64,000 nt of DNA from Monocercomonoides exilis PA203 (taxonomy: Eukaryota > Protista > Preaxostyla). Under the pieces are notes generated by a model. It ran no database searches. It worked only from the letters and a program-made list of their open reading frames with translations, and was not told the origin of the DNA. The DNA is taken from positions 868,001-932,000 of the forward strand of contig LSRY02000020.1 in the NCBI GenBank assembly GCA_001643675.2, given 5' to 3'. Every line of letters starts with the position of its first letter. The stretch's first letter is position 1. The translations under genes were made by a program, and so were the position numbers. Of this stretch, positions 1 through 64,000 are shown one piece after another.

Positions 1-2
1 AG

Positions 3-3000
3 ATTTGTTTGACTGGATCTGCTGGAATGCAAGTATCTGAAGCGTTGTCAATTCCATTTGTTCAAGAAGTTGTTTCATGTACACTTGCAGTTCGAAAATT
101 ACTACCACCTGTTGATGTCATTTTGGAATTGGGAGGAGAAGATGCTAAGATTGTATATTTTACAGAAATAGATGGGCAAAAAACTGTAACATCCAAAAGC
201 TTATCTTCTGAAACTGCAAGTTCCAGCAGTTCGACAAAAGAAGAAACAAAGCCTTGTTCATCTGCTTGCAGCTCATCATCAAATGAAAGCTCGTCATGTT
301 CTTGCTCTGATTGTTCTTCGCCAAAAGACCGAAATGTTGCAATTGATTCTCGAATGAACACAATGTGCGCAGCAGGTACTGGTGCTTTTATCGATCAAAT
401 GGCTGCACTTTTGGAAACTGATGCTGAGGGATTGAATAACTTAGCAAAAACATACACACATCTTTATACAATTGCTTCTCGATGCGGCGTTTTTGCAAAG
501 TCTGATGTGCAACCGTTGCTCAATGAAGGTGTACCAAAGAGTGATGTTGCAGCTTCTGTTTTGCAATCAGTTGTCAATCAGACAATTTCTGGTTTGGCAT
601 CTGGAAAGCCCATCAAAGGCAGAGTTGCATTTTTGGGAGGGCCTCTTCATTTTTTGAGTGAACTGCGTAACATGTTTATCAAGACACTTGCGTTAGTAGA
701 TGAATCCGAAATCAATACCATTTTGAGCGAGAAAAGAGAACCGGAAGGCGAAGAAGGCAAAAAATTTATTCGCTACGGAACTGGCCTGCTTCCTGAGAAT
801 GCTCAGTTTTATGTGGCAAGAGGAGCAGCGCTTTATTCAGCATCTCAAACACCATTCCCAACAGCATTTTTGCAAGGGCGTATCGAAAAGATGTCTGACA
901 AACTGCGAGCGGCTTCGTATAAGCAGTTGCTTCCGCCTCTGTTTGAATCTGCTGAAGCTTTGAATGCATTCAGAGAGCGTCATTCACATTCAGTTGTTCC
1001 TCGGTTCAGCATGGAAAATGCGCGTGGTCCTTTGTTTTTGGGGATTGACTGTGGGAGCACAACGATAAAAGGGTGCCTGACGAACTTGAAAGGAGAGGTT
1101 GGGTGGATGTACTACACAACTCATCAGGGAAACCCGTTGAAAGCTGCAATAGACATGTTCACCAGCATGTGGACGAGCATTCTTGAAGAGCCAAAACCTA
1201 CTGAAGAAGAAAAAGCAGCGGGGAAAGGTGAAAACGGCTTTGAAAAGCCGTTTATTGCGCGTGCTGTGGCGACTGGATACGGAGAGAATCTGATCAAAGC
1301 AGCGTTTTTGGTAGACGACGGGATGGTGGAGACGATGTGCCATTTGAAGGCAGCGCAGTTCTTCCAGCCAGATGTGGACTTTGTGCTTGATATCGGAGGG
1401 CAGGACATGAAGAGCATGACGATCGATGTCGATGTCTCTGAGAAAAGTCCCAGTCCGAGCCCGAGTCCCAGTGCAAGTGCAAGCGCCAGTGCTTCATCGC
1501 AGTCTTCTTCTTCTTCTTCTTCCAGCTCAAATGACTCGGTGGAGAAGCGACGCAGAAGCGGAGGTGTCATCTCAACTATCTGCTTGAATGAAGCCTGCTC
1601 GTCTGGTTGTGGGTCATTCATTCAAACTCTGTCAGCCACTTTGGAAATGCCAATTACAGAATTTTCAGCAGCTGGCTTGCGTTCAAAGCAGCCTGTGGAT
1701 TTGGGCAGCAGATGCACTGTGTTTATGAACAGTCGTATCAAACAGGCACAGAAAGATTGTGCAACAGTGGAAGATATTTCTGCTGGACTTGCATTGTCCA
1801 TCATTAAAAATGCACTGTTTAAAGTCATTCGTATACACGATCCGAAGGAGCTTGGGACGAAAGTTGTGGTACAAGGAGGGACATTTTTGAATGATTCCGT
1901 TCTTCGTGCAGCGGAGATTGTGTTTGACACAACAGTTGTGCGACCTGATATTGCTGGGCATATGGGCGCCTTTGGAGCTGCGCTGGTTGCACAGGAGCAG
2001 TGGGAAAAGCTGAATGCGGAAGTGGCGAGTGCAGTGGCAGACACAACAACCAAGCAAGATGAAGGAGAAGTGGATAGAGATGAAACCCCGATGGACGATG
2101 AAGACACAGCTGAGATGACGAAGGAGCTGAAGAAAGGGTTGAGTCAGACATCGTTCTTGTCGTTGCAGGACATCAAAGAACTGAAATGGGAGTCGACAAG
2201 CAGGAGATGCGGGCAGTGCGTCAACAACTGCCAACTGACTGTGCATCGCTTCTCTCATCATGATGGAGCTGAGCACATCAGTGGTAACAAATGCGAAAGA
2301 GGGTTGCCACCGGACCAGCGCCGAATTGACCAGACGCTCCCAGATCTGGTAGCGTGGCATCGGCAGCGTGTGTTCTCGCCAAAGCTGTACACACCACTGC
2401 TTCCGAAGGATGCGCCAAGAGGCACATTAGGAATTCCCCGAGCTTTGTTTATGTGGGAGGACTATCCGATGTGGTTCACTGTGTTTACGAAGCTGGGATT
2501 TCGAGTTATTATTTCGCGCGAGTCAAATGAGAAGATGCATTTGAAGGCAATGGAGACTATCCCATCTGAGGCTGCATGTTATCCAGCAAAGCTGATGCAT
2601 GGCCATGTGGCAGATCTGATTGAACGCAAAGTGGATGCTATTTTCTTCCCGATGCATTTGTATGGAAGGAAAGAAGTGAAAGATGCGCCAGAACATTTCT
2701 ACTGTGCCCTGTTGTCTACATATGCTGCGATGATCAACAACTCGTTTGATTTTAAAAAGCTTGGTATTAAATACTTTATGCCTCCAGTGCTTATCTATGA
2801 GGAAGATAAAGGAGCAAAGCGCTTTGGAGAGGAAGTTCACAAAATGTGGCCAGAAATCAAAAAAAGCGAAGGAAGAGACGCGTTTGCTGCGGGATGCAAG
2901 GCGTTTAAGGAGTGGAGAGAGGAATACAGGAGGAAAGGAGAAGAAGCGATCCAGCTGTCTCGCTCAAAGGGGAAGCCACTTGCAGTGCTTGCAGCGTATC

Positions 3001-5096
3001 CCTATCAGCTCGATGGCATCCACTGCGGGGCGATTACTCCGATGCTTCTGCAGGAAGGTTATACTGTTCTGACTGCTGATGCTATAGCTCATTTGGGTGC
3101 AGACGCGAAAATGCCGTATGAGATACTCAACATGTACTCGATGGACGGTCGCATTTTGGAGGCTGCAAAGTATGTGTGCAAAGACGGGAATGAAGACTTT
3201 ATATTCATTTATCTCTCTTCCTTTGGGTGTGGGGTGACTCCCTCTTGCCACGAGCAGTGCTGCTCCTGGTTGAAATTTAAGGGAAGAATGTATGCGAACA
3301 TCAAAATCGATCAGGCACTCAACATGGGAGCAGTGCGTGTTCGTATTCGGTCTCTTGTTGCTGCCCATCGCATGCAACGCTATCGGCACACACTTCCCTT
3401 GGTTGCTCCTTCATCTTCTCCAGCTGCCTCTTCCCCTCCAGCTGCAGACACACCATCATCTTCATCAACACCTTCAAGTTCACCTTCGCCTTCGCAGTCA
3501 GCAGGTGCGACACCTGTTTCATTCAAAAAGGAACTGGTTGAGGTTGTTGTGAAGCAAGGACTGAAATCGATTCCCAAGAAGCCATATACAGTGCTTGTTT
3601 CAAACTTTTCTGAAGAGCACACGGATGGATATTGTGCAGGGCTCAACAGCGAAGGATGGAACTTTGTTGTGTGTCCTGATTTCAAGCAGCAGGAGACTGT
3701 TGACATGGGGCTGCGGTACGTGAACAACGACTGCTGCTATGGAGCTATCCTGATTGTTGGAGGTATAATCTTAGCGCTGAAAAAGGGGCTGTATGATCCA
3801 GATAAGACCCACGTGGCGTGGATTCATATGGGCGGCTCGTGCAGTTCGAGGAGCTTGGCGTTTACCATCCGCCGTGGGCTTATTCAGGCTGGCTATCCAC
3901 AAGTTGGAGTGTCTGAGTTCAACTACAATTTCTTGTGCAATCCTGAACTGAGCATATCGCAGACATTGAGAGTTAACTATGCGTTTGTGATGAATGATTT
4001 GCTGACTCGCCTGTATCACAGGTGCCATCCGTACGAAAAGGAAAAGGGATCTTCGATGAAGCTTTGGAAGGAATGGAAAGAGAAAACGCTCAAGCACGTT
4101 GAAAAGGGATCGATTTTGAAGACCAAGTCGTTCATGAAGAAGATGGTGAAAGCATTTGAGAAGCTGCCACTGGTGACAGAAGAGAGAACGAAGCCGCGTG
4201 TGGGTATCATCGGAACTATGTGCAAAGTGGAGCCAGAGTTCTACTATTGGCTGCTCGACTATCTTGTCGATGAAGAAGGCTGCGAAGTGTCTGTGCTGGA
4301 CTTCTATGGCTATGCTATTGCTCCGTCGTACAACGCAATGAATGCATACAACACATACTCATTCCCGTTCATGATGAAAGTTGGGGGATTCTTTGCAAAC
4401 AAGATGATTGCGACTTTTATCGACTGGGGAAGTGCTGCATTGAAAGGGTCAAAAAGATTTGATCCGATGATGCCGATGAGCACGGTGCTTGAGCGCACGT
4501 GGTCGATTGTGCCCAAATACCACATTTCCGGGGAAGGGTGGTTCTACACCTCGCAGTTTGTGTTTCTCCTTGACCAAGGCGTGGACAACTTCATCTGCAC
4601 CACGCCGTTTGACTGCATGCCTGTGCATCTCGGCTGCCGGGGTGCGATGAAGCAGCTGAAGGAGATGTTCCCGAAGCTGAATGCGTGCATTCTTGATTTC
4701 GATGCTGGGACCTCGCGAATGAACCTGACGAACAGGATTCGGCTGATGCTGAACTCGATGCCTGAGAGGCAGCTGTCTGGTCCCAAGAAGACTTTGTGCT
4801 CGCTGGTTGACTTGGAAGATCTTGTTGCTCGTGATGCATCACAAACATCTGTTGATTCATCATCAGAATCTGCATCAGCATCTTCTTCTTCTTCTTCTTC
4901 ACAAGATGAATTTGCTGGAAAGATGCCAATGGCAATGGAATGCAAGCCGTCTGCTTGCCGCTCTTGCGCCTCGTCTGCTACGTGCTCTATTTTGAGCTCT
5001 GCTTTGTTGCAAAGCAGCACCTCAAGTACGCCTTCGTCTATTCCTTCTGCTGCCCCGCAAGATCAACCAGTCGCACAGGCAACAACACCTTCATAG
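3..5096 (+). CDS. Fused CoA-substrate-specific enzyme activase / 2-hydroxyacyl-CoA dehydratase-like Fe-S protein (two BadF/BadG/BcrA/BcrD ATPase domains + DUF2229/HGD-D-like region); 5' end lies upstream of the window
   Basis: Frame is open from the window start. ASKHA activase motifs LELGGEDAK, MCAAGTGAF, IASRCGVF (domain 1) and GIDCGSTT, LDIGGQDMK, ACSSGCGSF, LGSRCTVF, VVQGGTF (domain 2). Then CGQCVNNC...GNKC, ACYPAK, SFGCG, DCCYG, PFDCMP. No intron in 5.1 kb. Confidence 0.9.
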   Translation: MCLTGSAGMQVSEALSIPFVQEVVSCTLAVRKLLPPVDVILELGGEDAKIVYFTEIDGQKTVTSKSLSSETASSSSSTKEETKPCSSACSSSSNESSSCSCSDCSSPKDRNVAIDSRMNTMCAAGTGAFIDQMAALLETDAEGLNNLAKTYTHLYTIASRCGVFAKSDVQPLLNEGVPKSDVAASVLQSVVNQTISGLASGKPIKGRVAFLGGPLHFLSELRNMFIKTLALVDESEINTILSEKREPEGEEGKKFIRYGTGLLPENAQFYVARGAALYSASQTPFPTAFLQGRIEKMSDKLRAASYKQLLPPLFESAEALNAFRERHSHSVVPRFSMENARGPLFLGIDCGSTTIKGCLTNLKGEVGWMYYTTHQGNPLKAAIDMFTSMWTSILEEPKPTEEEKAAGKGENGFEKPFIARAVATGYGENLIKAAFLVDDGMVETMCHLKAAQFFQPDVDFVLDIGGQDMKSMTIDVDVSEKSPSPSPSPSASASASASSQSSSSSSSSSNDSVEKRRRSGGVISTICLNEACSSGCGSFIQTLSATLEMPITEFSAAGLRSKQPVDLGSRCTVFMNSRIKQAQKDCATVEDISAGLALSIIKNALFKVIRIHDPKELGTKVVVQGGTFLNDSVLRAAEIVFDTTVVRPDIAGHMGAFGAALVAQEQWEKLNAEVASAVADTTTKQDEGEVDRDETPMDDEDTAEMTKELKKGLSQTSFLSLQDIKELKWESTSRRCGQCVNNCQLTVHRFSHHDGAEHISGNKCERGLPPDQRRIDQTLPDLVAWHRQRVFSPKLYTPLLPKDAPRGTLGIPRALFMWEDYPMWFTVFTKLGFRVIISRESNEKMHLKAMETIPSEAACYPAKLMHGHVADLIERKVDAIFFPMHLYGRKEVKDAPEHFYCALLSTYAAMINNSFDFKKLGIKYFMPPVLIYEEDKGAKRFGEEVHKMWPEIKKSEGRDAFAAGCKAFKEWREEYRRKGEEAIQLSRSKGKPLAVLAAYPYQLDGIHCGAITPMLLQEGYTVLTADAIAHLGADAKMPYEILNMYSMDGRILEAAKYVCKDGNEDFIFIYLSSFGCGVTPSCHEQCCSWLKFKGRMYANIKIDQALNMGAVRVRIRSLVAAHRMQRYRHTLPLVAPSSSPAASSPPAADTPSSSSTPSSSPSPSQSAGATPVSFKKELVEVVVKQGLKSIPKKPYTVLVSNFSEEHTDGYCAGLNSEGWNFVVCPDFKQQETVDMGLRYVNNDCCYGAILIVGGIILALKKGLYDPDKTHVAWIHMGGSCSSRSLAFTIRRGLIQAGYPQVGVSEFNYNFLCNPELSISQTLRVNYAFVMNDLLTRLYHRCHPYEKEKGSSMKLWKEWKEKTLKHVEKGSILKTKSFMKKMVKAFEKLPLVTEERTKPRVGIIGTMCKVEPEFYYWLLDYLVDEEGCEVSVLDFYGYAIAPSYNAMNAYNTYSFPFMMKVGGFFANKMIATFIDWGSAALKGSKRFDPMMPMSTVLERTWSIVPKYHISGEGWFYTSQFVFLLDQGVDNFICTTPFDCMPVHLGCRGAMKQLKEMFPKLNACILDFDAGTSRMNLTNRIRLMLNSMPERQLSGPKKTLCSLVDLEDLVARDASQTSVDSSSESASASSSSSSSQDEFAGKMPMAMECKPSACRSCASSATCSILSSALLQSSTSSTPSSIPSAAPQDQPVAQATTPS

Positions 5097-6088
5097 AAGA
5101 ATTACAATGTTTGTTTTTTGAGAGTTTTTTTTATAAAAGAATAAAAGAATATTTCATTGGATTATCCATTTTAATGCATTAACGTTATGATTTTGTTAAT
5201 CTCGTTGATTAGTTTTATAAATAACAATGATATTTTTCTTGTTATATAATTGTTTGAAGTATAAGTATATTCATATTTTCCGAAAAAGTTTTGATAATTT
5301 GTTGCTTCTTTATTACAAATCTATGATGCTGTTTCTTTTTTTTAGAATGTTTCCTTTTTGACTCTGTTCCAAGAGGATATCTGGCAAACAGATGTATTTT
5401 GATTCTTCTGAACGAGTATTTGATTAGAAGCTCGGTAAACTCTGATGCTTCAGTCAATACTCATCGGCTTAACTGTTCGGTCGAATCTACTTCTTCTTTT
5501 AATCAGATGTTCTTTGTCACTCGCTTTCAGTCATATTAGCATTATATTTAATTGATTATTTGAATTCTTTTTGTCTTTTCTTTTCTTTTTTAATGACAAT
5601 TGTATTTTTCATCACTAAATGAAGTAGTTACAAAGTATTAATAGCAATACGAACAATTGAAACTCACATGAACTATCAATTCACACTTTCTTTAAAAAAG
5701 AATATGTATTAGCAGATAATTTGTTTCTGTCTAATCTGTTTTTTATTTTTGTCTTCTAATTGAAATTGGATTTAAAAACTTTTCAAGTCAATTTTGAAAA
5801 AAATGGAGCATTGATGCTATTCTCCTTTTTTGTTGTTTATTTCAAACTGCCTTTCGTCTGATATGCAGTTTTCATGTATTTCGAAGTCTTTTTGACGAAT
5901 TTTTCAACTTTGAACTGAATCAAAAAATGAATCCAAATGAAAAATAAAAAGAAAAAATAGAAAGATAGAAAGAAATTTTCAATAAAAGCAATTCAAATAG
6001 ATATTGTAACAAAAATGATAACTCGGAAGTACACTCATCAATGAAAAGAAAGATTTAATTTGAACGTTTCATTTTTTATTTTTGAAAT

Positions 6089-7589
6089 TTAAAAGCAAAT
6101 CAAATAGTCACAAAGATTTCTAGAAAAGCGAACATTACAATACTTAAAGATCTTTTGGTTAGTGATGATTAATATTATGTCTTCATAGCCTTTTTCCTCA
6201 GTCAGCTCATAAATTTCTCTCTTCATCTTCTTTATTGTTGCTTTATCCTTCTCTGAACTCGTCTTTATACACATGTTTTTTGTTAGCAATGAAAAGAATT
6301 GCAGTCCGTATGCAACTATTTCAATCTCCAATTTCGCTTGAAGCATTTTTTCAGAAAAGAAATCAAAGACTCTTAACTTCAATGAATGATTTTCTCTAAA
6401 TGTTGCTTCATTTATTATTTTCTCAATAATTGCACTGCAATGATCCTTTATTCTTCTGTGATATTTCTTTGATGCTTTATTCAGTTTCGCAACACATGCA
6501 AGCAACTGAACCAATTCTTCTTCTTTCCATAATCCACAAAGTTGAAAACGTGTGTCAATCATTTTCAGCCATCTTCGAATAATGAGTGCTTCTTTCTTTT
6601 GCGCTAATTTTTCTTTGTCTTTCTTCCAATCAACAGTTCTTTCCAGTTCGCCTATTTCTAGCAATGTCTCTTTCGCAAATTGCAACTCAGTCATATATAT
6701 TTTTTGAACATCCAAGAAGTATATCCTGTCAAAGAAAAACTCCCAAGCGCATTGATACGCAAGATGTGTAAGGTTGCGGGCTTGCTGATGATATTTAATT
6801 ATTTCTGTTATTTCTGTTAAATAAAATTCTTTTTCAACAAACTTGCATTTATAAATATAAATGACAAGAGAAAAGCCAAATTGTATAAAAAATTAATAAA
6901 AATTTCAATTGCTTGAGATAAAAAGGCAATGTTCACACGCTAAACATTTTTGTCCTTGTCAAAGCTAATAGCGACTTTTCAACCTCTTTTTTCTCTTTCT
7001 CGCTTTCGCCTTTGTTTAAAGCAGCTTTTAGAAGGTGACATATGCAAAAATATAATACTCCATCCCCTGCATAGTAACATGAAGAATTTAATAGAAAACA
7101 TTCACAATAACAAATCAATGTTTCTTCGTTATTTTTATTTTTGATACTTTCTTCGTAGATTATAATCTTCATATAATCATTAATCAACTTTGACGAAAAA
7201 GGAAACAGTGGTTCTTTTTTGTCAACAATTGTCTTCCAATAACCAATGTTACAAATCAATGGATTCACCATCTCCAATGATAATTGTTCTTTTCCAATCA
7301 TTTGCGCTACTATGTCGAATAGTTTGCTTTTCACAATTGATTCAAGTTCGTCATCATTCAAACTATTTATCATAGCATTCATTTCTTCGATTTTCTGTTT
7401 TTTCTCAGCATATGTGGAATGAGCCAAATTCGAAAATGTTTCTAAATAAAGTATATAATGTATTTCTTTCAAAAAACGAAAACTTCAATTGTTCGAACCT
7501 CTAAACTGATTCAAGCTTTCTAATAATATCAATTGTTCATTTGGTGTGGGGCTGTTATCTTTTTTCTTTTCAGAAAATGATTGCCCCAT
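6089..7589 (-). CDS. Hypothetical helical protein of a lineage-expanded family (~448 aa, 3 exons)
   Basis: Exons 7589-7499, 7441-6939 and 6841-6089 join in frame through GT-AG introns (7498-7442, 6938-6842), linking track ORFs 6933..7472 and 6089..6715. Motifs EKKQKIEEMN and EIIKYHQQARNLTHLAYQCAW resemble, from recall, a highly expanded Monocercomonoides family. Starts MGQSFS. Confidence 0.8.
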
Positions 7590-8857
7590 ACGTTACAAAG
7601 CAATTATGCCAAATGGTTCAATGCTTAAAAAGCTAAAAAAAACTATTAAAATTTTTTGTAAAAAAGTGGGATAACGTATATGATTATGGTATTTTTCTTT
7701 TTGATTTCGAATATTATAATAAAAATAATACATTTACATTTGTTAAATAATACATTTCAATTTTTAAAATTTTTTCATCATTGATCCAAACGGAGATATT
7801 ACAACAATGTGTTCAAGAAACACTCGATTTAAATATAGATGTTTTTTGTTAAACATCAATCAGAACGAATTGTTCACATCGATTTTCAAAACTTCTTTTT
7901 TCCATTGTTTTTATTGTTATTGATTGGAATCTTAATTATTGGAAATGATTTCGAAAAAATGTTTATTTTGAAATGAAGAAAATTTTCTGTAAAGACGGTT
8001 TTCTCATCAACGAAACAAAAAAGAATTTCAATAATTTTTTGAATAATTTGTCATCTCATAACAAACTCACTTGATATAAAACGCTTTCTTTCACATGATT
8101 TGAGTATTTTAAAAAACACTTATGGATGTATCTTTGAAAAAGGATTTCGAGTTTCTACGAGATATCAATTAATTAATTTAAAATAATAATAAATCGAATG
8201 ATATGAAAACGAAAATGTTTTATGACTGGTGAGTTAACGATGATTGGATATATTACATGAAACTATGTTAATTGTTCTTTTTGTCGTTGTTGAGAAAACT
8301 GTTTTGTTGTGTATTTTTAACACAATCTTCAATAACATAACAAAAACTTCAATCATTTGAATGAAAAATAGTAAACAACAAATAAATGACAATATTCGTA
8401 TGATCAAAGAGTTATTCTTTATTAACATTCTTTATTCAAAAACACATGGCATTTCTGAAGTTAGAACCAATTTGTTTGATTTAAATACTTTCATAAAAAT
8501 AAAACTATCTTATTTGCGTTTCATCAAATAATTTATTTGAGTTATAAGAGGCTTTATTGTTTTTGATTTTCAATCCTTTTTTTTCATTAAAAAAGATTGT
8601 TCAAAATAAATATTGCATAAACTCGTAAAGACTGCATCTAACGTAATAAGTGCCAATCTCACTAATTAAGATTAAAACATTCAAAGGTTAAAAAAAATAA
8701 CTGTTCATCCAAAACATAACAAACTTTACATAAATGGTAAGAATTTTAAAAAATAAAGATTCTGTCAATTCATTCTCTTATAATACAAACAATTTCACAA
8801 AAATTTTATAAACGATAAAAATAAAAATAAAAATAAAATTTAAAAACAACTCCATTT

Positions 8858-11445
8858 TTAAACAACATTTTGTTTTCCTGAAATCAGTGGCCATTCTTCT
8901 GGAAGAGCTTGTTTTCGAGTTTTTCTCTTCCTCATAACAACTAATATAACAACTACACAGACGATGGCAAGTGCACAACATGAACATCCAACAACAATTA
9001 TTCCTGTAACTCCAAATTTTGATTTCTTTCCTTGGTTTGATTGTTGTTCGGTATTCTCCTTTGCATTTTGAACTTCGCCAAATAAACCACGTAAAGTCGA
9101 ATTCGAAGGAGGAATCTTAGGCGTTTTAATACAAGCATTGTCAGCATTAAGATAGTATCCATCTTCACATCTTCTGAACACGCACTTGCTGTAATTAAAA
9201 GCACCATTAACGCAGGGGCTTCCATAAATCATATGCTGTCCAGATGGAGCAGTGCAGTTATCGTTTTGTATCACTTGAAAATCAAAGCACTTTTCAAACA
9301 TATAACGAACAGCTTGCGCTGCAGACGCGTATCCCTCCATAGTGAATTGGGTCTCAACCTTTGGATACAAAGGATACACCTCATCTGGCTGGATGATCTT
9401 GAATTCAAGCTCTTCATCTGGAGTTTTCCAGTCGAACGAATATCCTGTGTTCATCACCCATGAAAGAGAAGTGCCCTTTCGAGGGAACATTTTGATGCCT
9501 GGGGCATCTAATTTTTCAAACATGTCCGAATTGATCACGTTCCCTGCTGCAAATGAGGCAATATCATAAGGCATTGTCTGTTGATTCAATGCTCCTCCAA
9601 ATCCAATCACTTTCGCTTGCTGTGTTTCCTTCACATGTTTTAAGAACTGCGAGCATGTTGATCCACATTCTCCATCCGTGACAAACAAAAGATCATTTGC
9701 ATCAAACAATTGCTTGTCCCTGTATTCTTCAGGAATAAACAGTTTGAAAAAGGATTCAAAGTATCGGTCAGTGTTCATTGAATATGGTTGAGTCCAGTTC
9801 TGCTCACGTTGCCCAGTTGAAGTATTTCTTCTGATTTTGCGAGCAGGAAGATCAAACAAATTTGGTATTTGCTCCAGTGTGGTGTAATTTGTTATAAGAG
9901 TGCTTGTTTCTGTTTTTACCGTGTTCTTGAACATTTCATTATTAGCGGGCCCTTCCACAAAGGAATATTTTGGAGCAATAGGAAACATATTCGGGAACAA
10001 TAGATGGTATAGCTGAATTCCAAGGAAAGTGTAGCCACCTCCGTTTCCTCTCAAGTCAATAATCATTTTATAGCCAGCCTTTTTCGCTTCAATCATCACT
10101 TCAACAATTGAGCTCACCCACAACATGAGCTCAAAGTCTGCTTTTGGCGAAAATGATACAATGTGCATAACCCCGAGTTTCCATTCGTGAATAAGGCCTG
10201 TGCGAAGACTGCTATCAGATTCAAATACTTCAATGTTGGGAAGGGAATGCGGATCAATGGTTTTGCCTGTAGCCTTTCTTGCACCCTCTAATAGATCTCT
10301 GGCATCGTCTGCTTCGCTTCTGATTTTCCCAATTTTTTTCAGATGGTGTATTTGAGGAAGAATATCTCTCTCAAGTTGAAACGATATTCTTTTTTGAGTT
10401 TCAAACATTTGTCTAAATTCATCGTCATGTTTCAGCTTATCATATAATGTTGTAAATACCACATCATCTGCATGCTCCCTTATTATTTGATCAAAATCTT
10501 CTTCAGGCTTTTCATCGTCAAGCGCGAATATATCAGTGTAATCTTCAGTTACTGATGATTTTGAAGGGCACACTTTGTTAAAGAAATCCGTCACATTCGT
10601 TGAATTGACAAGAGGATATGCATAGAATGGAATTTTCACTGTAACTTTCCTTGATCCATTCAGCACGCGAAGAGAAATCGGACCTGGCGGTGGACTCAAT
10701 GACGGAGTTCTCACTGTAAATTGACTGCCTAATGCATAATTAAATTTGGCTGCTGGTGTTCGAGAGATTGAAACATGCTCGCTACTCCACCTTGCAATTG
10801 TGTTTGCGGGTGTTTCTGTTGTGTTTGCACTAATATCAGGAAGAACCATAGTTGTGACTGTGCTTTCAAGAATATTTGCACCGCCTCCTTTGATAAAAGA
10901 ATCAGTTACTCCTTTTATAATTGATTTCTTTACAACAACATTAACATTATCAGGTTTTGCTGGATTTGGCACCTGTAGTTCGAAGTTGTATGGAAACACA
11001 TAAATAAAGGCTTTAGAGCATGGATAATGATACGCAGTGTGGGCGTCATTCAACTTTGAAACGGCATTGGCAATTGATTGATGAAACTCAAATCCATCAT
11101 TGAACTTTATTCCTTTAATTTCATTTAAAGCTTTGACAATGTCGAATTTATCTTTTTTGAAGGGATCAGGAATATCTGCAGTTGTATCTCTGTAAGCATA
11201 TTGGCTGAAGAACGACCCCAAAGCTTCAAGAGTTTGAGCAACTTCCTTTGGTGAATTTTTGTACTAATTGTGAGAATAAAAGTATGAATAATGCAATAAA
11301 AGTTAAAATGAAAAAATAATTCAAAGTTTACCGGAAGATGACGTAAGCAGTTGACTGCACTATCAACTGTAACAAGAGAATGTGCTTGAAATCTACAATC
11401 TTCTGCAAATGTTAATAAGGTGAAAAGAAAGCAAATAGGGAGCAT
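8858..11445 (-). CDS. Peptidase S41 family protein, type I membrane protein (~839 aa, 2 exons)
   Basis: Exon 11445-11332 (signal peptide MLPICFLFTLLTFA), GT-AG intron 11331-11264, then exon 11263-8858 in frame. S41 motifs LNDAHT, IIDLRGNGGG and TDGECGSTC; Cys-rich juxtamembrane segment; TM helix followed by RKRK. Confidence 0.85.
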
Positions 11446-11948
11446 CACAGCAGGTGAAAAAAACACTTGATCTCTTATTATAATCTTCAAAATATCACAT
11501 TAAATGATCTTATCTTTGTAATTCTGTTAAAATGTCGTTGGTGAATGTGCGTCATTTTCAATGTGAAAATACGCAAAGAAATTTGCAGATTAGAATTCAT
11601 GAAATTTTGTAATTGATAATTCATTCGATGATTGAGTCTGAGTAATATTTCAATGGTTTTTGTTATTATTGCTTTGAAAATTCAAAAATCGTGTTTTAAT
11701 TTTGGAATGGTTTAACTTCAAAATTTGTCAACAACCAGGATATTTTTATTTGAAAAATTTAAGTTCAAATATAAGAAAGATTTTTTGTTGCTCAATAACT
11801 TTCCTTTTTTGAGCCATTGAATCTGCGCGATCATTAAGGTGTACTTTCATAATAAGTTAATGAATTATCATCTTTTTTTAACATTTATCAACTCTTTTTG
11901 CTGATCAATAAATAATATTTATTATTATTTGCAAAGTGCTTGTTGAAG

Positions 11949-13823
11949 ATGAGCTTAACGCCAGCATCCATGATTGTCCGTTTGTCCAAAAAGCCTGAAA
12001 ATCTTGTATGTGCAGATTGCGGATCGAATTGTATGTGCCATTTTGTTATTTGATAGAATATCTTTTTCTATGATTTTTATCAATTATAGTAACGAAATGG
12101 GCTGTTCTTCCACATGGAATCTTTATTTGCATAAAGTATGAAAAGTCCTTTTGTTAATGTTCACATGAATAATAACTAACTGTTTACAGTTGTGCAGGAT
12201 GCCATAGACGTCTGGGAACTCAATACAGTTTTGTTAAGTCAATTGATCTTGATACATGGGGAATGGAACAAGTGAAAAAGATGGCAATTGGTAATACTTT
12301 ATCTAATGCCTATTATGAAGCAAACATTACATCAACGTTTCGTCGACCAAAGCCATCAGATGAGCAAATGTATTTCATTAACAATTCTTATTTTGACAAA
12401 TTTTTTATGAATTTTTTTACTATTAGAACAAGAGAGAAATTTGTAAGGGATAAATACGTAAGAAAACTTTGGGCTGATAAGGCTTGTTTAATTATTAATT
12501 TTTTATTGAAAGAATAATTCTTTTTTCTTTGTGCACATTGTAATGTATATTCAGTCACACCCACCTCCAGTTGCATCTCAAGAAATGCTAGATGAATCGT
12601 TAAAGCAAACCACAGCATCCAAGGAACCACAACATCCAATTCGACCTTCTCAAACTGTTAAAGCAATCACACTTGCAAACTCGTCATCGATTTCAGAGGC
12701 ACGCGCTCCTCGTGCTACTCTGAATCCAACATTTTCGTCTCTTCTTATGTTTACAGATACTTCGCCTGAAGAAGCTCAGCAGATTAATTCCAGGGCTACT
12801 CAATTGCCTGAAAGTGCTTCTGAGCCAACACTTCCCACTGCTACAGAAGCAAGTTCTGCGCCAATAGCAACGAACACTGCTCAAATGCAGCCTCTTCCAT
12901 CGACTCTTCCAATGTCATCAGCAGTAGCAAGCTCACCTTCACCTCCTCAGGCTGTGCCACAGCCGTCTTTGCAAAGCCAGTTCTTTTTTGGTGCTCCTCC
13001 TCAGGTTCAGACAACTGCTCAGGCACCATCTGGTGAAATGCTGTTCAATACTCACCCTCCTCCTCCCCCTTCTCAGATATCGTTGCCTCCTCCTGCTGGC
13101 ATACCGGAACAAAAGGTCCTCGCTCCAGAACCAGATCTTCTTTTGCTTGACACCAACCAAGCAGCAGTGTCTGGCTCATCTTCTCTGAATATCGCAGCTG
13201 AAATGATTTCGCAATTCCAAAGTGTTCCACCTCCTGGGGTACTGTCTGCTCCAATCCCTGGTCTGAAAGAATTTTCATATTCGGAAAATTTAGGTCGCAC
13301 AACAGTAACCAAAGGGAATCTTACAGTGGCGCACTATCACAGGGTCATTGTGCGGTTCAACATTGGCGGTTCATTGTTCTCGACATTCATGTCAACATTG
13401 GAGAGAGCACCGCCAACATCTCTGCTGTTCCGCCTGACAGATCACATCAAGAGCAAGGGCACTGTTGTTACACGGAGAACGGTATATGTGGATGGCATGA
13501 ACACATTGCTGGGGGTTCGGCAGTCGGAGACTGTTACAGTGCCACATTTTCCTCCGTTTGTTGCAATTTCTGGTGATTTATCAGAGTCTGAAGGAGTGTT
13601 TGGTTCATTTGAAGAAGCCATATCATCTTCAGAAAGCTCTGCGATTTTTACGTCAACTTTTTTCCTTGATAGGGATCCTATTGTGTTCAGATATATTCTG
13701 AACCATCTTCGAAGCACGTCACAAGCTAACTCTGTCTCTCTTGGAAATGTGGGAGTTGTTGCATGCTCGGCCGACAATATCAGATCAGAGTGCGATTATT
13801 ACGGCCTGGCTCGAATTGTGTAA
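11949..13823 (+). CDS. ArfGAP zinc-finger protein with C-terminal KCTD/T1-type BTB domain (5 exons)
   Basis: Exons 11949-12030, 12090-12135, 12190-12369, 12427-12481 and 12555-13823 give CADC-x16-CINCAGCHR (ArfGAP CX2CX16CX2CX4R), VKSIDLDTW and REKFVRDKYVRKLW. The C-terminus has VRFNIGGSLFST...FFLDRDPIVFRYILNHLR...ECDYYGL. Confidence 0.88.
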
Positions 13824-14049
13824 TGTTATTTGTTTTTTTTTCACTTTTTTGTTTTTCGTATCTATTATCAACCTGTAACGCTTTTATTGATTAAAATTGA
13901 TTTTTTTTATATATTATGTTTATTTTTTGTCAAAATTTAAAAAGTAATATGATGAAATATTTTCTTTTGTTTTTTCCTTTTTTTCTTGTGTTTTTCAGAT
14001 GTGTATGATTTTTGTGAAGGTGGAGTGAAGTGTGAGATGACTATGTTGG

Positions 14050-14657
14050 TTAATTTTGTTGATCTTTGCATACTCTCGCAAACACATCTTCTGGAAGAGC
14101 AAAGACTGATTGTTTTGTGTGACGAAGTGAAAAAGATTGGAACCCAATAGGATCATCCGGTGGATGCGCCTTGAACAAATGGAAAAAAAATTCATTTTTA
14201 ACAGAATTTTTTGCAAGTATTAAATAAAAAAATTATTAAGATTTTTTCATACAGGATTTTCGTACTTCTTAAACATAATCCACAAAAAGAAAAAGAGGCA
14301 AGTTTGTGTGGCCGTTCCAACTATATTAAGTATTTTCATGATTGTAGGTATGAAAATCAAATCATGAAATCTCCATTCACCCGCATAGCTCTGAAGTGTC
14401 AGGAGCATATGAGTCGACGAAAGTGCAATATCAAATCCAAGATGCACCAAAATTACAAGTTTTACAAGTAAATTAGGAATGCTCTGTATTTGAAATGCAA
14501 TGCAGGAAGCCAAAATGCATGAAAAGAAATAAATATCAAATAATTCCGCAGAGCGCTGATGAAATGAAAGTATGAGTCCAGCAATACGCATAGTTAATTC
14601 TATAAACAGAAATGTTATCGACATGAAGGAAACATCTGGATTTATCGATTGTTTCAT
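14050..14657 (-). CDS. Small putative multi-pass membrane protein (~174 aa, 2 exons)
   Basis: Hydrophobic ORF 14657-14253 with about 4 TM-like segments, GTATGA...AAG intron 14252-14170, and in-frame exon 14169-14050 ending TAA. No recognised homology. Confidence 0.5.
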
Positions 14658-15003
14658 AAAATAGAACTGATTTTTTAACTAATTTTCTTATGGGCAAATT
14701 TATTTTATTTTTTTTAACAATTCTTCCAATTCAATTTCTTATTTATCAGATTGAATTGTTATAAGTCAAAATGTTTCGTTGAAGAATTATTGCACTCATT
14801 TTCTTTAAAAGTTGTTGAGGATGATCTATTAATTTCATCAGAAAAAATAATAGCCAATGAAAAAAATTTTTTCAATATTTTATCATTTTATCGTCATGCA
14901 GCAAAAATAATTCACCATCGAAGAACTTTAATACAAAATCAAAATAGAAGTTTGTAAATTCGAAATTTTTATTTTAGTAATTATAAAGGAAATCATTAAA
15001 ATG

Positions 15004-15305
15004 CACCATTTATTATTCAAAATTGGTTTACATTTTATTCAAAATTAATAAAAATTGTATATTTTTCAAAAATAATTTTTTTGTGATAAATTGGGTTTTT
15101 GTTGAGTATCGGAAAGCGATGAAAATGTTATATTCAGTCAATATTCGAAATACAGATGAGAAATTGAACCTCTAAATTTGTTATTTGAGAATAAAAATTT
15201 GAATTTCTGATTTTTCAGAAAAAAAATTATCTTCATGGAAATCGGAAATTTTGTATATATATTCACCTCACATGTTGGATTACATATTGTTTTATCCAAA
15301 TATAT
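15004..15305 (+). repeat. Left arm of 302-bp inverted repeat
   Basis: Base-by-base reverse-complement match to 15962-16263. Confidence 0.97.
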
Positions 15306-15562
15306 GGGTGATTATTATTGAAATCATATATTTTCGATCAAATAATTCGGATTGATATTTATATTTTGAATTTAAGTTTATGAACACAGAAAAGTGACAA
15401 CTCCTTTAAAAACCATCACTGTCTTTCTTCATCACTATATTTTGGCATTTGAAACTATTGAAATAATTTTTTCATTTCACTGACAAATTCCTTTTCTCTG
15501 ACAATGAATTTTCATTATAATCATCACCCCGAAAAAAAGTATGATTTCAAAAATAATCACCC
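15306..15562. mobile_element. Nested MITE (257 bp) with 23-bp TIRs and 6-bp ATATAT target-site duplication
   Basis: TIRs GGGTGATTATTATTGAAATCATA (15306-15328) and TATGATTTCAAAAATAATCACCC (15540-15562) match 22/23. ATATAT flanks both sides (15300-15305, 15563-15568). Removing the element restores similarity to the opposite arm. Confidence 0.8.
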
Positions 15563-15961
15563 ATATATAATTCACATCAAAACAAGATGAAGAAAACCAA
15601 AAATTTTTTCTATTTAAAAATCTATTTATGCGCTTTCAGAATTTTTCATTTGTTTTTTGTTGATCTTTTGAACATATATTAATGTGGGACAAAATATTTG
15701 ACTTCAGGCATTTTCTTTGAAAAATTATGAACCTTTGATGAACTTTTTGTGATTAAAAAATTTGAAAAAAATGGGTTTATTTTTAGAAATACGTGTGAGG
15801 TCGCAAAACATAATGTTATAACATCAATGAAGTTTGTTTACAGTCACAATAATATTATTTATTTTAAAATCTGATAAAGTTTTATAATGTTATTAGTGAA
15901 ACAGTTTTTTCATGCTTTGTGCATAAAAAGCTTGAAAGTCGTTATTTCCCCCATGTGAATA

Positions 15962-16263
15962 ATATATTTGGATAAAACAATATGTAATCCAACATGTGAG
16001 GTGAATATATATACAAAATTTCCGATTTCCATGAAGATAATTTTTTTTCTGAAAAATCAGAAATTCAAATTTTTATTCTCAAATAACAAATTTAGAGGTT
16101 CAATTTCTCATCTGTATTTCGAATATTGACTGAATATAACATTTTCATCGCTTTCCGATACTCAACAAAAACCCAATTTATCACAAAAAAATTATTTTTG
16201 AAAAATATACAATTTTTATTAATTTTGAATAAAATGTAAACCAATTTTGAATAATAAATGGTG
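15962..16263 (-). repeat. Right arm of 302-bp inverted repeat
   Basis: Base-by-base reverse-complement match to 15004-15305. Confidence 0.97.
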
Positions 16264-16596
16264 TAAAATTGTGAAGGAATTGAAAAAGAAATCGTTATCA
16301 CTGGATTTTTTTAATTGGTCGCAACATTCCAATTTACCACTAATTCAATATATCTTTTCTAAATTGTTGAATTATAAAATTTAACAGAAGATATAGAAAA
16401 TAAAAAATATTTTTTGTTTTGAAAAAAAATAATAAGTTGAGAAAAGAATGGAATAATATTGAAAATAAAATTCAATAATTTTCGAAAGTTTTCAAAATAA
16501 CAAAATATATGTGGAAAAAGAATTTTTGTTCATTTACAACCATAATAAGATATTTATTACGAAAATCTTTTATTTGCTTATTTAAAACGCAAATAG

Positions 16597-19454
16597 ATGC
16601 AAAATGATGAATTTAATGATGGAGAAACATTCTCATTTCCATCAGAAAGCATATTTGAAGATGATGACGAAAATACTGAAAAAGAAATGAGCTCTTCAGA
16701 TGATAATAAAATAATTGAAACAGTGTCCACTGCAACTGTTGCACTTGTTGAGCCCGAATGGTATTTTAAAACTCCGCTAGAAGCTATTCATTTGTCGAAT
16801 AATGAGTTGGAAATGGCAAAGGCTTCATCCAATTTTTGCAAAGGTTTGATTTTTTGAAAAGAAAATTTCCTGAAAAGTTATGGAACTTTATATCATTTTA
16901 GAAAAATTCATTGAAAGTCTTGAAAACGTAACTCGGAAGGAGCACGTAGAGGCTCTTCATAAAGAGGTATTTTCATAAAACTATCAATCACATATTTAAT
17001 TCAAGGATTAAAAATTTAGGAATGTGACTTAATTGCAAGATGTCATAACAGACTTGGCCAACCAGAAAGTTCATTAAAATATCTTATTAAAAATGTTAGT
17101 TTTCCTGATTTTTGATAACTTCATTTTTATTTTTTGAAAAGGTTCAAACAAGAACTATTGATTTTAACAGTTTTAAGGAATTGGGGAAAGCATATGGCAA
17201 TCTGGGTGAGATTGAATTGGCCATTGAAGCATACACACAAGGACTTAGTTTGAATCGCGGAGATCCTGTGATGTGGAGGCAGATTGGAATAGAAATGATG
17301 AGATCAACAGAAGAACACGTAAAAGCTTTGAATATTACGCTTTTAGCATTGAACCAAAAATTTGATGCTAAGCACTGCACAGAAAGCATCGATGAAGAAA
17401 AAGAGAAAAATGCTGAGTGCGAGGGAGAGATTATGACAAATGAAATGGATAAAATATTTAATGAGATATTATTAATGATGATAATGGTGTGGATTACAAC
17501 TGCACAAGCGGAGATTTTTAAACGGGAATCACACATTCAGGTATGATTTAATTTTTTATTATGAACTTTTAATTAAAAAAAAAATCTTGTTTTACAAAAA
17601 TTGATTTTCTATTCTGATCAATGAATTGTCTAATTCTATTATCAGAGGGAAAGGATGTTTCGAATGAGCAAATTTCGAACAATCGGAATGAGTCCCAAGC
17701 ACAGGTCTTCGGCGTATTCAATGGTGACGCCAACGGACCCAGGTATATCTCAAACAGAAGCACCTTCCTGCTCTGCAAGCACAACCGCTCCAGCTTCTCA
17801 GTCTTCGTCTGCACAAACAACTGCCAACACGTCCACAAAGCTAAATCCACCTAAAAAGCTGAAGTTTCCAGCGCCAGACACATTTCAACAGCGGTGCAGA
17901 GAAAAGGACTTGGAATTTATTTTGTCTATTGAAAAATTTGTGATCACAAGATATTTTCCTCTTCTGTCATCCATTGGGAATATGATGAGCTGCAGAAAGA
18001 GTCAAGTTTCAAATTGTCCAGATAATACAAAGGAAAAGCAGCAAACTACAGATAATACAACTTCAAAGACAACTGCCAATGAAAAAAATGCTGTCGAATC
18101 GGATTCGCTGATGTCATCAACAAAAAGCACAGAAAAGACGATTTCCAGCGAAGCCAAATCTCAACTTTTAGACACGATTTCACAGAAGCTGTTCAAATGG
18201 CTGGACAAAAAGATTGATGGAGAAAATGAAGACAGCTCTGAGGAAAAAGAGGAAAAAGAGAGAAAAGATGAGGAAGCAGGAAACGAGGCACAACAGAATA
18301 AACAGCAAGAGAAAGAGCAAGAGACAAAACAAGAAGGAAATGAAGCAGATGAAAAGAAGATCACAAATGAGTCAATTGAGAAAGAAGGCAAAGCAGCTGG
18401 TGATTTGGAGAACAACGCTTCAATGAGCTTGGAGGAAAAACGGGAGAAGCGAAGATTGAAGCGAAAGGAGAAGCAAAAAAAGAAGAAGGAAAGAAAAATG
18501 AAAGAGGAAGAGGAAATGAAGGCAAAGAAGGAGAAACTGAAGAACAAATCATCAAATGAAAAAGAACAAAAAGAGGAAAAATGCAAAGGAAGAATTCACA
18601 TGGCGGATGTGTTTGCTGAAATGGAGCTTTTGGAGAGAGAAAGGAGAGAGGAAGAGGAAATCGACAGGCTTGCCCATCTTTCACAATACAAACCTTTGTG
18701 TCAGCAGACCTCTGCTTCTCAATCGAAAATATCTTCATCATCATCTTCATCATCTTCTTCCTCAAATATTCCTTCATCTCATTTTGCACTTCCGCCTTCA
18801 TTGACTGCCTTCCCCCGCCTGTTCCCAGTGATTGCTATTCCTGAATTGCATTCATCTGCTTCATCTTATGTGAAAGAGCTCTTTATGCAGACACCCGACG
18901 TCTTTCTGCCTTCTCCTCCTGATGAATTGACATCTGCAGATTCTTATCACACAGACAGTTGTGATTCATCTGAAAGGACATTATCAGAACAAAGCTCATC
19001 ATCATCATCATCATCATCATCTTCTTCTTCTTCTTCTGACACACAAAATGCAGTCAAATCACATCCACTCCACAATTCCACTCCAGTTGAGCTTTTCTCT
19101 CTTTTTGTGTCAGCCTGGATCGCCATCCATCGCCGCCACTTCCACGTGTCGTATCTCATCCGCCCGCCGCTTTCGAAGTATCAGTTTTCTTTTCTTCATG
19201 TTCCGTTTCACTCAAACACTTCTGATAGCAGTTCTCGTGCTGAAAAGGAGACTGAGGCTGAAGGCAGCGCAAATAAGGGGGAAGAAATGAAAATCACAAA
19301 TAACGAATTTGAGGAAGAGGATGAACAAAACAACGAAGAAGAAGAAGAAGAAGAAGATGATGATGACAATGATGATATGTTTAATCTTCTCAACGATGGA
19401 TCAGATGAGATAAAAATGTCACCTGATTTTCCTGGAATTCCACTTCACCATTAA
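16597..19454 (+). CDS. TPR-repeat protein, probably C8orf76-like, with long low-complexity C-terminus (5 exons)
   Basis: First exon 16597-16843, two short exons, an exon ending 17540 and last exon 17646-19454 join in frame through GT-AG introns. TPR-like LIARCHNRLGQPESSLKYL and FKELGKAYGNLGEIELAIEAYTQGLSLNRGDPVMW; N-terminal SIFED...VEPEWY. Confidence 0.7.
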
Positions 19455-19577
19455 AGCTTTAATTTTTTGTTATCTAAATTACAATTATTACATATTCTAT
19501 ATTACTGGATTTTAAATTACAATTAATTTTGAAAAAAAAATTAGATAAGAATAAACATTCAGAATCACTCCCATAAG

Positions 19578-21752
19578 ATGAGTATTGAAACACCAATTCA
19601 ACAACCAAGTGTTCCTTTACAAAATACGGAAACTGGAACACTTAAAAAATCTGCTTCGAGAATAGCAGATCTTGTTCTCAAGGATGCAGATCCAACCAAA
19701 GGTTTTCATTCGAATTTTGTTGAAATTTGACAATTATTTTATTTATTGTAAAAGGAGACAAATTTTGGAAAAAACGCCTTGCATATTTTCTTTATACCGT
19801 TTTCATTTTTCTTTTATATGCTGCGTTGATGATTTTTGGCATTTTACTCAAAGCGTCAGCAGGCTATGGTCTTTTTGTAAAACTTATCACTATCATTGGA
19901 GCTGGGGTGATATGCGTCTTTATTATTATTGGGACAATCGGATTTTGCTTTTCAAAGTATCGCCCTGCTTTCCAACGAATGATGACAATTCATATTGTGG
20001 TGCAAGAAACAGTGGCAATTTTTGCAATATATTTTGGTCTTTACTCATTAATTTGCGGATTTTACGAGCAAACAAATTTGATTGTTGATAGCAGTAGCAT
20101 TGGGAATTCTTCATCTCTGCATTTGCTTGGAGATGGACTTACAGATTCAGCAAAACAAATTATAAAAAATAGAAACATGTATTATTGCGTATCAATTTGC
20201 GCATGCGTTTGTGGTTTAATGACCATTTTCACCCCATTACTTGCAAAGCCAATTGTAGGAAAAAGGCTATTTCATCAGGTTTATATTAAATATTTAAATT
20301 AAAAGTTCATCAAAAATAACAAACTTTTTCATTCAATTTTTAGTCATTTGGAATTTCATCTTCTCTTATTCCACTTATTCTTGCTGCAATTCACATTACA
20401 ACAATTTTCATATTTCCATTTGGCGGGCAAATAGATGCAAGTCACTTCGAACTTGTGAAGACTATTTTCATGTGGATTTTTGTTGGTTTGGGGGTTGTGG
20501 AATGTGCCATTGGCATTTTCTCTCTTGTGATCACTTTAGCTTCTTCGTGCATCGAAAAGCTTCGGTGGAACATTCGCTATGTCGAAGGGATATTTCAGGT
20601 GATTGTTGTTCTTGTTGAGGCATCATATGTGGTGGTGAATGCCGTCCTGCTGGTGCAAGGCAAGCAGTACAGGGCTCCGCATTTGATTGAGTATTATTTC
20701 CTCACAAATTATGCAGAGAGCATGTGCGGTGGCCTGACTGACGCTGAAAAGGCCATGTGTTCCAAGGGCCTGTCTACAAACAGGCTCCGCTTTCTGATCA
20801 ACATCTTTTGGAACAAGGAAATGATTATCGCTGCGTTGTTTTCGGCTTATACGATTGCCAGCGCGTTTCAGATTATCGGCTATTCAGGCTACATTGCAAC
20901 GTCGTTTGGCAAAGTTTGTGAAATAATTTTTATTTTTTTTTCACTGTTTTTTTGTTGAAATGTATTTTGCATAATATATATTGTTTTCTTATTTAAATTT
21001 CTATGACAAAAATTTCATTTGATTCATTTCAGCCAAAGCCACAAGACATCAACAAGAGCAAATCAGATGGAGATGATGAAGATGATGACGATGACTTTGA
21101 CAGCGAAGACGATGATAGTGATGATGAATCCACCGAAGGCAAAAGGACGAAAACGAAATCAAACAAACCTATAGTAGTCTCTTCATATGATTCTGCATCT
21201 CCTTCTTCCTCCTCTTCCTCTTCCTCCTTCTCTTCTTCTTCAGGTGTGCAGGAAACCAACCTCGACCTGGAGCCGAGTGTGTCACCTCACCCGATCTCTC
21301 CGCGCGTCCTGTCGAGCACCGAATCCGAGGAAGACGCTCACCTGCGGTCTCAGGTTGAGCTCACCAAGCTGCACGAACAGCAGAAATCACAACACTTAAT
21401 TCGAATGAACTCAATGGCGAATGCAATGTCCCCGCGTGGCACCGGCCCTGCTGGGAGTCCCAATGGCATGTTTCCAATGATGACGTCTGGATCAGCTGCG
21501 CAGCTTGCCCCACTTTCACTTGCGCAGAATCCATATGGGCAAGCATTGCCACAGCTGTCGCCGAGATCTGCACAGCCACTCTCACCAGCTGTTTATATGC
21601 AACAGCAACAGCAACAGCAGCAGTATCAGCAATTACAGCAGCTTCAGCAGTTGCAGCAACAACAACAGCAGCAACAACAGATGCTGATGATGCAGCAGAA
21701 CCAGATGGCGCAGGATCCGATGAGGGGGATGATAGTTGCAGAGTATTATTGA
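19578..21752 (+). CDS. Multi-pass membrane protein with acidic, Ser-rich and poly-Gln cytoplasmic tail (4 exons)
   Basis: ATG at 19578; introns starting 19702, 20279 and 20914 join hydrophobic ORFs 19727..20302 and 20455..20958 to tail ORF 21003..21752 in frame. Roughly 8 or more TM-like segments. Family not recognised. Confidence 0.7.
21600..21680 (+). repeat. CAA/CAG trinucleotide tract encoding poly-Gln
   Basis: Translates to QQQQQQQQYQQLQQLQQLQQQQQQQQQ. Confidence 0.9.
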
Positions 21753-22631
21753 GAATAATTGAGAATAATTGAATTTCATTGATTATCATTGAATAATCGT
21801 TGAGTGTTGTAGATATTAGCTGATTTGTCTGGCACTTCACAACAAAGTCTTCTGAAGCTATTTGCTTATTTATTTACGTTATTTATTTATTTATTTTTTC
21901 TCTTTTTGGAATGTTTGATAATTGTCTTTTTTGTGGAATATTGGCAGTATGGTATACTGTTCGCTTGATTGGTTTTAAGTTGACTTAGCTATTTCAATGC
22001 ACTTTATTGCATTTTGCGTTTGTTAAGAAAAAATTGTATTGTAATCATAAAGCGTTCGTTTTTTGATGCTTTATTTTATTTTATTTTATTATTTTTAATT
22101 TCATTTTGTTTTTTTTCATTTATTGTTATCGGCTTGTTCCACTATACACACTTCACTTCAAGCTGCACTCGACTCAACTTTTGTTCAGATTATCTCCAAA
22201 ATGTCATTCTTCATTCTTTCTTCCTTGTTTTCTAAGAAATTAAATGTTTTATTATTGTTATTTTTAAAAAAACTTTCTGACTGTCTTTCTTTTTTTCATT
22301 TGAAATTGTGATTATATTCGCATTTTTCTTTTTCTCGTTTCATTGCGTTTCAAATTCTTTCATCTTTCAAAGATACAAATCAATTAAAAATAGGTTAATT
22401 ATTAAAAACCAAAGAAAAAAGAACTTAATCATTAATGATACTTGAACATATTTATTTTTTGTTTTAAAAATTGAGTAATGAGGTGATTATATATGCACTT
22501 TATTTAAACAACACTTGCACACCTGATTGAAAACTTCAAAAAAAGTTTTTTTATGTTAAATATTCCACGCAATTAGAATAACACAAAGTCACTTGCTAAA
22601 TAACTTCAAAAACGAACCAAGAAAACCCACT

Positions 22632-25600
22632 TCACTGAGATTCATCCAACGAGTATTCTTGATCGATTCCGAAATACGAGTCACACGTGATGTACAAACG
22701 AAGCTGTGATAGAATCCTCTTCTGCTCGCTGACTCGCTTCTTTTCATCAGAAATCTTCGCAGCCTCTCTCAATTCAGTCACTACACTTCCCTTCCAAATG
22801 CTCAGCTGTGCTTTTGCTTGGCGCATCTGCCTTCCAAACTTCATTCTCCTCAGGGCCATCAGCTCTCCTGTCTCTGGATTCCCCACAAACGCCATAAAGC
22901 CAACCGGAACGGGCTTGTTGAAGAATGGTGCATGCGCTTTGGATGTCAGATATCTATTTGTGCGAGTGAGTGTTACAGACACAGAAAACGGGGCATAGTC
23001 AAGAATAGCAACAGGATTCGTCGTATCTTCTGGAAGTGTTGGCTTTATGATTGAACCTTTCGAATCAAAGTTTATGTGTGTTCTGAAAGAAGTAGTCACA
23101 CGAGGAATTGAAGCGATGATTGTCTTCAGCTCTTGGATGCACTTAGAAGACAGAGATAGACTAGAAAGGATCGAATGAATAGAAACTGAGCTGCTTGTGT
23201 AAGGCGCATATGCACCCGATGAAGAAGATGCCTGGTGGGAGATGATTCTGATATCACCAGGGTCAAAGGAATTCTCGTTGTCTGCACTTTCTTCACTGGA
23301 AATAGCTCCATCGCGTCTGTTCTGCCTCGATTCGTCTCTCTCAGCCACGTAAAGCAGCTGCGGCAGGTAAATGATCGAGTTCTGCTCTGACAGCTGCCTG
23401 ACGACTCTATCAACAGCAACACTCCGCTCCCATTCAGGCACATCCAGTTCCTTTTCTTGGTTGAATTTGCTTTTGTCTTCTTCCTCTGACTCTTCCTCCT
23501 CTGACTCTTCGGATTCTTTTGCAAATTGCTCGTCTGATATCTCTTCGTATCCCATCAAACCTTCTTTTCTGGTTACGCTCGCCTTCTTCTTCTCTTTCTT
23601 CTTCTTCTTGCTCTTCTTCTTCTCCTCATCTGGTGGCTGAACAATCGCGTTGATATTGAACACCTGCCTGAGAGTGGAATCAGTGTTCATGCAAGCGTGA
23701 TAAAGCAGCTGGATGAGGTTTGAGGCGCGCAGGACAGGGTACAAGAAGCCAATCTCTGCCGACACATCGATCAGCGCCTGGAGCACACGGGGCAGTGAGC
23801 CGAGGACAGTTCTCAGATCGGTGATGAAATCAGGCGACGGCAGCGGCATCCGCATGAGGTGTGCCTCGACCGAGTAGAATGTCTTTGAGTGGGCAGAGTC
23901 GCAAGGGAGAGAAACGTGGTTGAACGGGAGCTGTTGCGAAAGCTCCCGCACTTTCTCGTCTTCGTTGTGCCTCACGGGAAGTAGAGCAAACTCCTTCGCC
24001 GACGCCGCCAGCAGCAGTACGTCGAAGATGGAGAAGTGGGAGAGAGGGGCAGGGTAGTGCTGCATGGTGAGCGGAGCCTCGGGTCTGGCACCAGCTGGGG
24101 GCAGCATCATCATCGCAGCATCGCTTGAAAGCGCATACGAAAAGCGGAAAAACGGAGAGCCAAAGGGAGTGTTGGCGTATGTGGTGAAAGGCGCGTGGAT
24201 CATGACCTGTGCGAATGGAGAGAGAGAGGCCAGGAGTTCTGTGTCTCCGAGCTCGATTCTCTGCTGCGTGAAGGCGTCCATCAGGCGGCGGGCAAACATG
24301 ATGGGTGTTTTGTAGCTCATGTAGTAGTATGATGCTATCTTCCCCAAGGGAAGTGATATAATCTGTGGAACTGGCTCTGCAATACGCTCGTCTTTGGATT
24401 TGGATTGGGACTTGTCTGATTGCTTTCCTCCTTTCTTTTTGGATTGAGGCTGTGATTGAGATTGCGATTGTGATTGAGATTTAGACAGAGCAGCTTTTCC
24501 TTTTGCATCTTTGTTCTTCCTTCCTCGTTTTGATGAGGCAGAAGGCGCAGATGGCAAGTCTGGAAACTCTTCAGGCGATGCCAAAGAAAGATTGTATACG
24601 CCGTCTTGCTCGCCATCTTCGTTCTCGCTAATTCCAACTGCTGAGTCAAATGCCTTTCCATCTTCCTCTTCGTCCCCACCAATCTCAAAGTAGTCATAAG
24701 TGAATAGCTTTTTGCGTGATGAATGCCTTCCTGCTTTGTTGCTGTTGTCTTCATCTTCGTCTTCATCTTCATCGTCTTCAAACAGCGCCATTCCACTCTT
24801 CATCATCTTCGGTGGTTTTGCATCGTCCATCAGTCCATTCACCCAGATGCACTTGCTCTTCATCAGGTCTCTCATTGTGTTCACACACATCAGCGACAGA
24901 TGCGCCTCGATTGCATCTCTATCATTGCTCGACACTCCATAGAACGACGGATTCGCCAGGATCCTCCGATAGAGATACGTCCATGACAAGTACGCACACG
25001 CATCTGCAACTGATTTCACTGAACCAGACGCAATCTCTGCGTTCATGTGGTCGTGGAGTGCAGTGTGGAGCGAGGACTCCACAGGGAACGGGGCATACAG
25101 AAACTTCTGGTAGAACTCCTTCCGCGCTGCCTCGCACATCACCACAGCCACACCAGATGTGTCGTACTGCGGTCTGCCTGCTCTTCCAATCATCTGAAGG
25201 AGATCAGTGATTGGATAAGGAACGTATGTGCAGGTTTCTGCATCGTGGAATTCAGTTCCCTTGATAATGACCAAACGAGCAGGAAGGTTGACTCCCCATG
25301 CCAATGTTGATGTGGACACCAGCACGAGAATCTTGGCACGTGCAAACAGACCTTCCACAAGCGACTTGTCCTCTTTGCCCAAACCAGCGTGGTGCAAGCC
25401 GATTCCAAAGGAGAGGAAGTGCGACAAGACGCTGTCCTGGCACTGCAGCTGCACCTCCTTCAGCTCGTCCTCTGTCATGTTCAGAAACTGCGTTGGCTGC
25501 TCGTCTGTTGCTGAGAACGTGACAATTGCTTCTGCAGTTAAACGTGTCTGCCTTCGAGATGCCACAAACACCAGCGCAGGTTTCCCTCCGCAGTGGTCTC

Positions 25601-28600
25601 TGATCGCGTTGTAGACCGGCCGGTTCATCGTTGCCATACGCGGGCAGAAGTGTCTTCCAGTGAAGGACTGGATATGCACTGTGGTTGGTACCGGCCGCAC
25701 ATCCGGGCGGAAGTTGAAGAGCCCTGCCTCGCCCACGCCCAGCCAATCAGCCAAGTCGTTCGCGTTAGCCAGAGCCGTCGACAGCCCCACAACTCGAATG
25801 GGCCTCCCTGTTTTTGCAGCGATGAAGCGTAGACGGGAAACAATAGCTTCAATGATGGGACCTCTATCCTGTCCCAGCATGTGCACCTCATCCAGAATCA
25901 GCAGAGCAACCCGCTGGACGAACTTCCTCGTGTTCCACGCACGCGACACACCATCCCACTTCTCAGGTGTGGAGCAGATCAGCTGTGCATTCTGAAGAGC
26001 TTTTTGATCAGGCACTGTTTCTCCAGTGAGCTCCACCACTTGAATTCCCAATGCAGGCGCCAGCCTCCGCGTCCAGTCGTCCATACGCTCCCGGACAAGT
26101 GCTTTTAGTGGGCCGATGTAGACAGCACAGGCATCGGGGTACTCTCTTGTCATGCGGAGGATGGCCAGCTCAGCGATGACTGTCTTTCCCGAGCCTGTTG
26201 GCGCGCCCATCAGGACAGAGTGGTCTGAGTGGAGACACACGTGGAAGCACTGCGTCTGCACTGGGTTGAAGTACGAGAAGCGGTACGTGCGCTCCAGCGG
26301 TGGGCATTTGAGGGCAGTGACTGGCAAAGGAAGCAAAGGAAGAAGTGATGTGTGAGAGATCATCCCAGTTGGGCGCGGGATGTGGGCGAGGAGAATTGGA
26401 AGTGACTGCTCAGCACCCAGCCAGCGATCAGAAAACACCCGGATGACGTATTCTTCGGGTGCTGGGTCGTGCAATGGGACAATGACAGACAAGAGATGGG
26501 AGTTTGGCATTAATCTGATGAGTGAGGTGGGAGAAAGAGAAGAAGATGCCTCAGATGCGCTTGACTCTGAAAAGTCCATCCGGTCGTATGAAGAAGCAGA
26601 AGCAGAGGTTGAGAAGAAAGATGACATGTACGACGAATGAGAAGAGAACGGCAAAGAAGAAGGTTCATCATCTTTCCCTTTCTTCCCACCCTTCCCTCTC
26701 TTGTTCCTATCACCCGCTCTATTCCTCCTGAATGTGACAGCCTCGCAGTGCAGCAGCTCGTCTCCGCGGGGATCTTCCACTGCCACCCAGAACGTCTCAG
26801 CCCCGCCGTGGATGCCTGCCGCCCAGCGCCAGAGCGGATGCACCGCAATGTCCAGGCGCAGCACGTTGTGTGTCACAGGCTTCACTTCACAGTCGATCGC
26901 CACACGCGGAAACTGCTTCGCCGCATCCCGCACCAGCTGCACAGAGCTTCGGATGTGCAGAATCGAGAACAGGTCGCCGTCGTTCATCTGCAAAATATCC
27001 TCAATGCCGATGCGCTTTTCAGTCAGGATGCGTTTCGCTGCTGGCGGGATGGAAGTGATCTGTGAAAGTGGATGCTCCCACCACCACATCTGTCGCTCGG
27101 CACACAAACACAGCTCGTGCAGCCTGGCAGTCTGTGTGCTCCATCTCTTCCGCATCGCCACCTCAAACAGCGCACGCAGCAGACGCGGGATCTGCTGCCC
27201 CAAGTAGTTGATATCACACTGCAGTGAGAAGATGATTGGGCGGTATTTGCTGATGTATGCTTGTGACAGCACATTCGCCTTGAATTCGGGTCCATCATTG
27301 CCTGCTGCTAAGCGGGATCCCTGTGATTTGCCGTCTTTTGCGCTTGCCCCTGCTCTCTGCACACGCTCTTCCACCACATCTGCCTGTTCTCCCACGATGT
27401 GGAGTGTTGCTGTGGACGAAGTTGCAGACAAAATGTGGATGGGACACAGCGACGACTCCGAAATCTGTTTCAGCTCCACGCTTTCCTCCTGCCTTTCTTT
27501 GAACTGCGAGAACTCCTGACATTTAGACAGCATGTGGAACACACCCGCATCAGTGAGCGAGGGAGTGAGGGTGTTGCAGATGAGCTCCATCGACTCCGGG
27601 TGCACGTAGAAGTGCGACCCTACGCGGCCGAAGTCGGTGGGTGCCATGATTCCTGTCTGTGGATTGTACCGCAGCATGCGCAGGCGCGACAGAAAGACAG
27701 CTGCCCTTTCCACCAGCTCGAACAGATACGACGCCAAGTTCGGGTCGTCCTGGACAACCTCGCGCGGCACACCGTACTGCATCGGGTTCGCCTTCATCCG
27801 CACAAACAGGTAAGTAAACTGCAGCCACCGAATTGCCTCTGACGTGCTTCCAACAGAGCCCAGGGCCACTTCTGCGTTCAGATGCGCAGGCAGCTCTTCC
27901 ATCAGATGCGACTCGATCGGCGCAGAGCACGTGACAGAGCGGATTGTCGGCACCAGCTTCTCCTGCGACGTGATCAGCGTTGCCTCGCCGCTCGTGTCGT
28001 ACTGCGGACGCCCAGCACGCCCCACCATCTGCATAATGTCCAGCCCAGAAATATCGTCCATCTTTCCCTTTTTCGGGTTGTAGAACTCGAGCCCTTTGAT
28101 CACCACAGAGTGTGCGGGAAGGTTCACCCCCCAGGCGAGCGTGGATGTGCACACAAGCACCCGCACATACCCTTCGCGGAACATTTCTTCGACGATGTTT
28201 CTGTCTGACCGCAGAAGTCCTGCATGATGCACAGCCACGCCATTCCGCGCCAGAATCGGAATGTCTTCGGCCCGCAGGCGGTTCAAAAGATTTTCAAAGC
28301 GGGAGATTTTGTCTGATGCCACATGAGGCACAAATAGATCAAGCGCATCTGCATCGTAGCCGTTGACATCTTCCCCGTCGATTGGCTGGTTTCGTGCTTC
28401 AATGTCTTCTTCTGCTCCTGCTTGACCTGGTCGAGCACCATTTGCTCCCGCTTGTCCTGCACCAGCGCCTGCTCCTGCTCCTCTTCCCACTCCAGCGCCT
28501 GCCCCAGCAGCTCCTTCTCTATCAGCAACATTCCATCCATCGCGCTCAAACCTCCTCTGCCTCCGAAGCTCTCTCCGCTCGGCATCCGTCAGAACTCTTC

Positions 28601-31600
28601 CTCTTCCTCTTCCTCTTCCCTGGCCTCTCCCTTGCCCTCTGCCCGCAGCTGCTCCTCTTCCACCTCTTCCTCTTCCTCTGCCTTGCACCATCATCCCATC
28701 CCGAACCATCTGCATCTCTTCTCTGTTTCCAATGCGCCGCACCGCCCTGCCCCACTGCTCCAGCCCTGTTCGCATCCCATCTCTTCTCCTTGCTCCTCCA
28801 TTCCCTTCACCCTCTTCTCCGTCCACTTCATCTTCGTTTCCTCCTCCTCTGACTTCCTCGCCTTCTCCTGCCTGGTTCTCCCAGTCTTCGTCTTCATCCC
28901 AGAACTCATCGTCCTCATCAAACAAGTCCTCGTCTTCATCACCCGCACCCAAAACACCGTTGGCCCTACCTCTTCTCCTTCCGTTCCTAATGCCTCTAAT
29001 ATTTGCCTCGGGTGCTCTGTACTTCACTCTCGTCTGCATCCTCCCTCCGCTCTGCTCCTGTGCAAACGCAATCAGCGCACGTCCTGTCTTCACAGTGTCT
29101 GCACGCGAGTGCACAAACACTAAAACCTGCTCGTCTTTCTTCAGTGCACGCTTCACTATGCGGTAGGCCGCCTCGTTGAAGAACGATCGCTGCTGCTCCA
29201 TTGTGTAGTTGTACATGTGCAGCCCGACAAAGCCCAGCTGCAAGGGAACAGCACGATAAGAGTCCGGGAAGAAGAACAATCCACGTGAGGGATTTACGCG
29301 GAGAAACGAAGCAACATCGCGGTAGTTTGGCAGAGTGGCTGAGAGGCCGACAATACGGATCATCGACTGTGACTGCATCACCTGTCTCAGCGTGCGTGCC
29401 ACAATCGCCTCGATGACAGAGCCTCTATCGTCGTTCAGCAGATGCACCTCATCGATGATCAACAGCGCAGTCGAGGCAGCAGCCAGAGAATCCACTCCTT
29501 TTCTGGTGATGGCGTCCCATTTTTCCGGCGTGACCACAATTAAGTGTGCACTGGCAATCTCCTGCGGAGTGAGCTGTGTGTCTCCTGTGAGCTCTCTTGT
29601 CACGAGGCCGAGTGTGGCGAGGCGCGCGCCCAGCCCTGCCACCATTTCAGACGCCAGTGCTTTCATTGGCGCGATGTAGATCATCTTCACAGGCGCAGGA
29701 ACGGGAGCGGTTTTCTTGTTCTTTTTGGATTGATTTGGAGTGAAGGGGTTTTTGGGTTGCTTGGAGGGAAGGTTGGATCGATGTGCTTGGTGAAGTGAAG
29801 AAGAAGAAGAAGTAGAAGTAGAAGAAGAAGAAGAAGATGATGAGGAGGAAGAAGAAGAAGAGGAAGGAGAAAGTGAAGATGACTGAGATCTGTTAGGAGA
29901 TGGTGAAGTTGATCTGTAGACATCGTCACTGTTTGCTGCGTCTGAAGAAGGCGAGCTATTTCTCGCAGGCGACAGAGAAAGAGAATGCACAGGAGGTGTG
30001 TTGACTGGTGGAGGAGTTGTGAAATGCTCCATGTCTTCGCCAAATCCTTCGGCTGTGCTGAGCACCTCATCGTCTGCTGCACACTCCATCTCTTCTCCTT
30101 CCCTCGCATCACCACATCCTGCCTTGTGGCCTTCCTTCCCATTGCTCTCTTTGTTTGCCCCTTTCTTCTGCATCTCGTCTCCCTTGTTCAGATAGAACAT
30201 CCCGATCGTGCGGAGCATGGCAAGCACAGCAATCACTGTCTTCCCTGCCCCCGTGGGTGCGCAGACAAGCATGTTCTCGTTCGTTCTGAACGCCGTCTCA
30301 AACACCCGCGACTGGATGCGGTTCAGCCGCTGCAGCCCAAACAGAGCCGGCCGCGCCCACGCATCGATCTCGTCCACGGGGAGCAGCCGCTCTCCTTCCT
30401 GCAGAGGCTCCGGCTGTGTGACAGGGAAGATGATCTCTTCTCCACCTGTCTCGTTCTCCACACCAAAGTGCGGGAGCGCAAACTGCCTCATGCCACCGAA
30501 GGGGCCGTCACCACGCCTGTGGTTCTGTCTTCCGATATCGTCCCCGTCTTCCCCAGCAGCCAGTGCTCTGCGCCTTCTCGTCTCGAAGATGGTTCCCAAT
30601 GCGCCCAGCTTTGGCGTATCGAAGGGACGGCGCTGTGTGCCTGGCGGGAGCGAGATGCCTGTCTGCTTCGGCAGCGCGTTCGGCGACTCTGAGCGCTCGC
30701 GATGTTTCTCCTTCTCCTTCGCCGCCGCGATGCTCTGAAGCAGCTTGGACGTCGGGTCCTTTGCAGCAGAGCCAGCTGTCGGAGCAGGAGACGTCGCTCT
30801 CCCCAGTCTCGAGTTGCGTGCCTGCGGTCCGCCTTTCACCACGCCCAGCGCAAGTGCCATCTCCCACTGGTCTTGTGTGATGCCCTTCAACGCGGACTCC
30901 ATTCCTCTCTGCAGCACCCGCCGCTCGGTTTTGGACGCATTCCTGTTGGCGATATCCTCTTCGGTGGTGATGGAGAATGAACCGCCATAGCCTAAAGTCC
31001 GCGTCTTGGATCCATTTGAAGCAGGAGGAGGAGAAACACTGCCGTCTTCGAAGTCATCGCTTGTGATGACGCCGTTGCTTCCTTCGCCGAAGCACTTTCT
31101 GAAGGCCGCCCGCTTCGAAACAAGGTCAGAGACGAATTCAGCACCTTCGTCGCCAAGCAATGAGAGCAGCTCCATTGCCAGCGTGTCGTCGTTTTCGGAG
31201 CGCGGGTCGCTCGAGAGAAGTGTCCTCATCATCGACATCATCTCGTCAGGCTCCATTCCCATCGACTGATCATCAATTTGTGCTGCTCCTTTCTTCTTCG
31301 ATGATTTGGAAGTTTGACTTTTTTGGCTTCCTCTAATTGAAATGATTGATGCAACACATGTTTGGAGAAGTTCGTTGAGATCTCCAGATGTCAGTGAGGC
31401 GTTCTGCTTCGCTATCTTCTTCGCTTCTTTTACGGCTTTGTTTACTGCAATAAACTTATGAATTACGGTTTTAGGTTGAATAACTGAAAATACATCATTA
31501 GACGTGTGACCTTCCCACATAAATGAAATGTCTTTTCCATATTCATTTGCGGACATATTAGCCATTGGGGTTATTCGAACATCTGTAATCAATTTCATTG

Positions 31601-32144
31601 CTTTCTTTGATATTTGAGCATCCAAAAATCTCTGCCGATAATGAAAAAGATCTTCTGCTAAAGATATAAGCGAATTTTGTTCTGTTTGAGTTACACGGTG
31701 AAAGAGATTCGTAATTTTCTGCCTTTTTTTTGAAAGAGAAATTTCACCCGAAGAAAGGCTATCATACAGAGCCCTTGCAGTTCCTTCCAGATCCTCTTCC
31801 GTCAATACTTCATCTCCCCACAACTTAACAATTAAAGTAATGAATGAGTCGTATTTTTGCTGAAGAGCCTTTGATGTTGCATTGTCCAAAGAATGAGGAT
31901 CGACTGTAAGCCATTCCCAAGAAAATGATGTAGCCTCATTCATTTCAGGTGTTTGAACCTTCTTCTTTTTATTTTCATAACGTCTCCGAAGTGCTAAAAG
32001 ATCTTCATGAGAACGCACTTGGGCTTGAGGGAGACATAATCTTCGTAAAGTCCCCGACAATCGCGGAGGCTCACGCATATATGTCGAGTCTTGCTGCACA
32101 ACTGGCGATAAAGGAGGAGAAGTAGGTGGAGATGAAAATGACAT
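22632..32144 (-). CDS. ASCC3: Ski2-like tandem helicase ASCC3/Slh1 (two DExH cassettes + Sec63 domains), 3170 aa, intronless
   Basis: Cassette 1: APTGAGKT, YIAPMKALA, DEVHLL, GLSATLPNY, HHAGL, GRAGRPQYD. Cassette 2: APTGSGKT, YIGPLKALVRER, GLSTALANA, HFCPRM, SRRQTRLTA, PVRHNED. The second-cassette motifs are ASCC3-type rather than Brr2-type. Confidence 0.9.
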   Translation of the reverse strand: MSFSSPPTSPPLSPVVQQDSTYMREPPRLSGTLRRLCLPQAQVRSHEDLLALRRRYENKKKKVQTPEMNEATSFSWEWLTVDPHSLDNATSKALQQKYDSFITLIVKLWGDEVLTEEDLEGTARALYDSLSSGEISLSKKRQKITNLFHRVTQTEQNSLISLAEDLFHYRQRFLDAQISKKAMKLITDVRITPMANMSANEYGKDISFMWEGHTSNDVFSVIQPKTVIHKFIAVNKAVKEAKKIAKQNASLTSGDLNELLQTCVASIISIRGSQKSQTSKSSKKKGAAQIDDQSMGMEPDEMMSMMRTLLSSDPRSENDDTLAMELLSLLGDEGAEFVSDLVSKRAAFRKCFGEGSNGVITSDDFEDGSVSPPPASNGSKTRTLGYGGSFSITTEEDIANRNASKTERRVLQRGMESALKGITQDQWEMALALGVVKGGPQARNSRLGRATSPAPTAGSAAKDPTSKLLQSIAAAKEKEKHRERSESPNALPKQTGISLPPGTQRRPFDTPKLGALGTIFETRRRRALAAGEDGDDIGRQNHRRGDGPFGGMRQFALPHFGVENETGGEEIIFPVTQPEPLQEGERLLPVDEIDAWARPALFGLQRLNRIQSRVFETAFRTNENMLVCAPTGAGKTVIAVLAMLRTIGMFYLNKGDEMQKKGANKESNGKEGHKAGCGDAREGEEMECAADDEVLSTAEGFGEDMEHFTTPPPVNTPPVHSLSLSPARNSSPSSDAANSDDVYRSTSPSPNRSQSSSLSPSSSSSSSSSSSSSSSTSTSSSSSLHQAHRSNLPSKQPKNPFTPNQSKKNKKTAPVPAPVKMIYIAPMKALASEMVAGLGARLATLGLVTRELTGDTQLTPQEIASAHLIVVTPEKWDAITRKGVDSLAAASTALLIIDEVHLLNDDRGSVIEAIVARTLRQVMQSQSMIRIVGLSATLPNYRDVASFLRVNPSRGLFFFPDSYRAVPLQLGFVGLHMYNYTMEQQRSFFNEAAYRIVKRALKKDEQVLVFVHSRADTVKTGRALIAFAQEQSGGRMQTRVKYRAPEANIRGIRNGRRRGRANGVLGAGDEDEDLFDEDDEFWDEDEDWENQAGEGEEVRGGGNEDEVDGEEGEGNGGARRRDGMRTGLEQWGRAVRRIGNREEMQMVRDGMMVQGRGRGRGGRGAAAGRGQGRGQGRGRGRGRVLTDAERRELRRQRRFERDGWNVADREGAAGAGAGVGRGAGAGAGAGQAGANGARPGQAGAEEDIEARNQPIDGEDVNGYDADALDLFVPHVASDKISRFENLLNRLRAEDIPILARNGVAVHHAGLLRSDRNIVEEMFREGYVRVLVCTSTLAWGVNLPAHSVVIKGLEFYNPKKGKMDDISGLDIMQMVGRAGRPQYDTSGEATLITSQEKLVPTIRSVTCSAPIESHLMEELPAHLNAEVALGSVGSTSEAIRWLQFTYLFVRMKANPMQYGVPREVVQDDPNLASYLFELVERAAVFLSRLRMLRYNPQTGIMAPTDFGRVGSHFYVHPESMELICNTLTPSLTDAGVFHMLSKCQEFSQFKERQEESVELKQISESSLCPIHILSATSSTATLHIVGEQADVVEERVQRAGASAKDGKSQGSRLAAGNDGPEFKANVLSQAYISKYRPIIFSLQCDINYLGQQIPRLLRALFEVAMRKRWSTQTARLHELCLCAERQMWWWEHPLSQITSIPPAAKRILTEKRIGIEDILQMNDGDLFSILHIRSSVQLVRDAAKQFPRVAIDCEVKPVTHNVLRLDIAVHPLWRWAAGIHGGAETFWVAVEDPRGDELLHCEAVTFRRNRAGDRNKRGKGGKKGKDDEPSSLPFSSHSSYMSSFFSTSASASSYDRMDFSESSASEASSSLSPTSLIRLMPNSHLLSVIVPLHDPAPEEYVIRVFSDRWLGAEQSLPILLAHIPRPTGMISHTSLLPLLPLPVTALKCPPLERTYRFSYFNPVQTQCFHVCLHSDHSVLMGAPTGSGKTVIAELAILRMTREYPDACAVYIGPLKALVRERMDDWTRRLAPALGIQVVELTGETVPDQKALQNAQLICSTPEKWDGVSRAWNTRKFVQRVALLILDEVHMLGQDRGPIIEAIVSRLRFIAAKTGRPIRVVGLSTALANANDLADWLGVGEAGLFNFRPDVRPVPTTVHIQSFTGRHFCPRMATMNRPVYNAIRDHCGGKPALVFVASRRQTRLTAEAIVTFSATDEQPTQFLNMTEDELKEVQLQCQDSVLSHFLSFGIGLHHAGLGKEDKSLVEGLFARAKILVLVSTSTLAWGVNLPARLVIIKGTEFHDAETCTYVPYPITDLLQMIGRAGRPQYDTSGVAVVMCEAARKEFYQKFLYAPFPVESSLHTALHDHMNAEIASGSVKSVADACAYLSWTYLYRRILANPSFYGVSSNDRDAIEAHLSLMCVNTMRDLMKSKCIWVNGLMDDAKPPKMMKSGMALFEDDEDEDEDEDNSNKAGRHSSRKKLFTYDYFEIGGDEEEDGKAFDSAVGISENEDGEQDGVYNLSLASPEEFPDLPSAPSASSKRGRKNKDAKGKAALSKSQSQSQSQSQPQSKKKGGKQSDKSQSKSKDERIAEPVPQIISLPLGKIASYYYMSYKTPIMFARRLMDAFTQQRIELGDTELLASLSPFAQVMIHAPFTTYANTPFGSPFFRFSYALSSDAAMMMLPPAGARPEAPLTMQHYPAPLSHFSIFDVLLLAASAKEFALLPVRHNEDEKVRELSQQLPFNHVSLPCDSAHSKTFYSVEAHLMRMPLPSPDFITDLRTVLGSLPRVLQALIDVSAEIGFLYPVLRASNLIQLLYHACMNTDSTLRQVFNINAIVQPPDEEKKKSKKKKKEKKKASVTRKEGLMGYEEISDEQFAKESEESEEEESEEEDKSKFNQEKELDVPEWERSVAVDRVVRQLSEQNSIIYLPQLLYVAERDESRQNRRDGAISSEESADNENSFDPGDIRIISHQASSSSGAYAPYTSSSVSIHSILSSLSLSSKCIQELKTIIASIPRVTTSFRTHINFDSKGSIIKPTLPEDTTNPVAILDYAPFSVSVTLTRTNRYLTSKAHAPFFNKPVPVGFMAFVGNPETGELMALRRMKFGRQMRQAKAQLSIWKGSVVTELREAAKISDEKKRVSEQKRILSQLRLYITCDSYFGIDQEYSLDESQ

Positions 32145-32382
32145 TTAAACGAAAAACCAGTTGAACAGAGAAAAAAAAGAAAGATCAATATTTGAAGAAA
32201 ATTTTGTAATGGCACATTATGTGTTTTTAAAATCTGATATTTGATTTGCATTGCTTTGTTTGTGTTCGATTTTTTATAAGTCACATTAAGCGAAAATATT
32301 GAATCATATATATACCTATTGAGCGTATGTCTCTCTTTATTTACAAAAATTGAACAATTTTCTCTTTTTAACAAGTTTTTTC
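32145..32382. promoter_or_regulatory. Probable bidirectional promoter region (238 bp)
   Basis: Head-to-head start codons at 32144 (-) and 32383 (+) separated by a short AT-rich spacer. No specific element identified. Confidence 0.5.
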
Positions 32383-35300
32383 ATGAATAAATTTACTGAT
32401 TGGCCACACATTCTTGACTGCGAACATCATGATATAGAACAGCAATTTTCAACTGTTTTAAATGCGGTTGTTAAGATACAAAGATGGTTTCGACATTGCC
32501 TATTTCAAAAGTACTTACGTGCCCGCAAAGCAGAGTGTGAATAAATCCATCTATCCAAAAAAATTTTTTTTAACATATATCTCATTTTGATTATGCGTCG
32601 ATTTCATTTTTAGCGTTTACGAGGATTCAACTCATGAAGCTACAAAAGACTATTTTTTAATTTCAGAAAAGAAAAGAAAAACTTTACCACCACATCTTTC
32701 TCATGTTTTGTTTGCTCATCGAGGCATTGGACTAGATGATGAGGATTCCGACTTTGAATTCACTGACAGCACCGACGATGCATTTGGATATTCGGTCATC
32801 TCTGAAGATCCATCAAATTCTCAATCATTGTCAACAACCGTTCAAACTCTCAAAAAATCTGCAAAAGGAAAGAAGAAAAAGAAATTAAAATCAAGTAGTA
32901 GAAGTAAATCAAGATCAAAAAGTAAATCTCCTCATCGCTCCACTTCTCCTCTCAAAAAAAAGAAACCCGCAAAAAGAACTACTGTTTTGCCTCCAGATGA
33001 TAATCCGTATACATACGATTTTCCAAAACCGCCGCCAAAGAATTTGAGCACCCAACAAGAAGCTGCATTGTCTTCTTTGGAAAAATTGAGTGAGAGATTG
33101 AAAAGGACTTCATTTCTGAAAAAGAAAAGATCACCGTCTCCTTCGTCTTCAAGCAAGCAAACGCTATCTGCCACATCAAAAAGTCTATCATCAACTTTGA
33201 ACGCAACAAGAATGTCTGCCCGCTCAGATGAATCTGAAAAGGAAATATCAATGCATTCAACGACACATTCATCTGCATGCGGTTCTTCGATCATTCGTTA
33301 TTCGCATTCTCTATCGTCTTCGCTTATTCAAGACACAAAGACAGAAGAATCTACATCACAGCAACCATTGAGTGAACAAAGAAAGGCTTTGAATTTAATT
33401 CAATCTGTAACAGACGGTCCATATCCTTCGATATACAATTCACTGTGCTTGGTGAATGCACAAAAAATACCACACCATCCAATCATAAGGCCCGTATTTC
33501 CTCAGATGCCAACCATCCATTTTTCAGTTCCATCACTTGTTAAATGCTTCAGTCTTGTCAGACAAACTGCTCGCTCACAATCCATATCTTCTAGGACATT
33601 AGCAACTTCTTCTTCTTCGTCTTCGTCTTCATCATCTTCTTCCATTCACTTTCCTTCATACAGAACAGTCAATGAAATGTCGCTGCTTATTAAAGGAACT
33701 TCAATTCTTGCAGTTGCATCTTCTTCTCCTTTTGAAGTCTCCACCAAAACAACCAGCACATTTTCCGCAAGCAACTCTTCAAAGGACGAAGAAAGTTTTC
33801 TCTTCTACATCCTTTTGATTGATACAATAAGTGGCACTCTTCTTGGTACACTTACTCCTCCGCCTCCACTTATTTTATCTCCAATCCATTCATTTACATC
33901 CACAGACAATGGGTCAGTCGTTGTTCTGTATACGAATGGAATGCTTCATACATATTCTGCGTATCATCCGTACTTCTCAGACTTTATGTCACTCAACTCT
34001 CAAGCACAACAAAAAAGCAATAAAAACAATGCTTGGCAAGATTCTGCTACAAGTACTTTAAACTCACCGCATCCACTTTTCACGCCTGAATCTACAAGAC
34101 AGCTGTGGTTATCTGAAGGTCTTCAGCATCACAATCAAAGAGATGGATTGTTAAGAAAAGTGGCAATGTCTTTCATCTCATCAATATCTTCTTCTGAATC
34201 AAGCAAATCTTCAGTTTTATTCGATAAGCATGACACTCTGCCACCAGAAAAAGTCAACTTATTTGCGCTGAACTGCTCTCCGCTCACTTTTTATGTGCTT
34301 CCATTCGTCCCAAAGCAAATAGGTGATGCACAAACTGAAGACAACAATGACAGCGATGATAAGAAGAATAAAATTCATCCTTTGGATGTATCTGTGTATC
34401 GTACATTTTCATCACCTCCATTCGCTGCTCTTCCTTTTCTTTCATCACAAGCCACGTCAACTCCCTCCTCCTCCTCCTCCTCTTCTTCTTCAAATGCAGA
34501 TTTAACCTTTGATGTTGATCAGATGAGAGAATCTCTTCTGATCCCTCCCTTTTATGACCCAAGAACACTTCACAAGCTAAACAACCCCTTCGAAATTTCA
34601 AAAAGTCCACGTTATTCAGCATTGGAGCCAGCTGCAAATTCTCAAATGGCTGCTTCAATAAGTCCATCACTTATAACAACATCGACATTTCCAGTTTCCA
34701 AGCTTCGTTCTCAGCCTCCTCAAACGTACTCTTCAATGAGAATTGTTCTGTTCTCAAGCAAAACTCTTTTTACTGTGCAAGAAATCAACATCCAACCACA
34801 TCACCCCCTTTATCCTCGCGCAGAAAACAACGAAATTTTCGACTTTGAAATTGTGAATGTGCCTTCGTCGTCAACAACTCCTAATCATTCATATTCCAAA
34901 GATCAAAGCGCATCACAATATGTTGTGTTTACTCTCATTGGATCTCTCTGTGTGTTTATTGCAGAAGCACAAAATGGAAACATTTGCTGCGTTTTGAAGC
35001 CAGACTTGACAATATGTGGAGCAGCAAAGAACAAGAGCGATGCAGAGCTTTCATCTGACGATGAAGGAAAGAGTAACTTGTTCAGTTATAATGAAGGCAC
35101 TTCATCTCAATTTGCACATCCACCATTATTTTTTGTTTCACCAAAGCTTTCATTCATTACTGTTGTAATGAATCCACTTGCATATTTCCGCCCTTTCAAT
35201 TCTTCCTCACAAAAACGAGGGCTTTCTTCTGAGCAGGTTGTGAGATCATCTTCTTCATTGTTCGTTTATTCCGACAAAAGCCTTTTCGCAAAGCCAGTCA

Positions 35301-38300
35301 TTTCAAACAGTACTGATAACTTCTCTTCTTCTTCTTCTTCTTGGCTTACAGCAACAAAAGGAGAAATTTGCCCAACCGCTTCGTTTGTGTTTGGTGTTGG
35401 ATGCTATCACAACATCATGTCTGTATCGCAGCTTCCTTCAACACAATATCTTTCTTTGGTTGTTCAATCACCTCTGTTCAACGATCAGTTTTCTTCTATT
35501 CGAAAAATGTCACCATTCATTTCACCACATTCAAGTCAATTCTCTTCATTTCAGCCAGCTTTCACACCTTCGCTGATTCTTCCTTCGCTTTATCTGTTTG
35601 ATCCACTTTGTTTCACACTTCATCCACAAATCGATGCAACACTTTCACTTTTCACAAATCAATCATCGCCAAACACACTCACAAAGCCGTTTTTCTCTTC
35701 TGCGCTTGCTCCATTCGGCCTTCCTTCTCCACTTTGCTCGTCTGTATCGTCAAAAACACCAGAAAACAGGCTTCTTCCCCCGTTTGCACTCTGCGGCTCA
35801 TTCACTCTCGAAAACAACACGTTCTTTTCTCTTTCGCAGACATCATCATCTTCTGCTTCTTCTACTTCACACCAGCCAATTGAAAGCTTCACTCCAACTT
35901 TCATCTCGCAGCATCCTGTTCTTTCCTCGCGTCTATCAATGCAATGGGAGCCTCTTCCAGAAACAGTTGGAGAGCGCAAGCCAAAGTATCGCAATGAAGA
36001 CGTCGGGCCATTCAACTTTACTGCTTCTCAATCTGAGTCATATCCTTGTGATGTTATTCTTTTCGCTAATCCAAGAAACGGACAAACTCCTTCTTCTACT
36101 TCTTCTTCTTCTTCTTCTTCTTTTTCCTTTTTCATTGTCCGCCGCGCTCCACATTCAACTTTGCTCAATTCTTTGCTCACTTCTCTATCTCATGCAGCTC
36201 CTTTCACGTTTTCCACTCGACTTCTTTCTTTTCTTTGTGATCAAGACAGTCCAATTTCACAATCAAGAGTCGAAAGAGACAACATCCAGTCCCTTTCATT
36301 TGGACCTGATAACACTTCCATTCAGTCTTTAACAGAGCGCGTGCTGATGCTATTGGGAAATCCCTTATCTTCTCCGCTTTTTGGAGCTAAAGAGATTGAA
36401 CCTTCGCAAAAGGCACTGATGCAAGAATCGGAAGACTCGGATGATATTTGGTATGACAAACCAACTCGCAATAGAGAAGCGATCAAAAAGAACAAATATC
36501 AGAACTCTTTTCATTTCTCTGCTTCAAGCAGCTCATCTTTCACATCATCATCTTCTTCTTCATTTCATTCTCCACAAACACTTTCAATTGTCCACCCTTC
36601 GTATTCTCTTTCTCGAATTGCTGACGATTGGCAGACTTTTTATTGCTTTTTATCTCTTCGACTTGTTGGTGACAGACCGGTTTCTGCATTTCGCACACCT
36701 TCTTCTTTCTATGCTCCATGCTTTGGTTTGTCTTCGGCTTCTTCTTCATCATTTTCGCGATCTGAACAATCATCATCCTCTTCTTCAAAGAATTTTTCGT
36801 CTAATTCTACAACATCATCGTTCTTCTCAACTTCAGCATCGTCTGCTGTTGCTTCATCGTTGATGATTTCACCGTGGTTCGCTTCTCCTCTTCAAAGAAT
36901 GCAGTGGTCCAAAATGACACAATATGTGAATAACACCTTGATTTCACTTGTCTTACCGCAGCTTTTCTCTTCTCCGATGTTCACCAGAAGATTCTGCCAA
37001 AAACGACTGGGTGAAGAAGCGCCATCACATTTTGCAAGAGACAGGGCCAACGAATACGAAAGCGATCAGTTTGGCCGTCTCACTTCTCGCTCTTCTCAGC
37101 GTGCTGTGACTGAACGGCATCAAGAGCAGGCAGGCAAGATACAAGCATCCCATTCATTGGTCTATCACAACTTCTTGCAAAGACTCGATGAATGGATTGC
37201 TTTCTTATCGAGCAAATCAGCTTCTGGCAGACTTTTAACAGGCTATTCTCCATTTGAGGCATTTGGAGCTGCGTCTTCAAGTGACATAGCCTTTCTTCGG
37301 GCATTACAGTTGATAGCGGCATTAGTGCAGACACCAACAGTTTATCCGCATCTTGTCTCTGATCTGTCAACTTTGCCTCCAAATTCTGCTCCTTCATCGG
37401 TTTCAATGTCTTTCGATACTTTGATTCGTCTCGTCACACACAACCCATTCTTCTCGTTTGATCGCTCGTTTGAGCCGAATTCTGACCATTCACTTATATA
37501 TTTGTCTCAGCTGCTGAAATCATGCTCATCATTCCCACTCAGCACATCAAGCACAAACCTTCCAAAGAACTTGACAAATGTAAACTCTCCAGGCTTTGCA
37601 CCTTTGTCAATTGGTCGTTCTGTTTTGCATTTGTTTTCTTCTCTTTCTTCTGGGAGTAACAATTTCTCGACGTCTTCTTTGAAGTCTCTGCTGACATTGA
37701 TGAATCCAACTATACAGTTGGTTAAAGAAATGGAACATTTGATGGATCAGACTGTCAAAATATTATCCACTCTCTCAGAAAAAGCAGGAAGCATCATGAA
37801 GCCGTTACCAAACGGTATATCTCCCCAGACTTCAAAAGAAGGGCTGAAGCCAAGCTATTCACAGGATACCACAAACAGTTTCATTGCGAACTACAATGAA
37901 GCAGAAGCAATATCATCGCAAGAACCTTCTTCATTTGCACTGACATCTCCATTATCTTTCTCTCTTCTTCATATGTGCTCTCGTCTCGTAGCTTGGCGGG
38001 TGCTTCGTGGGGTTGCAGTAACTTCGTACCGTTTGAAGGAGACACGCACACTTCTGCTGAACAACCTCCTGTGGACGCATGCTTCAAAAGGATGGATTTC
38101 ACAGGGTACAGACGAAAAACAGCAGAGGAACAGTCAAAACAAAGCATTAACCGCAACAACAGGAAAAGCTTCAGTTGCTTCTTGTTCTCGTATTCAAATA
38201 TCGTCGATCAAAACGATGCGAGATTTGATTCATTTTCACGGGCATTTAGCATCTGCTGAGTGGCTTCCTGCTTTTGTATGGCTGACATACCAATTAATCA

Positions 38301-41300
38301 CTGTGCTCAATAACTTCTCTGCTGTTCCATTCAAAACACTTTTGAAACAAAGATTATCTGAAAAGCAAAGAGACGAATTTGATTTCAGATCTAACAGGCA
38401 TTCTTATCAAAGCCAAAAGGAAAATGCAAATTCAGAAAAAATGCGAAGTGAAAATGTGTTGTGTGAATTGCTTTGTGATAGCGTTGTGTTCCCAGAAAGA
38501 GTGGGTATTAATCTCGAAACAAGCGAAGTGGTATTGCTTTCTTTGGAAGACACGACAGAATACATGAGAACGCATTCACTATTTCCTCATGTTTCTTTTT
38601 CTCCTCATTCGATCATTGATCGCACAGAAGTGACAGATCAATCAAATCCATATGCAAATTCTCCTCTTTCTTCTGTTCCTCTTCCTTTCTTTTCACCGTT
38701 CATCCCACCAGAGCTACTATCTCCTCAATCTCCTCTAACATTGTCTTCTTCCCCAGCACAAGTGGCCGCTTGGGGAATTGGACAGCTAATGTTAATGATG
38801 ATCTTTGGAGAAAAGCACTTGAATTCATATTCGGAATCATGGATGCAACATCGACGTGCTGATTTCATTGCAAGAAGATTGGAAAGAGAAAACGCACTCA
38901 GAACAAGAGAGAATGAGAACATTAATTACCTTTCAATATCTCACCAGCAAAGAAGACCTATTTCTTCTGGAACAAATCAGAAAGGGCTGAATCAAGAAAG
39001 TCCAATGCATTCTCCGTCTGCCATCCCTCCTCACTCATTCTTCTTTGATCCTCTTCGAAAAGTGCCCAGATCGACAAAAATGATACCAGTCAGAAAGACA
39101 TCAGATGGAACATCGCCTGGCTTGGTTCCAATTGTCGTTCTTCATCAGAACCAGAACATCTTCCCTGTTTCTGTAATAGCACACAATATGCGCTCGATGG
39201 CTCCTCCAGTGTCTGCTGTGCTAACTCCAATGCTGACCACTCCAAAATCTCCTTCATTTTCTCATAGTTTCGAGCCACAAGCAACCAGCCGGAATCTTCC
39301 TTTCCCTATCTATTCTCCTTCTCCTTCTCTTCCTCCTTTGATATCATTGCCATTGCCTTCTTTCGGAGCAAGTTCAAAAGCAGGTGATATACCCAACAAG
39401 CAAAAATTGAATTTCTCGCTTGAACCATTCACATCTCGATTCAGTCCATTTTCTCCATTTGATATTGATAAGCTTCTTTCTGGCTCACTTTCTTCAGGAA
39501 TGGCTTCTTTCCCATTCTCCTCATCATCTTCTATTGTTGCACAAACAACATCACTTGCTATTCCAACAACACCTGCTTCATTTGCCACACTTTCTCCATA
39601 TTCGCCAAAGCTGCAATCTTCTCAAAAGCAACTTCAAAGCGCTTCTACGAAAACTCTGCTAACGCAAAGAACTACCACTTCAAGGATCCCATTGAATTCA
39701 GCATCGACAAATCCTTTGCTTGATCTGATAAAGTGCAATCCATCGCTTGGCATGTTTTTCACATCGTATCCTGCTCTATTTGCTTCTCATTGGTCGTATT
39801 GCTTTGCAGAAGCAGAAACTGTTCCTGTTCCATCGTGGGCTGGTCGAGTGAATGAAAAGGCAAAGAAAAGGAAAAGAACAAGAGCGAGAAACATGACAAT
39901 GAATAGAAGATTGCTAAAGGGGAAGGACCAAGACAAGATGAAGCGGATCTTGACTGAATTAGACAGAAGAAAGCAGGCATTCCTTGAGAATCAAAAGAAG
40001 AAGCGTTTCAATTGGGTTTCTGGAACACCTTCTGCGAATCAGGGTAATAAAAAACAATCGTCACGTTCTGTCACTTTTGCATCTTCAACACAAAATTCAG
40101 GAAGAATCAGTGGATTAAGCAAAAATTGCACAGAGCAAACTGAGAACGCACCAACGATGTTCAACGAAGAATTGGAGTTCAAAAAAATATTGGAAGAAAT
40201 TGACAGCCAAGAAAAAGAAGATTTGAAAAGCACCAAATCGTATGCCGATGGAGAAAATGATAATGTTGAATTCTCAGAGCAATCTCAATCCGAATTGAGC
40301 TCAACGGATTTGAATTCTTCAACATTTGACGATTTCCCATCAATAAAGAAACGACAAGCATTAAACAGAAGTGCAGCTATCCAATCAACATCAGCAAAAA
40401 ATCAGGGAAATTCTTCTCAATTCGATCATTCTGTTCAATCTTCATCATCAAGAAGCCAGCAATGCTTCAGCACACCTGACATTTTGGCTTTTCTATCTCG
40501 TCTTCTTCCAGTTGTTGTTCAGTGTTTGAATCCAACTGGAGTTAACAGGCCATTCCCGAATCAGCTCATGAACTGCTTCTTCCCCGAAACAGATAATTAT
40601 CGTTTGCTTTTGTCTTCATTTGCTTCGAAAAGAGACAATCAAAGACGCAATGCATCAAATAAACCTTCTTCCCTTTCAAGCTCTCGTCCATCTGAATTGA
40701 CAATACCTGAAACTCCCAAGACTTCTTTTGACGCATCTGTCACATCAACTTTTCAGCCATATTTACCTTTATCTTCATTTGACAATCTGTTTGATGAGTC
40801 TACTTCAACTCCAAAATCTCCTCTTGGATCATCTCCAAAAAGAATGTCATTCCAACCTAAAGTTGTTCCTCTGTCTTGCCTTCCAATACACGTGAAATCC
40901 CAACTTTATGCGAAAGCTACGCTTTCTGCTTTTCTCTCCTCTCCTCGACCAGAAATGTATTTATCAGCCATTTTATCGCCTGCCATTGCATCGATTCTGC
41001 ACACTCGAATTGTTCCCATAAATTCTTTTGCTTCATTTTTGGATGCAGTTTCGTTCGCTTTGGCTGGAGGGAAGCTGTTTGATGTTGAAAAGGAAGATAT
41101 TTTTGATCAAGAAAAAGGTTCAAATGAGAACAGTAAGCAAGCAGTGCGCCAGAAGAACAAGCTTATCATCTCAACACCAGAAGCGCAAATAGACAAATTG
41201 AAAAATATGAAGTGTGTGAGCGAGCTTCCTCAAAAGTTCCAATTTCTTTCAAGCTTCTTTAAGAAGGGTACCTCGTCAACTTCATTTGTCCCGCTTTTCT

Positions 41301-44300
41301 TACTCCTTCTTATCAGAAGTGGCTTATTTAGACAGATTTTAGTGAGAACCCTGCGTGGAATAGGCGACATTGATGATCTTAAAACAATCTTGAGGGAGAA
41401 AAAATTGAGACACAGAGTGAAAGCTGGAGTGCAGCTGGATGCAACAGACAAGGAAGTGACTTTGCTGTATGGAGAAGGAATTGTGAAGGAAGAGCGAAAC
41501 AAGATGGTGCGAGAAAAGATGTACAGATTAGAGACAGAAAAACAGAAACTGGAAGAAGAGAACAACCGGAAAAAGGCGTCTGAAGATCTCGCGCTGAAAA
41601 GAGAGACGATTGAAGATCGAATGAGAAAGACGTCTCTCACAGGAGTGCGGCACAAAACAGGCAATCGCCAAAAAGAAGAGAAAAGAGGAAGCTCCGCAAA
41701 CTCATCTCTTTCTCCTTCTCGCCGTTCGAGCTCTCCTACTGGTGGTTTGCATAATTCACCATTCAAATCTTCATCGCCGTCATCTTCTTCTTCGCCAAGT
41801 AACCGTCATGCATCGCTTTCCCAATCACCTGATTTATCCGCATCTCCATCCTGTTCCTGTCAAAAAGCTTCATCTGCATCAAGTTCAAGTCAAATTGCGT
41901 CTCGAACAAATCGGCAAAGCCCCACAATTACTTCAAAGAAGCTTTTCTTGACTCCACCAACAGAAGACAAACTAGTTTTATCTGCAATGGAAGCAGCAAA
42001 TGCATTTGTTGTATCTGTTCGTCGCTTTTTGCTTTCTCTCTGCGAATGCTGCAGAGTGCACCAGAATTCTCCAAGTGGCACATCTTTATCAACTGACCCT
42101 AATTCTGATGCGAAAGCGAATGATCCAAGCAGTCAACACTCATCTGGCTCTGAACCGTATTCTTCGTGCTCAGCGTTGATTCCGCATATTGCAGTGTATT
42201 TTGCGCTGATGGGAACAGGAAATGAAAGGCAGCCTTGGGAGCGTCCTCGAAAGGTCATGCTTCCTGGAGCAGCTGCAAGCTCCTCCTCTTCTTCCAATCA
42301 AAAATCAAAATTGAGCAACACAAATGCTTCTAATTCACAAGATAGTGGAAATAATTCTGATCAAGGTGATGTCACTGTACTAATTACAAAATGGGTTTCA
42401 GGTTTTGATGATGGAACTGACTTTGATGTCGATTCAACTGCATCCAAAAAGGCACAAGCGATGCTTCAAACAGAAATGCAAACATCTGATTTGCGTTCGT
42501 TTTCTGAAAGCACCAAGCGATCTTCTTCTCCGCTGGCAACGAGTTCATCACGAGTTCACTCTCCAAGTGCTCTGAATACAAAAAGACGCGACAATTTGGA
42601 TTCCTCTTCATCTTCACCACTTCGTCAAACTGTTGGATCGAAAGAGTCAAATTCATTCTTAGATACAAGTTACACAGCTTCGAAACAAATTAATAAATCA
42701 ACGCTTTCTTCGATGAAAGAATCAGAAGCTATAAATGAAGAAGATGGAAATCTCGAGCTTACAGAATGTATTGTTCCAAAGACCCCGCTTGCTTCATCTG
42801 CAATGGAGATAGCCAGCTCGCACATTTACTATCCTCGAATGATGGCAACTCGTCTAGCAAAATATTTGCCATCTTCAGACAATACGCTTGCGTTATCAAC
42901 GCAGGAGAATGAGCAACAATTACTGAAACATACAATGAATAACAATCGAACATTCAGAAAATCAGATCCAGACACATTGCTTATTGCGAATCGCATTCTG
43001 AACGACACTCTGCCTTGTGATAATCCTGATGCCTTGCTTCTTCAACAGCACCTGCCAGCTGCACACAGCATGCCACAACTGCTTAATCGCTGTCGCATTC
43101 ATCACATAAACTTGACACTTGTGAAAATCCTATCACCCATTTTGCAGGCTCTCTTTGGAGCTGATGGACAAAGCAATGCAGACTATCCGCTGATGCAGCG
43201 CTATCTACGCCAGATGAAATCTGTCAGAGGGTTCTTTTTTGACATGAGGCGTTCTTATTATCAGATGGCTGTTGCAGACGAAAATAAAAGAAAATCAAAT
43301 CCGTTCATTCCTTCATTTTCTTTTGCTCTCCATTCTCCTGTCCTTCCTTCTTCTTCATTTTTTGCCAATCTTTCTTCTCTTTTGCTTTGTGCTGCGGAGA
43401 TGCACAATTCGTCTTCTTCTCCAGCTCGAATTGCATATTCCATCAATGGGTTTGAAAGAGCAATCTGTTCCGCTCTGTCTACTCATCGACCTTCTCCTGA
43501 CAGCCCTGGTGGGTTCTCAACTGCACCTGCATTGGCTGCTCTGCATTTGTACGGAGCGGAGAAGAAACTTGATGAGGAAACATCTCAAAAAGAGCAATTT
43601 TTGTTTGACATAAAAATTAGAGAAGAGAAGCTAAAGAAGAAGCTGGAAGATTCAACCACGATTGCCAGCATCGGAGAAAATGTGGACGAATTAAAACGAG
43701 AACTTGATGTAGTCATTGAGCGCAAGCAATCTATCCCATCGCAATATCTCGTGAAATCCTCTCAGATGACTCCTTCTTTTCGATTCGAAGAAACATCGTC
43801 TTTTGGATCGCTTCGTGCAATTCATGACATGGTGTTTGCATCTGTGCTTCTTCGGTTGCCCGACAGCTTCGGTGCAATGCTGATGCATCCATCAGGGATC
43901 GTGTCAACAGCTGCATCGTCTGCGATGCTCGCCTTTTTCACTGCCACTCAGAAGCTAAACTCTTTCACTAACACTCCTCCGCTGAATACTTCAATCTCAA
44001 GTCCATCTCCTTCATCACCTGATTCTTTGACCCCAACATTAAAACGGAAAAGAAAGCCTGAATTCTTCCCGTCCACATTCTGCTTCCCTCACTTTTCTCG
44101 CTTGTGGCAGTGCATCAATCAGCAAAAGCAAACCCCTTCAACATTTTTTGCTGTTTCATATCGTCTGTCAATCAACAAGGCGAAAGAAAAGAACAAGCAC
44201 AACATTCACCTGATTGAAGACACTAATCGTTTGAAGCATATTTCTGAGTTTATTCAATCTTCGCTGTTGAACACGAATGGCTCTTCGTTTTACACTCCAG

Positions 44301-47300
44301 TTCCCCCTTCTTTTGCGCCTTTTAGGTCAGCTGTAAGCGAACTGGCTTCTTTCTCAACAACATCATCTATCTTCAAGCAGAAATCAATTCGAATGGACTG
44401 CCTTGAATCGCAAGAAAACTATCTCTTTACACATATAAAGAGTCTACTTCAGGGAACTGATGCTGCTTCTAGCATAAATCATTCATCTGATCGATGGTCA
44501 CCTTCTTTTGAAGGCATTCCATTTGATGTTTCAAAGCCTTTGGATACAAGACGAACAAACACTTCGAGTCTAAGTGAATATTTACCAGAAACTGGAATGA
44601 ATCGTTCGCAAAATAAAACCATTATAGAGTCAATTAATGATGACAAAGAATTGATAAGCTGCATTTTCACTTTTGTAACATCAATTGAGTTTCTTGTTCA
44701 AAATGCAGAAATATTGATCCTGAAAGAAAAAAGAACAGAAATTGTTATCGATCTTGGTGTAGACGAAGCTGATGGAGAGTTCGCTTCCAATTATTCTGAT
44801 GATCAGCTTTCTGTCTCTTTGTCGTCTTCATCGTCTCAATTCAAAATGCGTCCATTTGTCTTTGCTTCCAACACTGCGCAGATAATGCTTTCATTGATTG
44901 TTTTGCTATTTATTTCATTAAAGCAGAAGCAAAATGAAGGCCATTACACAAATGCAGAAGAGCAGTCCGACAATGTGCAGACGGACGATCAGCCGCAGCC
45001 ATTTGCTTCATCATCCTCATCGCTTTCGTTTTCGTCGTTGACTCCTGAGGCAACTCCAAAACAGAGTAAAGAAATGAAAAGTGCGAATAAAAGTCAAATA
45101 AACTCCAAGCAATCGCCTAATATGTCACCTGACACAGCAGGTGATTCTGATGTTCCAAATCCTCCTCAGCTGTTCACTCAAACATCTGCCCTGTTTCTTC
45201 TTCTCTCGTTAATTCGATCTCTGACTGTGCTTTTGATCAGAAATCCATCCAATTCTTGTCAAACAACTTTCAGAGGAAGAGATAGAGCGATTGCTGAAGA
45301 AATGAATGAGGAACAGAAAAGGAACAATATTCAAGGTGATGAAATGAGAGAGGGCGATGACAAAGAAAGAGAGGATGACATGCTGAGAGCGATGGAAGAA
45401 GATGAGAACCAAGAAGTGGCCGAAGCATCAAATATGCAGTTATTAGAATCTTCGATAGACATCGGCTCGTATTTGCATTGCATGCTTTGTCATCATTGCT
45501 CATTTCATTCTTGGTATTCAAAGGAACAAAATGAATACCTTGTTTCATTCTTTTGCCTGCTTCAGCAAATATCGCAATATCTTATTTTCAATCCAATTGT
45601 ACTAAACAGTACGATTTCACTTGTCAAAAATCCAGCATCGGAAAAGCAATCACCTAAATTGCCTTCTACACAACACTCTCCAAAATCAGTGAAAAGCTTC
45701 AAGGAAATACAAGTTATGCGAACAGAAGAAGGAACACATCCATATTTCTTTCTCGCACAATCAGCATTCATTTCACTTATTGCTTGTATAATTCGTCTGC
45801 CAAACCAGCAAAATCCAATTAACATTCTCAGCACCATTTCACCCCCAATTCCTGGATCTCAGGCAACATTGTCAACACCTCTAACACCAGCCACACAAAA
45901 CAATTATAATGACATTGACCATTCGCAGCAACTCCCTTACTTTTTGGGAAAACAGTTTGGAAATCTGTTCCTATCGAGCTTAAGGCACCATCTTGAATCT
46001 GTCAAAGCTGCAAAAGTTCACAAGCAACCCGTTTTGAAGTTCATTGGAGGTGGAAATAGTGTCGTGCCTAATGTTGAAGAGCGTGGAAAAAATGCAATAA
46101 TTGGTATGCTTTCCAGAAGGGCTTTGTTTGAAGTTTTGCTTCTTTATGCTTCAAAAGTGGAAACTCCTGCACTAACAGAAATGTTGAACTCTTCATCAGC
46201 CTCTCCTGCATCCAATTATGATTTGGCACTGCAGAGTTCTCGAGCTTTAATCATTGGATTCCTCAAGACAGGCATTTTTGAGACATTATTCATTGATTGT
46301 CTGCAAACTACAGGTGTGGCGGAGACAGACCTTGCAAAGCCTGCGCCAGCAGTTGCATACTTCGTGGGGAAGTGTGTTATTCGATTGGAAGTTATAAATT
46401 TGCTTTCGTTGATTGTACAGCACACCTGCACATTTGTAAAAGTGACACACAGAAGACATAAAAGGAAAAGAATAGCAACATCGGATACAAAGTATTTATC
46501 ATCTGAAGCCGAGGAAGCTTTGCGTAATGGAGAAATAATTCTGGCAGATATAACTGATTACGAGGATGACTCTGAAGATAATCGGCACAAATCAAGAAAG
46601 AACATTCCAGCGGAAGAAGAAGATGACGATGTTGGACAGAGCGGAAACGAGTTGGATGAACTCGAATTGAATTTGAGTCTGGCCAAAATTGAACTGGATG
46701 CAAAAGATCAAATTCAGACTCCCACGACTCCGATGCCTCAATCTCCTTCTGCCTGTCGAAATACGAATGGGATAAAATCTGCGCTTGATGATGATTTACT
46801 GAACTTCACAGACACTGAATCAATGAGCGATGGAGGATGTGCAGAAAGACAACTGCTTTCTTCAGTTGCACACCACAGCATCAGGCAAAAGATCATCCGG
46901 CAAGTCAAACTAGCACGAAGAGTGAGAGAAGAAAAGGAAGAAGAGATTTCATGGGACTCACCCACTTCTGATGAACAGCCAAGCATTCATTCTTCAAAAG
47001 ACATAAACAGTTGTCTTTTGATTAAAGAAGACATGATTCGCACGTTCTGTAAATTTTCAGATTATATTTTAAGGTTTGAAGGGAAATTGCTTCAATGCTT
47101 GGAAGATAGGCGACTTAGCTGTTCGGCTGTGTCATTCCTGTCAGTTTTGTGTCGCATTGACGATGACAGGATCGAATATGCACTGGTAAATCAGCCAGCA
47201 CTCAAAGAAGGACTTCTGTTTGCTGTTAATTCTTTACCACCATATCTGAGGGAGAAAAAGAAAGAGCCTGTGATGTGCATCTGCAGAGACAAAAGAACGT

Positions 47301-47644
47301 TTGATGAGTTAATTTCGGATTCTACAAAAGAAAGGCAAGCAAGTTCTGAACAAATATCTCAAAGCAATGAAGTTGTTCACAAATACTCACTTGACAGATC
47401 AGATTTCCTAAATGAGCACAATCTTGTGGGAGCTGATAATGAATTGGATCGAGAATTCAAAAAAGAAATGTCACAATTTGGCAGACTTCTTTTATCTATA
47501 GAAAGAAAGAGAAAAAGGCAGCTGAAGCTTCTTGAATTGGGAAGCGAATTTGATAATATGGACGAAATATTAATTCATTTTCGAACGACGCATCCATTGA
47601 TCCAAGATTCAACGCTCAGAAAATTACTTCTAAGAATTGTTTAG
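32383..47644 (+). CDS. Giant (~5,060 aa) protein with N-terminal IQ motif, degenerate kinase-like C-lobe and helical C-terminal region (2 exons)
   Basis: Exon 32383-32534 (AVVKIQRWFRHCLFQK, IQ-like), intron 32535-32613 (GTGTGA...TAG), then a 15-kb exon 32614-47644 in frame with ORF 32708..47644. Kinase-like segments at about 38200-38820 and 40500-40585. Confidence 0.8.
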
Positions 47645-47873
47645 ACTTTTGTGTGAATTAAATAGATCTTTTTCCCATACTTAACTTCAAATATCACTTC
47701 AATCCATTTCGCGCTCTATACACTTCAATTAACAAGTTAAATTCCCTCCAATGGGTTTATTTTTTTATGTTTTATAATATATTCTTTATTTTATTTTTAT
47801 TTTTTGTTTTATCATAAATACAAACCTTTTCAATACTTTTCAATTTTTCAAATTAAAAGCTTCGACTCGAGAA

Positions 47874-53188
<5,315 letters not shown>

Positions 53189-53580
53189 ATGAATGGAGTT
53201 CAATTTTTTTTTTTAACAAAGTCATGTTGTTTATTGTTTTCTTGATTTATACATATATATATATATATAATTGTTGTATTTATTTATGTTTGAACGGCAA
53301 TTTTATTTATTTCTTTTTGGACGGAATATCAAAGAAAAAAATTTTTTTGTTTTTAAAAATACTTTTAAAAAAGTAAGGTTATTAAAAAGAATGAAATTAT
53401 GAGTTTGTAAGTATTTTTATTTTTTTATTTGGAAAAATGCATTCAATTTCTTATAAGATTAGAACAACATACTTTCTTATGTCAAATAAAGAGATATAAA
53501 AATTATCATTTGTTTTTGAAATTTGTTGAATGTGAAATAATATGTGAGATCAGACTGTTTACCTTTATCAAAAAAAGCTC

Positions 53581-56565
53581 ATGACTGAACAAATCGACGC
53601 CCACATATTGAGGTTTGGAAAAATAATGTAATATGCAACATAATTTCTGGAAAATGCAAAATTTTATTGAGTAATTTTATTTATTTAATGCTTTTTATAT
53701 TTTCCAAACCCTTTTCGAATTGAGCAAACTTTTAATTTATTTTAATTATTAAACATTCATTCCGGAATAATTTTATATATGATTGTTTTTAGGAAATATG
53801 AAATTCTTCAGAAAGTGGGGAAAGGAGCATATGGAATTGTGTGGAAAGTTGCAGATAAGAAAACAGGAGATATTCTTGCACTTAAAAAAGTTTTTGATGC
53901 ATTCCAAAATGCGACGGATGCGCAGCGTACATATCGTGAAATTTCCATTTTGACTGAACTTGGAAGACATGAAAACATTGTTCATCTCACAAATGTTATA
54001 AAAGCTGATAATACACGTGATATTTATCTTGTATTTGAATATCTCGGTCTGTATTTGTTTTGTTATATTTTTTTTCTCTTTATATTTTTAAATGTTTTGC
54101 TTTCGACTTTTATTTTTTTAAACTTTTTAAGAAACTGATCTTCATGTTGTTATAAGATCCAACATTTTGGAGCCAATCCACAAGCAATTTGTAATGTATC
54201 AATCCTTTAAAGCACTGAAATATTTGCACAGTGCTGGAATATTGCATAGAGATTTAAAGGTTTGCTTATTTAAATGAACTCATTTAAATCTGTAACATTA
54301 ATTCAGCCGAGTAATATTTTGCTGAACAGCGAATGTATAATAAAGGTTGCAGATTTTGGTCTTGCTAGACTTATTGGAAAGATGGAAGGAAAAGGAGCGC
54401 AAAATGCTCTCTTGACTGATTACGTTGCAACAAGGTACCACACTTTTTAGTAATAACAATGCATTAATTTTTTTATGCAAATATTTTTACGTTTAAATCG
54501 TTTTTGATGTTAATAGATGGTATCGAGCACCTGAGATTCTTCTTGGTTCGCAGCGCTACACAAAGGGTGTTGACATGTGGTCAATGGGATGTATTTTGGG
54601 TGAAATGTTAGGAGGAAAGCCAATGTTCCCTGGTTCTTCGACATCTAACCAGCTGCAGAAGATTCTAGAAGTGACTGGGATTCCGTCGCCAGAAGACGTG
54701 GACTCGCTGCAGAGTAGCTATGCGCGGTCTATGTTGGACTCTGTTGTCTCATCGGTGCCTGCTCACCCACGCCCGTTGAATGAGCTGTTCCCCACTGCTC
54801 CTGCAGATGCACTGGACTTGCTGAATAAATTGCTCCAGTTCAATCCGAACAAAAGGCCCACAGCGGAGCAGGCGCTGCTGCATCCGTACATTGCGCAGTT
54901 CCACAATGAAGAGGAGGAGCCTGTCTGTGAGAAGAAAATAGAAATCAGCTTGGATGACAATGTGAAGTATGTTTCGATGGATATAGAGAGAGAAAGAAAG
55001 AGAAAGAGAAATATAAAAGTATTGAAATTGTATTGAAAATTTAAAAAAAAATGAAATGAAGTTCATTTTTTTAAACTGTTGTATTTTTTAATTTATTTAT
55101 TTCACTGAATTATGTCTGGATTTGTTTGTCGGTTCAACGAAAATTAATCTTTTGCTTTTTTTTTTCAACCTTTTTTAATTGATGACAAATTATTAAATTC
55201 CACATTTCTATTAAATGTATATATGTGTGTGTATATATTCATTTCAGACTTGGCACTCAAGTCTATCGAGAAGCTCTGTACAAGCTTATCCGTCGGCAGC
55301 GTATCCAAGCGCGTCCATCGCGTTCATCGCATTCATCTCATGTGGAGGCAGACCAATCATCCATGGCACAGTCCTCGTCTTCTTCTTCATCCAGACAGCC
55401 CAACCCATCTCCTGCTGCTTCTCCTCACCCTTCCTCTTCCAGTCGAAGAGTCACTCACACAACAACTGCTGCTCCTTCATCATCGTCTTCATCCTCGTCG
55501 TCGTCGTCTTCTGTTGCTTCGAGAGATCGCCGCTATCGCGAAGGAGAGCTATCGCAGTCGTATTCTTCGCCTTCTTATGCGCATCCACCTTCATCTCATG
55601 ACTATCCTGCTTCTTCTTCCTCTTCTTCCTCTTCTTCCCATCACACCCACTCATCTTCTGGTCGCAGTGGAGATCGCGTTTCTTCTTCTCACTCTTCAAT
55701 GCGTTCATCCATGTCTTCCTCCTCCAACCAATCATCTTCCTCTTCTCTTCAATCATCCAACCCATCCTCCTCTTCTCCTTCTCCTTCTTCCTCTTCCTCT
55801 TCCTCTTCATCATACCCCTCTTCCCAATCGCCCAACCCCTCCCAGCCATCCACCCCTTCCTCCCATCTGATGTCCCACACCCACTCTTCCCTCAGCAGGG
55901 CATCGGCTGGCCTCACCACACCCACCCCTTCCCAGACAACACATATGTACCCTTACGCTGCTGGATCCTCGACTTCTTCAGCTTCTTCTATTGCAACATC
56001 TTCTTCTTCCTCGTCTTCTTCATCCTCGCATCACCATCGCCATCCATCTGCTTCTTCTTCCTCTTCTTCTTCTTCCTCTGGTGTGCATCGCTCGTCCAAC
56101 CCGCTCTCCCAAAGCATGTCAGCTGCCCCTTCACCAAGCTCCACTCCTTTGTACTCTGCCCCTTCTGCCTCCACCTCGTCCATGTCCTCTTCTTCTTCCT
56201 CTTACCTCAAAGCACGCTCTCCCGTTGGCTCTGCCTCGACACCGTATCGCTCTTCTTCTCCTTCTCGTTCGTTTGTTGTCTCATCGTCGTCTTCTTCTAA
56301 TTCCTCTTCCAATCAAGCGCTTCTTGCCTCTTCAATGAGCCGGTCGAACTCGCGCCCAGCGTCTCCGAAGTCCACCCCGCCGTATTCTTCTGCCTCGCCT
56401 TCTTCCTCTTCCTCTTCCTCTTCTTCTGGTTCCTATTCTCACTCTGGAATTATGTCTGTCTCCAGCTCGGCGTCGGGAAGAACCCGGCCGTCGTCGCGCT
56501 CTTCGCCTCATCTGCAGCCTTCGCCTGTGCCATCGCCACAGTTGGTAGGGGGAAGCGGGAGATGA
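53581..56565 (+). CDS. MAPK15: Atypical MAP kinase, ERK7/ERK8 (MAPK15) subfamily, with long Ser-rich tail (6 exons)
   Basis: [44 protein letters not shown] (ERK7 signature), HRDLKPSN, DFGLAR and [18 protein letters not shown]. Exons join through GT-AG introns to tail ORF 55225..56565. Confidence 0.92.
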
Positions 56566-58188
56566 AGGTGAAAGGGGGAAGAAAGGGAGAAGAAAGGGAA
56601 AAGGAAGAGAGAAGAGAAGGAGGAAAAAAAAAGGAGAAAAGAGGGGAAAGTGAGTAGGAAGGGAATTGGCTAGTTGTTTAAATGAGAAAGAGTAATGAAA
56701 GACGAGGACATGAAGAGAAGAAGAAATGTTTATGGAAATAATTTTTTTTTATGTAAGGAAGATGATTTTAAAAGGAGTCAATTGGTAGAGAAGGAGAAGT
56801 AATGATAAAAACAGAGGAGGGTGAATATGAATGAAAGGGAGGAGGAAAGTCAATTACATATTTTATTTATCGTCATGTATTTTTCTTTTTTTTTTTTGAT
56901 TTTTTTCTGATTTTTCTGATTTTTCTTCATTTCTACAATATTATTTGAAATATATCTATTTTTTTATTTTATTCATTTCTTTTTCAATTCTTATGACATT
57001 TTGCATCCATTTTTTAAACATTTTTAAACATTTTTGATTAAAAAGAAAGATATTTTCGTTTTCTGAAAATAATAACAGAAATAGGTTTTATGTAGGGCTA
57101 GCGCTAACAACGTATTGTGAATGTTCCATTCTATTTTTTGATTTTAACCTGCTTGTCGTACTTTTCAAGTCTTTATTCATGTCTTTTCCATTGTTTGGTT
57201 TATCCTATTTCGCTTTTTTATCGTCTTGTTCTTTTTTTCATATTTTCTTGGCCTTTTTCTATTGAATTTATCTTTGAATGAACCTATTTTTTTCGCTATG
57301 TTTTCTGCTTTTCTCGTCTTTTTTTAAATCTTTTTTGAAATTTTTCTCGTTTCATAAAACTTCTTTTCTTATCAAAATACAAAAAATTATTCATTTCTCA
57401 CACTTTATTCACAAAATAAAAAAAGATTATACCATTTTGAATGATGTGTTTTTATTTATATTTTTTTATGATTATTATTTCTTGAATAAAAAATAAACTA
57501 ACATCTCTTTTCACACTTGATTCAATCATTCGTTCATTCGTTCGTTCATTTTGTTAACAGCCTTTTTTTTCACTCTTAATATGTTTTTGATAAATGTGGC
57601 AAGGATGAATGGATTCGTTTTCTGATTTTTAAGCGTATTGTTATTTTCGATTAAATCATCACTTCATTTTCACAAAAAAATGAATGACAATTCTTTTTCC
57701 ACGTTTTTTTGAATGTTGTTTGCGTTTATCTCAAACTGCATTTTTTTTTTAACATATTCATGTTTTGCTTTATCATTCTTCTTGGTTCATGAAAAATGAC
57801 TGTTTTTAAAATTTTCATCTCATTTCATCAAAAAGATATTCTTTGTCACATTCTCCTTGCAACATAAGGATTGACTTTGTATTTTCAAATTAACACTTCC
57901 GTTGAATATTAATGCCCCTTTCTATCACCGCAACGCAATAAAAATATATTCATAAACAAAAAAATTCCACAAAAAAATGAAATAACTAGATAAATCATGT
58001 ACAATTTTTGTAATTTAAAATGAAAGGAAAATAAAAACGAGAGAGCAGAGGAGAAAAAGAAATTGACGAGAGGCAAAGACGAAATGATTGTTGGTGAAAT
58101 GAATTTCTATCCTGAAAACAATAATAAAAAGTGATTTCATTATTTGAAACATCAATGAAGAATTGAGATAAACTGTAACTTTTCCTTT

Positions 58189-59953
58189 TCATTGTGCTTG
58201 TTGATTAATTTCTCTGTTTTCAGAAGGCGCTGGCTGAGCTGGTGAAATGATGGTTGAGAGGAGGTACAAATGAAAAGCCGAAAAGAGTCTGTGGAGGAGA
58301 AAAGCAGAGGGAGATGCAAATTGCATTCTACAAATGATGCAAGTTGTGCTCAGCGGAGACGACAAGTTCGGTGCTGCAGAATGGGAAGACTGATGCGAAG
58401 AAGAGAATATGGCAGAGGAGGATGATGATGCCTTGGATGATGATGAAGATGAAGATGACAATGACGAGTAGTGCAGCTTGAGAAGTGAGCTCCAGTCAAA
58501 TGTGGGTGGAAGAAAAGGAGTGTCAAAAGGGCCAAGAAGAGGAAGAGACGAAGACAAAGAAGGCAATTGCGGAATAAAAATTGGATGGGGCTGGCGGAGT
58601 GAGCACATGTGTCTGGTTAGCTTCGTTTCTTCGTCTTCCTCTTCTGGCTCCTCTTCTTCTTTTTCTTCATCGTCATCGACATGTTCGTATTCATCTTTCA
58701 TTTCATCTGTTTCGAGTACCCTCTTCTTTTTATAGTCATTGTCAAAATCTCTTTCTCTTTCCTGGCTGCCTTTATGATGATTGTGATGATGATGGTGGTG
58801 GTGATGGTGATTATGAGAGTGTGCATCTGAAGGCGACAAGGAGTGCGAGTGAGATGAAATCGAATTAGACGTCGAATGCCTTCTCTCTTTTTGCTTATAT
58901 TGTTCGGTTTTTTCAGTATGTGGTGTTTTTGTTCTTGATCTTGATCTTTCGCTTACAGATAAAGAGCGAGAACGTGAGGATAATGATCTTGAGCGCGATG
59001 TTGATGCGGATCGTGACACTCTTTTTTCACGCTTATTATCATGTGTTTGAGAAAACGATCGTGATCTTGAACGCAAACGAGAACGTGAGTGTGAATGTCG
59101 ATAAGAATGTGTGTGGAACTGATTATCGTGAAGTGAAAATGAGTTTTGATCACCACTCATCGAGGATTGATGATGAGAAGCATATGAACGCATTGAATCT
59201 TCTCCGAATCCATCTTTTGAAAACATTTTGTCACTTGGCAATGATTCTTTTTGATTCGTCATTTCAGCTCGAATTTCACGAGGCCTTTCTGCACCACACT
59301 GAACACAATGACGCGCATTGAATTTGTTGGTGACAAAGCATTTCTCGCAGTTCCAGAATTTTGGCTCAGTGTAGGAGGAATCAAGCAACGGATCTATCTG
59401 CCCCCCACGTCCGTGCCATTTTCCTTGTCTTCTTCCGCTCCAAGACGATATGAGTCCATCTTTTACAGTTATAGAAGCCGTGTATTCCATATCATACGAA
59501 ATCCCTCCAAGAACAAATGTTCTATCACATTCTTCCTGTTTTTGAAAAAAATATTTTCTTATAATGATAATTATAATGCGAATATTGTTCAAACAAGGCA
59601 TTCTTTTGCTTTCTTAACTGAAGGAAATTCAACTTTGGCTGAAATAACAGAACCTTGACGACACAATTTCATATCAACAAAAGGTCCAAATTCTGAAAGT
59701 GTAGCTGATACTGCTTCAAGTGGAGTTCCTTGCGGTAAGTGCTTTATTATAATGCATGTTGTAGCCCTGATTTTAGGAAGAAACATAATATATTTAAATG
59801 GTGGTTGTATGATCTAGTGAAAGAAGGAAGATAGCAAACAAATTGTATAGGAAAAATAGTTTTCAGAATAGTGATGAATGATTTGGTTTTGATATTAATT
59901 TTCGAAACGAAATGAATCTTAGCCTTGTGAATTCGACGAAAGAGACCATTCAT
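58189..59953 (-). CDS. RBM5/RBM10-like RNA-binding protein (RRM + RanBP2 zinc finger + RS-rich region + C2H2 finger); 5' end uncertain
   Basis: RRM-like CIIIKHLPQG...AKVEFPSVKKAKECL spliced to EECDRTF; WNCEKCFVTNKFNARHCVQCGAERP; RS dipeptides; CIICRMQFASPSAFLLHRLFSAFH. Confidence 0.75.
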
Positions 59954-60465
59954 TTATCTCTTCTTGCACCAAAATTATTCTCATAGAAAAAGCGCATCTT
60001 GGTGATCTCATTTGTTCGCTACATTGAAGTTATTTTTCTTTAACTCTTTGTTGTTTATTCCAAAATTTTTCAGATTTTTTTTTAACAAAAAAACATAACT
60101 GGAAATTCCAATGGAAAATTGCATGTTTTGAATAAGTGTAAATGTATATACATATTTACTGAAAATGCGTGAAAGTGAAAATTAAAATAAACTTTTTCAA
60201 ATGAAAAGAATAAAAAGGAATTGTTGAAATACAAATGATAAAAAATTTTCCAAATTGATTTCGTTTGAAATCACAACATTTTTCTTTGTGTTAAAGCAAA
60301 CTTCTATTTTCAACAAATAAATTGATAAATAGTTAATAGAGTTATAAATTTCAAAAGACAATTGGAAAAAATAAAAACTATATAAGCTTAAATACATTTT
60401 TGCACGAATGACAAATTAGTGTTAATTGTCAGAAGGTAAATGATAAAATCATAGACTTTTTTCTT

Positions 60466-61381
60466 TCATTTTAGCTTTGATTCTTGTGATTGCTCGATTT
60501 TATTCGTTGGGCAGCAAAGAGAAATAACATCAGTAACTGTTTTTAAGACGTATGTAGGCTTTATATCTAAATCATGTAAATGGCGAGAATGTGGAACTAG
60601 AGCAGTGTCTATATTAGCACTATGAAATAATTAATTGCAATAAAATGAATTTTATGTAAATTTTCAAACCTTTGTCCGCACTTGATATCAGCTTCATCAT
60701 CTCCAACATAAAGCACTTTTCTTTTTCCAGCATCATCAATGATACCAATTTGGTTCAAAGTGTAATTTAATGGAACAGGTGATGGCTTGGAAACAATAAA
60801 TTCACTGGGGGTAAATGTAAACTTATAATTAAAAAATTTTTTTCAGAGTCAATTAGATGTTCTTGGTGAAATTTCTCATACATCAAAAAAGTCTTCGAGT
60901 TTGTAAAAATGAAGATGCCTGTTAAAGGCTTCCCGAAGCCTGTTTGTAACAATTCCGATTTTTATGTTTCTATGTTTCAATTCTGTCATCATCTCAATCA
61001 TTCCTGGAAAAAGAGAAAGATGATCATTCTCTTTTTCCTTTTGAATTTCTAGGTATCGCTTCTTTATCTCTATGAACTCTTCAGACTCTAAATGTCGACC
61101 AAATAAAGTTGAAAGTTCTTCTGACAATTCTAATGATCTAAATTCTTTCTTTAAATAAAATATCAATAAAAACTAAAAATATATTTTGTTTCAAACTTCA
61201 ATTTGTGCCTCACTCTTGTCCAATCCATACTCATTAAGCAACGCTTTCCTAGAAGCAACGCTCATTCCTAAATGGAATGAATCACAGAATTATCAAAAAA
61301 TTTTTAAACAAAACCTAGAGAATAAGAAATTGTTCCGTCAAAATCGAAAATAACGGTATTATATCGAAGCTCTTGTTCCAT
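60466..61381 (-). CDS. HAD-superfamily (subfamily IA) phosphatase, phosphoglycolate phosphatase-like (5 exons)
   Basis: Spliced reading gives VIFDFDGT (motif I), GIVTNR (motif II), KPSPVP (motif III) and YVGDDEADI (motif IV). ATG at 61381, TGA at 60466. Confidence 0.85.
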
Positions 61382-61760
61382 TAAAAAATGAAGCTTTAAC
61401 TTTGAAGCTGTTGACTTATTGCAGCTTCTGAATATTTGTTAGAAAAATATTACATTCGTTTCGGATCACTAATCAAATTATACATTCTTTCACTTTCATA
61501 AAAAATAGAAAAATACTTTTCACTTGAAAAAAAGTATGCAATGAACATTTCTAATGTTAAATCAAACATTTTGAATGATAATCAAAACAAATATATGTCA
61601 AATTACATTCAAAGCTCAAAAGAATAGATTTACAAATTTTTCACAAAAGAAAATCCTCGAACTTTCTAAGATAAACGCAATCTTTACAATTTAACATGAA
61701 AAAAAAGTTGTACAATGTACAACTAAAAAATAAAAACAAAAAAATTTTTTTTCATTGACT

Positions 61761-64000
61761 TCATTTTATTTTATGTTTACAACATTCACTCCTTGCAGCA
61801 AGTGTAGATATGAATCGTCCAAGATCAATTCCGCGCAGCCTTCCCTGGGCATCGCAAATGAAGACAAGAGAACCGATGCAGCAGCACACGACAACGTCTG
61901 TCACGAACCAGCACACGATGCTGCCATCGAGCGAGTCCCAGATCACAATCACACTTTCAGAGTCGTTTGAAGGCGAAGGGCTGTTGAGAGAATTTGACAT
62001 GCCTTTCAAAGAGGAAGAGCGAACTGGAACAGAAGAAGACAACAAAGAAGAAGAGAAATGATGGGAGTATGTCAGAATGTATCTCTGGCTTTCAGTTCCA
62101 GAGGAGCGTAAATGGAATGATGACTGAGAATGTGATAAATCAGACTGAGCTGGTTTTTCTTCATTTAAATCTGAATCTTTATTCTTTTGTTCTTTATCAG
62201 AAATGTTAATATTCGCTTGTGCTTCTTCTTCTTCTTCCTGTTTATGACTGCTGCTCTTTTCATCAACTTGGTCTTTCATTGAATCATTTTTATGTGTTTG
62301 TTTTAGATTCCCCTTCGAAAATGTCCTTTTTCTCGCCTCAATCCAGCTCATTCCATTGACGCATCTGCCCACTTTCTCTATCTCCACATGCAGTCTGCTA
62401 AATGTCCCCGTCTTAAAGATGCGCATCCCGCCTTCCAAAGAACCCACAGCGAGTCTTGACGAAGAGAGGCACACGCCACTCATCCGGGGCTTGTTGTTCA
62501 GCTGGTGCGAAAACAGAAGGGAAGGAGCAGAACAAGAGGGATCAGATGAAAAAGATGAAGGTGAAGAGGGTGAAGGAGATGAAGATGTTGTGGTTGAATG
62601 AGAGTTTGATGCAGTTGCCCGAGCATTTGCAGATGAATTGCATGATTCTAAATCGTCTGATGCTGACTCTGATGAAATGTCCCACTGATTGACACAGCCA
62701 TCATACGAAACAGAAATGAGATATTGCGATGAAGCTAAGAATGATGGGGGAAAAAAATAACGAGATATTTGAAAAATGAATTTAAATAATAGAAAAAATA
62801 ATGAGTACCAATAAAAGGTTTTGAAAACAAACAATTTGTATCCTTTTCATTGCTCTTGTTTTGGTCTTGTTTCATACTTCTAATCATCTTATCTGTACCA
62901 TCCTGATCTTTCCTCTCCTTTCTATCATCACTTGCATAACTTTTCCCAACTTCAACTTTTTCGTCTTCTCCACTCTCCAAGCTATTAATCCGATCTTTCG
63001 ACACGACCGAAGCCGAAGAAATCGTCAGCCCAGTCACTTTCTGTGTGTGTTTGTCCAAATGCTTAATCATCCCTCTCTGAAGCGTCCACTCCACAATCGC
63101 TCCATTGTCGCATCCAACATACACAACATCGTTTCTATTCTCGTTCTCGTTTTCGTTCTCGTTTTCTTCTTGCTCATCATCCTCAGCATCTTCATCTTCA
63201 TCACCATCTTCTCCTTCTCCTTCTCCTTCTCCTTCATCCACCTCATTCTTATCTTTTGCTTTCTCCCTTTCCGACCCACTCATCTTTCTAGCCAATGAAT
63301 ACTCCGTCTGGTTCCACAGCATGGCTGTGATGGAAGCAGAGGGAGAAACACTCACCCGATGTATTTGTGTGTATGTAAGCACGTCAAACACGCAGACTGA
63401 CCCAGCCGACGTGCCCACAAAGAGAAGAGAAGGCACCTCGCAAATGGAAGGGAAGCGTAAATGCGCTAGTGCTGGTGTGGTGTTCTGCAGGGAGTCGAAG
63501 AAAGACACAGAAGAAAGCGCGACAGAAGAGTCGGAACATTCGTCCGTCTCGTTTGGCAGTGGAATGAACGTCATCATCTGCGAGGCAGCTGGTGATGAAG
63601 TGAAATGCGATGAGGTTTGTGGGCGTTTGAGGGAAGTGCTGTGATGTGTGGTTGTATTCAGGCGGTTGCTTGAAGGAGGAGGAGGTGGTGGTGGTGGGGG
63701 GGGAGGTGGAGGTTGAAAGTGAGATAAACGATTGGGCGATGAAGTTGATTGAAGCTCTGTTTGGGAATCTAACATTGAGCGTGAAAGAGGCGGAATGGGA
63801 GCTGTGCGCTTGGTTGTTTGGGGAATGTTGGATGTCTTTTGTTCAGATGATTGTGCAACTGGTTGAGTTAGAGATGGATCACTCACAATCTCATTCTGTT
63901 GATACAAAGTGGATTTATTTGGATTCTCAACTGATTCGGTTGGTTTTGCTGTGATTTCTGATTCTTCTGCGGTTTTGTCTTTAGTTTCTGGATTCGTTTC
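61761..64000 (-). CDS. WD40-repeat protein with low-complexity insertions; 5' end lies beyond the window
   Basis: Frame is open from 64000. Intron 62832-62735 joins ORFs 62735..63907 and 61761..62834. WD-like LFVGTSAGSVCVFD, VYVGCDNGAIVEW, YLISVSYDGCVNQWD and LAVGSLEGGMRIF. Confidence 0.75.

Follow-up and report, generated by a model that had tools for sequence, protein, structure and literature searches.

Two putative genes of Monocercomonoides exilis are separated by a 1.26-kb segment whose first 302 nucleotides return at its far end as an exact inverted copy. We asked what this segment is and whether its perfect arms mean that it inserted recently. A preliminary description, made from the letters of the window (the whole 64,000-nucleotide stretch analysed, 868001-932000 of contig C15), had offered two readings: a young non-autonomous element of an unclassified family, or arms homogenised by gene conversion. 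In the M. exilis assembly, ~35% of the sequence is annotated as 'unclassified repeat', and foldback or MITE families have not been described (PMC8767320). The explanation that we favour as a whole, and that we hold to be probable, is that the segment belongs, as one copy, to a family of non-coding, foldback-type MITEs of this species that had not been described before.

Structure of the element

We resolved the segment into the following features (window coordinates, with strand for the arms and the units in them).

15004-16263 (C15:883004-884263): whole foldback element, with CACC...GGTG ends
15002-15003: left copy of the target-site duplication, TA now TG (one substitution), from family comparison of flanks
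15004-15305, plus strand: left arm (long terminal inverted repeat), opening with the family terminus CACCATTTATTATTC
15013-15056, plus strand: two tandem 22-bp subterminal units (15013-15034 and 15035-15056), family consensus TTATTATTCRAAATTGGTAAAC
15306-15562: nested MITE 1, 257 bp, flanked by ATATAT at 15300-15305 and 15563-15568
15569-15577, plus strand: left arm resuming past nested MITE 1, with 8 of 9 bases complementary to 15953-15961
15578-15681: true centre of the foldback element, ~104 bp, placed by homology to the centres of other copies
15686-15952: nested MITE 2, 267 bp, flanked by ATGT at 15682-15685 and 15953-15956
15962-16263, minus strand: right arm, identical to the left arm when reverse-complemented
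16264-16265: right copy of the target-site duplication, TA intact; C15:884246-884265 is among the TA-flanked termini

Repeat comparison within the window gave two arms of 302 nt each, complementary at 302/302 positions and 656 nt apart, in agreement with the earlier claim of fully identical arms around a 656-bp spacer. The CAC...GTG termini described at the outset were also recovered, and read CACC...GGTG. The two 22-nt subterminal units have a 12-nt core in common, TTATTCAAAATT, and are mirrored at 16211-16254; the 12-bp subterminal repeat at 22-bp spacing is thus real. The element had been said to have no coding capacity, and we observed none. No open reading frame (ORF) touching it in an ORF scan is longer than 69 aa, the short ORFs are mirror images between the two arms, and an Rfam search of the element returned nothing near threshold, only sub-threshold snoRNA noise.

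Folded as single-stranded DNA, the element is predicted to form a stem that spans the whole of its arms (MFE -405.5 kcal/mol). The true centre is a degenerate, asymmetric palindrome, in which the innermost bins drop to 32/43, as in every other copy. The element lies mid-contig, and its flanks are unique and non-palindromic.

A dispersed family of foldback elements

We searched the 82.3-Mb assembly (101 contigs), in which only the best-scoring candidates were scored, and read 16 family copies in full. Of 270 first-look candidates for the arm, 44 were scored as matches; nearly all of these lie in facing inverted pairs, and the arm was 76-83% identical to the arms of other copies in this search. 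The family terminus (TA|CACCATTTATTATTC) occurred 172 times in the genome, compared to 0 times for a reversed-pattern control. This count allows at most 2 mismatches to CACCATTTATTATTCAAAWTTGG and comprises 87 matches in forward and 85 in reverse orientation, on most contigs and typically in facing pairs 0.4-1.05 kb apart. These terminus counts put the family at ~90-135 copies. The arm search proposed in the preliminary description as a check of copy number and shared termini therefore returned a multi-copy family with a conserved terminus, and the suggestion of a non-autonomous, multi-copy mobile element is borne out by the 44 arm matches and by the excess of termini over the control. A metagenome scan for the family terminus gave 0 matches.

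The copies have a common anatomy, in which the terminus is followed by 22-bp units, a unique arm core and a short centre. Arms in the family measure 300-450 bp or more, and the imperfect centre measures ~100-150 bp. Without its two nested MITEs, the studied element is ~712 bp long and aligns end to end with copies of 720-780 bp such as C13a; its positions 590-680 match the centres of C58, C26, C27 and C41. The 22-bp units number 2-5 per copy (two here, 3-5 in the others), with extra outer units in C26, C27, C25 and C12a, and the arms are repetitive only in their outer part. These units are predicted to be transposase binding sites. In the copy at C80:1364784-1366618, the termini lie ~590 bp outside the arm cores, which suggests a large expansion of the 22-bp subterminal array, like that of classical Foldback elements.

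Target-site duplication and class

TA directly precedes 58 of the 87 exact 18-nt termini (67%), compared to ~10% expected from base composition; ~33% of exact termini have no TA flank. We compared the flanks at both ends of the copies, leaving out C34, C27, C42 and C49. The copies with clean ends (C13a, C12a, C12b, C26, C25 and C41) carry exactly TA on both sides and nothing longer, and no copy in this test had a flank duplication above 2 bp. The studied copy has TG on its left and TA on its right. The TAAAAT reported on both sides is present, but it is not a target-site duplication, since the family flanks show TA alone. The resemblance comes from an A/T-rich target, ...TAAAA[TA]AAAT..., together with one substitution in the left TA.

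These flanks bear on a different classification, in which the family would be a CACTA/Chapaev/Transib-like member or would come from an unclassified superfamily that duplicates 6-7 bp. It had been suggested by the CAC...GTG ends and by the TAAAAT at either side, offset by one base. We consider it exceedingly improbable. Essentially all copies have the terminus CACCATTT, which is not CACTA, so the ends are no evidence for the CACTA/Chapaev/Transib group, whose termini are of the CACTA/CACWR type and whose duplications are 2-5 bp long and not specific to TA. The duplication is specifically TA and in no copy longer, in place of the 6-7 bp considered earlier; two-thirds of the exact termini are preceded by TA, and the target and the substituted left TA account for TAAAAT.

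The family has the features of Tc1/mariner-type MITEs: a TA duplication, conserved terminal inverted repeats (TIRs), no coding sequence, a length of 0.4-1.05 kb and many dispersed copies. Because a TA duplication is the signature of the Tc1/mariner superfamily, we class the family as Tc1/mariner-style foldback MITEs. The transposase acting on it would be a Tc1/mariner-superfamily DDE enzyme.

Two nested MITEs in the spacer

A genome search with the 656-bp spacer resolved it into MITE 1, the true centre and MITE 2. It was the insertion of these two MITEs into the central zone that enlarged the spacer to 656 bp. MITE 1 ends in GGGTGATT...AATCACCC, with 35-nt inverted repeats. Its sibling at C46:614725-614986 is 98% identical in the genome search, which indicates that MITE 1 is a young insertion and that its family was recently active. 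The uninterrupted right arm gives the pre-insertion site of MITE 1. This built-in empty site suits a 6-bp ATATAT duplication better than TA. MITE 1 may be a derivative of the pogo-like family described below, with which it has identical first 8 bases, GGGTGATT.

MITE 2 has the ends GGGAC...CCCCC and belongs to a very abundant ~270-bp family, with 1665 first-look candidates in the genome. The best 40 copies among these candidates are only 83-88% identical to it, and a best relative at 88% makes MITE 2 an old copy. Eight aligned copies have conserved ends, GGGRC...CCCCC, and 4-bp direct flank repeats (ATGT, ATAT, AAAT), which suggests a superfamily with a 4-bp duplication.

Arm identity within and between copies

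We compared arms over a ~260-bp arm core in 16 two-armed copies. Arm identity within a copy was 0.94-1.00 in 15 of the 16, and 1.000 in nine. The best arm of any other copy reached 0.83-0.98, and copies differ from each other by 2-17%. Identity within the copy versus identity to the best other copy was 1.000 vs 0.827 for the studied element, 1.000 vs 0.84 for C41 and 1.000 vs 0.874 for C16. A maximum-likelihood tree built from 33 arms placed the arms of each of the 16 two-armed copies as sisters; stems were long (0.15 substitutions per site for the studied copy) and tips were near zero. Identity profiles of 13 other copies were 50/50 in nearly every 50-bp bin out to 300-450 bp and collapsed only in the central 100-150 bp. 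These profiles indicate that perfect 302-bp arms are normal for the family. C13b is a decayed copy with an arm-to-arm identity of 0.81, and its decay shows that homogenisation can lapse.

If copies had merely diverged from a palindromic master, the arms within a copy would be no more alike than the arms of copies of the same age. The observed pattern within and between copies thus requires homogenisation, either in situ or in every master lineage. MITE 2 provides a second measure. Because its best relative among the 1665 candidates is at most 88% identical, at least ~6% divergence has accumulated on its own branch. At this divergence ~36 differences would be expected between the 302-bp arms, and we observed 0. 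An estimate of 16% from private substitutions in MITE 2 was inflated by subfamily structure and was set aside for the bound of at least 6%. Across the family, a perfect TA has been lost at about a third of termini while the arms remain perfect.

The relationships among the arm sequences point to arm-to-arm homogenisation, and not to insertion youth, as the source of arm likeness. Of the two readings first offered, gene conversion is the one that the within-copy excess (1.000 vs 0.827) and the sister arms in 16/16 copies favour. The mechanism would be intramolecular gene conversion or hairpin mismatch correction.

A young insertion, in which recent transposition from a master with perfect arms explains the identity, would be in keeping with the 302/302 arms and with the presence of MITE 1, itself young by its 98% sibling. 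We consider it improbable, because the other copies that were scored are at most 83% identical, the old MITE 2 (best relative 88%) has been on the same molecule as the arms since its insertion, and the left TA has mutated to TG. Nearly all copies have identical arms, whatever their mutual divergence, and a long-lived master lineage with perfect arms would need homogenisation too. The word 'young' in the preliminary description therefore does not fit this element, given the 83% nearest copy, the old MITE 2 and the mutated TA.

In principle, the inverted duplication could owe its existence or its perfection to an ONT fold-back read or to short-read polishing. ONT reads underlie the assembly, which was polished with short reads (PMC8767320), and much larger near-perfect palindromes are centred on family copies at C41 and C42, such as fold-back reads could yield. 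For the studied element, however, we consider an assembly or polishing artefact very improbable: it sits mid-contig in unique, non-palindromic flanks, conserved termini and a TA flank place it in a family of ~90 or more copies, its asymmetric spacer holds two different nested MITEs, and arm mismatches persist in C58, C13a and C13b. These mismatches indicate that differences between arms are not generally lost in the pipeline; it is possible that short-read polishing smoothed near-identical arms to some extent.

Homogenisation of the arms has a practical consequence for long-TIR elements. Arm identity is unfit for dating their insertions, as the identical arms here, despite 17% divergence from every relative, illustrate.

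Proposed history of the element

From the observed family membership, termini, TA duplication, nested MITEs and family-wide arm identity, we propose the following history. The element would have been moved in trans by a DDE transposase of the Tc1/mariner superfamily, which would bind the subterminal repeats and cut between TA and CACC. Insertion would have taken place at a TA, which was duplicated. The copy is by now an old resident, and two unrelated MITEs entered its central zone later. The arms of each copy would be repeatedly corrected against each other, and such homogenisation would wipe mutations, probably insertions too, from the arms and leave the centre exempt. The three nested insertions that we read (MITE 1, MITE 2 and the pogo-like element in C16) all lie in the imperfect central zone. 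Their location may mean that insertions in arms are lost to conversion, or that centres are preferred targets.

Search for an autonomous partner

The preliminary description had called for a search for longer copies with a transposase or integrase ORF. One such copy exists: C16 is a 3.0-kb element whose 535-bp arms are 99% identical and which carries a DDE_1 ORF (E=4.9e-6). We rejected it as an autonomous copy, because at least 30 full-length relatives of its 2.03-kb core exist, and the five that we read have no foldback arms and have ends of their own. These relatives indicate that the core of C16 is a pogo-like element that inserted into the centre of a foldback copy (arms 507 + 497 bp), so the ORF is there but belongs to the nested element.

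The pogo-like family is ~2.03 kb long, with at least 30 full-length copies at 75-93% identity. It has a TA duplication, ends in which TA is followed by GGGTGRTTTTTTTATCCGGACA (GGGTGR... after the TA) and a duplicated ATCCGGACA motif; examples are C1:1240255-1242285 and L033 5694-7716. A DDE_1 frame of 403-405 aa is open in four of the five copies read, and the frame in the fifth is 331 aa. By its sequences, the family may still be active.

The genome holds 732 DDE_1 candidates. The terminus and subterminal motif of the foldback family were absent from the 30 DDE_1 loci and five pogo loci scanned. A DDE_3 match (Tc1-type, E=3.2e-21, 300-aa open frame) was found at C24:1044540-1044971, within a TA-flanked 5.1-kb pair of exact family termini (C24:1041518-1046651). 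This Tc1-type transposase is a candidate partner of the family and could equally be another nested element.

Flanking reading frames and possible local effects

The element triples a gap of ~0.68 kb between ORFs. The putative genes that start at 14657 (minus strand) and 16597 (plus strand) lie 347 and 334 bp from its ends; they had no Pfam match, and their exact sequences were absent from the protein collection. A 430-aa ORF at 12531-13823 (plus strand) ends in a BTB_2 domain of the potassium-channel tetramerisation type (E=5.5e-10), and the ORF at 17112-17546 (plus strand) matched TPR weakly, below threshold.

Inverted repeats that match perfectly over 302 bp and lie 656 bp apart can serve as substrates for inversion, the element is predicted to fold into a stem as long as its arms (MFE -405.5 kcal/mol), the genome has at least four Piwi-domain loci, and two ORFs start within 334-347 bp. 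The element could on these grounds be functional, as an invertible 656-bp switch or as a source of hairpin RNA or siRNA that regulates the flanking ORFs. We consider such a role unlikely. The would-be switch consists of two nested MITEs and a degenerate centre, lacks an ORF and gave no Rfam match, and the same structure occurs at ~90 or more unrelated sites, as a selfish element would show. Any inversion or siRNA output would be a by-product and not a designed function: recombination between the arms could flip the centre, and a read-through transcript could form a long hairpin. Nothing indicates a dedicated function at this locus.

Comparison with known systems

The outer ends of Tc7 are common to Tc1. 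Long-TIR and wholly foldback Tc1/mariner MITEs are treated as a recognised class in PMC3814204, with Tc7, Tc6, CeleTc1/Tc7, Cele1/2 and PALTA as members; for Tc7 of Caenorhabditis elegans, a reference is given in PMC6829131. Like Tc7, Tc6 and long-TIR Stowaway-type MITEs, the family is non-coding, measures <1 kb and has a TA duplication, consists almost entirely of long inverted arms around a short unique centre, and is presumed to be mobilised in trans by a Tc1/mariner-type transposase. Unlike Tc7 and Tc6, with which it has no sequence similarity, it resides in an oxymonad protist and carries 22-bp tandem subterminal units in variable number.

Drosophila FB makes 9-bp duplications. The family resembles the Foldback superfamily (FB, Tm1) in the tandem subrepeats and variable length of its arms, and differs from Foldback/Mutator elements, with their 8-9-bp duplications, in that its duplication is TA only. 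With Galileo (P superfamily) and Drosophila Foldback, it also has in common long, internally repetitive inverted arms of variable length and a link to rearrangements. For Galileo, TIR identities of 98-100% within a copy and 79-97% between copies are reported (PMC3573991); here too the two arms of one copy are near-identical and copies are far more different. In contrast to this family, Galileo makes 7-bp duplications (7-8 bp for P/Galileo elements in general) and encodes a THAP/P-type transposase in full-length copies. The duplication here is TA, and the family has no such transposase linked to it.

In human Y-chromosome palindromes and plastid inverted repeats, arm-to-arm gene conversion keeps arms perfect despite their age and leaves the spacer unconverted. 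The family likewise appears to show concerted evolution of inverted arms around an unconverted centre. Its arms are 0.3-0.45 kb long, compared to kilobases to megabases in those systems, and belong to dispersed mobile elements.

The 2019 M. exilis genome paper mentions neither RNAi nor transposons. Names can now be given to part of the unclassified repeat: this family, the two nested MITE families, a second foldback family and the apparently intact pogo-like family.

Palindromes centred on foldback elements

The second foldback family is ~990 bp long with arms of ~345 bp, and many inverted pairs of it occur genome-wide (for example, C7:958290-959282). One copy lies at 6880-7241 and 8291-8650 within C41:386000-395999. 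A copy of the studied family (C41:393241-394289) sits at the exact central TA of this second-family copy, with flanks that are palindromic up to the TA. We observed no empty site for this C41 insertion among the loci read.

The same C41 copy is the centre of a giant palindrome with arms at C41:386000-393240 and 394290-401557, which are ~99-100% identical. Both arms extend over at least 7.2 kb, and each contains a 642-aa ORF (3351-5279, minus strand, within C41:386000-395999). This palindrome may be a genuine inverted segmental duplication that a hairpin-forming element seeded, or else an assembly artefact of ONT fold-back reads, and concern over an artefact is more serious for the C41 and C42 palindromes than for the studied element.

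We tentatively suggest, as a conjecture that we would not yet rate as probable, that hairpin-forming foldback elements are not passive MITEs in this genome but organise palindromic DNA: their arms would be corrected, their centres would be preferred landing sites, and they may seed gene-bearing inverted duplications. Examples of landing sites, in this organising role, would be the two MITEs here, the 2-kb pogo-like element at C16 and the family copy in the C41 foldback. Should this hold, and should the structures not be ONT artefacts, transposons would be driving the formation of gene-bearing palindromes in a protist. The more valuable thread is the one that follows from the large palindromes, namely that such elements either seed large gene-bearing palindromes or mislead ONT assemblers.

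A further palindrome, within C42:121000-132534, has ~3.5 kb per arm and is centred on a copy of the studied family. Its outer part is made up of a 1.57-kb repeat in two inverted copies that are 91% identical, and this repeat is frequent on contigs 42 and 80.
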